64,000 nt of DNA from Mytilus californianus (taxonomy: Eukaryota). The notes under the pieces were generated by a model, which was not told where the DNA came from, made no database searches, and saw only the letters and a program-made list of their open reading frames with translations. The stretch covers positions 21,514,001-21,578,000 of the forward strand of contig NW_026262734.1 in the NCBI RefSeq assembly GCF_021869535.1, read 5' to 3'. The translations under genes were made by a program, and so were the position numbers. This document shows positions 1-64,000 of this stretch, piece by piece. The number at the start of each line of letters is the position of its first letter. The first letter of the stretch is position 1.

Positions 1-19
1 TTATTGCTAATTTCATTCT

Positions 20-300
20 GCTGTTAAAAAGGTGATAAAGTACTAATCTATCACTGTGCTTTTGTCAATTGGAGTGCTTCTATCAATATACATTAGGGCA
101 CGTAGTCCATTAAGTCTTTCGCTTGACATGGTTAAGGTAACTAGGATGGTACATAAAATTTTCATAATGCAAAAATGTTAAGATAAAAGCCCTCGCAAAA
201 ACTTGCAGTGTCTCAATCTCATTGCCAGGGAGCTCAGTGACTGGTGAACTCTATCTCGCAAGGCAACAGAATCAATGAAAGGGATGTTGTCTTGTACATT
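20..300 (-). mobile_element. Decayed hAT-family transposase C-terminal (dimerisation domain) fragment
   Basis: The minus strand reads ...IMKILCTILVT-TMSSERLNGLRALMYIDRSTPIDKSTVID*, preceded across frameshifts by FYLNIF. This resembles the hAT C-terminal pattern (KILxTxPVT...STMxxERLNGLALxxIHR...ID..VID). Frameshifts, a stop and an internal deletion are present. Recognised from memory, no search run. Confidence 0.55.
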
Positions 301-3300
301 TCTGAAAAATAACGTAGATCAGTGGACATTTCAGAAGTCTTAAAGTACTTGTTGTGTAAGTAAAAACCATGTGACACGAGTTGACTGTGTTTTGAACATC
401 TGGAAGTAAAATTGAATTGAATCAAGCATAGACACTTAAGCGTTTATTGTTTTAATTCCCAATCGTTCGTTGTCTTTGTTTTTTGGGTTTCAGAGGACAT
501 TTTGAAAAGATGACCGCTTGGAGGTTCACAAAATGAACTTTAATATTACCGTTAACTCAAAAAAATAGCTTCATACTAAAAGACGAAATTCGCACTATAA
601 ATTCGTAGCAAAAATGTATTTGTATACCTGTTATTTTAACAAAAGTTGGCTGATTGCAGGATAAAAAAGATTTCGCATCTAAGTCATTGTTTTAGACCAC
701 GTGATTTTTGACAATGTATGATTCTTTGAATTCTTAGCTGACCGATCAAATTTGTAACGTTTAAAAAAAACTATGGTTGCAGCTAATCAAGGTAAAGCTG
801 GAACCTAGCCAAGACAAATCTGACAACTACACAATGTTAAGTTGAAAGCTAAAACTACCAAATGTAAAAATAAAAACTACACAAGGTAAAGCCGAAAACT
901 ACACAAGGCATAAAAGAATTTAAGTGAGAAAGCTAACCCTCCGTTTAGTTATATATGTCATAGGTACCGTTAATGTCATCACAACCACTGTCGATACCTC
1001 TGGTGGTGGACTGTTAGTCCCCGAGGGTATCACTAACCCAGTAGCGAGTACTTCAGTACTGACATGAAAATACGGATATTGTTTTATTCAAGTTTCCGTT
1101 ATAAATTTGGAAACCATTTTAGATTAAAGAATTAGTTCCCATCACGCATAGCTCTGATTCCTTGGTTGGGTTTTGCTACCCTTTCTGGTCCTATTTGGTT
1201 TTATTACCTCTTTAACATTTGTATTAGTTTCAGATCTTCTAATAATTTGGCCTCGCGCATTACTCAAGAGACTTGAATTGTCAAAATGCGCATCTGGTGC
1301 AGTTAAAATGGGAAACCATTAATAGTATCATAACGTATATCCCTTATAAGCTGAACAAACTTTTAGATCTGAACGTTCCTAAAATAGATAAATCCATACA
1401 ATCCAATCGAAAATATCAATTTAGTCGACTTTTATATTTATTATTAACACAATCTTACGTAACACAACGGTGATGTAACTATAACATAAAGGTATATATG
1501 AATGTGTGTACCCAGCCCATATCGTCGTACTCAAGGAGTGTAACCATTCGATGTAACAACTCATGAAGTCTTTTTAATACTTTGATTGCCTGTTTACAAT
1601 GTTTTCATGTATTAAGATGACTGTAAATCGTGTGTTTTCTATCACAGGTTTCTGGCATTCAACGGAGTGGTTCAGTATAGTTAGCAACGACGCTTAATGA
1701 AATAATCAAATCCCAGGCGAAAATAAAGTAATATCGCATGTACAGTTTATTACCTTATTTATAAAAAATAAAAGCATATCGTTACTCCCGTGAGATCGTA
1801 GTTACATAATGTAAACCCAATCGCTCCTCATAGAGGGCGGAACGTGATGATATGATGATACATATTATACCATATATATTATCGCCCATCTTATGACGAC
1901 GTGAATCAAAAAATATTATTTGTGAAATCGTTTATCATAGTGTATGATTTACAGATCTTGCTTCATCACTAAATATGACAATGTGAATAAAAGGAGATAT
2001 GAAATCATTAAATGGCAGTATTAATCATTTCTAGGGTGTATTCTCTTTAAAAAAAAAGATTTAATCCTTTTATATACTGTTATGCGTTACTGCCTATACC
2101 GAATTGTCACTACTTTGTAATTGTTTCAACGATAACGTCAAATATTGTCTAAAAAAAAATCAGATTTTAAAGATTTTATCAACGAAACATTTTCAACAAA
2201 CTTTTCGTTTTCCAACGTTAAGTGATTTATAAGTTTGTTTAAACCTTGGCATAAAATTTGTCACGGTATTCTCCAGACCTGATTGACGAATTTTCTTCTT
2301 TCTATTTTTGATTTTCCTTTCCTTGGTGTTGATGTTTTTTGGCGCCTTTTGAATTTTAACTTTTCAATTGGTTTGATATGTACGAGTTGGCAGTGAAGTC
2401 GTTGACTTCAATGAAATTAACTTACTACTTAAATTCTTACACAATAATCCCTTTTTATAGAATTGGTTATGAAACGGTGAAATTTTTTAACTCCATTGTA
2501 TTGAAAATAGAGAGATGTATTGTAGAAGTATGAGTTCACTTACAGGAATTGAAGAAATATTGAAATACCACTCACATGCTTTTATATTATATCCTTCATA
2601 ACGCATTGTGTTCATTGTCCTTCAAATATTTCTTTTTTCTGAACAGAATCTTGACATTTTGTACATCAATCTACCATTGACATTACATAATATCAAGTGT
2701 TTTTGTATTGTATTTTCTTTTTATATTGCTTCAGAAAAATTATTTGGAAGTACAATGACCAATAATAGAATGTTAAGAGGAATTGGATAATGGGATTGCT
2801 TTCATTAACTGTGAAGAAAATTCAATTTTAAAGTAAAACTTATCTTTTCGACTGAAAAAGGTTTCTAAGTGCATTCGTATTGTTATTATATGTTTAGAAA
2901 TAAGCAATACCATTGTTAGATCTGGTGCAGTAAATTTGGTATGTAGTTAACGTTATAAGAACATCAAAGTACACGCATAAAGCATGATACTGTGACCTAA
3001 AGTAAAGTTTGAAAGACGTTTTAAAAGAAATAAATACTAGGGAAATTGGTCATACATCTCTTTTCAGAACTTGTATAGAAACGGGGAGATTTAAAGCTTG
3101 ACAAAAATGTACTGTTTACAAGACAGGACTCAAAAATCATAAATCGGTGAAGGACAAACAACTCGAAAGAAAGAAAGAAATAAAAACAATAGTTTAAAAA
3201 TAAAGTGATTCAGCACGAACTCGCCAAAAAGCCGGGATATCGAACTAACGTACCCCCCTTAGGTAATTAGTCCTGTTTCACTAATGACAACGGTTGTATT

Positions 3301-3599
3301 GATCCTGACAAATTACAACCCATCTATTGACATTCAATGTTTGTTACGAAAAATTTAATTCGTAGTTATTTGTCAGACAGATATTCAGCAATATATGATC
3401 CTTTGCCATCACTCTGCGTTCTTCGTCCTTCCTAGTCCGCCCATAAACAATCCCAGCTTTTTTGAGTCCATTCCAAGTGAATTAAATTAATTCGTCAACA
3501 AACATGGCTGTCTTGGTTTATTCTAGTTGCTGATTGGCTGGACTTAAATCAATAGAACCAATCTCGTCAGATATGTTCATTTGAAATTCTATTAGAGTA

Positions 3600-3756
3600 T
3601 ACAGTAATTTTTGGGGCCCTTTATAGCTTACTGTTCGGTGTGAGCCAAGGCTCCGTGTTGAAGACCGTACTTTAACCTATAATGGTTTACTTTCATAAAT
3701 TTTGACTTAGACGGAGAGTTGTCTCATTGGCACTCATACCACATCTTCTTATATCT
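3600..3756 (-). repeat. Interspersed repeat family A copy (unclassified)
   Basis: Reverse complement of 36618-36770 (agatgtggtatgagtgccaatgagacaactctcc...ggtcttcaacacggagccttggctcacaccgaacagtaagctataaag.gcccc). Related fragments at about 7760-8420, 19110, 41730, 45270, 50010-50800, 54300, 55660, 56330 and 59850. Confidence 0.85.
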
Positions 3757-3850
3757 AAAAAGTATATCCAAATCAGGGATAACTCAAAAACAAGAATGAT
3801 AGCAACACAATACATAGACACCAATAGTGCAACATAGAGTGTTAAGCAAT

Positions 3851-3922
3851 AGGCAGGTGTTCATATAGTATGTCAGGCAGGTGTTCATATAGTATGTCAG
3901 GCAGGTGTTCATATAGTATGTC
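3851..3922. repeat. 24-bp tandem repeat x3
   Basis: aggcaggtgttcatatagtatgtc repeated three times exactly. Confidence 0.95.
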
Positions 3923-5595
3923 AAACTCCTCATCGTTCCGAGGTTACGACAAAAAAAAAAAAGAAAATTTATAGATTATTTAGCTGTATCATTTTTTAAC
4001 ATTATACATATTAATTTTCCTATACACTAATGTCTTCTGGTATTAGTTTTCTATGTAGTTGCCGTTTTAAATTTTAGGTTTTTCTTTCAAAATACTGAAT
4101 GAATATAAATCCAAAAATAATGATCTTTCCGGTTGATAGAATTGAAACAGTCAATTTTCGGCACGATAACCGTGATAACTGTGTCAGTATCACATGGCGT
4201 TAGTGTCAATATCAGATAGTGTCAGTATCAGATGGCGTTAGCCCAATTCTGAGTATCTTTATTATGGTTGATTCAAAAGGAAATATTTCAATAATATGGG
4301 AGGGGTCTTTCACAAATTTGATCTTTTTTAATGCATGGTAAAGCATGATAAATACAGATATTTAATTACATACTTTTGCATTACATAAATGTTTCATAAG
4401 AATCCGTAATTTTGATTGGAAAACATCAAATGCTCGGCATTCCAAAATAATATTTTGAGTCCCATTGAAACTCGGCACGTGCTCCGCATGACAACAATGC
4501 AAATAGAAACAAACAGAAAGCTTGATATTTAACTCTTTAGTTCATAGTTATAGAATAAAAATGTAATTATAACTATTGAATGCTTCTTTTTATGGTTTAT
4601 AGGGTTGTAAAAGCGTTAGTCATGCGCACATTTTACAGTTCTCGCTATACTCTTTATCACCCAAATAAAATTACAGATAGAAGTATTCAATTCTTAATTA
4701 ATGACATTAAACACTTTTATTTCTTTGTGTTTCAACGTGTTCAATGTGACCTCTGTCTCTTATTTAATAACAGCTCCACACACCTATTTCATTGATAGAC
4801 AATAAAGGACATAATTCCACATAAACATATACAGAGAAACTATAACAGTCGAAACAATTATCAGATTGTCTCGTGATTCAATCAAACCTAGAAGTTTGTA
4901 TTCATTGCAATAACATATATCTTATACACATTAAAATGAATTGAAAGCTTACACATCATTCTTTACAAAAAAATGTAGTTTTGTAGCAGATATGACCAAG
5001 ACGCATTAGTCTGTATTAAAAGTCACATTAACAATGGCAACCCGACTTAACAAATTAACCACAGGAGTCATAACTCTAAATGAAAATAAAGTTAGTGACG
5101 ATAATGTCAGGATAGCAGGTCACTTGTGTAACAAACAAAGAACGTGTTTTTTGCGTCTGCCGCTAACTGTACCCAAGTCTCGTCTGTCGCAAACCGGTCG
5201 ATTATCGTAATAGATAGTGACAATAATGGCGACAGACTTTCTTTTAGTATACAAATGGTATATAATACATTATATATGACTATGGTGATGAGCAGATAAA
5301 GCAAATGTCAAGATAATTTTATTTATAATATACTTTTATTGATTTCATTTGTAGGAAGGTAACAACTTGTTTTGTGAAAAGAGTTCAAAGTCATGTAGCG
5401 ATTAGCACAATTTAAACTTTGTACTGAAGCAAGACAACATAACAATGAAGCCGTGGGTCCTATCATCTAGAATAGCAGTGAAAAGAAATAAAGTATAATA
5501 ACATCTGATCAGGGTCTTTAAATTTGCTGATCAGAGTATATTATATGTGACGTTAATTTCGTCGATGAAAAGCATTCCACTGCGACATACGTAAG

Positions 5596-8500
5596 ATGGA
5601 GTCCGCACGCGCAGAGCAAAATGATCAGACGGTTGTAAATTTATTACCAGAACAGATTAATATCAACAATAATGAATATGATGAGGAGGAAAGCAATGAA
5701 AAATACGAAGAAGAGCAACCACCTGATGAAACAGAAAAATTGGTTAAAGAAAATGATCACGATGACATAATTGTGCACGCGATTTTAGCAGACGGTACGA
5801 TAACCGTCGATAGCAGTACGGTGAGGGATATATCAATGAAAAAGGATAATCCAAAGGTCGAAATAGAAGAAGAGGAACTTGAATCGAAAGAAAATCATGA
5901 TGAAAACAAGAAAAAGAAATGTTGCTGTTGTGCATGTTTATGTTGTCATAAAAAACGTAACAGAAACCGTACAAACATGTCAGAAAAAATGAAGAGTACA
6001 CAAAACCGTGCAACGTCGTCAAGTTACCAAAGCAGTCGTTGTAACCGGTGTTGTTACTGTTGTAAACGATTTCTAGCATTTCTCTTCTCTCGTATTGGAC
6101 TGTGTTCATTGGTAGTGGCTTACGCAGTCATGGGAGGATTTATCTTCAAAGAAATCGAGGCACCCGAAGAGCAAATAATTCGTCATCAGGTGGAAAGTCA
6201 ACGACAATCAAAAATAGCTAAATTATGGAATATAACACAAGTACATAATATATTCAGTAGAGAAAATTGGACCATTGACGCAGAACGCCTTTTGTTAGAA
6301 TTCCAGACAGAAATTTACATGGCAACAAAGGAGAAAGGGTGGGATGGTAAAAAAGAAAAAGGGGAGTTACAATGGACTTTCTCTAGCTCTCTGTTATACT
6401 CTATTACTGTTATAACTACTATAGGTGAGTAAAAGTAGTATCAATAATATAAACACGAGACAGTGCGAGCAAATAGAGTTATCTATATATCAATTTCGTC
6501 GCGTAAAATTGGAATAGTTCCATTCTTCAAAGCCCTAATGATATACGCTATGTTCGTTTTTCTTTTTCTTTTGCTTTTTTTTTCTTTTTTTCATTTTGTT
6601 TTTGGTTATTTTTAGCAAAACCTTCAGTCATTATAAAATACTCAACGGAAAACACTTTCTAAAGTAATTCATGGAACATCACATAAGGACTGTATTTCTA
6701 ATGGTGTTTGAAAAGGTACGTGTTTCTTAATTGCCCCCACCCCCTATGCCTCATGCTATGTGGTTCGATGATTATTTCCCGCTCCAATTATAATACTTTA
6801 AAGAGGTTAAAGTAAACCGGGAAAAAAAAACAATTCCTGATAAAATAAATTTATGGAACAAAATAATTGGTTAATAAATTATTCATACAAAGTTCAAAAT
6901 TCAAAGTACAATGAGCGGTCGATTATCCCTAAGTTTCTGATAAATATTCACTTTTGTACCGGAGAGTGGGCAATATACACGAATTGTCAATCTGGTGATT
7001 TTTGTTTCATGAGGTGTTTTGCCAAAGACAAAAACATTCGGTTAAGGGTTGACAAACCTGAACGCCTACCAAAAACTGTTTCAAAATATATCTTTCATTT
7101 GAATTTAGAGCACATGTTTAATCTGTTCTAATCTGTTTTTATATCCACATGTTTATTATATATCTATTTTGGAATGTGTTTTGACGTTCCCTACAATCAA
7201 AATGACAGAATCAAATAATATCAAATCTTCCTCTGACGTTTAAAAGTATCTGATTTTGTTTAGGGACATAATAGAGATATTACACCTTATATTTAAAGGA
7301 AGAAATAGGGTCGGTAAACTTCAGTACTTTTTTGATGAAACTTGCTTTTCATTCATTTAAACCAACGAAATTAGATTTTATATCAAAGAATGATATAATA
7401 ATAATACTAATTGCTGCAACCCTAGATTTTGGTTCAATCTAGCTGCGGAACCTTAATGGTACTTATTATGTTTTCTGATTTGTGCCGATCATAGCCTATG
7501 GTCCGCAAATTGACAAATAATATCATTAGGACCTCAGAGTAACGGTCCCGCAGCTAGGTTCAATCTTATCATTTTAATGATTACTATTACTATGTATTGT
7601 TTCAGTAGCCTGACTTACTTAATTGTCAAGGTTGGAGTTCTACACAATAATGCATTTCTTTATAATTCTGTGTTAGTCATATATATGTGTGCTCTTCAAA
7701 AGGAAATATTAGTATAAACATAATGAGACGAAGATTGATTTATAATGATACAACTATCCACAAGAGACCAAAGGACCAGGATGTAAAAAAATTACCGTAG
7801 GTCAATGAGCAATGAGCGAAACCTATACCGTATAGTATGTTATAAAAAACCCTTGCATGATAAAATGTGAAGCAATTCAAAGGAGAAAATAAACGTCCTG
7901 AATATGCTAAAAACAATATGACAGACAGCAACAAATGACAGCAAAAAAGAGGCGAAGGATAGATACCATAGGGACATTCAAACTCATAAGTCGAAAATAA
8001 ATTGACAACGCCATGGCTAAAAAAGAAAAAGACGAACAGACAAACAATAGCAAGTGAATTATAGGCTCCTGACTTGGAGATAGGCACATAAAGAATTTGG
8101 TGGGTAAACATAGTTTGTGAGCATTCAACACTCTTTTAACCTGGACAATGGTGTTACAGCGCAACATAAGAACAAACTGTAAAAATCAGTTGGATAGAAG
8201 TTAACTCATCAGATCGATACGAAGCTCAACAACCATAGCCATAAAAACATAAAAAGACAACGTACCGATCTTAGAATACTTGCAGTTACTGCAGTAACTG
8301 AAAGCTAGTTTAAAGCCAATTTCAACTATTGAATAAATCATGTTTTCTCAGACTAAAATATCAATCGGTACAATCCAACGGAATTGTGAAGACGTCATAA
8401 ACAGTTTGAGTCAAAGTATGGCAATGTGCGATGCCAAAATATAAGGATCTGTAGGATGTGGAGCCGTAAGTGTTCACACCTCAATAGCGAATAAATTTAG

Positions 8501-9669
8501 TTACGTTTAATTTATTGAAAACAAAACCAATATTTGACCATGAATTAAGAATATATTGAAAGATCTTACAACAGTGTTTAATTGATTTCTAACCTTTAAG
8601 AATAAGGTTATTCAAAGGATCAATACGTTTTCATTGATCGGATCTAAATCAACGAGCTTTATAAACAACATCTCGTAAAATAAATAGGATGCGATAGCTC
8701 ATTTGAAATAAGGTTTATACAGGTACATTCAAATTGTAAGTTCAGACAAACTCAAGTAATTAGACAGGCGTTATTATGAGTAAGTCAACGAGTTAATAAA
8801 GTTGTTTTGCACGATGATCATTTGATGAAATAGCATGAAAAGATGTAGAATAAAATAACGCTTTGTATTGATTTTCAATGGTTGACAGCATCGACTGTTC
8901 AGTAATAAATAAAAATTATTTTATGAGTCTATCCAAGTTTAATTTCAAGTTAACATTTATCCAAGTATGACAAGTGTAATGTTTAAATTTGAAATACAAA
9001 TGGTTGATTAACCTTTTAATTAATTACCTCAATTTTACAGGTTATGGTAACACAGCTCCAAAAACCAATTTAGGCCGTCTCATCACCATAGTTTATGCTA
9101 TTTTTGGAATTCCTCTTACGTTATTGTGTCTAGCAAATCTTGGAAGCTCGATGGGCAACTGCTTTCGGTTTTTATACAAACACTTTTGTAAAATAGTTAT
9201 ATGTTTATGCTGTCCACAACAAGCCCAGTGGTATGCGAAACGACGATCAAAGAATCTCTCCAACATTCCAGAACTTGACATCAACAACCTTAACAAAAAC
9301 GATAATAAGGTCAAAGGTTACCATGCTGGAAAGGAAGAACGAGTTCGTGTTCCGATCTTTGTTAGTTTGTTATTGATAGGATCTTACATTTTAGCAGGGG
9401 CAGTGATTTTTGCTACTTGGGAAGACGATTGGGATTTATTAATCGGATCCTATTTCTGTTTCATAACATTGTCTACAATAGGATTTGGTGATTTTGTACC
9501 GGGATCAAACAGCGGATCTTTTGATAATCAGGAAAAGATGATCATATGTAGTGTATATCTTATATTTGGATTGTCTATGATTGCCATGTGTTTTAATTTA
9601 ATGCAAGAAGAAGTTCGGGCAAAGTTTCGATGGTTAGGAGAAAAGATCGGTATTATTGAAAGTGATTAA
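5596..9669 (+). CDS. Two-pore-domain (K2P/TWiK-family) potassium channel, 2 exons, about 485 aa
   Basis: Exon 1 is 5596-6424 (ends ata g|gtgagt). Exon 2 is 9041-9669 (ttttacag|gt tat ggt). Splicing rebuilds pore 1 (VITTIGYG); pore 2 (ITLSTIGFGDFVPG) lies in exon 2. Four hydrophobic TM segments and an extracellular cap region are present. 1458 nt, in frame. The subfamily cannot be assigned without a phylogeny. Confidence 0.95.
7760..8420 (+). repeat. Long copy of interspersed repeat family A in the K2P intron
   Basis: Shares blocks with 50310-50800 (aggctcctgacttgg..., gtttgtgagc.ttcaac, tacttgcagttactgaaagctagtt.aaagccaat). Confidence 0.75.
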
Positions 9670-10949
9670 CACATGATCACGCGATCAATATTACTGAAAA
9701 ACTTACAAATGACGCTCTATTCCAGAATTCATAGGAAGTTTGCGTACTAGAATTAACCGACTGAGGCACGTTAAAACCTATCAGATGAGGGGATGTACGA
9801 TAAAAGATCATCAATCTTTCATTGTATTCTGACTTAATATAATTACCAAACAGCATGGACAATAAAAATTGCAATGATTTTATACCGCTCAGTATCATAA
9901 TAGTAGATGGTGGCATGCGAAAACTTAAAATCATATTCCAGCACTTGCACTTTTAAGTTCCGTTTCAAGTTTGTACTCGATCAATGTCAAATTACAATAT
10001 TCAAAACTTGAATAATGGTTTATTTTTGAAAAAGGATATCGATGTGTGTGAAAACCACAAAACTATCATGCGGTCAATGCGAATAAATGTCACTGTAAAT
10101 AATGAGTCATAATTATTACTCTAAAACAATGTAAGAGTCTTTGTGAATTTATATTTAAATACATGATTTCAGTTGTACATTTGTTTACCAAGAGATGAAC
10201 TTTTGTGAATTACATAGTGTGGAAGTCCTGCCACACATATAATACTGTAGGATTGGCTTAAATTGAAGTAGCTTAAAATATGGAACGATAAGTGAATGAA
10301 AGCAAGGACATATTGCAACCATTGTGATAAAATTCGCAAATCAGAATCAAGTAATAAAACTTGCCAATATTTGATGAAAATAATCGTTTAGGGACAAATG
10401 GAAATAAATTTAAAATTTTGAATTTAAATTAAGTTGAAGCTACTTAATTGGTCAGAACTACATGCATTGTGTTGAATTTCGCTTCGGGTTTTTGACAGAC
10501 TAAACCCTGCGTTTTATATATTATATATGATCATCAACTATCATGGTCAAAAAGACTGTAAAAGTATGCCCTAAAACGGAAAAGCCAAAATGTGGAAAGC
10601 TCACTACGTGACTATCAAAAGTGTATTTAATGTGTAATGAACCGTCATAAGCTGCTAGGACGAACAGTTCACCGTCATAAGCTGCAAGGTTCAATAGTTC
10701 ACCGTCATAATCAGAATGTTTATATACGGTATGTTACACAGTGAGACATTATAACTGTGTATATATATTCAAATAAGTATAATAATTGGAAAACACTCTT
10801 CAGCGTGTCTTTGAAGTGAAACATCATAACTGGAAAGCCTAATTCAGTATGTTGTAAAAGTGAAACTTCCTAATTGAAAAGGCTGTATGCACTATGTTTT
10901 AAAGTGGAACATTATAGCTGGAAAGAGTTTATATGATAATGTGTACAGA

Positions 10950-11290
10950 GAATCATCCAAATCGGATAGGCTCATCATCGGACCATCGTTATCGGATATG
11001 CTCATCGTCGGACCATCCAAATCGGATATACTCATCATCGGACCATTCTAAACGAATATGCTCATCATCTCACCATCCCAATCGGATATACTCTTCATCG
11101 GGCCATCTTAATCGGATAGACTCATCATCGGGCCATACTAATCGGCTATACTTATCACCAGGCCATCTTAATCGGATAGAATCATCATCGGAACATCCCA
11201 ATAGGATAAATTCGTCTTAGGACTATCTTAATCGGATAGTCTCATCATCGGACTATCCCAATCATATAGCTTTATCATCAGATAGGCTTA
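10950..11290. repeat. Degenerate 30-bp minisatellite, about 11 copies
   Basis: Consensus about ccatcyaatcggatatrctcatcatcgga, with substitutions but constant period. It explains ORF 10933-11220 (HPNRIYSSSD repeats). Confidence 0.85.
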
Positions 11291-11774
11291 TGCAGCAAAA
11301 TATGAGAGGTTGTTCTTTTAGCGTTAAACATGATTATATACAAACAAAAACTTGGGATATGTTTTAGAAATATTTTTATCAATGTTACGACATATAGTCA
11401 TGCAAACAACTTATACGTTTATTTCCGAGTGTCCTTTTCGGTTCGGTATAAATACTCAGTACAATATTAAAACGTCTAAAATAAAACGCATCTATTAAAA
11501 TCTGTTAATAGTATATGCATACTTATTACACGTATTTATTTCTTTGCCTATAATTGTTTTCTTCCCTTTAGTGCCTGTGAGTATCAAACATTGAATGGGT
11601 TCCTTATAGCTATTCACTTGATGGAAACACTGTATGTTTTGTCTGAGTTCTTCCAATTGACTAAAGGTACTAAAAGTGTGGCTCTGATAGTAGAATTTAC
11701 AAAAGTCATTCTTGCAGAAAATTCAATTGCAGCAATGGAGTTGAAACTGAGATTTATAAGAATTACATACAAAG

Positions 11775-11945
11775 TAAAATAACAAAAATACCGAACTCCG
11801 AGGAAATTTCAAACAAAAAGTCCCTTATCAAATGACGAAATCAAAAGCTCATACACATCAAACGTATGGAAAACAACTGTCATATTCCTGACTTGGATCA
11901 GGCATTTCTTTATGTAGAAAATGGTGGGTTAAACCTGCTAGCTAA
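11775..11945 (+). repeat. Interspersed repeat family B copy
   Basis: aaaataacaaaaataccgaactccgaggaaatttcaaac...gtcatattcctgacttgg. Reverse-complement relatives at about 15650-15810 and 41880-42010. Confidence 0.75.
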
Positions 11946-13539
11946 ACCTAATTTTTATTGACAGAGAATTCTCGAGCTGTGTGATGGTAAGAAATTATGA
12001 AAGTACAAAATAATTGGCCTCGGTGCATATGAAACGCTTCTGAACAATTATAATTGTTCTCGTGCCGTGCGTTTCGTCTACATAAACCATCATTTCCAAA
12101 ACGTTCCTTTACCAATAACGGCCTCTATGTCGTCGATTAGGACAATATTTCATAATAGATTATTCAAATCTAAACACCTTCCTAGGTTTAGGATCAGTCT
12201 GTTCCAATCATCCCTTGCATCTATACCACACTTGCGAAAAAAATGTAAACTACTAGTGAATACACATTTCAATTTTGAAGATTCCAGGATCAAACTACTC
12301 GATTGCACATGTGCAAGTTCCTGCTGCATACATAATATGGCTGGCTACGTAATACATGTTCGCGCAATATTTATCTCTAGTTTTCTCTGAACTTTTTATT
12401 GACTGTTAGTCTTTTTCATCTTTTGTATTTTTTGCCATTCTTCGACACACGGTTTTGCTTACTCTTTTTATATCAAATCATACAACATATACAAGAATCT
12501 TAAACATCAATCAGAACACCTCATAGAATAGGGGAAAAGGCGATGTGTATACGCAGTTCTGGATGACTACAAACTTGTGCAATAATAATATCAATATCAA
12601 TTATGACATACTAGTAGTAGTTTATCAACAATTCAACCTTTCTGACATTTCAACCCTTTCTACACGAAAGAAAAATACCACAGGACTAACAATCCTCACT
12701 TTAGACACCTATCCGTAGACAAAACGAAGATTTATGGATTCAGGAACTGCGACATCGTATTTTGGTCATGATAAAATGTATGGTATAGATATTCAATCTA
12801 GTTCTTCTGAAGTTCTTTGAATGTGATGAATATTTGCAATTCTGTCCATCGGTGAAGACGCAGCCGTAGTCATTGTCATTGCACATCACCTACTCTAAGT
12901 AATGTCTCTCTGCAGGACCTTCTACCTTTTATACAATAGCTGTTTGGTAAGCACCACATCTATTAACTACTACTTTCAGAACTTTTTTCGGGGGTTCAAA
13001 TTATGTTTTGAAACCGCTGTCAAAAATGTCCATCCTAAGCAATACAAGAGTGGCGGAAGATACCAGAGGGATATTCAAACGCATAAATGTATTCACTAAA
13101 ATAACTCCAAGGTAAATTCAGGGGAAGTCCGTAAAACCTAATAAAACCACCCGTTAGACTATATCAAACAACGGAGACAAACTAACAACCTAAAGGTAAA
13201 AAAATAAAACGACGACAGGCGTATTAGGTTACAACAATTATGCTGGTTATTCAAACATGTAAAACTATGGGAGTTTAAACTCATTTGATTTTTTCCCGGT
13301 CAAGTGAGGCTGTTAAAAATACAGTGGTCCTTAAGTGTGCATCCTGGGCTACTTAGGCATTATATATCAAGAATTGCTTGAATAAAATATTTGTTTTCGT
13401 TAAAAAAATAACAAACAAACAAACAAACGACGATAAAACATACAGAAGTCTACAAAACACATCAAATATTGAGCAACACGAACCAAACTTACAGCTTACA
13501 ATTGCATGGATATTGACCATCACAGACTTTTCAGACCGA

Positions 13540-15330
13540 TTATCATTAGAGAAGGTCCTTTCTAAAACATTTTTGGCAACTAATGGACTAGCAGTCATCA
13601 ATATAGACAATATCCTTCAACATCAATCTACGAAATCTAAAATACCTCCATACGACAAAGATCAGTATGTGCCAGTCATCTCTTATAACTATACTGTACA
13701 TATTGCGATCAAAATTTTGAACTACATTTATGTGTTGCAGAATCTCAATATTGATGAATTCAAGTCTTAGCCATCTGATTGCACCTGTATGATATATCAT
13801 TCATATATAATTCGACTGACCACGTAAATATTGGTTACCCCTTAAACATCGTCAACAACATGTGTTATCAAAACAGCCGAAATACCGTGGGCAAATCTTA
13901 AAACTAGAAAATGGAAAAAACAATTAAAAAAAACTAATGGGTTCAGTCCATATTATGTCAGACAGCGGGCAAATAAATACATCATAGATACCAGGATTAA
14001 AATTTTGTACGACCGGCCGCGTTTCGTCTACAACAGACTCATCAGTGACACTCGAATCAAAAATCTGAAACGAGAAACAGATGTAGATATTCTTTCTCCA
14101 TAGGTAAAAGATGTGAGTTAGTTGATACAAATAAGGATGAAAACATAATTGGTATATGAACAGAACACTCAAGCAACATATATCATCAATACTAAAATGT
14201 TGTTAAATACTATTCCTACCTCGATGACAAATATGTTGTTGTCCCCGCACACAAAGCTCTAAATGATATCGTTTGAAAATCACGTTATAAGAATAAGGTG
14301 TTTACAATCAACTCGGAAACCTAACATTTTCCGGTACTCCAACACATACTAAAGAGGAAATTTTGAACAAGCATAGGTCTGTTTTATTTCTGTTTTGGTT
14401 TTCAACCAAAGATAAAGAATATTGAATCTTCCTTCACTCTACTGGATACAAAAATAACAAACAATTTATATTGATGTGTCTGTCAAATGCTACACGTGAC
14501 GGAACTTCTATTAAACTGTGGAGCTACCTTATCTATGGGCGATGTGCATCAGATGTGTTTACTAAAAAAATCAAAAGATATGTACTAACAATCTAAGTCC
14601 CCTCCTCGTGCAGTGGTGAAAAATGATGTTTATTCTACTCTCTACACAGGTATTTCTCAATTCTAATTAACAAATAGGATAAATCATACTTTGTAAAAAA
14701 AACTCTGTTTCAAATAAAAAGTTCACTAAAACTGACATTATCTAGATGAAAGATTGTGTTATTGACACCATTTGTGTACGTTCGAAGGACGTGTTTTATA
14801 CAGCCGACCGGCATTCCTATTGGAACCCTCCTACTTACCGACAAGTTCCTTATTTCGTATGAAGCAGACTTTATATAAAAGCATACGAAGAAAAATAAAA
14901 GAAGCCGGCATTAACTGTTAACGTTGCGTTATAGATGATGTCATTTCACTAGATAATGTAATAAAGATTGGTCACTATGTTAACAGCGTCTATTCCAATG
15001 AACTTAAAATAAAGGATATCACATACATAGTTAAGACTGCTTCATAGCTTGACCAACATCTAGAAATTTGGAAATAGCATTTTACTAGAAAAAAAATGTT
15101 TGTCTTTTGTGATCACTTCATGTTGACCTACAGTTATTTCGGTCATGATGTACGACCCCATTAACGATAAACGAAACTCATATTGATTGAAAATATACGT
15201 AAAGTTAATGAAAAAAAAAGAACTTTTACCAAAGCAAATGGCATAATTTCTCACGGGATACAATTCTTCTCAAGCTTGACTCACATAGAATGATTATCGG
15301 ATAATTATACCAAAATTATAAGTGTTTCAA
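13540..15330 (+). mobile_element. Decayed Penelope-like retroelement (reverse transcriptase relic)
   Basis: Ordered + strand peptide remnants: KSKIPPYDKDQYVPVISYNY (about 13640), DKYVVVPAHKA (14226), GIPIGT (14810), YEADF (14858), IDDVISLDN (14931, broken YIDD motif), ELKIKDIT and AS*LDQHLEI (about 15000-15068). This matches the PLE RT motif order. There are many stops and frameshifts, and an unrelated repeat is inserted at about 13985-14080. Confidence 0.75.
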
Positions 15331-17028
15331 ATTCTTTTTGGCATCAAATTCTTTTTGGCATTAGGTCAAATCTTTGTTAGGGTGTACTATCATTCTGAAA
15401 GCTCCTGTAGGCACCCTGTAGTTCACTGGTACAACATTTAATAATGCACAAATGTACGAAAATAATTATGCAAATATAGACCGTTCAATTACTTGACATT
15501 TAAAGATGTTCATGATCTGTAGCACAATGCCTGTTTGACCGAATGGAACACATACAACATATATGTCTGATCTCCAAAAGAAACTAAACGACTAGTGATC
15601 GAGAAGAGAATGACATGTAATAGTTGAATGTTAAAACGAAACTCTTTTAGTATGCTATTTTCTTCGGAAAATGCCTGTACCAAAACAGGAATATGGCAGT
15701 TGTTTTTCACCTGGTCCGTTGATTGATAGCGTTTAATTTTGTCAGTTTTTACGGCCTTCCCCCTTTTTGAATTTGCCTTGGAGTTCAGTATTTTTGTTAT
15801 ACTTTTATTTATATATAAATGAACATAAGGTTTTGTATCAGAAGGAAATCTATCCAGCTGTTCATTAAAAAAATCAGCATTGGAACATTATAAATAAGTA
15901 AAAAAGAAAGGAATAATTTGTCTTTCTGATCCTGTTAAGGTGATGTTTTGGTTCTCTGCTTAAGCTTATGACTATCGTCAAGTGTTGTTTATCTCCCGGT
16001 TTGTACTTACCTTGAACAACCTGATTAGTGCCAGTGGTGGAGCAGAAACCGTTTACCATTTTGAACATCCCTAAGCCTTTTAGAAAGTAGTACATTGGAT
16101 ATGGTCTAAACATATCACAATTTTCCAAAGACAAACAAGACAGGTTGGAAACGAACTTCTTAATTATCGGTCAATATGATCTCCAAACCGAAACCGGAAA
16201 TGATACTAGGTGCTACAGATTGGTAAAGATATCTTGCTTTGTGTGCAGCACTTCATCGTATTTCCTAGTGGTCAACATCGACAAAAATATGACATCTTCC
16301 ACAAAGAACAATGCACAAACCACAACACAGAATCATTAAAGATTGAGAAAATGTCGCATGAACTGCTTAGTCGAGGTTATGTGCAGTCAAATTCAAAAAG
16401 GGGGAAGTCCATAAAAAACTGACAAGATTAAAAGCTATTAATCAACGGAACAGGTGAAAAACAACTGCTATATTCCTGTTTTGGTACAGGCGTTACATTG
16501 CACAATAAAAAAAAATGAAAATTCCAAGGGGCCAATAAAAAATCTAGAAAAAGACAAAGTTCAAAAATACCAAGGAGAGCAGTCAGAAACCAAAACCTTC
16601 ACAAAAACATCATAATAAAAATATACAAAATAACAAAACAAGACAAAACTTAGCAACCGCCAACCACACAAAAATATACACTGAGTAACTCAAATCTCAC
16701 CTCAGGGCGGATATATGTATGAAGTACCTATGACTTGTACTATTTACAACAGCATGCTTGTATTTGCAACTATTATGCATAAAGAGTACTTTAGATTGAG
16801 ATCTGTGTCTTCTCAGATTGGAACTTAGACAATTCATGTTAACAGTTACAGGCTCGTGCTGTCGTGTAAGTTTAATGGGTTTTTTTATTGTTAGACACTA
16901 ATCACTTTAATGTATTAAATTAATATGGTATGTCTAATTGGTAAACAACAAAACAATGCACTCTTGAAAGGGTAACGCGTGTCGAAAATTGTAAGTATAA
17001 CAAACAGTCGTTTAAAAAACACCACGAT

Positions 17029-20000
17029 TTAAATGTTATCAGTTCCAAGTGATTCCCGAGAAAAATCGACTGACATTGCGTCTTTGCAGATAAGTGGTAA
17101 TTTTGCTGGCTGTGTTTTCTTGGCGATGAGTGTCATTAGCTTCTCAAATTCTACATTGTCGTCAGTTTCTAGTATTGTTGCTAGATCTTGTTCAGACATT
17201 TCAGAATACCTTCGGTAAAACGTCTTAGATCTAGGAGTGTTCTCACTTTTAGTCAATTCTAATTCAGGGAACTTGACACGTGGTGTTTCTGGTCCCTGAT
17301 AATCTTTTTTATCGACAAATGATATGTCTGTCTCGTCAGGGTCTGGTTCCAAGTCAACATCTGCTAATGACCCACGACGGCGATTTCTATTCGGAAGTGC
17401 TGGGTTACTTGCCAGATAGTTATCAAACTTCTTGTATGCCAATTGCATTTCATAAGTAGAATCCGGGGATGATACAGGTGAGGTTACAATGGCCCCTTTC
17501 AAGGTTTCACTAACTGTGTTATCATCCTTTGTCTTCTGATATTGTCTAAGCATCATGGTTTCTTTGATTAAATCCGTAATTTGGTCGTCTTTCCATTCCA
17601 ACTTTTTCTTCAGATGCTCCACTTCAACTCGGACAGTCGCTACCATGTTTCGTAGATGTTTCATGTCAGTACCAGCATTTGACTTGTTTTTATACTGCGG
17701 TTTGTTCGATTTACGTAGAATTTCGATCAGCTTCTCTATTTCCCTGTTAACAATGGATTTTGCTTTTTCCTCTCTTTCTAAGTAACGTTTGACTATATCA
17801 GACAGAGGCTCAGACTTGTTTGTTGATTTCTTAAGAAGAGCAAGAACTGATTCACGTTCCGTCGTCTTACTTTCTACTGTATCCTGCTGTTGCTTTACAA
17901 TATGAAGTATTGTTTTAACATTTTGCTCTAATCGTGAAAGTTTTTCGTTATCCTGGTTATCGTTTAAATTTTCGTTTACTGATAAAAATTCAGCAATTTG
18001 CCGATTTAAAATTTTAACCTTTTCGTTAAAAGAGACGAATTTCTCCCTAAGTCTGATTATTGAACTATTGTTTGCTGCATTAAATCTAGCTTGAACTGCA
18101 AGCTCCGTCTTAAACCTCTTTCTTGTTTCATCTCTTTCTTTTTCAAAAACTTGAATTTCCAGTTCTCTCTTCCTTAATTTTTCGTCCATGTCCGATAATT
18201 CCTCCTTCAGACAACTCACCTGAAAAATGCATTTGTCAACAGTTAGCAACGTATTAATCTTGTCTTTAGGGAACGACCATTTAAAAACTCTTGGGCACAG
18301 CTAGGGGTTGTGGCATATTAACCTAGAACGCTGCTCTAAACCCAATGAAAACACTTGGAAAATTGTTGGGGTTTTTTTTGTGTGTTTTCATTGGGTATCT
18401 ATACTGCTAAAGGAAAAGACCGATTTCATTGTGCCGCAACTACTCTGAAACCATACAAAGTCGGAAATAATTGTGATATGACGTATAAATGTAGTGTTTT
18501 GTACTCCCTAAATTTGTCTTTGAAACAATCTTTTTTCCACAGAAAACGCCCATTTTTGAGAAAATATCTAAATTCGGAGATCGTTATCGATCCGTGTCTT
18601 ATAAACTTTCGCGCATGCTCAGTCGACGTACTGCCCGACAACTCGGCCCACGGCCAACTCAAACCACTTAAAAAAAGGAATATAACAAACTCGAAGAAAT
18701 GTGTTTAATCATTTGATTGTTTTCTTCTTCTCTTAGTAAATTACTCCTTTTTCAGAGCACCCGTGTCACACAGAGACAGAACTTGACTCGCCCCTTTCGA
18801 AAAACAAGAAATACTACAAACTAGCACTACTGAGAAATGTTTTAATCATCAGTGTTCTAGGTTGTCTTCTTCTTCTCTGAGTTATTTCCTCCGTTCTAGG
18901 AACACCTGTGTAACACCGAAATAGAAGCTACTAATTGGACATTCAAACTCCTATGGAAGAAGAACTGACAAATTAATAAAAACTATCAACATAATGCATC
19001 AGTGCATAAAAACAGTTTGAGAAACACGAACCCAAGCTGTGTATCACCATAAACATTTCAAGTAGTCTTCAAGCCGCGCTCGCGCGAGTTTTTTCTAGTA
19101 GATATGAAAATAAGGAGATGTGGTATGATTGCCAACGAGACAACTATCCACCAAAGTTCAAATAAAGTGGATGTATATAGCATATCATGTTCTAAATTAA
19201 GCTTCCCGAGCCACTCTGTCTGAGGGGAGGATTAGGTTATGTTTATTTTCAAAAAGAAATATTTTGAACCAAAACTTTAAGAAAACAGTATTTTGATTAA
19301 AGGGTGGAAAAAAATTCCAATTGAGATTTTTTGCCATTTAGTTTAATATTAAGTTCTTATAAAAAAAATCGCGTGACAAAAATTTGAATAATGTGATGCT
19401 TGCGTGGTACGAAATATTGTTTTTAGAATGAATAAAGCCCGCCCCCCCCCCAACCTCCCCCTCGTAAAGTTGAATGGTCGTTCCCTAAATACCCAAACTG
19501 TATTTTTCCCATGCGTATTATGTTTGGTTTAACTAAAACTCTCAGAATTTACGTATACTCTGAATAAGAGGAGGATTTATATATGTTTTTCTTGTTTCCG
19601 AATTCCTGTATTGCTATTGTATAATTGTAATTTGTGTAGTTTTGAAAAGTAAAATATTGTTTAAACTAAGAGGAGGAAGAAGAAGATACTCAAAATTATC
19701 GAAACAGAAAAATTATAGGACCCGGAAAATCACGCACAATGACAATCTGGATTTGAAAAAAAAACGTTCCAGACTTTATTTCAGCAGACGAACATGAAGC
19801 AATCAATATAGTGCAACGTTTACAAGTTTCAAAATGGCTTTTCAAATCTAAACTTTGAATGATGATATCAGAAATACTGCAAACACGTTTAATATACTCA
19901 CCTTACCATGTTTCAAAACAGTCAAAAAAATTAAATTAAGGTTCCCTATTAAATTCAAACATCAAAATGTTACTAAAGAACTATGATACCTTTAACATGT

Positions 20001-23000
20001 TTAACGTGTAACATTTTTAAAAATGACAAAAACTTTGGAATTCAATTGGAAAAAAAATCAAATAAAATTATCTGGAAATAGTAGTCTCAAGGTATATAGT
20101 ACTTCATTTTACAAAATAAAAAGAAAGAAAGAAACACTATGACAGTTATACCTGTTTTCTTTTATTTTCAAGTTTAACTCTCATGTCCCTTTCCTGCAGG
20201 AAACATGTCTTCTTATTCTCTAGTCCCTCCAATCTCTCTAACGATAACCTGTTCCAAAATTTTGCAAGGGCCTTTTCTTTTACCTGTATTTAAATAAAAA
20301 TCAAATGAGAACAGTCTTCATTTAATTCATTTCGGGATTGCCGTGTCCTTAATTTGTACAAAATTTTAAATTAATGTAAAAAACAAAGGAGTTGTCCTCT
20401 ATTTCTTTTTCCAAGGAAACTTGTTCCACGATAAGTTACAGTTTTACTTGATTTTAGAGTCATAACACATCAATTGTAAAATACTGTGAAATTGTTCCGC
20501 AAAATTGGTCAATAGTTACGGTACATGTTAGAACCGTTTCGTATATGCTTCATTACAGACACAATAGCCATTCATCATAACTCAATAAATGTAGCGAAGA
20601 AGTCACAAGAACAATATGCAAGATAAAGAATTGGTCAAAGGTATATCTTATGGTTGCATCTTTAGCCATTTGTTTTTATTTTGCATTTTATTCGCCAGTG
20701 TTAAGTCCACTTTGTGTGGTAAATGTGGCTACTAGGTGTTCTTACCTTAGTTTCAAGGTATTTTATAAATTTACTTTTCAGATCATCACAGACTTGATTG
20801 AAGATGGATGGAAACTTGTTAAAAAGATCATTAGCCTTGATAATACTGACGTCGTTATCTGCAAAAAAAAATAATGAATGAAAAACAGAATTTGGTTTTA
20901 TTATGTATTGGTGCTCGTTGGTACTTGCCTGGGTCAGACTTGCATGTTTGTCTTGGTTGTTTTATTTTGTTCTGTTCCAATTCCGAAATTTCAGTATCAA
21001 GAACATTTAAAATTTAAGTGTCCCCCTCCAAACTGTGCGAAAACGCCCAAAGATTATGAAGCACATAACTTTATAGTACACTGTTATCATAAACTGCCAC
21101 TGAACTAATATAAAGTCTTCACATGACGAAAACATAATCTTTCTTTCAGTTTAATTGAGGTCAGGAGCTGGAACGTCAGTAACTGCTAGTAGTCCTTTGT
21201 TAATCTATGTTGATCATTGTCATTTTGCTTACTTTCTACTGTTTTCTATTTTAATATCAGATTCAGACTTCTTTTAAACTTAGTTTTACTGCGCGTATTG
21301 GCACATTGGCTAGAGGTCAAGGAGGAGGGTTGAGATCTCACAAAACATGTTTAAGCCCGCCTTTGCGCCTGTTCCAAGTCAGGAACCTCTAGTCTTTCTT
21401 AGTCTTGTGTGTTTTTTAAATTTCGGTTCATTTGTATGTTTCGGAGAAGTGTGGCGTCCATTTATCTGAACTAGTATACATTATTGTTTATATAGGGGCC
21501 AACTGAAACCCGCCTCCAGGTGCGGGATTTTCTCGCTGCGCTGAAGATCCATTGGTGGCCTTGGGTTGTTTTCTGCTCTTTGGTCGGGTTGTTGTATCTT
21601 TGACACATTCTCCGTTTCCATTCTCTATTCTATTCTTATAGAATAAAAGCCAAACCCATGTGTTATGTCTTGCTGTTCTTCTTTTACGATCTTTTACGAC
21701 AATGTGATTTTTGTGACTTTTTCTTGTATCTTTCTTTTTTTTATGTAAGTGTATCGCTAGTGTATTTTAAAAATGAAAATAGTTATTGATGGTTACATAT
21801 CATGGCTTTCCAATAGAAATTTCAATCCTTGACAATCAATGCTATTTTGCTGACATTAATAAATCCTTCAACTCCTTTCATTCATAAATATCATCTCTCA
21901 TTTATCAAGTCGTATTTGTTTTAGGGGGAATTTCAAAATCAGAATAAGCACTTGCGCTGCTTACGGTGTTATTTCTATACCGGTATTCTTATATAAAAAA
22001 CCTACATAATAAAGATAATATACCTTCTTCATACAGTTGGTCTGCTAGAAAATTATGGCCTGTGATATGCAGTACATGTCGTAGCTTCCGGAAAGCATCA
22101 GATCCTCTTAATTTCAGTGTGTATAATAAATGTTTTATTTTTTCTTCTTTCGTCTTACATGCCTGCAATGTATTGGAGTAAAAAAGCTAAATTTACAAGT
22201 AAGCATTTCTAGGGATTATGTGTCATGATCCAGTGTTTGCCTTTTGAAAAAACTTTCACCAAACATTGACCACTCACACTAGTAAAGGTTTGTGCAAACT
22301 TGAAAAAATTATTAAACCCCACCACATTTTGTCCTTGCACTATCAGGTCAGGCTATATTGTTCGTTGTTGTTTGTCTTTGGTGGTTGGTGTTTTTGTTGT
22401 AGTGTTCAATAGTTCGGGTAATTTTGATAAAGATGCTTAAATTTGTTAAATTTATATATCTTTTTAATTAGAAATAATGAATTTCATAAACAGAATAGTT
22501 TACCTCATTGAATCTAAATCAATATATGAAACTTTCTTTTCCTCTTTGGTATAAATAAAAAGTTCTCTAAATAATGTAGTCTATCTATATTTAGTTGGTA
22601 GTTTCTGACAAGAGGTTGGAAATATAATTGTGATAAGTGTGTAACTATAAATGACAATTTACGACATAACTGAAACAACTGTTGCTTTAATTGTATTCTC
22701 AGGTAATATTTGAACAATATAAAAAAAAAAATAGGATACATATAGTGGCCTTTATTTATTTTAAAAACCAAACATGTACGCCACGAGCACTTCTCTTTTA
22801 AGTCTCACCACTTCTCCTTGTCCGTTTCAAAAAGAGAAGACACTTCTCCTTATTATTCTAAAGTAGTGTGAGCCCTGGTCGCTATTATCAACACATGAAT
22901 GCTAAAAATACGATTATGTGAATGGAATGGAAACCATACACCTATGTAAATAGCACCCACTCAGTCAGAGCCGAATCTATCTACCCCCCACCCCAAACCC

Positions 23001-24076
23001 ATCCACAAAAAAAAAGAAAAAAAAGCCTGCCTACCTACCCTTATTTTTAAACTGGTGAAATAGGAAACACACATAATTGTTTTGGCCTTATTACTGTCAT
23101 CCTTTTAATGTATTATAAAAAGAGGCACGGTGTTTGGTTTTAGTAAAAGGAGGACAACTCTTGTGTTTTCGGTGTACATAGTCATCCGTCACACATATGA
23201 AGTTAGGTTACGTTACTTCTAAGTTATTCTGAATCCATGTCTATATTACAAGTAACTGTTTGTAGATGGATGGTGTGGTAGCAGATAAATGCATATATAT
23301 AATACACTGGAAAAAAAAGACTGTTCTTTTGTAACAAAAATTAAAAACCTTTAAAGATAAGTTGAGAATAATCATAAGCACGCAGCATTAACGTTGGTAT
23401 AGGGGTAATAGCAAAGACTGATAATAAACCGCTTGAGTCAAACTATAGATTATATAATACTAAGGGGAAAAAAGACTGTTCATTTGTAACAAAAATTAAA
23501 AACATTTAAAGATAAGTTGAGTATAATCATAAGCACGAAGTATTAACGTTGGTATAGGGATAAGAGCAAAGACTGATAATATCATAACTATTCCATGTGA
23601 GAAAATGTTTTTTTAATAAATAAAACCAGGTTTTCCTTATGCAAAAAGCTTCAAGTTAAAGTACAGTTAGTAAACATGAGATGATTATATCTATAGTCTA
23701 ATCTGTTAAGATACACGTAGAACTTTATCTTCATCTAGAAAAACGAAATCTGTAATAAATAAAGTAAATGACGAATAATAGAAACAGTACATTTCAGTTT
23801 GTTGCATGAATGAAGCAATGATTTCTCATGAAAAATGGGAACATGTGTTAAAATATCAATTATGGGAAATTATAAAAAAAAAAATCAACTGTTAGAATAA
23901 AGTAGATACAAGATCTCAGTTAAAAAAAAATAATGACATACCTGCACATCAGTGATCATTGATTCTGGTAGAACTTGATTCCATCTTAGTTGATTATAAA
24001 ATTCCTCCGTTAATATTATATTATTTATTAATAAATCATGATTTCTGTCAATAGCTGCTTTTTCTTGTTCTTCCAT
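17029..24076 (-). CDS. CARD (death-fold) + coiled-coil protein, 5 coding exons, about 569 aa
   Basis: Exons 24076-23942, 22162-22024, 20858-20746, 20283-20152 and 18219-17029. All are GT-AG with matching phases (0,1,0,0), total 1710 nt. Exons 1+2 encode MEEQEKAAIDRNHDLLINNIILTEEFYNQLRWNQVLPESMITDVQ-ACKTKEEKIKHLLYTLKLRGSDAFRKLRHVLHITGHNFLADQL, which is a CARD pattern. Exons 4-5 are E/K/L/R-rich heptads followed by an S/T/P/D-rich tail. An acceptor-like cacag|gtg at 24118 may mark an upstream UTR or coding exon. Confidence 0.85.
18269..19485. mobile_element. Putative TIR-bounded non-autonomous DNA transposon in intron 4 of the CARD gene
   Basis: agggaacgaccatt at 18268 and its reverse complement aatggtcgttccct at about 19473-19486. 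The flanks (tta / taa) are not an identical TSD, so the two ends may come from separate insertions. Confidence 0.45.
23309..23582. repeat. Local direct duplication (about 115 bp x2, period about 155 bp)
   Basis: gactgttc.tttgtaacaaaaattaaaa...agcaaagactgataata occurs at 23319 and at 23474. Confidence 0.9.
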
Positions 24077-24876
24077 TTCGCGATTGTCACATAAGCTAAT
24101 TACGGCAAAAACGGGCACCTGTGAGTGACGTAGTTTAATTTAATTATGAGGGTCGTGACATCTCAGTCAACAAACAAGTGCTATAAACTCTGCGCAATTT
24201 ACAATATCATTCTAATGTAAACTGTTAAAGTATTTTAAAAGTATACAGTTTATTCTATTTATATTAATTTATTGCATGTTATATTTATTCATGTTGATAA
24301 AAATCAAAGATAGTTGATTTAAAATCTGTTTATGCATCAATAAAAGTCTAGCTTCTCAAAAGTTTTGTACTTTTGTTTGACAGGACATAGTTTTGTTGCA
24401 ATCAAACAGCATTACTATTCAAGTCATCACATATGTAATAGGATGTGTATTTATATAAGTCCTTACTTAACGTTTTTTATTTTAACTGCGCGATATCAGC
24501 AGACAAATAGCACATTTTTATAATGATTATGTTTCATGTAACCTGCCAATCCTGTTTTCAACGGCAAGAGCACTGAAAAATTTACACATCTTATGCAGAT
24601 AATTTATTTTTTTTTTAATATCAGTTCATTTTTATACGAAACTAATTTTGAAGCATTCAAATTTCATTGGAAGAATAAGCAATAAATATTGTTTTACGGA
24701 ATTTATGTAAGACTGATTTAGGTTATGAGTGACCATGAAACACATACCAATGAATTCCTTCAAAACCACCTTTATTTATATAATGTTTTATGATATTAGA
24801 AAGATCAAATTCAAATGTATCAATGTTGTTTATCCTTTTCGTTTTTACAGAAAACTGCAAGTCTATTTAAACTTTA

Positions 24877-25072
24877 ATTAATTACTCAGGGTATGTCGCA
24901 TGGTATTAATTACTCAGGGTATGTCGCATGGTATTAATTACTCAGGGTATGTCGCATGGTATTAATTACTCAGGGTATATCGCATGGTATTAATTACTCA
25001 AGGTATATCGCATGGTATTAATTACTCAGGGTATGTCGCATGGTATTAATTACTCAGGGTATGTCGCATGGT
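24877..25072. repeat. 28-bp minisatellite x7
   Basis: attaattactcagggtatgtcgcatggt x7 with few substitutions. Confidence 0.95.
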
Positions 25073-26290
25073 ATTTCCATTTAAAGTAATGGTAGAAACC
25101 ATGTTTGGAGGCAGTTAGCGTCATTACAATTGCTGTTTTAAAGCCAAAGCGGAGATTATGGTTTGGTGGCGGGTCAGTTCTAAAGAAAATGTTTTAAAGT
25201 TTCGCCGGTCGACGACAGACCGATGACAGATGACGGACGTCGATGGAAATTTTGAGACTGATACCTGTCGAGCTTTAATCCATATTGATATACACTGGCC
25301 ATATGTCAATGTCCTCAATTTGTGTTTGCACTTATACCGGTCGCTGAATACCCTACTTATATCGGTCGCTGAATACCCAACTTGCATGATAGTTATTTTG
25401 ATTCCATACAATTAACTCTCTAATATTCGTTATAATTAATATGACTTATATATTATATAAATCAACTATTCGGTGTGTTCCTCCCTCTTAAATTGTTCTT
25501 AATTGTTCAGCAAATACACAATATTAAAGTCACAAAGAAAGCTTCTGGACAAAACTTAGGCAAAAAAATAAAAAAGACACTAATAAAAATATATATTTCT
25601 GAATCATAAATTAAAGGACAAATAAGACGCTGTTTAAGTTTCAAAGAATTTAGCTGCTATATAATCTTTAGACAAAATTAAAAAAAAAAACACTTAGAAA
25701 ATATATATATATATATTGTTTTATTTATAAATTAAAGGACAAAGAATGAGGTCTATCTTCAAAACTCAACGATTGAAAATCCATATCTTAAATGTATTTT
25801 TTATTAATCGTGCTTTAATGAACACTGCCAATTTTTGCTAGAACTTTTTGACAATTATTTAAAAAAAAATGACTATTTAGAACTAGATACAGTTAACATG
25901 TATTTTACCATCGGGTCGCGGTCGCTGACGGTGATCTCGCTGGCAACTGTTACACTAAATGTCTAATAATTTGTCTGTAATCTCATTTTATTACATTGTC
26001 ATGCACCTAATTTGTTGATGTCACCATTGGTCACGGCAAGGATTTGTATAGTGACACTATACAAATCCTTGTCCACGGAGATCAAATTACTTTGCTCCAA
26101 AAATTTCTCAATATTGTCAACTTTTTTTTAATTTGGAACGCTTATTTAATTGTCCAGTCAAAGTTTTATATTCAGTTTTACATTGATCATACATATCACC
26201 AGACTTCTGATTTCATTCATGAATAGCTTGCACACTAGTTTCCAGTGTGTTAATTACTTTACCTTCTAGATCTTTGAAAATTTTCGTTAG

Positions 26291-26766
26291 CAGGGGGGGC
26301 GGATCCATGATTTTTGAAAAGGGGGCGTAGAATTGAATCATTTGCCAAGTTTTTATCATGTTATTGTAATAGAGTATTATCTTCTGTTAGGTGGAATTGT
26401 CAAATAGGAGTCAATACGTCCTTGCTCCATTCTTTGTCGCTTCGAAAGCGTCATGCCTGTCATCCTCAGCCTTAGCAATGTGTTACCGTAATTTGAATTT
26501 CAAAATGACTGAGTGACGTTTTTGCGACGTACTGGTCAACTCCACGGTAGCGAATTACGTGACTTTGACATAATCAATAATATTATATACGTAAATACGA
26601 GCGAATAATATCTTTACGTAACGAATTGTCGCATAAAAATTAAATAAACGGGAAACGGCAAAGTTAACGAAATCTAATCTGATCAATCATTTTACAGTCT
26701 TAATAAAAAAAAAAGTAAAAAAGGGGGGGGGGGGGGGGGATAAGACCCTCTCTGGATCCGCCACTG
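26291..26766. mobile_element. Putative MITE with short TIRs
   Basis: Left end cagggggggcggatcc, right end ggatccgccactg, with G-runs just inside both ends. No clear TSD. Confidence 0.5.
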
Positions 26767-27323
26767 GTAAGTGTATGCAGATTTTTTTTTCATTACCTTC
26801 CAAGCCAGATTCTAGCTTTTTTACACTTTTCTCGACAAATTTTGCAACACTTTTAAAGATAAGTGTTATCAAGGATTTGTATAGTTAAATCGAATACAGG
26901 ACATCTCGGCACACTACAAACTCGGGACATGTTAAACTCGGCATAGTACAAACTCGGTCTATACAAACTCGGCACATTACCAATACATACTCGGCACATT
27001 AATGAATATATTTATGGAAATGATTCATAAAAAGCAATTTTATATAATAATTACGATGAGAAAAAAATAACAGGCATAATTTTTGAATTTTAATTTAGAC
27101 CAAAGGTTAATCATTTATACACCGTGGCTGCGTATTTCTATAAACCCCCCCTGTGATTTAAACTAATATAAATCAAGAAATATGTACATCATACAGAAAT
27201 TTAAATCTAATGTTTATTTATTTAATATTGGCGTTGCTAAGATTCACGTAAGAAAGATTGTTGAATAATATATAGACGTTTGGTTTATAAGTATTGCTCT
27301 TAGAGAACATAATATATGTATAC

Positions 27324-28637
27324 CTTCAACATCATTATTTGTGCGAATGGAATGTTGGAAGATTGACCATGTTCTTGGACACCAATATCGACCTTCGAAC
27401 CATGTTGAACTGATGTATACAACGAGCTCTTTTAATTCCTGGGAGTTTGCACGTTCTTTCAGTGTATTGAAAGCTGGTCTTATATCCGAGTGAGGCAAGA
27501 AAGGCAGAGCCATCAACGTACGGATGTATCTATATTCCACTCCTCTTGAGCTGTACGTTGTTTTCAGTCCCAAATCTTGAACTTTCCGCCAAATGGCTTG
27601 ACCGAAATGGAAAGCACAACCTTTGATGCTTGCATTTGGAAAGATCTGTCGTATTGCTTTCCAAGCACCTGTTAAGAGAAAATGAAAGATTAAACCACTT
27701 ACTAAGTCATTAGCAATTCTATGTATTGTCAATCGTCTATAATTAGAGGTTGCTAGTGTCTAAATCCACCGTACTCAAAAGTGTACTAGAGTTTTCAGTT
27801 AATTTTACACCAATTTAAAGTTATTTCGATTTATTTTTCAATTTACCTTTTTCAAAGTCCAAGCAAAACCCTTCCACATGGAGTACACCAATCTTCTTCT
27901 TCAAACATTCAAGAACCTACATGTATATATAATAGGAGATTTAGATACAAATATATCAGGGGTACAAAGATACAACGAAAGATATACAAAACATTCTATA
28001 CATGTAAAGTGTACATGTTTTTAATTTAACCTTCAACTTTCAAATTTAAAATGGTTAAACGTCACATTGACGCATCTTTTGATCGTTTGATGCATCTCCA
28101 GTAGGTGAAATTGCCTTTAGACATCTAAAATATAAAGAATATACATGTCGTACAGTAATTAACTTATCTTAGTAAACCGCTAATATTTCAAGGATATCAA
28201 AAGTCTAACTTTAATTTCATAATTCATATTCATACCATTTATAATTTTAAGTGGATACCTTTTTGCCAAAGCTTTAAAAAGATAATTGTCGAGAGATATC
28301 AATTCTGTACTTAGAAAAAAATATATACCTTCTTTGTGTATTCGTAACCGTCACTGCTAACCAGTTTTAAATTACTTCTTTGTGTCCCCTTTTCTATTAT
28401 AGAAAATGTAGGTGGACCATCTGGTAAAATTGTGTCAGGCAACTCCGGCTCTTGTATGGAACTGTGAAAATAAACGAAAACATAATAAGCATTCTGTGAA
28501 AGTAAGGACTAGTTTTGAAGCTATGAAATGCAATATTTATTTGTGTAAACACTTTTCAAAGAAATCAATATGTTTTTTTTTTTCATGTTATGACATATTT
28601 TATGAAAGTCGAAAAATTCATTTAAGTAAAACATTTG

Positions 28638-28675
<38 letters not shown>

Positions 28676-29920
28676 TACTTTTCAACAATCTCCTGGTCGT
28701 CATTTTCATCTTGGTGATGGGTAAAGTCAAATGACGCATCAAGTGGTAAGGGCGATAGAGGATGCACACTGGTTGTTCTGTTTGAATGTGTCTGAGGTGC
28801 ATCGGGCAGTGAAGGGCTGAGTATTCTCGTTGTATTATATGTTGGTGGCTGCATTAATGACTGTTCTGGTGCCACACTTACAACGTTATATGTCCTGTTA
28901 GGTGACAATGGCGACAGAATACGTCTTGGCACTCGTAATAAACCACTTCTGTGTGGTGTATTAACTGGCGATGCATGGGGAAGATTTGTTGGATTGCTCG
29001 TAGCTGAAGGTACTTCTGTGAATGTGGAATTTATAGAGTTTGATTTTCTGCTAATCAAGGAGATATTGAAGGTACCATATCCTGTCAGTGTGGAACGTTG
29101 CTCACTGTCTTGCTCTAATCTGGTGGATTCTACAGGAGCATTTTCTGTTGTGTTCTTGCATAGATTGCAAGTAAATGCAATGTCAAGCTTTCCTTTCATA
29201 AGACGACGATAGTCTGTTTGATTAATGCCTGAAAATGTGATCATATACGTGCATTTTTTATGTTGAAAATTCGAGAACAAATAATAATGAAAATAACAAG
29301 ACTTGGAGCGAGATAATTTTATAGAGTCAAAGTAAGGAGACACTTCAGTGATGTACTTATGTATAAAGTTTAATATGTGTTTTCCTACTCAGTATTTACT
29401 TTAATATATTGAACTACGGAAAACTACGCTCTTCTTAGTATTAATTTAAATAAAAGGAAGAACATCGGAATGACATTAGATGTGTTAACTATATATACTA
29501 GTATATATATGTGATACATTTTAAAGACAATTATTTCAGGTTAACGGACAAAATGTCCCAAAATTGATAGAAAACGTAACAATTTATTACTAGTAATTAT
29601 CCATATGTTGCATAAATAGTAACAAGTTCTTAAAATAATATTTTATTATAAATAAGATAACTGTATGTAGCATTTTTTCATAAGCATTTTAAGATGATGA
29701 TTCATCTAACTAAATCATAAACAAAATTGTAAGATAAAAATTCGTTGAAATAGTGAGAGAAAAAAATTAAAAACAAATTCAATATATTAATATGTAATTA
29801 ATATATATACATACCTGTATTACAAACTCTGTGTACCCATCTTTCACAGTTATCACAGGTCAGTGCTTGTTGTCTGGTAGTGACAACACGGGAACACTCG
29901 ACACAATGGTCTGTGCCCAT
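27324..29920 (-). pseudogene. PHD-finger + FLYWCH + MULE DDE transposase, disrupted
   Basis: Exons: 29920-29815 (MGTDHCVECSRVVTTRQQALTCDNCERWVHRVCNT) and 29228-28679 (GINQ...FTCNLCK, then an S/T/P-rich linker) form a PHD finger. 28461-28329 (FSIIEKGTQRSNLKLVSSDGYEYTKK) and 28124-about 28065 (NFTYWRCIKRSK, then stop) give the FLYWCH start. 27916-27847 (...CLDFEK) and 27668-27324 (GCAFHFGQAIWRK...RTNNDVEG) give the MULE DDE part. The region expected to carry the first catalytic Asp is missing. Confidence 0.8.
28641..28672. repeat. (TA)n microsatellite
   Basis: About 16 TA units inside a transposase intron. Confidence 0.95.
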
Positions 29921-31472
29921 TTTTGGACGAAAGTATTAAATATTAAAGCGGATATACAGAGCAATTCGTGAAACAATTTAAAAATATTAAAAGACTATGA
30001 TTATATTTTTAGTTTGTTACCAGATATATATGTACTTTTTACGCAATAAATTTAAAAAGAGGCGGTACTTGACATTTTAATTGGTATGCATTTGTCACAT
30101 GGAGTTCAGCAGCATTAACTCAAGCTGCTATACTAACGGGATATCATAAAAATGTTATCAGGCTGTCATTAAATACCGCTGTTATTAATTATCATGTGAT
30201 AATTATACTGCAATATATAATCAACACCTGTTTCCTGAAACTTCTCTAATTAAAAGGATAAAGGTAGCCATCCTATTCTTTTTATTGCAGTTAATTGGAG
30301 ATAATCATAAAATCATAACAATATAATCAATAAAATACATAATTTAAATAGGAAACAATAATAAAATCATTGACAATGTTACATATTTATTACAGTTTAG
30401 TGTTACAACAGTTTATTAGATACGTTGAAAAACGGGGATGCAATTTTTAATGTTTATCTAACTTTTTATAGAAAAAGAAAAAGAAAAAAAATGAATTTCA
30501 GCGTAAAATATATTAAATACAAACACAAATATTTATTTATGCTCAATTTTACATAATGATTTTCTATTTTCAAAACTATTTTTAAAAGACGTTTTTGTCT
30601 ATTGGCACAATAATATATCTGACACATTTTTATTGGACCGAGTTTGTAATATGCCGAGTTTGTAATGTGCCGAGTTTGCACTATGCCGAGTTGACATGTG
30701 CCGAGTTTGTAATGTGCCGAGATGTCTTGCTTCGGTTAAATCTTACTATTTAAGCCTGTTAGTCAGGCACTGATGGCTGCGTTTTCTATTCTTTTTCTGT
30801 AAAAAGGTAAAACAAAAGCAAACGAACAAATTACTACCTTTAAAAAGATTAATGCTCGGAATTATACAAACAAAATATACATGTTACAAAATGTGCATAG
30901 CTTAATTGTTCATTGTTCCAACTTACCAAACAGCGGGAATACAATAAATAATGCGAAATATGTAGACACTGGATTAGACAGACATAATTTAGCTTATTGG
31001 AATAGAAAGGGAGATAATCAATATTAAAAAGTGATGGAAGGAAAAGCCAAAGGAAAATATTGACAACAAACACAAATACGATATGGAAATGAGAGGAAAT
31101 TAGGTAACTAGCAATGTTTCATTTACGATGAAGACAATATCAGTTAAATGAAAAAAAAAAAAAATGATGCTGTGAATATTGTGGATCGTCAGATGGCAGT
31201 CTCTCTTTTTAATTTTATATTTTTTGTCATAATTATCTATCTCAGTATCCTGGGAACAGTATATCTATATATATATGTTCCTGCAGTATCTGACAGTTGT
31301 AATTAAAAAAAAGTGTGATTTGATTTTTTATTAGTATAATTAATTACTATGACAAATTACATCATAACAATTGGACATACAATCAAAGATTGAAAAAAAA
31401 GATTGGAACAAATTAATTGAACTAATACACCTAATCACTATTTATTCCATTCCGGATAAGTTCTAAAATTAC

Positions 31473-32467
31473 GGTAGGTCTTTTCACCACCGCACACCAC
31501 CGAACACCTCAAAACACCGCTGAACACCCCAAAATAATCTAAATCTATGAAAAAAGACAATATTTTATTATGTTATCTTATCTATTTTAGGTATTTTAGT
31601 AAAAAGCTTGACAAATAAAAAGGAAACGAAACCATGCAATTAATAACACCCAAAAAGTAGAAGAGTCATCAACACTGCAAAACACCGTCGAACACCCATA
31701 ATTATACTTTTTTTATCATTTTTTTTTAATTTATTTATTTTAACTTTTGTTGTAATGAGGGGGGTAGGACCTTTATCGGGACTCCGGGATCGGGTGTTTT
31801 TAAGCTCGGGATTGATCCTTTCGTGATCAGGGAATTCTTTTTTCGAATTTAGGGATGTCGGGATTTAAATTTTTTTTAAATTCGGGACCTCAGGATTCCA
31901 TGTTTTTAAGCCCAGGATTTCGGGATCAGGACACTGCAGAACACAAGAAATATATAGTTTTTGTCATCCAAGCTCCCGTGTTCTGAAATTGTTCAGTAAA
32001 TTGATATTCCAATGAAGTGTCGTTTTTGTCCAGAATAAAAAATACAAACAAATATTTATTAAGAAATATAACTTTTATTTGTTTGTTTGTTAAAAACTAA
32101 GGCAGTATCAGGAAGGCGAAATTGAACTACAGAATGACAAAAAACAGACCCTAAAACTACATAAATATATATATTGAACAAAATAAAAAAAGAATTCATC
32201 TGCTCAGAACCAAAAAAATACCTAAAATAATTATATTGAAATATACATTGAATCATTATGTATTTGATTCACAGAAACAATGACATAATAAATAGACTTT
32301 CACAAACGCTACATGTGTATCACTGTTAAATTGGTTTTTGAAATTGCGATACAAAATCAACAAATTCAACAGTTTTCTGCTTTAATTGACACACATTATT
32401 GATTTTTTCATAGTTTTTATTCACTTTTGGGGTGTTTGGCGGTGTTCGGCAGTGAAAAGACCTACCC
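31473..32467. mobile_element. Non-autonomous Mutator-like element with 9-10-bp TSD
   Basis: TIRs ggtaggtcttttcacc.ccg..cacc... and ...ggtgttcggcagtgaaaagacctaccc. The direct repeat ctaaaattac lies at 31463-31472 and 32468-32477. No ORF. A different G-rich repeat (cgggat motifs) is nested at about 31755-31935. Confidence 0.75.
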
Positions 32468-33195
32468 CTAAAATTACACAACTTTTTCATCCAGTTGAAG
32501 CTATCTGGGACCCTGTTTAAACAATGCACCATGCATGATACTTTTTAATGAGACATGTTTAAAACATCGTAAATACTTCAAACAAAATATCTTTTTGACT
32601 ATAATTTGAGTTTCAAAAAAAGTCATGAAAGTGGATCATAATCTATCAAAGTTTCCTATTGATCGCTTTCTAAATTTTTCCCTTCCTCAGCTCGTTACTG
32701 ATGACCTTTGTTTTTTTCCCTGTTGACCCAAACAGGAAGTTGTCTAAATAACTGTTTTTTCCGGATTGGACTGAAAAGCGATAAGGTGTATAGACATAGT
32801 TACACTAGTTACACTTGTATGCAAATGTGTCTGCCATTACTTAAAATCACACAAGTTCCTGTAAAATTTGACATCACAATTTAAAAAATTTGATGTCATA
32901 ATTAAAAAGTGATTGTTACTTGACGTGCGAAGGTTTTTCGGAGACAGATCTAAGGTCATTAGGAGACAGATCTAATGTCATTCGGAGACGGATCTAAGGT
33001 CATTCGGAGACTAAATTCAGCTAAATACCTTATAGCCTGCAGCACCACTACTGAGTGCTTCAAGGAGAAACTCACCAAAGAAATTATCCTTGATGCTTAC
33101 CAATACCTACATGCATAATCCATAACTTTTTTTTTATCTAATATACAACAATGTATTTGACAAAGAAATCCTATGTATAAATCATACATTTCAGA

Positions 33196-36100
33196 ATGTT
33201 TGGTAAGGTAGATGCTCAGAAGAAAAGTTTTTTAGACCAAACAAAAGCACTAAGAGATGACAGAGCCTATGAGAAGAAGAGACAGATTGCAGTTATCAAA
33301 ATTCAGGCGAGAAGAACCAAAATCTTTAGATTTATATGATAAAGCCCTTGGTGTCTATTCTGGTTTTGAAACCATTTGAATGCCATTTTCATTTCTTTCT
33401 TCAGGCTCAGGTTAAACCTTTGTATATAATTCATACTCCAAGTTAAACTTTATAGACTTGCAATTTTTATACGACCGCAAAAAAATTTTGTGGTCGTATA
33501 TTGGTATGACGTTGGCGTCGTCGTCGTCGTCGTCGTCGTCGTCCGGCGTCGTCGTCGTCGTCCTGCGTCGTCGTCCGAATACATATTGGTTTTCGCACTC
33601 TAATTTTAGTTTAAGTGAATGGATCTTTTTGAAATTTGACCATAAGGTTAAATACCACAAAAGGAAGGTTGGGATTGATTTTGGGGGTTATGGTACCAAC
33701 AGTCAAGGAATTAGGGGCCAAAAAGGGGCCAAAAATGAGCATTTTCTAGTTTCCAGACAATAACTGTGGAACGGTGTATGGATCTCTCTGAAATTATACT
33801 ACAAGTTTCCATACCACAAAGGGATGGTTAGGATTTGCTTTGGGGGGTTATGGCTCATACCGTTTAGGAATTAGGGGCAAAAAAGGGGGAAAAACAAGGT
33901 TGTCCTGGTTAATGGACAAATACTTTAGTACAAAACATAATTTAAAGCAGTGTAAGGGAGATAAATCAAATACATCATTGAAATTATCTCCCTTACATTG
34001 CTTTTAAATTATGTATAAAGTAATGGTTAATGAACAATAAAGATAATCTAAAACAGTGTAAGGGAGGTAATCCAAATACAACGTTTTGGTTACTTCCCTT
34101 ACACTGCTTTTAAATTATGTTTAAAGAAATGCATATTTATAAAGGAAGACCAGTAAAAATATCTGCAAATGTTTTCATCTTTTTTTTTTACAAAAAAATC
34201 CATATGAAAGATTTGACACTATATTTTTATTAATTCTATTATAAAATAGATTAAGTTAGCACTATGGTAAATTTAAATGGGTAATTATGGTTGCCAACTC
34301 CATTGGAAATTTGAATTGAGATTATGACCATATCTTGAGGGAAAGAATTTTTTTGGGGGAAAAAGGGGGGGGGGATAAAAAGAAATTGTGGGGGGCCAAT
34401 TTTTTCTCATTTCAGATTTCAGAAATTAAAAAGAATTATTCTTCAAATATTATTTTTTTTTCAAATTTCAAATATTGAAAAATTTCAAGAAGTAATCTTT
34501 AATTGCACAGTATGGCGCATTAGATTTGTAAAATCTTTGATCACATTTATTTATTTGTTATGCCGAATCTAACAGTGTATTTAGATTTTTAATTTTGGGT
34601 CCAGTTTTCAAATTGGTCTACATTAATGTCCAAAGGGTCCAAAATTAAACTTTGTTTGATTTTAGCAAAAATTGAATATATGAGGTTCTTTGATATGCTG
34701 AATCTAAACATGTATTTAGATTTTTGATTTTTGGCCCAGTTTTCAAGTTGGTCCAAATTGGGGTCCAAAATTAAACTTTGTTTGATTTCAACAAAAATTG
34801 AATATATGGGGTTCTTTGATATGCTGAATCTAACCATGTATTTAGATTTTTTATTTGTGGACCCCGTTATCTAATTGGTTCATATTGAGGTCAAAAGGGT
34901 CCAAAATTAAACTTTGTTTGATTTCATCTAAAATTGAATTATTGGGGTTCTTTGATATTCCAAATCTAACCGTGTATTTAGGTTTTTAATTTTGGGTCCT
35001 GTTTTTTAAATTGGTCTACATTGAGGTCCAAAGGGTCCAAATTAAACTTAGTTTGATTTTAACAAAAATTGAATTCTTGGGGTTCTTTGATTTGCTGAAT
35101 CTAAACATGTGTTTAGATTTTTGATTATGGGCCCAGTTTTCAAGTTGGTCCAAGATAGGTTCCAGTATTTAAACTTTGTTTGATTTCAACAAAAATTGAA
35201 TATATGGGGTTCTTTGATATGCTGAATCTAAACATGTATTTAGATTTTTGATTATGGGCCCAGTTTTCAAGTTGGTCCAAATTGGGGTCCAAAATTAAAC
35301 TTTGTTTGATTTCAACAAAAATTGAATATATGAGGTTCTTTGATATGCTGAATCTAACCATGTATTTAGATTTTTTATTTGTAGGCCCCGCTATCAAATT
35401 GGTTCATATTGAGGTCAAAAGGGTCCAAAATTAAACTTTGTTTGATTTCATCGAAAATTGAATTATTGGGGTTCTTTGATATGCCAAATCTAACCGTGTT
35501 TTTAGATTTTTAATTTGGGTCCTGTTTTTTAAATTGGTCTTCATTGAGGTCCAAAGGGTCCAAAATTAAACTTAGTTTGATTTTAACAAAAATTGAATTC
35601 TTGGGGTTCTTTGATATGCTGAATCTAAACATGTGTTTAGATTTTTGATTATGGGCCCAGTTTTCAAGTTGGTCCAAGTTGGGGTCCAAAATTATATTTT
35701 TTTTGATTTCAACAAAAATTGAATATATGGGGTTCTTTGATATGCTGAATCTAACCATGAACTTAGATTTTTTATTTGTGGCCCCGCTATCAAATTGGTT
35801 CATATTGAGGTCAAAAGGGTCCAAAATTAAACTTTGTTTGATTTCATCAAAAATTGAATTATTGGGGTTTTTTGATATTCCAAATCTAACCGTGTATTTA
35901 GATTTTTAATTTTAAGTCCCGTTTTTTAAATTGGTCTACATTAAGGTCCAAAGGGTCCAAAATTAAACTTAGTTTGATTTTAGCCAAAATTGAATTCTTG
36001 GGGTTCTTTGATATGCTGAATCTAAACATGTGTTTAGATTTTTGATTATGGGCCCAGTTTTCAAGTTTGTCTAAGTTGGGGTCCAAAATTAAACTTTGTT

Positions 36101-39100
36101 TGATTTTAACAAAAATTGAATATATGGGGTTCTTTGATATGCTGAATCTAACCATGTATTTTGATTTTGGACATTGGACCATAATAGGTAAATTAAAAAA
36201 AATCAAGTTCTTAGACCACATTCTTTCTGTGTCAGAAACCTATGCTGTGTCAAATATTTAATAACAATCCAAATTCAGAGCTGTATCAAGCTTGAATGTT
36301 GTGTCCATACTTGCCCCAACTGTTCAGGGTTCAACCTCTGCGGTCGTATCAAGCTGCGCCCCAGCGAAGCATTTTATTATGTCTTATTATGGATAGAAAC
36401 ATTTTTTTTTGCAAATTGTAATTGTTTATTGTCATTTCGCATTTTGGGTCCTTGATCGATCAAGTAAAATAAAAAAAAAATTATAAAAATATTTGTTGAA
36501 AATATGATACATGGAAAATTTGGTTTGGTACTATAAACAAGATTGAACACTTATTATTTGTGACTATACTTATAAATAGATGTCGTACAACAATGTTATA
36601 AACAGTACAGGAAGACATAGATATAAGAAGATGTGGTATGAGTGCCAATGAGACAACTCTCCATCCAAGTAAAAATTTATAAAAGTAAACCATTATAGGT
36701 CACAGTAAGGTCTTCAACACGGAGCCTTGGCTCACACCGAACAGTAAGCTATAAAGGGCCCCAAAAAAATTACTAGTGTAAAACCATTCAAACGGGAAAA
36801 CCAACGGTCTAATCTATATAAAAAACGAGAAACGAGAAACACTTATGAACCACATCAACAAACGACAACTACTGAACATCAGATTCCTGAACATGCATGA
36901 TATGATCATGATGATCTTCTGCAATGTACAGAGTAAACATGGTAGACTTGTTCAGTATTTAAAACCTGGATACATCACATTTTAACATTTTTAAATAGAA
37001 GAACAATGTAGAATGAATAACAATTACATTGTATTTGAATAAGATTTTAAACTTTAGACCACTAAAAGATAGAATAAGAACAGTATTGTACATGCACTCA
37101 TGATTCTGAGAGAAGTAGGCTTTTAATTATCTGTTTTACAATTTATTTTACAGTGTGTGGTACGTGGATTCCTTGAGAGACGTAGACTTACAAGATCAAT
37201 AAAGTAAGAAACTGACCAATTCTGTCGTGAGAATCTACATATTATAAAAGATGATTTCTGTGTCTACATGAACAAAACTTCATGCAAATAGCTAATTAAT
37301 ACAAAAACAAAAAGACATTTGTAGGTCCACATACACTTAAACAAGATAGGTATTGACTATGTCGCATAACCTGTGATATAAGTAGTTGTTGATGATTGAA
37401 GGTGATGGCACTCTGATTTACTACCCTCCTATGTATAACCTTTGTTATAAAACACTGAGATATTTCAGATTGAATCACCCAAAATCACCAGCATTCACTG
37501 TGAGATTCACCGTCGTGGAGAGTAATCTTTTAAACAAGTAACACCTTGTACAGATTGTCGGTATTTAAATATAACAATAAACAAATATATACGAGATATA
37601 TTCAGCTTAAAATCACAAAGACATATAGAATAATTGCATTTTTGAAAATGACTGTATCAGCAAGAATATCAAGCAAGGGCTGGCTGATGAAGTCATTTAA
37701 AAAAATAAAATGTTATTATTCTTTTTATCGTCAATTTTGTCTAAACAATATTATTTTTGGTTTAAGAATACAAACTAAAGTGAAATAGTTAGTAAAATTA
37801 TGTTTATGCATACTATACTTGTGATAGTTATTCGGTTGTATGAATGAAGTCGCATCCATTGCATTGATTAATTGACGTGGATAGACATGAAAGTGTGACA
37901 TTGCTGCACTGTTACATGAGGTCATTGTTGCACTGTTACGTGAGGTCATTGCCTAATATTTTTTAATATCAGGTCCTGTCCATGATATAGAAAAATATTA
38001 GGCAGTAAGATCATAGGGAAAATGTACAAATTGCAGATAAAGTTAAATGAACCACATTATAAAAATTATTTTCAGCACAAAAACAAAACTCGGGCAGTAA
38101 TAACAGTTTGTTAAATATACAAACAGAAAGACACAGGTACACAAATAAAACAATACTTTGTTATTCTTGTATTATTTACATATCTACAATTACTTGAATA
38201 TGATTAATTGTAAGAATTTCTCTTCTTGGCTTACACTTCAATAGACCTTGTTTTCAAAACTAGTTTTTCTACCTATGTTAACGCTGTGTCTATTTCACTT
38301 TTGCATGATACACATGAATGGAATCCTTGGGTTGGGTTCAAAAAAAGTGAAATTAAAAGAAAAAAAAGAACAATTGTTCAGGTAAAGAATTATAAGGATT
38401 AAACACATTTTGTCTAAAGATTATTGATGTGTAAATTGGTCGCTGACTCACAAACTTTACATAAAAGTCGTGACTTTTATTCAGTTTGTCAGTTAACTGC
38501 CCCAATTAACAAATCAATAACATCTAGAAAAAAAAAATTAAAATCTTATAGAAATTAACATGCAGCTTTTGTATGAATGTTTGTATTTGGCAGATTTTTA
38601 ATGAAACCTAGACCATTATAAGTAGCACACTTCGAAAAAAGTAATGCAACAAAATATTTGATATAACCATGCTAATTTAATGTTGAAATTGACTTATTCT
38701 GAAATGATGAATACTGTTTTCAGTTAGCCTGGTATTTGAATGTTATTTATTTTCCATTAACAAATTATCTCCCCTGAACATCATAGATACACGGATGGAT
38801 ATCTTTTATGTTTGATTACAGAAATGAAGTATCTGGCTTGTTACAGATTCCTACAGACAAAGATAGTGAATATCATCCAAAGTTGAAGCCAGGTAACAAC
38901 ACAAAAAATAACATTAACCTATTAATTTTAGTATGCTAGGTCTATATTTATACAAATGTTGTTTCATCAAATGTTGAAGCACTGAAAAAAAACCCCAAAA
39001 AGACCAAAAGTTAAGCCAAACCTAGAACTATATGTTATTTATTATAGCCGTTAAAAGTCTATAATATTTGATAAAGGGAAGATTTTTACAAAGCAAAGTT

Positions 39101-42100
39101 GGAGAGAATTCTAATGCCAAAATAATATTATAGTGTATATGTTGTAAAACAAATAACAGAAAGAAAATCTTTAGATATGATCAATGATTTTTTATTAAAT
39201 AAAAATGTGACAGAAAAAGTGAATCAACAATATTTTTTATAATTTGATAATATAGATTAAGGATTTTCAGGTGATTTAATTTTGATTTGAAGTTATTCCT
39301 TTGGAATATTTATAGCCACTGTTTTTTTATTAACAGCTGTAGAAGTTTATAAGACTATCAAGAAAGTTTTATACAAGTTTAAGGAAGATGATGACAAAGA
39401 GGTAACTTATGTTTTAATCATCAAGCCAAGAACTTCTTATCAGTCATAATATTTTCAGATATAAAAATTAAGAGTCAGACATTGATATTGCCATTGCAAT
39501 TTTCACTTACAAAATTTGTCTATCTTACTCATAAATATTGAACAGAGAAACTAACCTTGAACGTTGTTCTTATTTCATTTCTTTAAATTGTATCTTGATG
39601 AGTTTGTTTATGGTATCATTTCTATTTATTGATTGTTATTTGTCAATGTTTGTTTCATGTCTAGTGTCAAATTTTTTCATGCATTTTCAAGTCAAGCTTT
39701 TGTATTATAATACATAACTCTTTAATTATACCCCCGCTTTAAAAAAGTGGGGTTATACTGTTTTACCTCTGTCTGTCCTTCGGTCAGTCCATCCATACGT
39801 CAGTCCGTCCGTCCGTCCCATCAATGTTTTTGTCGCATTTTTCTCAGGAACTACTTGACAAGGATTTCTGAAATTTGGATTCAGGGTTTATATAAGTAAG
39901 TTACACCGTGTGATGCGTTTTCAGATTCATCACTCAACAACTTCCTGTTTACCGAACACTTGTATTATTTTACACATGATAGCCAAGTCGAAAATTTTCA
40001 TCACATTTTTCTCAGGAACTACTTGACGGATTTCTGAAATTTGGTTTCAGGGTTTATATAAGTCAGCAATACCGTGTGATGCATTTTCAGATTCATCACT
40101 CAACAACTTCCTGTTTACCGAAATATTTCGGCGGGGGTATCATCAGTGAGCAGTAGCTCACAGTTTTACTTGTTTCTACTGAATTTTCCCCTAGGTTTTT
40201 TCTGTAGTCTTTAATGTGTATTTTGATTTTTTTCTCGAAATTATTTTCAGTTTTAGGTATGTTTTATTTTTATTTTCCAGGCATTTTTGTACCTGTGCCG
40301 TTACCTTTTATGTTCCATGGATTCTGAGGATATAAAGGTTACTCATTTTATTATACATTTTATGATAAGTGAAAAAGATACTGAAGGTTGACTACCATTT
40401 ATCTAGCAATATTTTCATTATCCTTTTCATAAATCCAGATTTTTACTTTAAATTCATCTTTTCAAGACTTCTAGAGGATCAATATCATTTTATCAAATAT
40501 ATATGATTAGATTACAAACAACAAACTTTATATATACCACACATAATACAATAATGTTTTATTAATTTAAAAGTGCTTCAATTTTATATGCAGACATTTC
40601 ATAAAAAAGCACTCTTTTATATAAATTTCTTGTACAGGTGCAAGAGGATTAGATTTACATTATAAGTAACTTTCAGACAGAATCAGACTTGAAGAAGATA
40701 ACTGTGTGTTGTTTATATCATTTTAATTACACCTTCAAATGTATTTAGCATGAAAAATAACCTATCAGTTTATAAAGAAGTCCACAGACTGTTATACTAG
40801 AAACTATATTAATTTTGCTGTAAGGTGTAAGCTATCAGTGTCTGCCTGTAATACTTTTTAGATGAAATTTTATTCATTATCATTAACAATTAGTTCTTTT
40901 TTTATAAATTAAGAGATAATTGTATTATTTTCCAGCTTCAAGTATATTAAATGTCTTTCATTCAAAATGATTATTTGAAATGTCAAACCCGTGGGAACCA
41001 TCTGTTAAACTTTTTCTTTTTTATATGGTTTTAAATTCAATTCAGAATATATCTTGTATGTGTCAATCTGTTATCAGGTTTGTTATATTGCTGTTGCTTT
41101 AAAGAAAGAGTTTGTGTTGTCATGGATACAACAAGTCAAAGATATCAACTGGAAATGTTGTTGTTATTTAAAAGAACTAAAGGTAAGGCATTATAATTAC
41201 AATGGATACACACAGTTGAAGATATCAGCCAAACATTTGTATTTCTAAGAAGCTATGTTGAGAGGTAGTTACCATGTTAAAAAGATAGACAACCATAGTG
41301 ATATATTACTGATACTGTGGATTCATTCATTTTGTGGATACCAATTTTTATGGATCAAGGAAAAATTGTATTTATGTGGATATTTGATTTCCTTGTTTTG
41401 CCAAAGTCTGCATATAAGCCTATAGAAAATTTATACTTCGTTGAAAATTTAAATTTGTGGTTTAATTATACCCACAATCTCCACAAAAATTGGTATCCCA
41501 CGAATAATAATGAATCCAAAGTACCTTATCACTACATTGATCTTGATAATACATAAGATACCAGAAATTACAAAAAATAATTTTTGCATAGGTCAAGGAT
41601 ATCATTGTATAATCTTCTTCACAATTAAATTAAGTGAATTATATTTACATGATGTATTAGGTATGGGTTTTGCTCCCTTATGAAGGTGGTACAGTGACCT
41701 ATAGTTGTTAACATTCTCATTCATTAGTCTCTGGTAGATAGTTGGTTGCATTGGCAATTATGCCACATCTCCTTATTTGTATATATGTCAATTTGAAATG
41801 ATGTATTGTACAGTACAACCAAGATAAATCAGTTAAACATCACTTTTTGTGTTGATTTGTGCACATGTATTAGCTAGCTATAAAACCAGGTTTAATCCAT
41901 CATTTTTTGTTTTCCATTCGTTTGAAATGTTTGAGTTTTTGATTTTGCCATTTGATAAAGGACTTTCTGATTTGAATTTTCCTTGGAGTTCGGTATTTTT
42001 GTTATTTTACTTACTGGTTTTTACACAGGAAATACATGATAGGTTTGTATATCAGTGTGTTATTATCTCAAATCTCCAGCAATCACTCTGATCACAATCC

Positions 42101-45100
42101 AAAACACTAAGTAGAGTGATTTTTACACACAAGAAAAACCCTGTTTGTACTTTAAATCATGACATGATCTGAATTGTTTTATTTTTAGCCAGAGAACCAT
42201 GTTGACTTTAGTGTGATGATGTTATTGTTGAGAGTTTTAATTGTATTTACCAGTACATCTACATGGAAAATAGTTAAAACTACACCAGGTAAATATCTCA
42301 ATTAGGTATTCCACAGGATGTCCCCTCAAACACTATTACTGAGAGTTTTAATTGTATTTACCAGTAAATCTACAAGGAAAATAGTTTAAAGAACACAAGT
42401 TACATATCTTAGAATCTCAATTAGGTATTCCACATGGTTTCCCCATGTATAATATGACTTTAAAGTTTTATTTTTGAACCAAAGACTGAGGTTGTGAGTT
42501 CGAATCCAACTCGGGGCTAGTGCACTCGACTCCAATCTTAATTGACTAGGATTGTTAATTTTCCTACCGAAGGTCGATGGTTCTCTCCAGGCACTCTGGC
42601 TTCCTCCACCAATAAAAACTGACCGCCACAAAATAGCATAATAGTGTTGAAAGTGGCGTTAAACACCAATCAATCAATCAATTTAAATTTTACAGTTTTA
42701 TCATGAAAGACATTTGTTTCTATGAAAAAAAGATTTTACTGAGATAAAATTGGTTCATATAATGTCCTTGCATAAAAGCACAATTTCTACTACCAAAAAT
42801 AATGTATGAATTGTATCTGAGACAGCTGTGGAAACCAACACTCACTTTTGTCTGAAGCATGCAATATATTTATTATTGATTTTACAATGTTTTTCATTAC
42901 AAACATTTTCACTTCTTTTTTCTCTACTTCTGTCAAATAATGATTCCAGATGATAAGTTAAGCATATTTTGCAGCATTAACTTGCATGATAAATTATCTG
43001 CTCATACAACACATCATCAATTATATATCAGAAATAAATATTTTCCAGCACTTGCGCCAGGTTTAAATCAACTCTGTAACAACATCATGGGTGACCTTAA
43101 CACCAGAGGACTCTACCCTATATTGAAGGTTTGTATTTAATTATACTGATCAAAAATATTTGGAACTTATAGGAGGCGGTGTCATCCTAAATTCCCGGAA
43201 ATTAAAAAGATGAATTCTGAATCTGGAAAAAAAACATTCTTTCCTTGAACCCAAAAAATAAATCATTCCTGAGTCATGATAAGTGTAAAACCTGTATTCC
43301 TACAAAAATAAAGGCCCAATCCTGACTTTCTGAAAAAGGTTCTTCTGCCCCTCACTTCTTCATTGCTCGCTTTAAGTGTGTTCTTTTGTATTTTTTCCAG
43401 ATTATAAATTTTATTTTAGGTCATTTTATATCTTTTTTCTTTGGCATACATATTACTGACAATTAGATGTAAAGACTATTTGAAATATCTGGAGCAAATT
43501 TTATTTGTTACAATGGTTTCAAGTATTTTGTAATTTTTATACGACCGCAAAAAATTTTTTGGGATCGTATAATGGTATGATGTCGTTGTCGTCGTCGTCG
43601 TCGTCACCCGAAGACACATTGGTTTCTGGACAATAACTTTTGTTTAAGAGAATGGATCTCTATGAAATTTTTTAAGAAGGTTCAATACCACAAAAGGAAG
43701 GTTGGGATTGATTTTGGGGATGATGGTCCCAACCGTTTATGAATTAAGGGCCAAAAAGGGGCCAAAAACAAGCATTTTTCTAGTTTCTAGACAATAACTT
43801 GTGTGTAAGTGTATTGATCTCTCTGACATTGTACCACAAGGTTCCATATAACAAAGGGAAGGCTGTGATTGAGTTTGGGGTTAATTGCCCAAACATGTAG
43901 GAATTAGGGGCCAAAAAAGGGCCAAAAACAAACATTTTTCTAGTTTCCAGACAATAACTTGTGTTTAAGTGTATGGATCTCTCTGAAATTGTACTACAAT
44001 GTTCCATACTACAAAGGAAAGGCTGGGATTGAGTTTTGGGGTTATTGCTCCAAGGGGGGTTTCAAAAAGGGGGGGGGGATTTTTTTTCCAATTTGTTTAA
44101 GGGATTCATATATTCATTCTGTAGCTGTTGTTGACAAAGGGTATACAAATCCCACTGTGTCAGTGATATGCACTCAATAATGTTTTATTACTTAATTGAT
44201 AATTGTATGTTTCTGATCTTGGATTATATTTGATATGCAATAAACTCATCAAAGATACCAGGGCCCGTATGCATAAAGCTACTTAAGGGAGTTCGCTTCT
44301 CAGTTTCAAAATAATAAGCTTTTTAAAACACTAGTTTATATTGATAGGGGATGAATAGAGGAATCAAAAGAGCAAAAAAAATATATAGGTCAATGTGCTT
44401 GTTTTCGAGATATTAGCCATTGAAATTTTGGCGGGAAAATGTTCTCTCTTGACTTTTCATAGCTTTATTATTGACAAGTTTAAGTTCTCAAAAACTATCT
44501 AAAAATAATTAAAATGTTATAAGACTTTTACAGATGGCTTATCATTATACATGTAAAGGATTTATAAAAAGAAAAATGGGTGTCAATGGGCAAACTTTTT
44601 TGAGACATTCAAATGGATAAAACCAGAGGATTCCGAAAATCTGACAAAAATTCCAAAACATGACAAGCGAACATCCTTTAGTTAAGATTTGTTCCGAACG
44701 AACAGATTTTTCTACATTTCTTACGATAAATGAGTACTACCATTGGATATCTTAACTTAAGTGGTTTTATGCATATCAGCCCAGGCTTATATTAATGTAC
44801 ACCAGACATCCCATTTCCTCTATAAAGACTCATCAGTGACATACGAATCAAAAAAGTTAAAACTTTGTATGACAAGAAAGGAATTTTATTCAATTTTAAT
44901 TAAATAAATAATAAAGAAGAACTTGAAATGAGCCTGTCACATGTACTGCCAAAAAAAAAAGGTTAATTTTCAGGAATGGATATTGATGGCTTTTTCAAAT
45001 CTTTTTGTAGGGTTTATTAACCAGAGGTCTCTCAAGAACCAAGTGTGCTTTTAACCAGACATCACTTTCTGCAATGGTTACTATAGCTTTGAGGTTAGTA

Positions 45101-48100
45101 AATTTTATATACCGTGACAACCTGAAGTCATTGTTTGAACAAAATTGAACAGAAAAAAACTCCAAATTAATTTGCTATACCACATGTATATGTAAGTAAG
45201 TTTTGACTCAGAGGTGCCAGAAATTATTTCAAAAATCAAAGGACATTCTTTGCTTACATCTTTGTCATTTGGTGTCTGGTGGATAGATGTCTGGTTGGCA
45301 ATCATAGCACATCTTCTTATTGACTGTCGCAGCTTGTTCACTCTTGTTTTTAGATAAGTTGGAAATTCAAAAAAATTATTTATGATATTTTTAAGAAAGT
45401 GTGTTCCATTTTTCATTGTGCATTGTATTGATGAAGGTGATTTTTTGACTTATTTGTAGACCACTGATGGCAGCCAACTTTTCAGACAATCTGCTGACTG
45501 TGTTTGTATTAAACATTATGTCTGTCCCTGCTGTTATACATCATGTGTCCAATCTGTCACAAGAGGTAAATATGTCTGTCCCTGCTGTCATACATCATGT
45601 GTCCAATCTGTCACAAGAGGTAAATATGTCTGTACCTGCTGTTATACATCATGTGTCCAATCTGTCACAAGAGGTAAATATGTCTGTCCCTGCTGTCATA
45701 CATCATGTGTCCAATCTGTCACAAGAGGTAAATATGTCTGTACCTGCTGTTATACATCATGTGTCCAATCTGTCACAAGAGGTAAATATGTCTGTCCCTG
45801 CTGTTATACATCATGTGTCCAATCTGTCACAAGAGGTAAATATGTCTGTCCCTGCTGTTATACATCATGTGTCCAATCTGTCACAAGAGGTAAATATGTC
45901 TGTCCCTGCTGTTATACATCATGTGTCCAATCTGTCACAAGAGGTAAATATGTCTGTCCCTGCTGTCATACATCATGTGTCCAATCTGTCACAAGAGGTA
46001 AATATGTCTGTACCTGCTGTTATACATCATGTGTCCAATCTGTCACAAGAGGTAAATATGTCTGTCCCTGCTGTCATACATCATGTGTCCAATCTGTCAC
46101 AAGAGGTAAATATGTCTGTCCCTGCTGTCATACATCATGTGTCCAATCTGTCACAAGAGGTAAATATGTCTGTCCCTGCTGTCATACATCATGTGTCCAA
46201 TCTGTCACAAGAGGTAAATATGTCTGTCCCTGCTGTTATACATCATGTGTCCAATCTGTCACAAGAGGTAAATATGTCTGTCCCTGCTGTCATATATCAT
46301 GTGTCCAATCTGTCACAAGAGGTAAATATGTCTGTCCCTGCTGTTATACATCATGTGTCCAATCTGTCACAAGAGGTAAATATGTCTGTACCTGCTGTTA
46401 TACATCATGTGTCCAATCTGTCACAAGAGGTAAATATGTCTGTCCCTGCTGTTATACATCATGTGTCCAATCTGTCACAAGAGGTAAATATGTCTGTCCC
46501 TGCTGTCATACATCATGTGTCCAATCTGTCACAAGAGGTAAATATGTCTGTCCCTGCTGTTATACATCATGTGTCCAATCTGTCACAAGAGGTAAATATG
46601 TCTGTCCCTGCTGTTATACATCATGTGTCCAATCTGTCACAAGAGGTAAATATGTGTGTCCCTGCTGTTATACATTATGTGTCCAATCTGTCACAAGAGG
46701 TAAATATGTCTGTCCCTGCTGTCATACATCATGTGTCCAATCTGTCACAAGAGGTAAATATGTCTGTCCCTGCTGTTATACATCATGTGTCCAATCTGTC
46801 ACAAGAGGTAAATATGTCTGTCCCTGTTGTTATACATTATGTGTCCAATCTGTCACAAGAGGTAAATATGTCTGTCCCTGCTGTCATACATCATGTGTCC
46901 AATCTGTCACAAGAGGTAAATATGTCTGTCCCTGCTGTTATACATCATGTGTCCAATCTGTCACAAGAGGTAAATATGTCTGTCCCTGCTGTTATACATC
47001 ATGTGTCCAATCTGTCACAATAGGTAAATATGTCTGTCTCTACTGTTATACATCATGTGTCCAATCTGTCACAAGAGGTAAATATGTCTGTACCTGCTGT
47101 TATACATCATGTGTCCAATCTGTCACAAGAGGTAAATATGTGTGTCCCTGCTGTCATATATCATGTGTCCAATCTGTCACAAGAGGTAAATATGTCTGTC
47201 CCCGCTGTTATACATCATGTGTCCAATCTGTCACAAGAGGTAAATATGTCTGTCCCTGCTGTTATACATCATGTGTCCAATCTGTCACAAGAGGTAAATA
47301 TGTCTGTCCCCGCTGTTATACATCATGTGTCCAATCTGTCACAAGAGGTAAATATGTCTGTACCTGCTGTTATACATCATGTGTCCAATCTGTCACAAGA
47401 GGTAAATATGTCTGTCCCCGCTGTTATACATCATGTGTCCAATCTGTCACAAGAGGTAAATATGTCTGTGTTTACTGTTATACATTGATATCTGATATTG
47501 ACAAAACTTTATTATTCCTTGCTTAGTATATTTCTCAGATTTTGATTGGCTTATGACCGTCGTTAAAAAATCCATAGCCCTGGGTATTGCTAACCCATAT
47601 TCCCAGGCGTTGCTACCCATTACCCTGGGGAAATTCACATGTGTTTTCCTTAGTTCTGTGGTTGTTCCCAGTCAAAAATTGAATTCTGTAGATTATCCAT
47701 GATTTCTAAATATATAATCCACTAACGATGCTATCCTATTATGCCGATCATTGGAATTCATTTTAGTAAATGAATCTTTTGGCTACCACATCGCCAATAA
47801 GTCTACATCACCAATGAATGGGACAACTGACCTAGTTATGCAAATGACGAATGTTGATATCACACTGTCTATGACATAATGCTTGGCACGTACATTGAGT
47901 GCCAAATTTGATTTAAACTTTTTTTTTCCTGTTTCCAGATTAAAAGCGTCTTATTTTTTACTACAACTAGGATTTTACCCTAGACCCAGTAAAATATATG
48001 TAAAATTTCCAAATTTCTATAAAAACTTTCTAGATAAAAAAAAAAATGTTGCTTTCACGTTACACTTTGTGCCTGAATTTCCCCCCAAAAAATCGCCTGA

Positions 48101-51100
48101 ATCGGACTAAGACGGGGATAAATTTGTTATATAAGTTCATATCTGTAGATATGGGTATTTTAACACCTTGAAGTACCCCAGTACAATCTGAGGTTGCCTC
48201 AGGGTGTACTTGGTGTACTGGGGTACTTCAGGGTGTTAAAATACCCATATCTACAGATATGAATGTATATAACGAATTTATCCCCGGTCTTAATCTAAAT
48301 GGGCGATTTTTGATTTGATATGAGCGTAGATGACTCACTTTAACTCATGTGCAATACTCATTATCATATGTATGACAGAGGATATTCACAAGGTAAATAG
48401 TGGGTGTCTTTTGAGGATGTCACCTGAGGTAAAAAAAAAATTTTCTGCTGTCATTTATATTATATTGAGGATGTCACCCTAGTTAAACATTTTGTGTCAC
48501 AGCTGTCATACATAATGCAAGTTAACGGTAATGTTAAGAAAACAGACTCTTAATAGTTGCACTTACATTGAAAATCTTTTATATTGTTTTTTTTTCTTCA
48601 AATAGTTGAAATATTGTTGCTAAACTTCTTGTAATTTGTTTTATTACCTAGTACTTTTAAGATAATAAATTTTATAATTTTAGGTCTATTATTCTTTAAG
48701 AAAGAAGCATAAGTAAAAAGGATGATATGTAATTATAAATTGAGGGCTTTTGTCTACCATGCAGCTTTTGTTCTGTGTAGGGGTTGGTACCATAATAAAG
48801 TTAATTGAAGAAATCAAGCTATTATTTTGATGTTAAATCACTCTGAAATGTATAAAGAAATTTAAATTTAGTAGTTAATGCCAATAGATAATCAATTTGC
48901 ACTTATTTTTTCAGTGTCTGACTGTACTGGTAACTCACAGACTATTTAAGAGATCTCTAGATCTACTGTCAAATGAACAAAGTACCAGAATTATTTTCAA
49001 TACCTTAGAAGGAAACTATGCACTATGCTTGCTGGGTGGGTATTGGTTGATTTTTATAAAGATCTTGTTCAACAATAAGAAAGAAACTATACTAATTATG
49101 ATAATTATAATAACTGCCTATATTTAATATGGTTAGCTGTGGTTTAAATGTTGGTGTCAGCTTATTTGAAATTAAAAACAAAAAGTACATGCTTATCATT
49201 TTATGACGACTATAAAATAGGAATGTTAAAGAATTTGCCATTTTTACTTTTTTTAAGACTAATGAGATGGTCTGAAGCTGAAAATTCTGTTTTTTTTTTC
49301 TTTTGCAGCAAACATGGTACATCTTGGTTTTGTAGAATTAGAGGTAAGTGTTTATGTTTATATAATGTCAGAGCAAAAATGCTATGAGGTTGTTTTCCAC
49401 AAGTCAGAAAAATATATGATACTCATTGGATAAGAAATCAAATTAATGAACAATTATTATGTGTAACTTTAATAGTGCATTTGGGGCTAGTATTTCCCAG
49501 TTTCATTATGTTTAGAAAAAAATATGAAAACTATTATCTGACATTGCTTAATGTTTTTGCTCAGATGCTTGTATGCATCAGTTTATTATAATATACTAAG
49601 TGAATTTTGTTGTTGTTGTAATTTAAAATAAACAAGATATATTTCTAAGGAGAAACTGATTATAATGGTAAATTAACATATTTTCAAATGCAGTAGTGTT
49701 GTTCAAACATTGGCCTTTATTTTAAAATACAGACAACTTGATTCAGTATTTCAATATTACATGAACAAGAATTATTATTGTTTCAGGGTCTTGTTGAAAA
49801 TACAATCAAATTTATGGTAAGTAAATGAGTATAAAATAGTTTTGTTTTATTTGTTATTTTCATTGATATGTTATTATAATTGTGATATTCATGCATATAT
49901 AATATATTATCAAGGGGAGATAATTTGATTGATTGTGGCTTGGTTAACTCCAGTGGCAAAAGATAATTTGAAAATATTTAGTAATGAATTATTCTTCTAT
50001 ATAAAATTAAGGAATTGTGGTATGACTGTCAATGAGACAACTATCCACCAGAGTTCAAATGAAGTGGATATAAACAATTATAGGTCAATGAGACAACTAT
50101 CCATCAGAGTTCAAATGAAGTGGATATAAACAATTATAGGTCAATGAGACAACTATCCACCAGATTTGAAATGAAGTGGATATAAACAATTATAGATCAA
50201 TGAGACAACTATCCACAAGAGTTCAAATGAAGTGGATATAAACAGTTATAGGTCAATGAGACAACTATCCACCAGAGTTCAAATGAAGTGGATATAAACA
50301 ATTATAGACTAATGAGAAAAACCCATACTGTATATAGTCAGCTATAAAAGGCCCTGACATGAAAAATGTGAGCCAATCAAGCAACAAAACTACTAGCCTA
50401 ATTTATAACAAAACAATTTACGAAAAACAAATATGACAGACATGAACCAACGACAACCACTGAACTACAGGCTCCTGACTTGGGACAGGCACTTAAAGAA
50501 TGTGATGGAGTTAAACATGTTTGTGAGCGCTCAACCCTCCCCTTACCTAGGATAGTGGTGCAACAGCACAACATAAAAACACACTGTAAAAATCTGTTGC
50601 AATTTTAATAGCTGAACTCAAAAGATTGATACAAGCCTATAAACAATAAACATAAAAACAATAGACATAAAGCACTGATATAAGAGTACTTGCAGTTACT
50701 GAAAGCTAGTTCAAAGCCAATAACATTTAATAAAGAAAACATATTCTTCTTCCAGACTCAAGTATCAGTCAGTACACATCTAATGAATTTATAGTAAGGA
50801 CTTCATAAATTGTCTGAGAAATGCATGACCTTTTAGCAATATATACATCATAACCTGACCTTCAATCAAATTACTACTACTATCTATTCCATAATTAAAT
50901 GATACATTAATTAACGATAGAAAACAACAAATATAACATTCCAACAATCCAAAATCTGGTTGATAGTTTCTTGTTAATGATCATACCATTCTTGTTGTTT
51001 TATTTAATTGTTTAGTGTTCGGTTTATGAAGTTTCTAATTGGTCAACTACTGTTTCAATTATTTGATTTGTTGCTGCAAAAAAATGAAGATTCATTATTT

Positions 51101-54100
51101 CTATTTATAGACAGTTGTTATTCGGCTTCTGGAAAACTGTAAGAAATATGTACAGAATAAAAAATCAAGTTTAACTCACTGGCATCCTGTTCTGGGCTGG
51201 TTTTCCCAGAAGACAGATCCAAGGTAAGAGGATAAATGATTTTAGGCATTTTAAAGTAAAGTTATCTCTATGATATGAATTTTGAGTTACGCAAATCTGA
51301 GTGACTAAATCCAAAAGCCTTCTGCCTTTTATTACCTGATTACTCTATAATTGGTTTTAATCATTAACAATTGGACAGATGACAGAAGCTACCAAAAACA
51401 ATCGAAAAAGATGTTTATGATGAAGCAATAGCCATCAAACAACGACACATTAATGTTGTACAAAGTAAATAAGTAAGTAAGTAAAACTTTATTTTGATTC
51501 GGCATATTGACAAACATATTACAACATAAGCTCTAATGAGCTTTTCACCGAATATAAAAACATATGCAATAACAAGTAAAACAAGGCATGCAGCATGCAA
51601 ACAAATTGTAATAAAACAGCACCAAATGTTTGATTTTTAATATGTCAGTTTTTATAGCTGTTTTTGAGGGTTTTTTTTTTTTTTCATGAAACATTGATGT
51701 AGTTAAATTTGCTGTATGGAATCTGTTGATATTTAACACACTGAGTGGTTTCCTCAAGACCAGGTTGCTTTCACCATTGACTCTTTTAAGATTTGTTGTT
51801 CCAAAGTTATTATATTCTATTTGTGAAAAAATTTATACAATTTACTGTTGTCTCATGATTTTTCCAGTTTACTTTACAGATTTTTATTGAATGACGATAC
51901 ATTTTCTATGTATGTCCTTGAGTTTAAGATCTGACTTAGAATTAAGGGACTTTCTTTCTTAATTCATCAATTACAAGCATTTTTATATCAGATAAATCAA
52001 AATACTGAAACAGGAGATTCTTAAATTTTTTTCTAATATAATTTTTTCTATTTTCAGTTTGCATGCATCTATGCCGTTTGTAGTTAAACAGTTACAGTTA
52101 TTATGGAGTGAAAAGATGATAAGACTGATGTTTGCTGATCTCTTAAACTACATAGAAATAGATACAGAGAAAGCCAGTAAAAATCCTTCACCTTCAAAAA
52201 GTAGGTCACCACATCCTAATCTTAATCTTCACTGAATTATATATAAATCCGTAGAAAACCAACACAATTTTCTGTCTTCAAAGAGAAGGTTACTGCTTTT
52301 GAATCTGCATTAAAAAAACAATTATTCACTTTCCAAAATAAGGTCAAAACATCTCAATTAATTAGACTTTTGCTAACAAAGCCAATAGAATGATTCACAT
52401 AATCTTAATGTACATAGAAAAAATCCTGATAGTGCCAACAAAAAATTCTGCATCTTGGAGAAATAAATTATTGCATCTGAAATCTTCATAGAAATTTCTA
52501 CTTAAAGCAGTCAGGGGTGTTACTTAAACAAGTTATTTTTTTAAGTTACTTATATAAGTAATTTTTGTTTTTAAAAATAATAAAATTACTTAATAGAGTT
52601 ATTTTAAATTTCAATAGAAGCATAGACTAAATGTAGTTTTCATGAATTTTTACATCATTTTATATCATAAAATAAAGAATTTATTAGATTTGAGAGGAGT
52701 ATAGAGATAAAGGGTTACTTTAAAAATAATGACAAAAATATTACTTGAATAAGTTATTTTATACATTTTTGAAAAAAATAGTAATAACACTTATTGAAGG
52801 AACATATGTAATTGATTTTGGTTACAAGTTATAAATAACTTCAAGTCTTAATTAATTCACAAGTATTAATCTATTTATATCAGTCTGCCTTCAAGATTTT
52901 GGAGGAAAATGATAATTTAATAGTCCCATGAGACCAATCTTTGACCCAGAAGCGTCAGTATGAAAGATAAGTGCGTCAGAAAGTTAATTAGTGTTTCAGA
53001 AGGATTAGATTTTATATTTCATGGGAAAAATAACCAGATGACTGTGAAAATTTGTTAAAGCTACTAAAATCTGTATAATCCGACACCTATAAAAATAATA
53101 TTCAGAAAAGTTACTTATATAAGTAATATTTAAAATAGCCTCGTTTTCAACATTACTTGTATAGGTAATTTTAATTGTTACTTATTTAAGTAATGCCCCT
53201 GACTGTAAAGAGAAAAACTATAAATCTCTTAATTTCTCTACATCATAACAGAATTTTTCTAGAGAGAAAGCAAATTCTAAAATAATCTTTTGTATCTTGA
53301 CATGCATATTGATACAGATCTTGCAAACAGAAAAAAAACCAATTCCTTTCATAAGAAGGTAACTGTTGATTAATTGACAAGAAAATGTATGCATAGAAGT
53401 TGCAGTACATATTTTATAATCAATATTTATGTTATGCATTTATTGTGTTAAAGCATATTAATTTTTGTTATAGATATATTGAAGAAAGCACTAGATAAAG
53501 CTTCAACAAAATCATCAGGATCTAAAATCAAATTAGATAGTTCTGTTAGTACCTCTACATGTCTACCATGTGTCCTATACCAGAGAACAATCAACACTTT
53601 ATCACAACTCAGAATGGATATTCTTGGAGGTAAGATAAATCAACACTTTATCTTAATTCAGAATGGATATACTCAGAGGTAAGTCAACACTTTATCACAA
53701 CTCGGAATGGTTCACTTGAGATGAGATGGATTAAAACCATGTTTTAATTGTCATAATTGATATTGTCTAACTGTCTTTGAGATAGGTTGCTTGTTGAGAG
53801 ATAACTCAACACTTTATTATAACTCAGGATGTATATACTGAGTGGCAAGTTGTCTATTTTAAAAGTAAGTTACATGATTATCACTGAACATAACCAACCC
53901 GTTGTTTAAATTTAGTCACGTGTATTAGTTTCTTGTTGAAAGTCTTAATAACAGTATATTCAAAGTTAAATGAGATCAGTGTCTAATAAAACAAGTCCCC
54001 TTACAACATCATATAAACTAGATATATTTCAATGTTACAGGTTTAAGTTACAATGATGTATTATTACCAATTTTGTGGAAGTTTTTAGTGGACCTTGGAC

Positions 54101-57100
54101 CAAATTGTGGATTGAAGAGTTTTTTAGAGCTTCTTAGTCAAGCACCAAACAGTACTATTCACCCAGTATTTAGTCTTCTGACCGTGTTTTGTGATGCAGC
54201 CAGTCATTTCATTATGTAAGTATGTCTAGCCTGTCTATTAATTAGGAATGTTTAGTTATTTTGTAGGTCGTTTTATATATATTGCTCCAGTGACCTATAG
54301 TTGCTCACTTCAACATCATTTGGTGTCTGTGGAAAGTTGTTTCATTGGCAATCATACCACTTTTTCTTATTTTTATATTGAAAATATGTAAGTTAGATAT
54401 TAAACATTTTAAGCCTTGTTCAAATATTGTTTTTAAGTACAATTTGCAGTGTTCAGACATTTTAGCTTGATTTTTCACCTGATCATGGATACATTAGGAC
54501 TGTTAGGAATACTTTTGCAGTTATTCATTATCTTTTTGAATCCTGGAACATATGAAAACATGATATATATAGAATAATGGCATTTTTGTTTTTGATACTG
54601 ACTATCGAGAGAGCCGCTTAGTTGCGAGCAGAAAGTTGTTGGGTTGTATGAATGAAGTCTTGTGCATTTCATTGATAAATTGATGCGGAAAACCTTGAGC
54701 ATGTGACATTGCTGCACTGATACATAACATCATTGCCTAATATTTTCGAGTATCAAGTCCTGTCCATGATCTTAAAAATATTAGGCAGTAAGATCAAAGG
54801 AAAAATGTGCAAATTGCAGATAAAAAGAATTAGTAGGTTTTTTATTTGACAGATTCCTTATTAGTGTTTACCATACTTGTAAAAAAGTCCTGTCCAAATT
54901 ACTTATAGTAAAAACATGTAGGTTTCTACACCTATAATATCCTGGCAGACAAATACTGTTGATTCTTTACTATTCATTGGATACCAATTTTCATGGATTT
55001 GGTAGGTGAACCATGAATTTAAATGTTCAACAAATTTCAAATTTTCTATAAGCTTGTATGGAGACTTTGGCGAAACCAAGAAATCATATACCCACGAAAT
55101 GCAAATTTTCTTCAATCCATGCAAATTGATACCCACTAAAATCAATTCATACAAACTGATACCCACTAAAATGAATCCACAGAAGCAATAAGAAGGTGAA
55201 CTTTAGAATATTGGAACACTTAAATAATAATCAAAATTGACAACAACACTTCAACTGGTCTGCAGACCAGTTGAAGTGTTGTTGTCAATTTTGATTATTA
55301 TTTAAGTGTTGCATTCATTTGCATTATTTGAGAACCTGGCATACCAAAGTATCCACTTCATGGACTCTACCGAAAGGATTCACACATGTGTTGGTTCATC
55401 AGATGGAGTTTAATTTAGAATATTGCATATAGTGAGTTAGTGTAAAAGAGCGTTTGTTATACTGCTGTTTTGTAAACATTGTAGAACATTGGATGATATT
55501 GAAATGTATGAACAAGGCAGATTATTCAAACTTGAAGATTATGTAAAAATCAGTGAATTTCTGAACTGTTTTGTTTTCCGTGTTATCTGGAACAACTTGA
55601 TAGGTAAGTACTAGGATGATGCTGTAATGTAATCACAGTTAGTCAGTTAATATATGAATAAGGAGATGTGGTATGATTGCCAATGAGACAACTCTCCACC
55701 AGATATCAAATGACTAAGATATAAGCAATTATAGGTCACTGTATGGCCTTGTGCAATGAGAAAACCCCATACCATATATGTATAGTCAGCTATTAAAGGC
55801 CCTGACACGAAAAAAAAAAAAATCAGGAGCCTGTAAATGAGTTTTTGTTGTATACCTTATTTGTTTTCTGTTTATAGTTTTTGCAGAAAATAGGCCAATA
55901 GTTTTCTCTTTTTAATTGTTTCACATTTTTTTCCTGTTGAAATTTTTGCAATTTTAGAAAGATTGCAAAAATTTCAGATTTTACTCCAATCTGGATATCT
56001 TGAAAGATGTCCTGCAATGTTTTATATCATTATATTTCTTATTTCCCTTAAGCAATACATTTTACTTTCTGCAAAAAAAACTAATCATACAATATACCCT
56101 TGTATTTATAGACACAACAACAGCATTAACGTCTGATGTGTTTGGATCAACTCGTGGTCTATTGATGATACTCTATGAAAGAGATTGTAGACGAAGTTAT
56201 ACTCCTCCTAATCACTGGTTAATCAGGTAGGTACCTGTTAAAGTCACTGGGTTGTGAGGTAGGCATACCAAACTTTACCTCTAAAATAACTGGTTAATCA
56301 GGTAGGCATAACTTCTACTTTATTTGGTCTCTAGTGAAGAGTTGTCTCATTGGCAATCATACCACATCTTCTTTTATACTAAACTACATCCTTCAAAATC
56401 TGGTTAATGATCCCGTACACAGACTTAGCAACAAATCACTGATTTCTGATTGTGATTTCATTAATTGCTGCATATAAATAATGCCATAAAAATCTTTAAT
56501 GCCAGTTTTTCTTTTTGCAAAAATTTTTTAATATACATTTACCTGTTAGGTATACTTAACAACACCCTTCAGATCATGTAAATTTTGCAGTTAGATTGAA
56601 ATACACCTTCATCAAACCATAATTGGTTTATTAAAACTACCTACCTAGCACAATTTTTAGTGCAGGCTCACTGTACTATATCCTTTCAATTCACTTAGTT
56701 AAAAATTTCAAATTTTGCATTGATTTAAAATCAAAAGTTTAGATCTTTAATTAACAATACTTATATAATTACAAAAATAACACACAAATGGAGTGTTAAA
56801 ACAGTAATCAAACCGTAAATAACTAACAAGGAAATAAATGAACAAATCTTAACTGGTTATATGACTGCAAAGAGGTATAGTAATGGTCAATTTTCATCCA
56901 AAAAAAAATTAAACAAACATTTAATTGATATTTTCCAGAGCACACTTGATAAGACCAAACATATTTGAGGTCTTTATTCATTTTGACATCCTCTAAGAAG
57001 ATTTAATATATACTTCAAGGTGGAGAAAGATATTAGATATTCATCAATGACACAGCAATCCTACAACACAGAACAAATAAATGACAGCTAGATGCCAACA

Positions 57101-60100
57101 AATAATTTTTAACAATGTGTCCATACTGTATGTCTTAGTTCTAAAACACCCTGAGACTTTAAAATATGTGAATAAATCTAACAGAGATTATTAAAGAAAT
57201 GCCAACACCAAATTATATTAATAATCTCCATTTGATAAATTATAGGGATGTGAAGCCATCAGTATTCATGGCTGAATTGGAGAAGGGGAAGAAACCAGCA
57301 GTTTTTCTGATGCAGAGATTACCACACATCATTCCATTCTCAGAGGTATGCTTGGATTAACCATGATGTCTGTCTGTCATTATTAACCTGATACCTGTTT
57401 GTAAAAACAGTTAACTCTTCTTGTCTCGAACTCGGTTGACTCGAAATTTCGTATGAGTGGAAGTTTTCACATGGTTCTGAACTTTGTTCCATATAAATAT
57501 ATACATTTCGACTCCTGATGACTCGAAATTGGATGAGTCAAAATTTCGGTTGACTCAAACTAAATTTACGGTCCCAAGGTTAACAAAATCATTCAAAATT
57601 CATTATTTATCTTGAACTAATACACTGGTCCGACTGACTTCAAGATAAGAAAGTCAACTGTACATATATCTTTTCTTCTATGAAATTTGAAAACTTTTGT
57701 TTGCTTTCTTACTTTTATTTAGATAGAAGAAAAAAAATTCAGCATTGGTAATTTGATTATTATTTTAATGTTAAGTTTTAAATACATGAGCACAGTAACT
57801 ATATTATAAACTCATTATTGATTCTAGAATCATTTAAATAAATTGAACACATGTCTAAAAGTGACTCTATTTTCCAAATGATTTAATAAAAGTCATGCCT
57901 TTTTGTGAAATCCATTAGTTGTAAATAATGTACAATGTTTTGTTCTAAAGTGTTTTTTAAATTTGTAACTGTTTTTTAGAGAGTAAAACTATTTAGAAGA
58001 CATGTTAATAAAGAAAAAGAAGCAATGGGTTTTACAGAATCTGCCTGTACCTCTCCACAGTCTACACTCATATCTGTACACAGATCACGGATTGTAGAGG
58101 TAATATCTAATGTTGTTTTTGCAAAATAAGGTAAAAATAAACCCCTCACTTTACATTAACTCTTGTCTAATAGATGTTAAATAACGGACATGAATGATGA
58201 CACAAATGTTAAGAAACCTTTCCTATTAATCATCTCTGATTATAGGAATGACAAAGATAAACTTACTTTTCCTTTGGAAAGTTCTGTGATTCTCTCAGTT
58301 AATCTGGCTTCCTCCAGCAATAAAAACTGGCTGCCATGAAATAGCCAGTGTGCCAAAAGTGGTGTCAAACATCAACAATCAATCAATCAATCCTACCACA
58401 GATAAAAGAAAATAAAGCTGTCCAAATTCACATCCAGTTAGAAGAATTTATTCATTTTGCCTATGTCTAGATTTCATTAAAGATGGGTAAATAGGGTTTG
58501 ATATGTTGTTGACATATGTCGATATGAGGTAAATATACTTTTAGATCTTTCAGTAATATTCTTCAGTAATGAAGTAGTTCAAATATTCTGTTATTAATTA
58601 ACAAATTTAGCTACAAAACCAAAATTAATGACAAGTTCTATTTACAGGATGGTTACAGACAACTGGCACAGCTACCAACTAAATCCATGAAGGGGCTCAT
58701 CAGGGTGAAATTTATAAATGAACAGGTAAGATGTCATCCTTAGATTTTACCTCCATAAGTAAAAGTAAACAAGCAGTTCATTATAGAATCCATTTATTGT
58801 AAATTCACAAATTAATGTGCATTTATTATTGTGAATCCCTGATTACTGGTAAAAATGGAAAATTTAATAATGTGATTGCAAACATTTTGCGAAGGAAAAT
58901 CACTGCTGAAATTCTGAATAAAATTTTTTATTATTGCAAACCTGATACTCTTCCATTTTCGCATAAATGAAAACTTCACAATAATTTCTTAATATACAAT
59001 ATTTGGTATCAGTCGAAGGCCTATATTGTGGCACAGATCAGAACTAAATGACTTTTTATTGCAGAGGTGTTGACAGTAAGGATATTGTGGATATGTGAAG
59101 TCTTTGTATGAATACTATGATTTGAGCTAAGTCAGATAGAAATCGACCTTATGAAAATGAAAATCAATACATCTGTCAACCTATTTCAGGTTGACAAAAT
59201 CTTGACGGAAAGTCTGTAACTGTTTGAAAATTGAGTTGTTATAAGAACCCTACAAAACAGACCAACATTCATCTTTGATTTCGTATGTTAATGTTCCAAA
59301 ATCAACCAAAGTCTTATACATGTACAGGTATATGTGCACTTGCATAAGGCTGACTTCTATCCGACACAGCTCATTTGTTGTATGACATTATTCTTTATAA
59401 ACATAATCATATAAATGTAGGCAATCATATTTACTTTACAATTGTAGGGTTTAGATGAAGCAGGTATAGATCAGGATGGAGTATTTAAGGAATTTCTGGA
59501 GGAAACTATCAGCAGAGTGTTTGATCCTTCCCTCAACTTATTCAAGGTAGGATTTTATGGTTATAGAAGTTGAAGGGAAACCAGTTTTAAAAAAATGATT
59601 ATATAATACTAATCGTTCAACATTCTGAGACTTGAGATTTATCTTTAGATGTTGAATGTTTACAGGAAATTGACGAGTACTAGTTTTGATTGTCTCACCT
59701 TGATTAGATTCCTTTATAATGTAATCCTTCTATAAAAGATAATGAACATTATATCTTCAAATTGATAAAAATAAAAAATGTTTAAGATGATATTCAAATA
59801 TCAATTCAACTTTGTCAGTCTGAAATGTTAAATGTCTTTTGGTCTCTGGTGGATAGTTGCCTCATTGGTTATCAAGCCACATCTTCTTATTTTTATGTTA
59901 GAGGAAATCCACCCAGCTCATCTCACTCCAGTCATACACACTATTAAATTTTTCCAATTCAGCCATGAAATAACTCGAAATGGTCTTGCTAAAAGATGAA
60001 TCGCAGAACCGATCTTAAATTACGGCAGGGCGTTATGAAATACGATGGAAAAGGAGCGTGGCGCCTAATTTATTCCAAAAAAGGGCTGGGCGCCATACCA

Positions 60101-63016
60101 TTCCGAAACCTCCTGAAGAAAACACTATTATTTAATTTAAGAAGTGATTGAGAAATTGGCAACTTGCATGTATTTTTTTTCAACTTTGTGTTGGTCATGA
60201 ATTCACCAAAAATCAAACTACAAAATTGTCAAAAATATCTAAGTGTACAGTGTATTGCAACCTATACTTAACCTTTAATATATTGTTCCATATGTACATA
60301 AATATTGATGATTGCAGGTGACATCAGAACAAAAACTGTATCCATCATCAACATCTTATATCCAAGAAAATCATCTGTCCTTGTTTGAATTTGTTGGAAA
60401 AATGCTTGGTAAAGCTGTTTATGAGGTGAGTCCATCAATAACACTGTATCCATGACAAGTAATACTTTTTTTTATCCTATTGTTGTTTTAATAATAGATT
60501 TATTATACTTCAGCATTTTAAGAACTATTCAGAAGGACTTACAAAAAAAATTATGTACACTTTTTTTCATTTGAAAATCAGATGATAGGCTTTTACTACT
60601 GAATTTGTCTTGATTTATGAATATTAAGATCCTGTAATACCTTGCATGCCTTCAGTTTCATTTTTTGAATTGATAGTATATTTGTAACAGATTTATAAAG
60701 GCATGCAGATTTGATATTGTCTGAACAATTGAGACACAGTTGTTTTATAACACAAAATAAAAGGAACTGAGAAAGTGTAACAATAAAATAATTATTTCAT
60801 TATTAAAGAAAATACTTTCATTGCTGTGCTTTATCTCAATATGTTAAGCTTCATTTGGAGAGAGACATTCTTACATTCAGAAAAAATTCTTGTGAAGGTA
60901 AAATTTGCTTTAATATTTTCAGGGAATAGTTGTGGAAGTTCCTTTTGCTCCATTTTTCCTGACACAGATGTTAGGACATCAACAGAGCGCAACCTACAGT
61001 TCATTAGATGAACTTCCATCACTAGATCCAGAACTTGCCAAAAACTTGTCCTATGTTAAGGTAAAAAACTTGTATAGCTAAGGCCTAAAAAGAAAGAAAA
61101 GTATATGGATTTGTCTTTTAGCATGCAATTTAATTTACCCTTCCAAAAATTGTTGTCACTGGACCTTAAATATGAAACTGAATTCAGACATATTATGTGC
61201 ATTTATAGATGCGATTTTTTAAGAATGGACAAACGCTAGCTTAATTGCTGTGGTTTCAGAAAAATTTTGCATACCGATCAATGTTTCAGTTATCAGAATG
61301 TGAGTTCTTAATATTACGATACTCACTGAGTCACACTATTCACATTTCTACATATATCTACTGTAAATTCAGAAATATTTGCGAGGTTTTTATGAAAAAG
61401 AATAATGCGATTCCTTGAGTATAACAATAACAAACTTGCATTCTGATATCTGGTACATATATCTGTAATTAGCTTTTCCTAAAATTGCAATAATTAAACT
61501 CACATTTTTATTCATTCTTCAATGTGTAGTCTAAAATTTAAATACATTTTTATGTGACCAATTAGAATGAAACGAAGACCTTTATTTTATGCAAGAATTA
61601 AAAACCAGTAAAAATGTAGAAATTTATTGCAATTGCTATTAGGAATTATTAAAGACTAGACATAAACATCAGGATGCTGATCACTATGGATTTGACCTTG
61701 ATTTGACCCTGTTTTATATTATTGCTGTTTTTTTTGTATTGTGAAACTTATGTTGGATAAACTGGATTAACTTTGATTTGAGTGTAATTGATTGGTTTCG
61801 GTTTCCTTTTCACTACAGCACTATGAAGGTGATGTTGATGACCTTGGGTTGACCTTCTCATTAGATGAGGATATCATGGGAAGGGTAGAAACTCATGAGC
61901 TGGTTCCTGGTGGTAAAGCCATTCCAGTCACTAATGAAAACAAGTGAGTATATACAGTGAAATGTGACCTTTATTAACCTCTGTGTAACAAAGAATCTAT
62001 CCCTGGTGATAAATTATGTTATAGTCATTGAATGTATATGTTTGGATAAAATGAGATGTATGAGTAAATAATATTGAGACATCAACCCAACAACATACTT
62101 ATACCAATTCAAAGATGACACTAATGGTTTTGGATAAAATAATTATCTTTGTCACTTGCTCTATGTAGCTTGAATTCTAGACATGCTGGGAAAGAATTCT
62201 AAATTGACTACCAGGATCTACTCCATCATTAAATTAGAAACTAGAAATATTAAGAAACAGAATAAAATGCAAAAAAAATTAGATAACAGAATTAGATAAA
62301 AAAAAAAAACCTGTTCAGAAACAGAACAACATCCAAGGTTCATGACTTCAAAATTTATGGTAATCATTATATATGAAAAACTAAAACTATTCCGCATCAA
62401 AGGAACTTTTTAAAGAACATTCAATAACGGTGAACAATCATCAACAACATACAAATGTGGCTGTACCTGTTAACATGGTTACTTCTGTTTCATGGGAAAA
62501 TTAGAGAACTCAAAAGTTAGACCAGTATACTGAAACCATGGAAGATATAAAGACAATTTGATACCGAAGGGCTTTGGAGTAAATGTGCTTAAAACTTAAA
62601 ATTATAACTAGATGATACATTAAACCCTACAAACATATACACAACACAGTCATGTACTTTTTAAACAGAGACTAAGGGGTAATAATAAGCTTTTATTTAT
62701 TATGCTGCTTTCTTGGAAAACAATTATAATTTGCTTTTGAGATTTGTTTCTTAGTTACATTTATGAATTATGTCTGCAATATTGTTAGTGCAACTTGCAT
62801 CACAATTATCTTGGAACACATTTTCAATTTTAGAATCCGGTATGTACACCTGATGGCCCACTTTAGAATGTATAAACAGATAAAGGACCAAACACTAGCA
62901 TTCATCAGAGGATTTAAAGCTGTCATCAATTCTGATTGGTTATTGATTCTCTCAGCTCCGGAGTTACAGAAACTTATATCTGGTGACAATGCAGAATTAG
63001 ATATACAAGATTTAAG
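33196..63016 (+). CDS. UBE3B: Ubiquitin-protein ligase E3B-like (IQ motif + HECT), partial: 27 coding exons in window, 3' end beyond window
   Basis: Exons: 33196-33306, 37154-37203, 38822-38892, 39337-39401, 40281-40337, 41078-41182, 42189-42288, 43049-43128, 45011-45093, 45460-45565, 48915-49035, 49309-49343, 49787-49816, 51111-51223, 52058-52200, 53474-53629, 54041-54215, 55485-55603, 56112-56226, 57246-57345, 57980-58099, 58648-58725, 59448-59546, 60318-60425, 60923-61060, 61819-61943, 62834-63016. All phases are compatible (2786 nt, about 929 aa). Hallmarks recalled from vertebrate UBE3B: IQxxx[75 protein letters not shown]. Confidence 0.93.
33464..36375 (+). mobile_element. Helentron-derived non-autonomous element (HINE/DINE-1/pearl-like) with internal satellite arrays
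   Basis: 5' subTIR tttttatacgaccgc with a nearby inverted copy (ggtcgtata), then a (GTC)n microsatellite, about 2 units of a 160-bp repeat and a 126-136-bp array. It ends in a 3' subTIR gcggtcgtat (36340) and a short GC-rich stem-loop before a T-run. Confidence 0.8.
34560..36170. repeat. Satellite-like array, about 12 monomers of 126-136 bp in a higher-order trimer (about 398 bp)
   Basis: The gggtcc anchor lies at 34635, 34761, 34897, 35033, about 35158, 35285, 35421, 35556, 35682, 35817, 35953 and 36079. Three monomer types alternate. Confidence 0.9.
36618..36890 (+). repeat. Interspersed repeat family A copy
   Basis: Near-identical in reverse complement to 3600-3756. Confidence 0.85.
37880..38040 (+). 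repeat. Dispersed repeat with internal hairpin (second copy about 54700-54825)
   Basis: gacattgctgcactg...gcctaatatttt...gtcctgtccatgat...aaaaatattaggcagtaagatca...caaattgcagataaa occurs at both loci. Confidence 0.8.
39726..40165 (+). mobile_element. HINE/pearl-like element, family 2
   Basis: 5' ttatacccccgc with inverted gtggggttata, a (GTCC)n microsatellite, two copies of a core repeat (ttttctcaggaactacttgac...), the 3' subTIR gcgggggtat, and stem-loop gtgagc-agta-gctcac followed by agtttt. Confidence 0.85.
41315..41521. mobile_element. Tc1/mariner-type MITE (TA flanks)
   Basis: ta|ctgtggattcatt ... aatgaatccaaag|ta. A related copy lies in opposite orientation at 54956-55182. Confidence 0.7.
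42485..42680 (+). mobile_element. tRNA-derived SINE, 5'-truncated, (AATC)n tail
   Basis: B-box-like gttcgaatcc at about 42499, central ggttctctccaggcactctggcttcctcc (V-domain-like from memory), and tail caatcaatcaatc. A 3' fragment of the same family lies at about 58290-58392. Confidence 0.7.
43534..44085 (+). mobile_element. Truncated HINE, same family as 33464-36375, with about 3 x 160-bp repeats
   Basis: Same 5' end (tttttatacgaccgcaaaaaa) and (GTC)n tract. The gacaataact anchor lies near 43630, 43790 and 43950. No 3' subTIR found. Confidence 0.8.
44287..44676. mobile_element. Putative Kolobok-like MITE
   Basis: ttaa|gggagttcgctt ... aagcgaacatcc|ttta: imperfect TIR starting RR, with TTAA-like flanks. 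Confidence 0.45.
45518..47486 (+). repeat. 54-bp minisatellite x36 (+ partial) spanning the UBE3B exon 10 / intron 10 boundary
   Basis: Unit atgtctgtccctgctgttatacatcatgtgtccaatctgtcacaagag|gtaaat = last 48 nt of the exon + first 6 nt of the intron. 36 full units cover 45518-47461. Unit 28 carries gag>tag (47021-47023). Confidence 0.97.
48110..48290. mobile_element. Foldback MITE, about 78-bp TIRs, TA TSD
   Basis: agacggggataaatttgttatata...gaagtaccccagtaca and its near-perfect reverse complement ending ccccggtct, flanked by ta on both sides. Confidence 0.8.
50030..50309. repeat. 56-bp tandem repeat x5 within repeat family A
   Basis: caatgagacaactatccaccagagttcaaatgaagtggatataaacaattataggt starts at 50030, 50086, 50142, 50198 and 50254. 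Confidence 0.95.
52508..53205. mobile_element. Non-autonomous TIR element with 5-bp TSD
   Basis: Ends cagtcaggggtgttacttaaacaagt / acttatttaagtaatgcccctgactg, with taaag directly repeated at 52503-52507 and 53206-53210. Confidence 0.7.
54956..55182. mobile_element. Tc1/mariner-type MITE, same family as 41315-41521
   Basis: ta|ctgttgattcttt ... aatgaatccacag. The internal sequence is the reverse complement of the 41.3-kb copy. Confidence 0.65.
55215..55310. repeat. Perfect 96-bp spacerless palindrome
   Basis: The 48-bp arm aacacttaaataataatcaaaattgacaacaacacttcaactggtctg is followed immediately by its exact reverse complement. The centre is ctgcag. Confidence 0.95.
57407..57600. mobile_element. 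Truncated MITE-like fragment with repeated ctcgaa motifs
   Basis: gtctcgaactcggttgactcgaaatttcg...gactcgaaattggatgagtc: subterminal repeats like those of pogo/Tc1-type MITE ends. Only one end is evident. Confidence 0.4.
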
Positions 63017-63650
63017 GTAATAGTTCAAAGTTCACAATTTATGTGATGTGATATTAAAACTATCCAGTGTGGATAAAGAATTTAAGATAGAGTATGAGAT
63101 GTTTACAAACAAGGATTCAGCAATTTTTCCATACAATTTCAGTCATTTAAAGATGACTTGAAGGTTGGAGTTCATTTTTTAAAATGTCAAATTTATACTA
63201 TAAGTCACATCATCAACAAACTTGTATTGGGGGTTTCACAGCATTTACTTGATGACATTTCTAATCATTTTCATAAAAACATTCAAGAACAATTTATGGA
63301 ATGCAACATTAAAAAATTGACTTGACTTTAATGACCTAAATCTTTAAATTTCTTAGGAATTGACCACACTGCTTTTGATTTTGAGAAAAGAAATGAAAAC
63401 TGGAAGTTTCAAGTTAATCATAAATAACAAGTGATTCCAGATCCATCTATAGGGTTGATTCTGTTTATCATACGGCAGGAAATCATTGCATTTTAAATTT
63501 GATTAACTGTAACAGTGTTTAAATATAACTGATAATAGTTTACTCATTAAACTTGGCATGACATTATTTTACATTTTACAATGAAGTGTCTTATCTGGTG
63601 AAGACAGTTACACCATGCATATTACATAGTGGGACTTGTGATAAATTACT

Positions 63651-63806
63651 TTTTATGCCCCACCTAGGGGCATTATGTTGTTCCCTTTGATATGATCTTT
63701 CTAATTTAATGCCAAATTAGAGTTTTGACCCCAATTTCACGGTCCACTGAACATAGAAAATGATAATGCAAGTGGGGCATCCGTGTACTATGGACACATT
63801 CTTGTT
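63651..63806 (+). mobile_element. Minimal HINE, family 3 (internally deleted)
   Basis: tttatgccccac with inverted ggggcat nearby, 3' subTIR gtggggcat, stem-loop gtgtactatggacac, then attcttgtt. Confidence 0.65.
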
Positions 63807-64000
63807 CTACGTAATTTAAGTTGGATCATCACTATATATATTTCCTCTGGTATAATTTTTTTTATTCTTTGCCAAAATGTAGACTTTTCCATGCTTTTTT
63901 CAAAAATTAATAAAAAGAAAGGGTCACCGTGCTGTTTTTCAAGCTAAAAGTTGTGTAAAATTGCCCAAATTTGCTTAGATTATTCATGAAAAAAAACTTT

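What the first reader, a model, noticed from the sequence alone, without database searches (positions are those of the whole stretch)
45460..47486. A splice-donor minisatellite: 36 in-phase copies of the UBE3B exon-10 end plus its GT donor
Seen: the 54-bp unit is exactly the last 16 codons of a conserved exon ([16 protein letters not shown], matching human IMSVPALVTHLSTVTPE as recalled) plus gtaaat. GAG|GTAAAT donors therefore recur every 54 nt from 45566 to 47456. The unit is 18 codons, so splicing from donors 2-27 to exon 11 (phase 0) stays in frame and adds 1-26 copies of [18 protein letters not shown]. Unit 28 has gag>tag, so donors 28-36 give premature-stop products. The microhomology tatgtctgt, present in the exon (attatgtctgt) and at the intron start (aatatgtctgt), explains the origin by slippage. 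The commonest unit variants are synonymous in the coding frame (gtc/gta, gtt/gtc, cct/ccc), though array homogenisation could produce this too. Inference: either the spliceosome picks 1 of 36 identical donors with high fidelity, or the locus acts as a VNTR-tunable dial for repeat-length isoforms and NMD-routed dosage of a conserved E3 ligase.
Basis: partly seen in the sequence, partly recalled or inferred. Interest (0 to 1): 0.85.

Follow-up and report, generated by a model that had tools for sequence, protein, structure and literature searches.

The report
Splice-donor minisatellite in mussel UBE3B
In the California mussel's UBE3B gene, the last 48 bases of coding exon 10 plus its splice donor are copied 36 times in tandem into the intron; this is a large new example of a known repeat type ("mirage" minisatellites, as in human F7) and is most likely silent, but no RNA could be examined here.

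Summary
A 54-bp tandem array (45518-47485; 36 full units plus a 24-nt partial unit; 96% matches; no indels) starts inside coding exon 10 of a UBE3B orthologue. It repeats GAG|GTAAAT every 54 nt. Unit 28 reads TAG.

The window is Mytilus californianus (GCA_021869535.1). Its RefSeq protein, all four Mytilus orthologues (1060 aa each), octopus and eight other orthologues run from SQE straight into exon 11 with no gap. That fits use of donor 1 only.

The array is absent from M. trossulus, M. edulis and M. galloprovincialis. Their intron still begins with a degenerate 24-nt copy of the unit start in two of them, and a shorter remnant in M. edulis. So an ancestral 1.44-copy duplication expanded in the M. 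californianus lineage.

The kind is known: human F7, IFI6, CBS, LMNB2 and PDGFA donor VNTRs, and amphioxus "mirages". In those, the most upstream donor is used almost exclusively.

This scan has already noted the same kind on other DNA of this genome (UPB1, ANKS3, WDR44, MRPS15, Lifeguard).

Other lineage-specific donor-spanning arrays sit at other UBE3B exons in Mytilus and scallop. Only 2 of 7 unit lengths are multiples of three.

The parts
45011..45093 (+). Coding exon 9 of UBE3B (...[27 protein letters not shown], ending in a split Arg codon). Boundaries are approximate. In M. edulis and M. galloprovincialis this exon's donor carries its own 73-bp array.
   Evidence: tblastn with Mytilus and octopus UBE3B proteins; donor GAG|GTTAGT at 45093/45094
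45460..45565 (+). Coding exon 10 (106 nt; (R)[35 protein letters not shown]). Its last 48 nt form the exonic part of unit 1 of the array.
   Evidence: aligned to orthologues
45566..45571 (+). Authentic (most upstream) 5' splice site, GAG|GTAAAT. It matches 7 of 9 positions of MAG|GTRAGT, which is average for this gene.
   Evidence: the RefSeq 1060-aa protein and orthologues run SQE|C with no insertion
45518..47461 (+). 36 full 54-bp units in register with the exon. Each is the last 16 codons of exon 10 plus GTAAAT. There are 10 unit types, mean pairwise identity is 97.4%, and unit 1 equals the consensus.
47021..47023 (+). TAG in unit 28 (GAG>TAG). It closes the coding frame for any product spliced at donors 28-36.
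47462..47485 (+). Partial, diverged 37th unit (20/24 identical to the unit start). It is orthologous to the first 24 nt after GTAAAT in the M. trossulus and M. galloprovincialis intron, so it is a relic of an ancestral 1.44-copy duplication.
47486..48914 (+). Unique remainder of intron 10.
48915..49035 (+). Coding exon 11 ([40 protein letters not shown] + 1 nt). It starts in phase 0, after acceptor ttttttcag|, and is followed by donor G|GTGGGT.
53589..53710 (+). Second donor-spanning repeat in the same gene: 49 bp x 2.6, 80% matches, covering the end of the exon ...[11 protein letters not shown] and its GTAAG donor. The unit is not a multiple of 3. M. trossulus has 44 bp x 3.0 at the same exon.
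56205..56312 (+). Exon end ...NHWLIR|GTAGGT followed by two further degenerate copies of (A)CTGG(G)TT..AG|GTAGGCATA. This gives three donors within about 100 nt.
   Evidence: scan note s1-307285

Best explanation
This is a "mirage"-type splice-donor minisatellite: a tandem array whose first unit spans an exon-intron boundary.

Origin. Before the Mytilus species split, a short tandem duplication across the exon-10/intron-10 border of UBE3B left a 24-nt direct repeat 54 nt apart (1.44 copies). In the M. californianus lineage, replication slippage or unequal exchange between these repeats expanded it to 36.4 copies. The array is kept homogeneous (97% identical) by the usual array turnover.

Splicing. 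The pre-mRNA therefore carries 36 nearly identical 5' splice sites. The most upstream one closes a normal 106-nt exon, so it is the site chosen by exon definition or 5'-to-3' scanning. The other 35 units leave with the intron. The mature mRNA and the 1060-aa protein are unchanged, and the array behaves as a neutral, probably length-variable, intronic VNTR.

What is shown: the array and its register, the gene, its absence from three congeners, the ancestral partial copy, and the canonical gene model.

What is inferred: exclusive or near-exclusive use of donor 1, neutrality, and length polymorphism.
For: Array and register.

Gene is UBE3B:
- Pfam HECT hits on three exons.
- Best solved-structure hit is the UBE3C HECT domain.
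- Dozens of hits are named ubiquitin-protein ligase E3B.

Species: window 32196-64000 is identical, 0 mismatches in 31,805 nt, to the M. californianus locus that encodes XP_052075193.1.

Gene model:
- That RefSeq protein is 1060 aa, as are the M. trossulus, M. edulis and M. galloprovincialis proteins. No longer isoform sits in the 90% cluster.
- Octopus and eight other orthologues align SQE|C... across the exon 10/11 junction with no gap.

Lineage: there is a single donor in three congeners. The intron begins with the degenerate 24-nt copy in M. trossulus and M. galloprovincialis; M. edulis keeps only about 13 nt of it.

Precedent:
- In human F7 (37 bp x 5-9), LMNB2 and PDGFA only the first donor is used. 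In IFI6 and CBS the first donor plus the next two are used. Mutagenesis shows the downstream sites work but do not compete (PMC1557585).
- Amphioxus mirages do not disturb splicing (PMC3087553).

No sign of coding use:
- Seven donor-spanning arrays in bivalve UBE3B have unit lengths 54, 49, 44, 73, 61, 50 and 48. Only 2 of 7 are multiples of three, as expected if the units are never translated.
- Of 10 variant sites, 3 are synonymous and 7 are not, one being a stop. The neutral expectation is 24% synonymous.
- The predicted fold of exon 10 plus three units shows no masking structure, z = +1.64.
Against: Donor choice therefore rests on an annotation model and on analogy.

IFI6 and CBS show that the second and third donors of such arrays can be used constitutively. 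Donors 2 and 3 here would make exons of only 160 and 214 nt and stay in frame.

Two patterns are not what simple neutrality predicts:
- The three variants that have spread through the array are exactly the three synonymous ones (P = 1/120 given the 10 sites).
- Nine of the 10 variant sites lie in the first 25 nt of the unit (Fisher P = 0.003).

Both tests are post hoc. The variant counts are copies within one array, not independent events.
Confidence: 0.8

Rival explanations
1. Several donors are used. Transcripts spliced at donors 2-27 carry 1-26 in-frame copies of an 18-residue insert, and those spliced at donors 28-36 are routed to NMD. Array length would then tune UBE3B isoforms or dosage.
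For: The unit is 18 codons and the frame stays open for 27 units. All donors and their 48-nt upstream context are identical. In IFI6 and CBS the two pseudo-sites nearest the authentic donor are used as well. The high-frequency variants are all synonymous.
Against: The RefSeq model gives a single 1060-aa protein with no +18n isoform in its cluster. No orthologue has an insert at this position. Sister arrays in the same gene family are mostly out of frame. F7 mutagenesis shows that downstream identical sites do not compete. An open frame across a repeat follows automatically once one unit is open; a second frame is also open for 688 codons. By distinct sites, the substitutions look neutral and include a stop.
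Confidence: 0.1
2. The array is kept because it does something as RNA or DNA without being translated. It might be a cluster of U1 snRNP sites that helps define exon 10 or suppresses premature cleavage in the intron. Or its units might be held exon-like because unequal exchange can move any unit into the exon position ("selection by proxy").
For: The 3' half of the unit, including the donor, is almost invariant: 1 variant site in 29 nt against 9 in 25 nt (P = 0.003). Only synonymous variants have spread. Among the larger arrays in seven bivalve UBE3B loci, 8 of 18 are exon-derived, more than the roughly 9-20% expected from target size.
Against: Three congeners manage with a single donor. The tests are post hoc and the samples small. 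Array homogenisation alone can spread any variant. No experiment bears on this.
Confidence: 0.07
3. The array, or its length, is an assembly artefact.
For: Raw reads could not be inspected. Repeats are a classic place for assembly errors.
Against: The array holds 10 different unit types in a non-periodic order, with no indels. It has clean unique flanks, and its distal flank is orthologous to the congeners' intron start. Similar arrays occur at other exons in four other independent assemblies.
Confidence: 0.03

Closest known systems
Human F7 intron 7 VNTR, with the sister cases IFI6 (6-16) intron 2, CBS intron 13, LMNB2 and PDGFA intron 4 (Borensztajn et al. 2006, PLoS Genet, PMC1557585)
   Same: It is a minisatellite whose first monomer spans the exon-intron boundary, so the authentic donor is followed by many identical pseudo-donors. 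The copy numbers are of similar order (IFI6 has 25 pseudo-sites, CBS 15-20 repeats, PDGFA 16-18 x 81 bp). The gene product is normal because the most upstream site wins.
   Different: Here 48 of the 54 nt in each unit are exonic, against 4 of 37 in F7. Each unit therefore carries a full 16-codon exon end with any exonic enhancers, and the unit is in frame. The host is a bivalve. Donor usage has not been measured here. Polymorphism has not been shown within the species, only between species.
Amphioxus "mirage" minisatellites (Adh3 and globin genes BflGb6 and BflGb9; Ebner et al. 2010, PMC3087553, citing Canestro et al.)
   Same: These are tandem duplications of exon-intron boundaries in an invertebrate, with units of 10-160 bp. 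They show concerted evolution inside the array, with edge units left out of it. They are unstable in length, and regular splicing is reported as undisturbed.
   Different: The amphioxus arrays described have few copies (about 3-6 in the globins). This one has 36. It is also one of many in a mussel genome, with independent arrays at other exons of the same gene in related species.
Internal gene duplications across splice sites as a source of new introns (the Rogers AGGT model; Gao and Lynch 2009; both as cited in PMC3087553)
   Same: A tandem duplication that carries a splice signal is tolerated because one copy is spliced out with the intron.
   Different: No new intron or exon has been created here. 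Intron 10 has simply grown by about 1.9 kb.

Membership tests
Mirage / splice-donor minisatellite (first monomer spans an exon-intron boundary) | Head-to-tail tandem array with a minisatellite-sized unit (about 10-160 bp) | tested here: met
   54 bp x 36.5 copies, 96% matches, no indels
Mirage / splice-donor minisatellite (first monomer spans an exon-intron boundary) | The first unit contains the authentic exon end and its 5' splice site, so the donor is reiterated in the intron | tested here: met
   Unit 1 (45518-45571) is the last 48 nt of exon 10 plus GTAAAT. There are 36 donors in register. The exon boundary is fixed by orthologue alignment.
Mirage / splice-donor minisatellite (first monomer spans an exon-intron boundary) | Regular splicing is kept: only, or almost only, the most upstream donor is used | not testable with these tools
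Indirect evidence only: the RefSeq model is 1060 aa with a single isoform, and orthologues show no insert.
Mirage / splice-donor minisatellite (first monomer spans an exon-intron boundary) | Length instability or variation (VNTR behaviour), with concerted evolution that leaves out the edge unit | tested here: inconclusive
   Between species: 36.4 copies in M. californianus against 1.44 or fewer in three congeners. Interior units are 97% alike, while the distal partial unit is only 20/24 identical. Variation within the species was not tested.
UBE3B orthologue (HECT E3 ligase) | C-terminal HECT domain | tested here: met
   Pfam PF00632 on exon translations, E = 1.3e-14, 1.9e-8 and 8.9e-5. The window ends before the last exons.
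UBE3B orthologue (HECT E3 ligase) | Nearest relatives over the whole length are proteins called UBE3B, not UBE3C or another HECT ligase | tested here: met
   The exons are colinear with octopus UBE3B at 67% identity over 21 segments. The locus is identical to the one encoding M. californianus XP_052075193.1, 'ubiquitin-protein ligase E3B-like'.
Constitutive multi-donor ladder (as at IFI6 and CBS, where pseudo-sites 1-2 are also used) | mRNAs that contain one or more extra repeat units | not testable with these tools
   There was no access to reads. No annotated protein with +18n residues sits in the 90% cluster.

The most novel reading that the evidence does not exclude
The array may not be fully silent. 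A minority of UBE3B transcripts would use donor 2 or 3 (and perhaps more), giving in-frame +18/+36-residue isoforms. Alternatively, the units are held "exon-competent" by selection, because unequal exchange can put any unit in the exon position. Either would explain why only synonymous variants have spread and why the donor half of the unit is nearly invariant. More broadly, mussel and other bivalve genomes may have a mechanism that preferentially seeds or expands minisatellites at splice junctions.
Probability: 0.12. Interest if true: 0.6.

Novelty: new member of a known kind. Interest (0 to 1): 0.3.

Why it matters
On its own this is a further, unusually large example of a repeat type that is already described and has been dissected experimentally in human F7. 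It is clean, fully in frame and almost wholly exon-derived.

Its value is as a natural test of 5' splice-site choice: 36 identical donors, each with the same 48-nt exonic context, in an animal far from mammals.

It is also one data point in a pattern that looks worth a genome-wide study. Splice-junction minisatellites arise again and again, at different exons and in different lineages, in the bivalve UBE3B genes sampled. According to other notes of this scan, they also occur in many other genes of this mussel genome.

Practically, such arrays can mislead gene predictors. The scallop model may be a case of this.

Tried and rejected

No RNA junctions, no raw-read check of the array and no copy-number variation could be obtained, and read laying was never called.
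- A region search with the amphipod UBE3B P0038 found only 3 proteins.
- A profile search built from arthropod proteins plus single-exon rows from the window returned mostly arthropods and not the mussel protein. The octopus protein as query then reached the bivalves.
- No transcript-derived (Logan) protein of M. californianus turned up in the UBE3B cluster, so there was no cDNA-level evidence by that route either.
- Ostrea edulis P0290 had no locus on record.
- A literature search for mirages in mussels or oysters found nothing relevant in the held library.

**Ideas rejected**
- Purifying selection on the coding frame, judged by distinct variant sites: 3 synonymous of 10 against 24% expected, and another frame has 5 of 10.
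- An RNA structure that masks the downstream donors: z = +1.64.
- A 9-nt microhomology as the origin: the homology is 24 nt and ancestral.
- The open 524-codon frame as evidence of coding: a second frame is open for 688 codons, which is a trivial property of a repeat.

Exons were used singly, by reference, alongside public orthologue proteins.

Full report
**What is in the sequence**

Tandem Repeats Finder reports one array at 45517-47485: period 54, 36.5 copies, 96% matches, no indels, score 3700. This is by far the strongest array in the window.

Read in register with the coding frame, there are 36 full units at 45518-47461. Each translates as [18 protein letters not shown] and ends in GAG|GTAAAT. 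The exception is unit 28, where GAG has become TAG (47021-47023). A 37th, partial unit (47462-47485) matches the unit start at 20 of 24 positions. After that the sequence is unique.

Unit 1 is the real end of a coding exon (45460-45565, 106 nt). The next exon starts at 48915 in phase 0.

**The gene and the organism**

- Three downstream exon translations hit Pfam HECT.
- The best solved structure is the UBE3C HECT domain.
- An exon search of the representative library, followed by two further protein searches, returned many proteins named ubiquitin-protein ligase E3B.
- Octopus UBE3B is colinear with the window over 21 segments at 67% identity.
- The closest proteins are the 1060-aa UBE3B-like proteins of four Mytilus species.
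- The locus encoding the M. californianus protein XP_052075193.1 (assembly GCA_021869535.1) is letter for letter the window from 32196 onward, with 0 mismatches in 31,805 nt.

So the window is California mussel.

**Which donor is used**

What follows is indirect.

- The RefSeq protein of this very locus has 1060 residues, the same as in M. trossulus, M. edulis and M. galloprovincialis. It is the only M. californianus protein in its 90% cluster, with no +18n isoform.
- Its sequence, and those of octopus and eight other orthologues, run ...[15 protein letters not shown]|CLT(V/L)LVTH... across the junction with no gap.
- The donor matches 7 of 9 consensus positions, which is average for this gene.
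- The predicted fold of exon 10 plus three units is, if anything, weaker than shuffled sequence (z = +1.64). No structure singles out the first donor.

**Origin**

The array is absent from M. trossulus, M. edulis and M. galloprovincialis. Each has a single copy of the donor region.

In M. trossulus and M. galloprovincialis the intron nevertheless begins, after GTAA(AT), with ATATCTGTTTTTGTTGTCATACAT. This aligns to the partial 37th unit of M. californianus and is a degenerate copy of the first 24 nt of the unit. M. edulis keeps about 13 nt of it before its sequence diverges.

The ancestor therefore already carried a 1.44-copy duplication across the exon-intron border. That is a 24-nt direct repeat spaced 54 nt apart, an obvious substrate for slippage or unequal exchange. 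The growth to 36.4 copies is specific to the M. californianus lineage. Alternatively, an older array collapsed in the other lineage.

The homology is longer and older than the 9 nt proposed.

**Is there selection on the units?**

The array has 10 variant sites. In the coding frame, 3 are synonymous and 7 are not, and one of the 7 is a stop. The neutral expectation is 24% synonymous, so counted by sites nothing departs from neutrality. One of the other frames even has 5 synonymous sites of 10.

Two oddities remain:
- The three synonymous variants are exactly the three that have spread (11, 6 and 3 units, against at most 2 for the rest). Given the ten sites, P = 1/120.
- Nine of the ten sites lie in the first 25 nt of the unit (Fisher P = 0.003).

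Both tests are post hoc. The counts are copies within one array, not independent events. I record them as unexplained rather than as evidence of function.

**What is known**

The literature search found that this is a described class.

- Borensztajn et al. 2006 (PMC1557585) list human genes with a minisatellite whose first monomer spans an exon-intron boundary: F7 intron 7 (37 bp x 5-9), IFI6 (25 pseudo-sites), CBS (15-20 repeats), LMNB2 (100 bp x 10-15) and PDGFA (81 bp x 16-18).
- In F7, LMNB2 and PDGFA only the authentic, most upstream donor is used. In IFI6 and CBS the next two are used as well.
[quoted passage not shown] The authors call this a 5'-to-3' scanning rule.
- In amphioxus such arrays are called "mirages" (Adh3, globins). 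They are reported not to disturb splicing, to be unstable in length, and to evolve in concert except at the edges (PMC3087553).

The present array has all the structural hallmarks. The splicing hallmark could not be tested.

**The same thing elsewhere in this gene, in relatives and in this genome**

In the window, two more exons of UBE3B have short donor-spanning repeats: 53589-53710 (49 bp x 2.6) and 56205-56312. A first-reader note (s1-307285) had flagged the second.

In other species I found independent arrays at other exons:

| Species | Array | Exon end covered |
|---|---|---|
| M. edulis | 73 bp x 17.1 | exon 9 |
| M. edulis | 61 bp x 9.1 | ...FRVIWNNLI |
| M. edulis | 50 bp x 13.8 | ...HRSRIVE |
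| M. galloprovincialis | 73 bp x 3.1 | exon 9 |
| M. galloprovincialis | 61 bp x 10.1 | ...FRVIWNNLI |
| M. trossulus | 44 bp x 3.0 | ...LRMDILG |
| Argopecten irradians | 48 bp x 27.9 | ...PHIIPFSE |
| Mactra antiquata | 51 bp x 17.5 | acceptor-side array; the last copy is the authentic acceptor |

The Mytilus proteins are all 1060 aa and the scallop and clam proteins 1064 and 1063 aa, so none shows a large insert.

Only 2 of the 7 donor-array unit lengths are multiples of three. That is what one expects if the units are never translated.

Across seven bivalve UBE3B loci, 8 of the 18 arrays with at least 5 copies and a period of at least 20 are exon-derived. Target size predicts roughly 9-20%, which gives binomial P between 8e-5 and 0.016. 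The test is crude and the loci are not fully independent.

Other notes of this scan report the same kind of array in other genes of this genome: UPB1, ANKS3, WDR44, MRPS15, Lifeguard and an OLAH-like gene. Several follow-ups state that RNA showed only the authentic copy in use. I did not check those claims and treat them as leads.

**Verdict**

The best explanation (confidence about 0.8) is a silent, lineage-specific mirage-type splice-donor minisatellite, in which the first donor is used and 35 decoy units leave with the intron.

The isoform/NMD-dial reading is not excluded. Donors 2 and 3 are the plausible candidates, by analogy with IFI6 and CBS. It has no positive support.

The novelty is that of a new, large, in-frame member of a known kind. 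The wider recurrence at splice junctions in bivalves is the more interesting lead.

**Limits**

Exons were used one by one, by reference.

Noticed in passing
L003:11543-12792, L003:30462-31014, L003:34242-34938 (M. edulis); L007:11746-11973, L007:21695-22308 (M. galloprovincialis); L001:29014-29144 (M. trossulus): Independent donor-spanning minisatellites sit at other UBE3B exons in other Mytilus species: 73 bp x 17.1 and x 3.1, 61 bp x 9.1 and x 10.1, 50 bp x 13.8, and 44 bp x 3.0. None is at the exon-10 position. All the proteins are still 1060 aa.
   Followed up: partly
L008:23650-25130 (Argopecten irradians UBE3B): A 48 bp x 27.9 array derives from the end of the exon ...[11 protein letters not shown]. 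The first, authentic-looking copy has a 1-nt deletion that breaks the frame. The RefSeq protein ([16 protein letters not shown]) matches only unit 12, the single unit with ATA at 24296. Either the assembly has an indel that the gene predictor worked around, or the functional exon end has moved into the array, as in the mirage-to-new-intron model.
   Followed up: partly
L010:16169-17061 (Mactra antiquata UBE3B): An acceptor-side mirage: 51 bp x 17.5 copies of ...ttgtag|GTTTATTCAAGA. The last copy is the authentic acceptor of the exon [11 protein letters not shown]....
   Followed up: partly
seven bivalve UBE3B loci (L001, L002, L003, L007-L010): Among arrays with at least 5 copies and a period of at least 20 bp, 8 of 18 contain exon-derived sequence. 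That is more than the roughly 9-20% expected from target size. No mechanism is known. The test is crude and the loci are not fully independent.
   Followed up: partly
window 56205-56312: The exon end ...NHWLIR|GTAGGT is followed by two degenerate copies of the donor region, giving three GTAGG donors within about 100 nt. TRF does not detect this.
   Followed up: partly
window 34554-36168 and 50028-50307: Large, purely intronic arrays in the same gene: 397-bp higher-order repeat x 4.1 (126-136 bp sub-repeat x 11-12) in intron 1, and 56 bp x 5.0. They look like the usual bivalve intronic satellite or transposable-element-derived repeats.
   Followed up: no
window 45518-47461: The unit order ABCBCAAABCBBBADACABAAEBAFBAGHCIJAJCJ shows short period-2 runs (BCBC near the 5' end, JAJCJ at the 3' end). 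This suggests some two-unit (108-bp) duplication steps.
   Followed up: no
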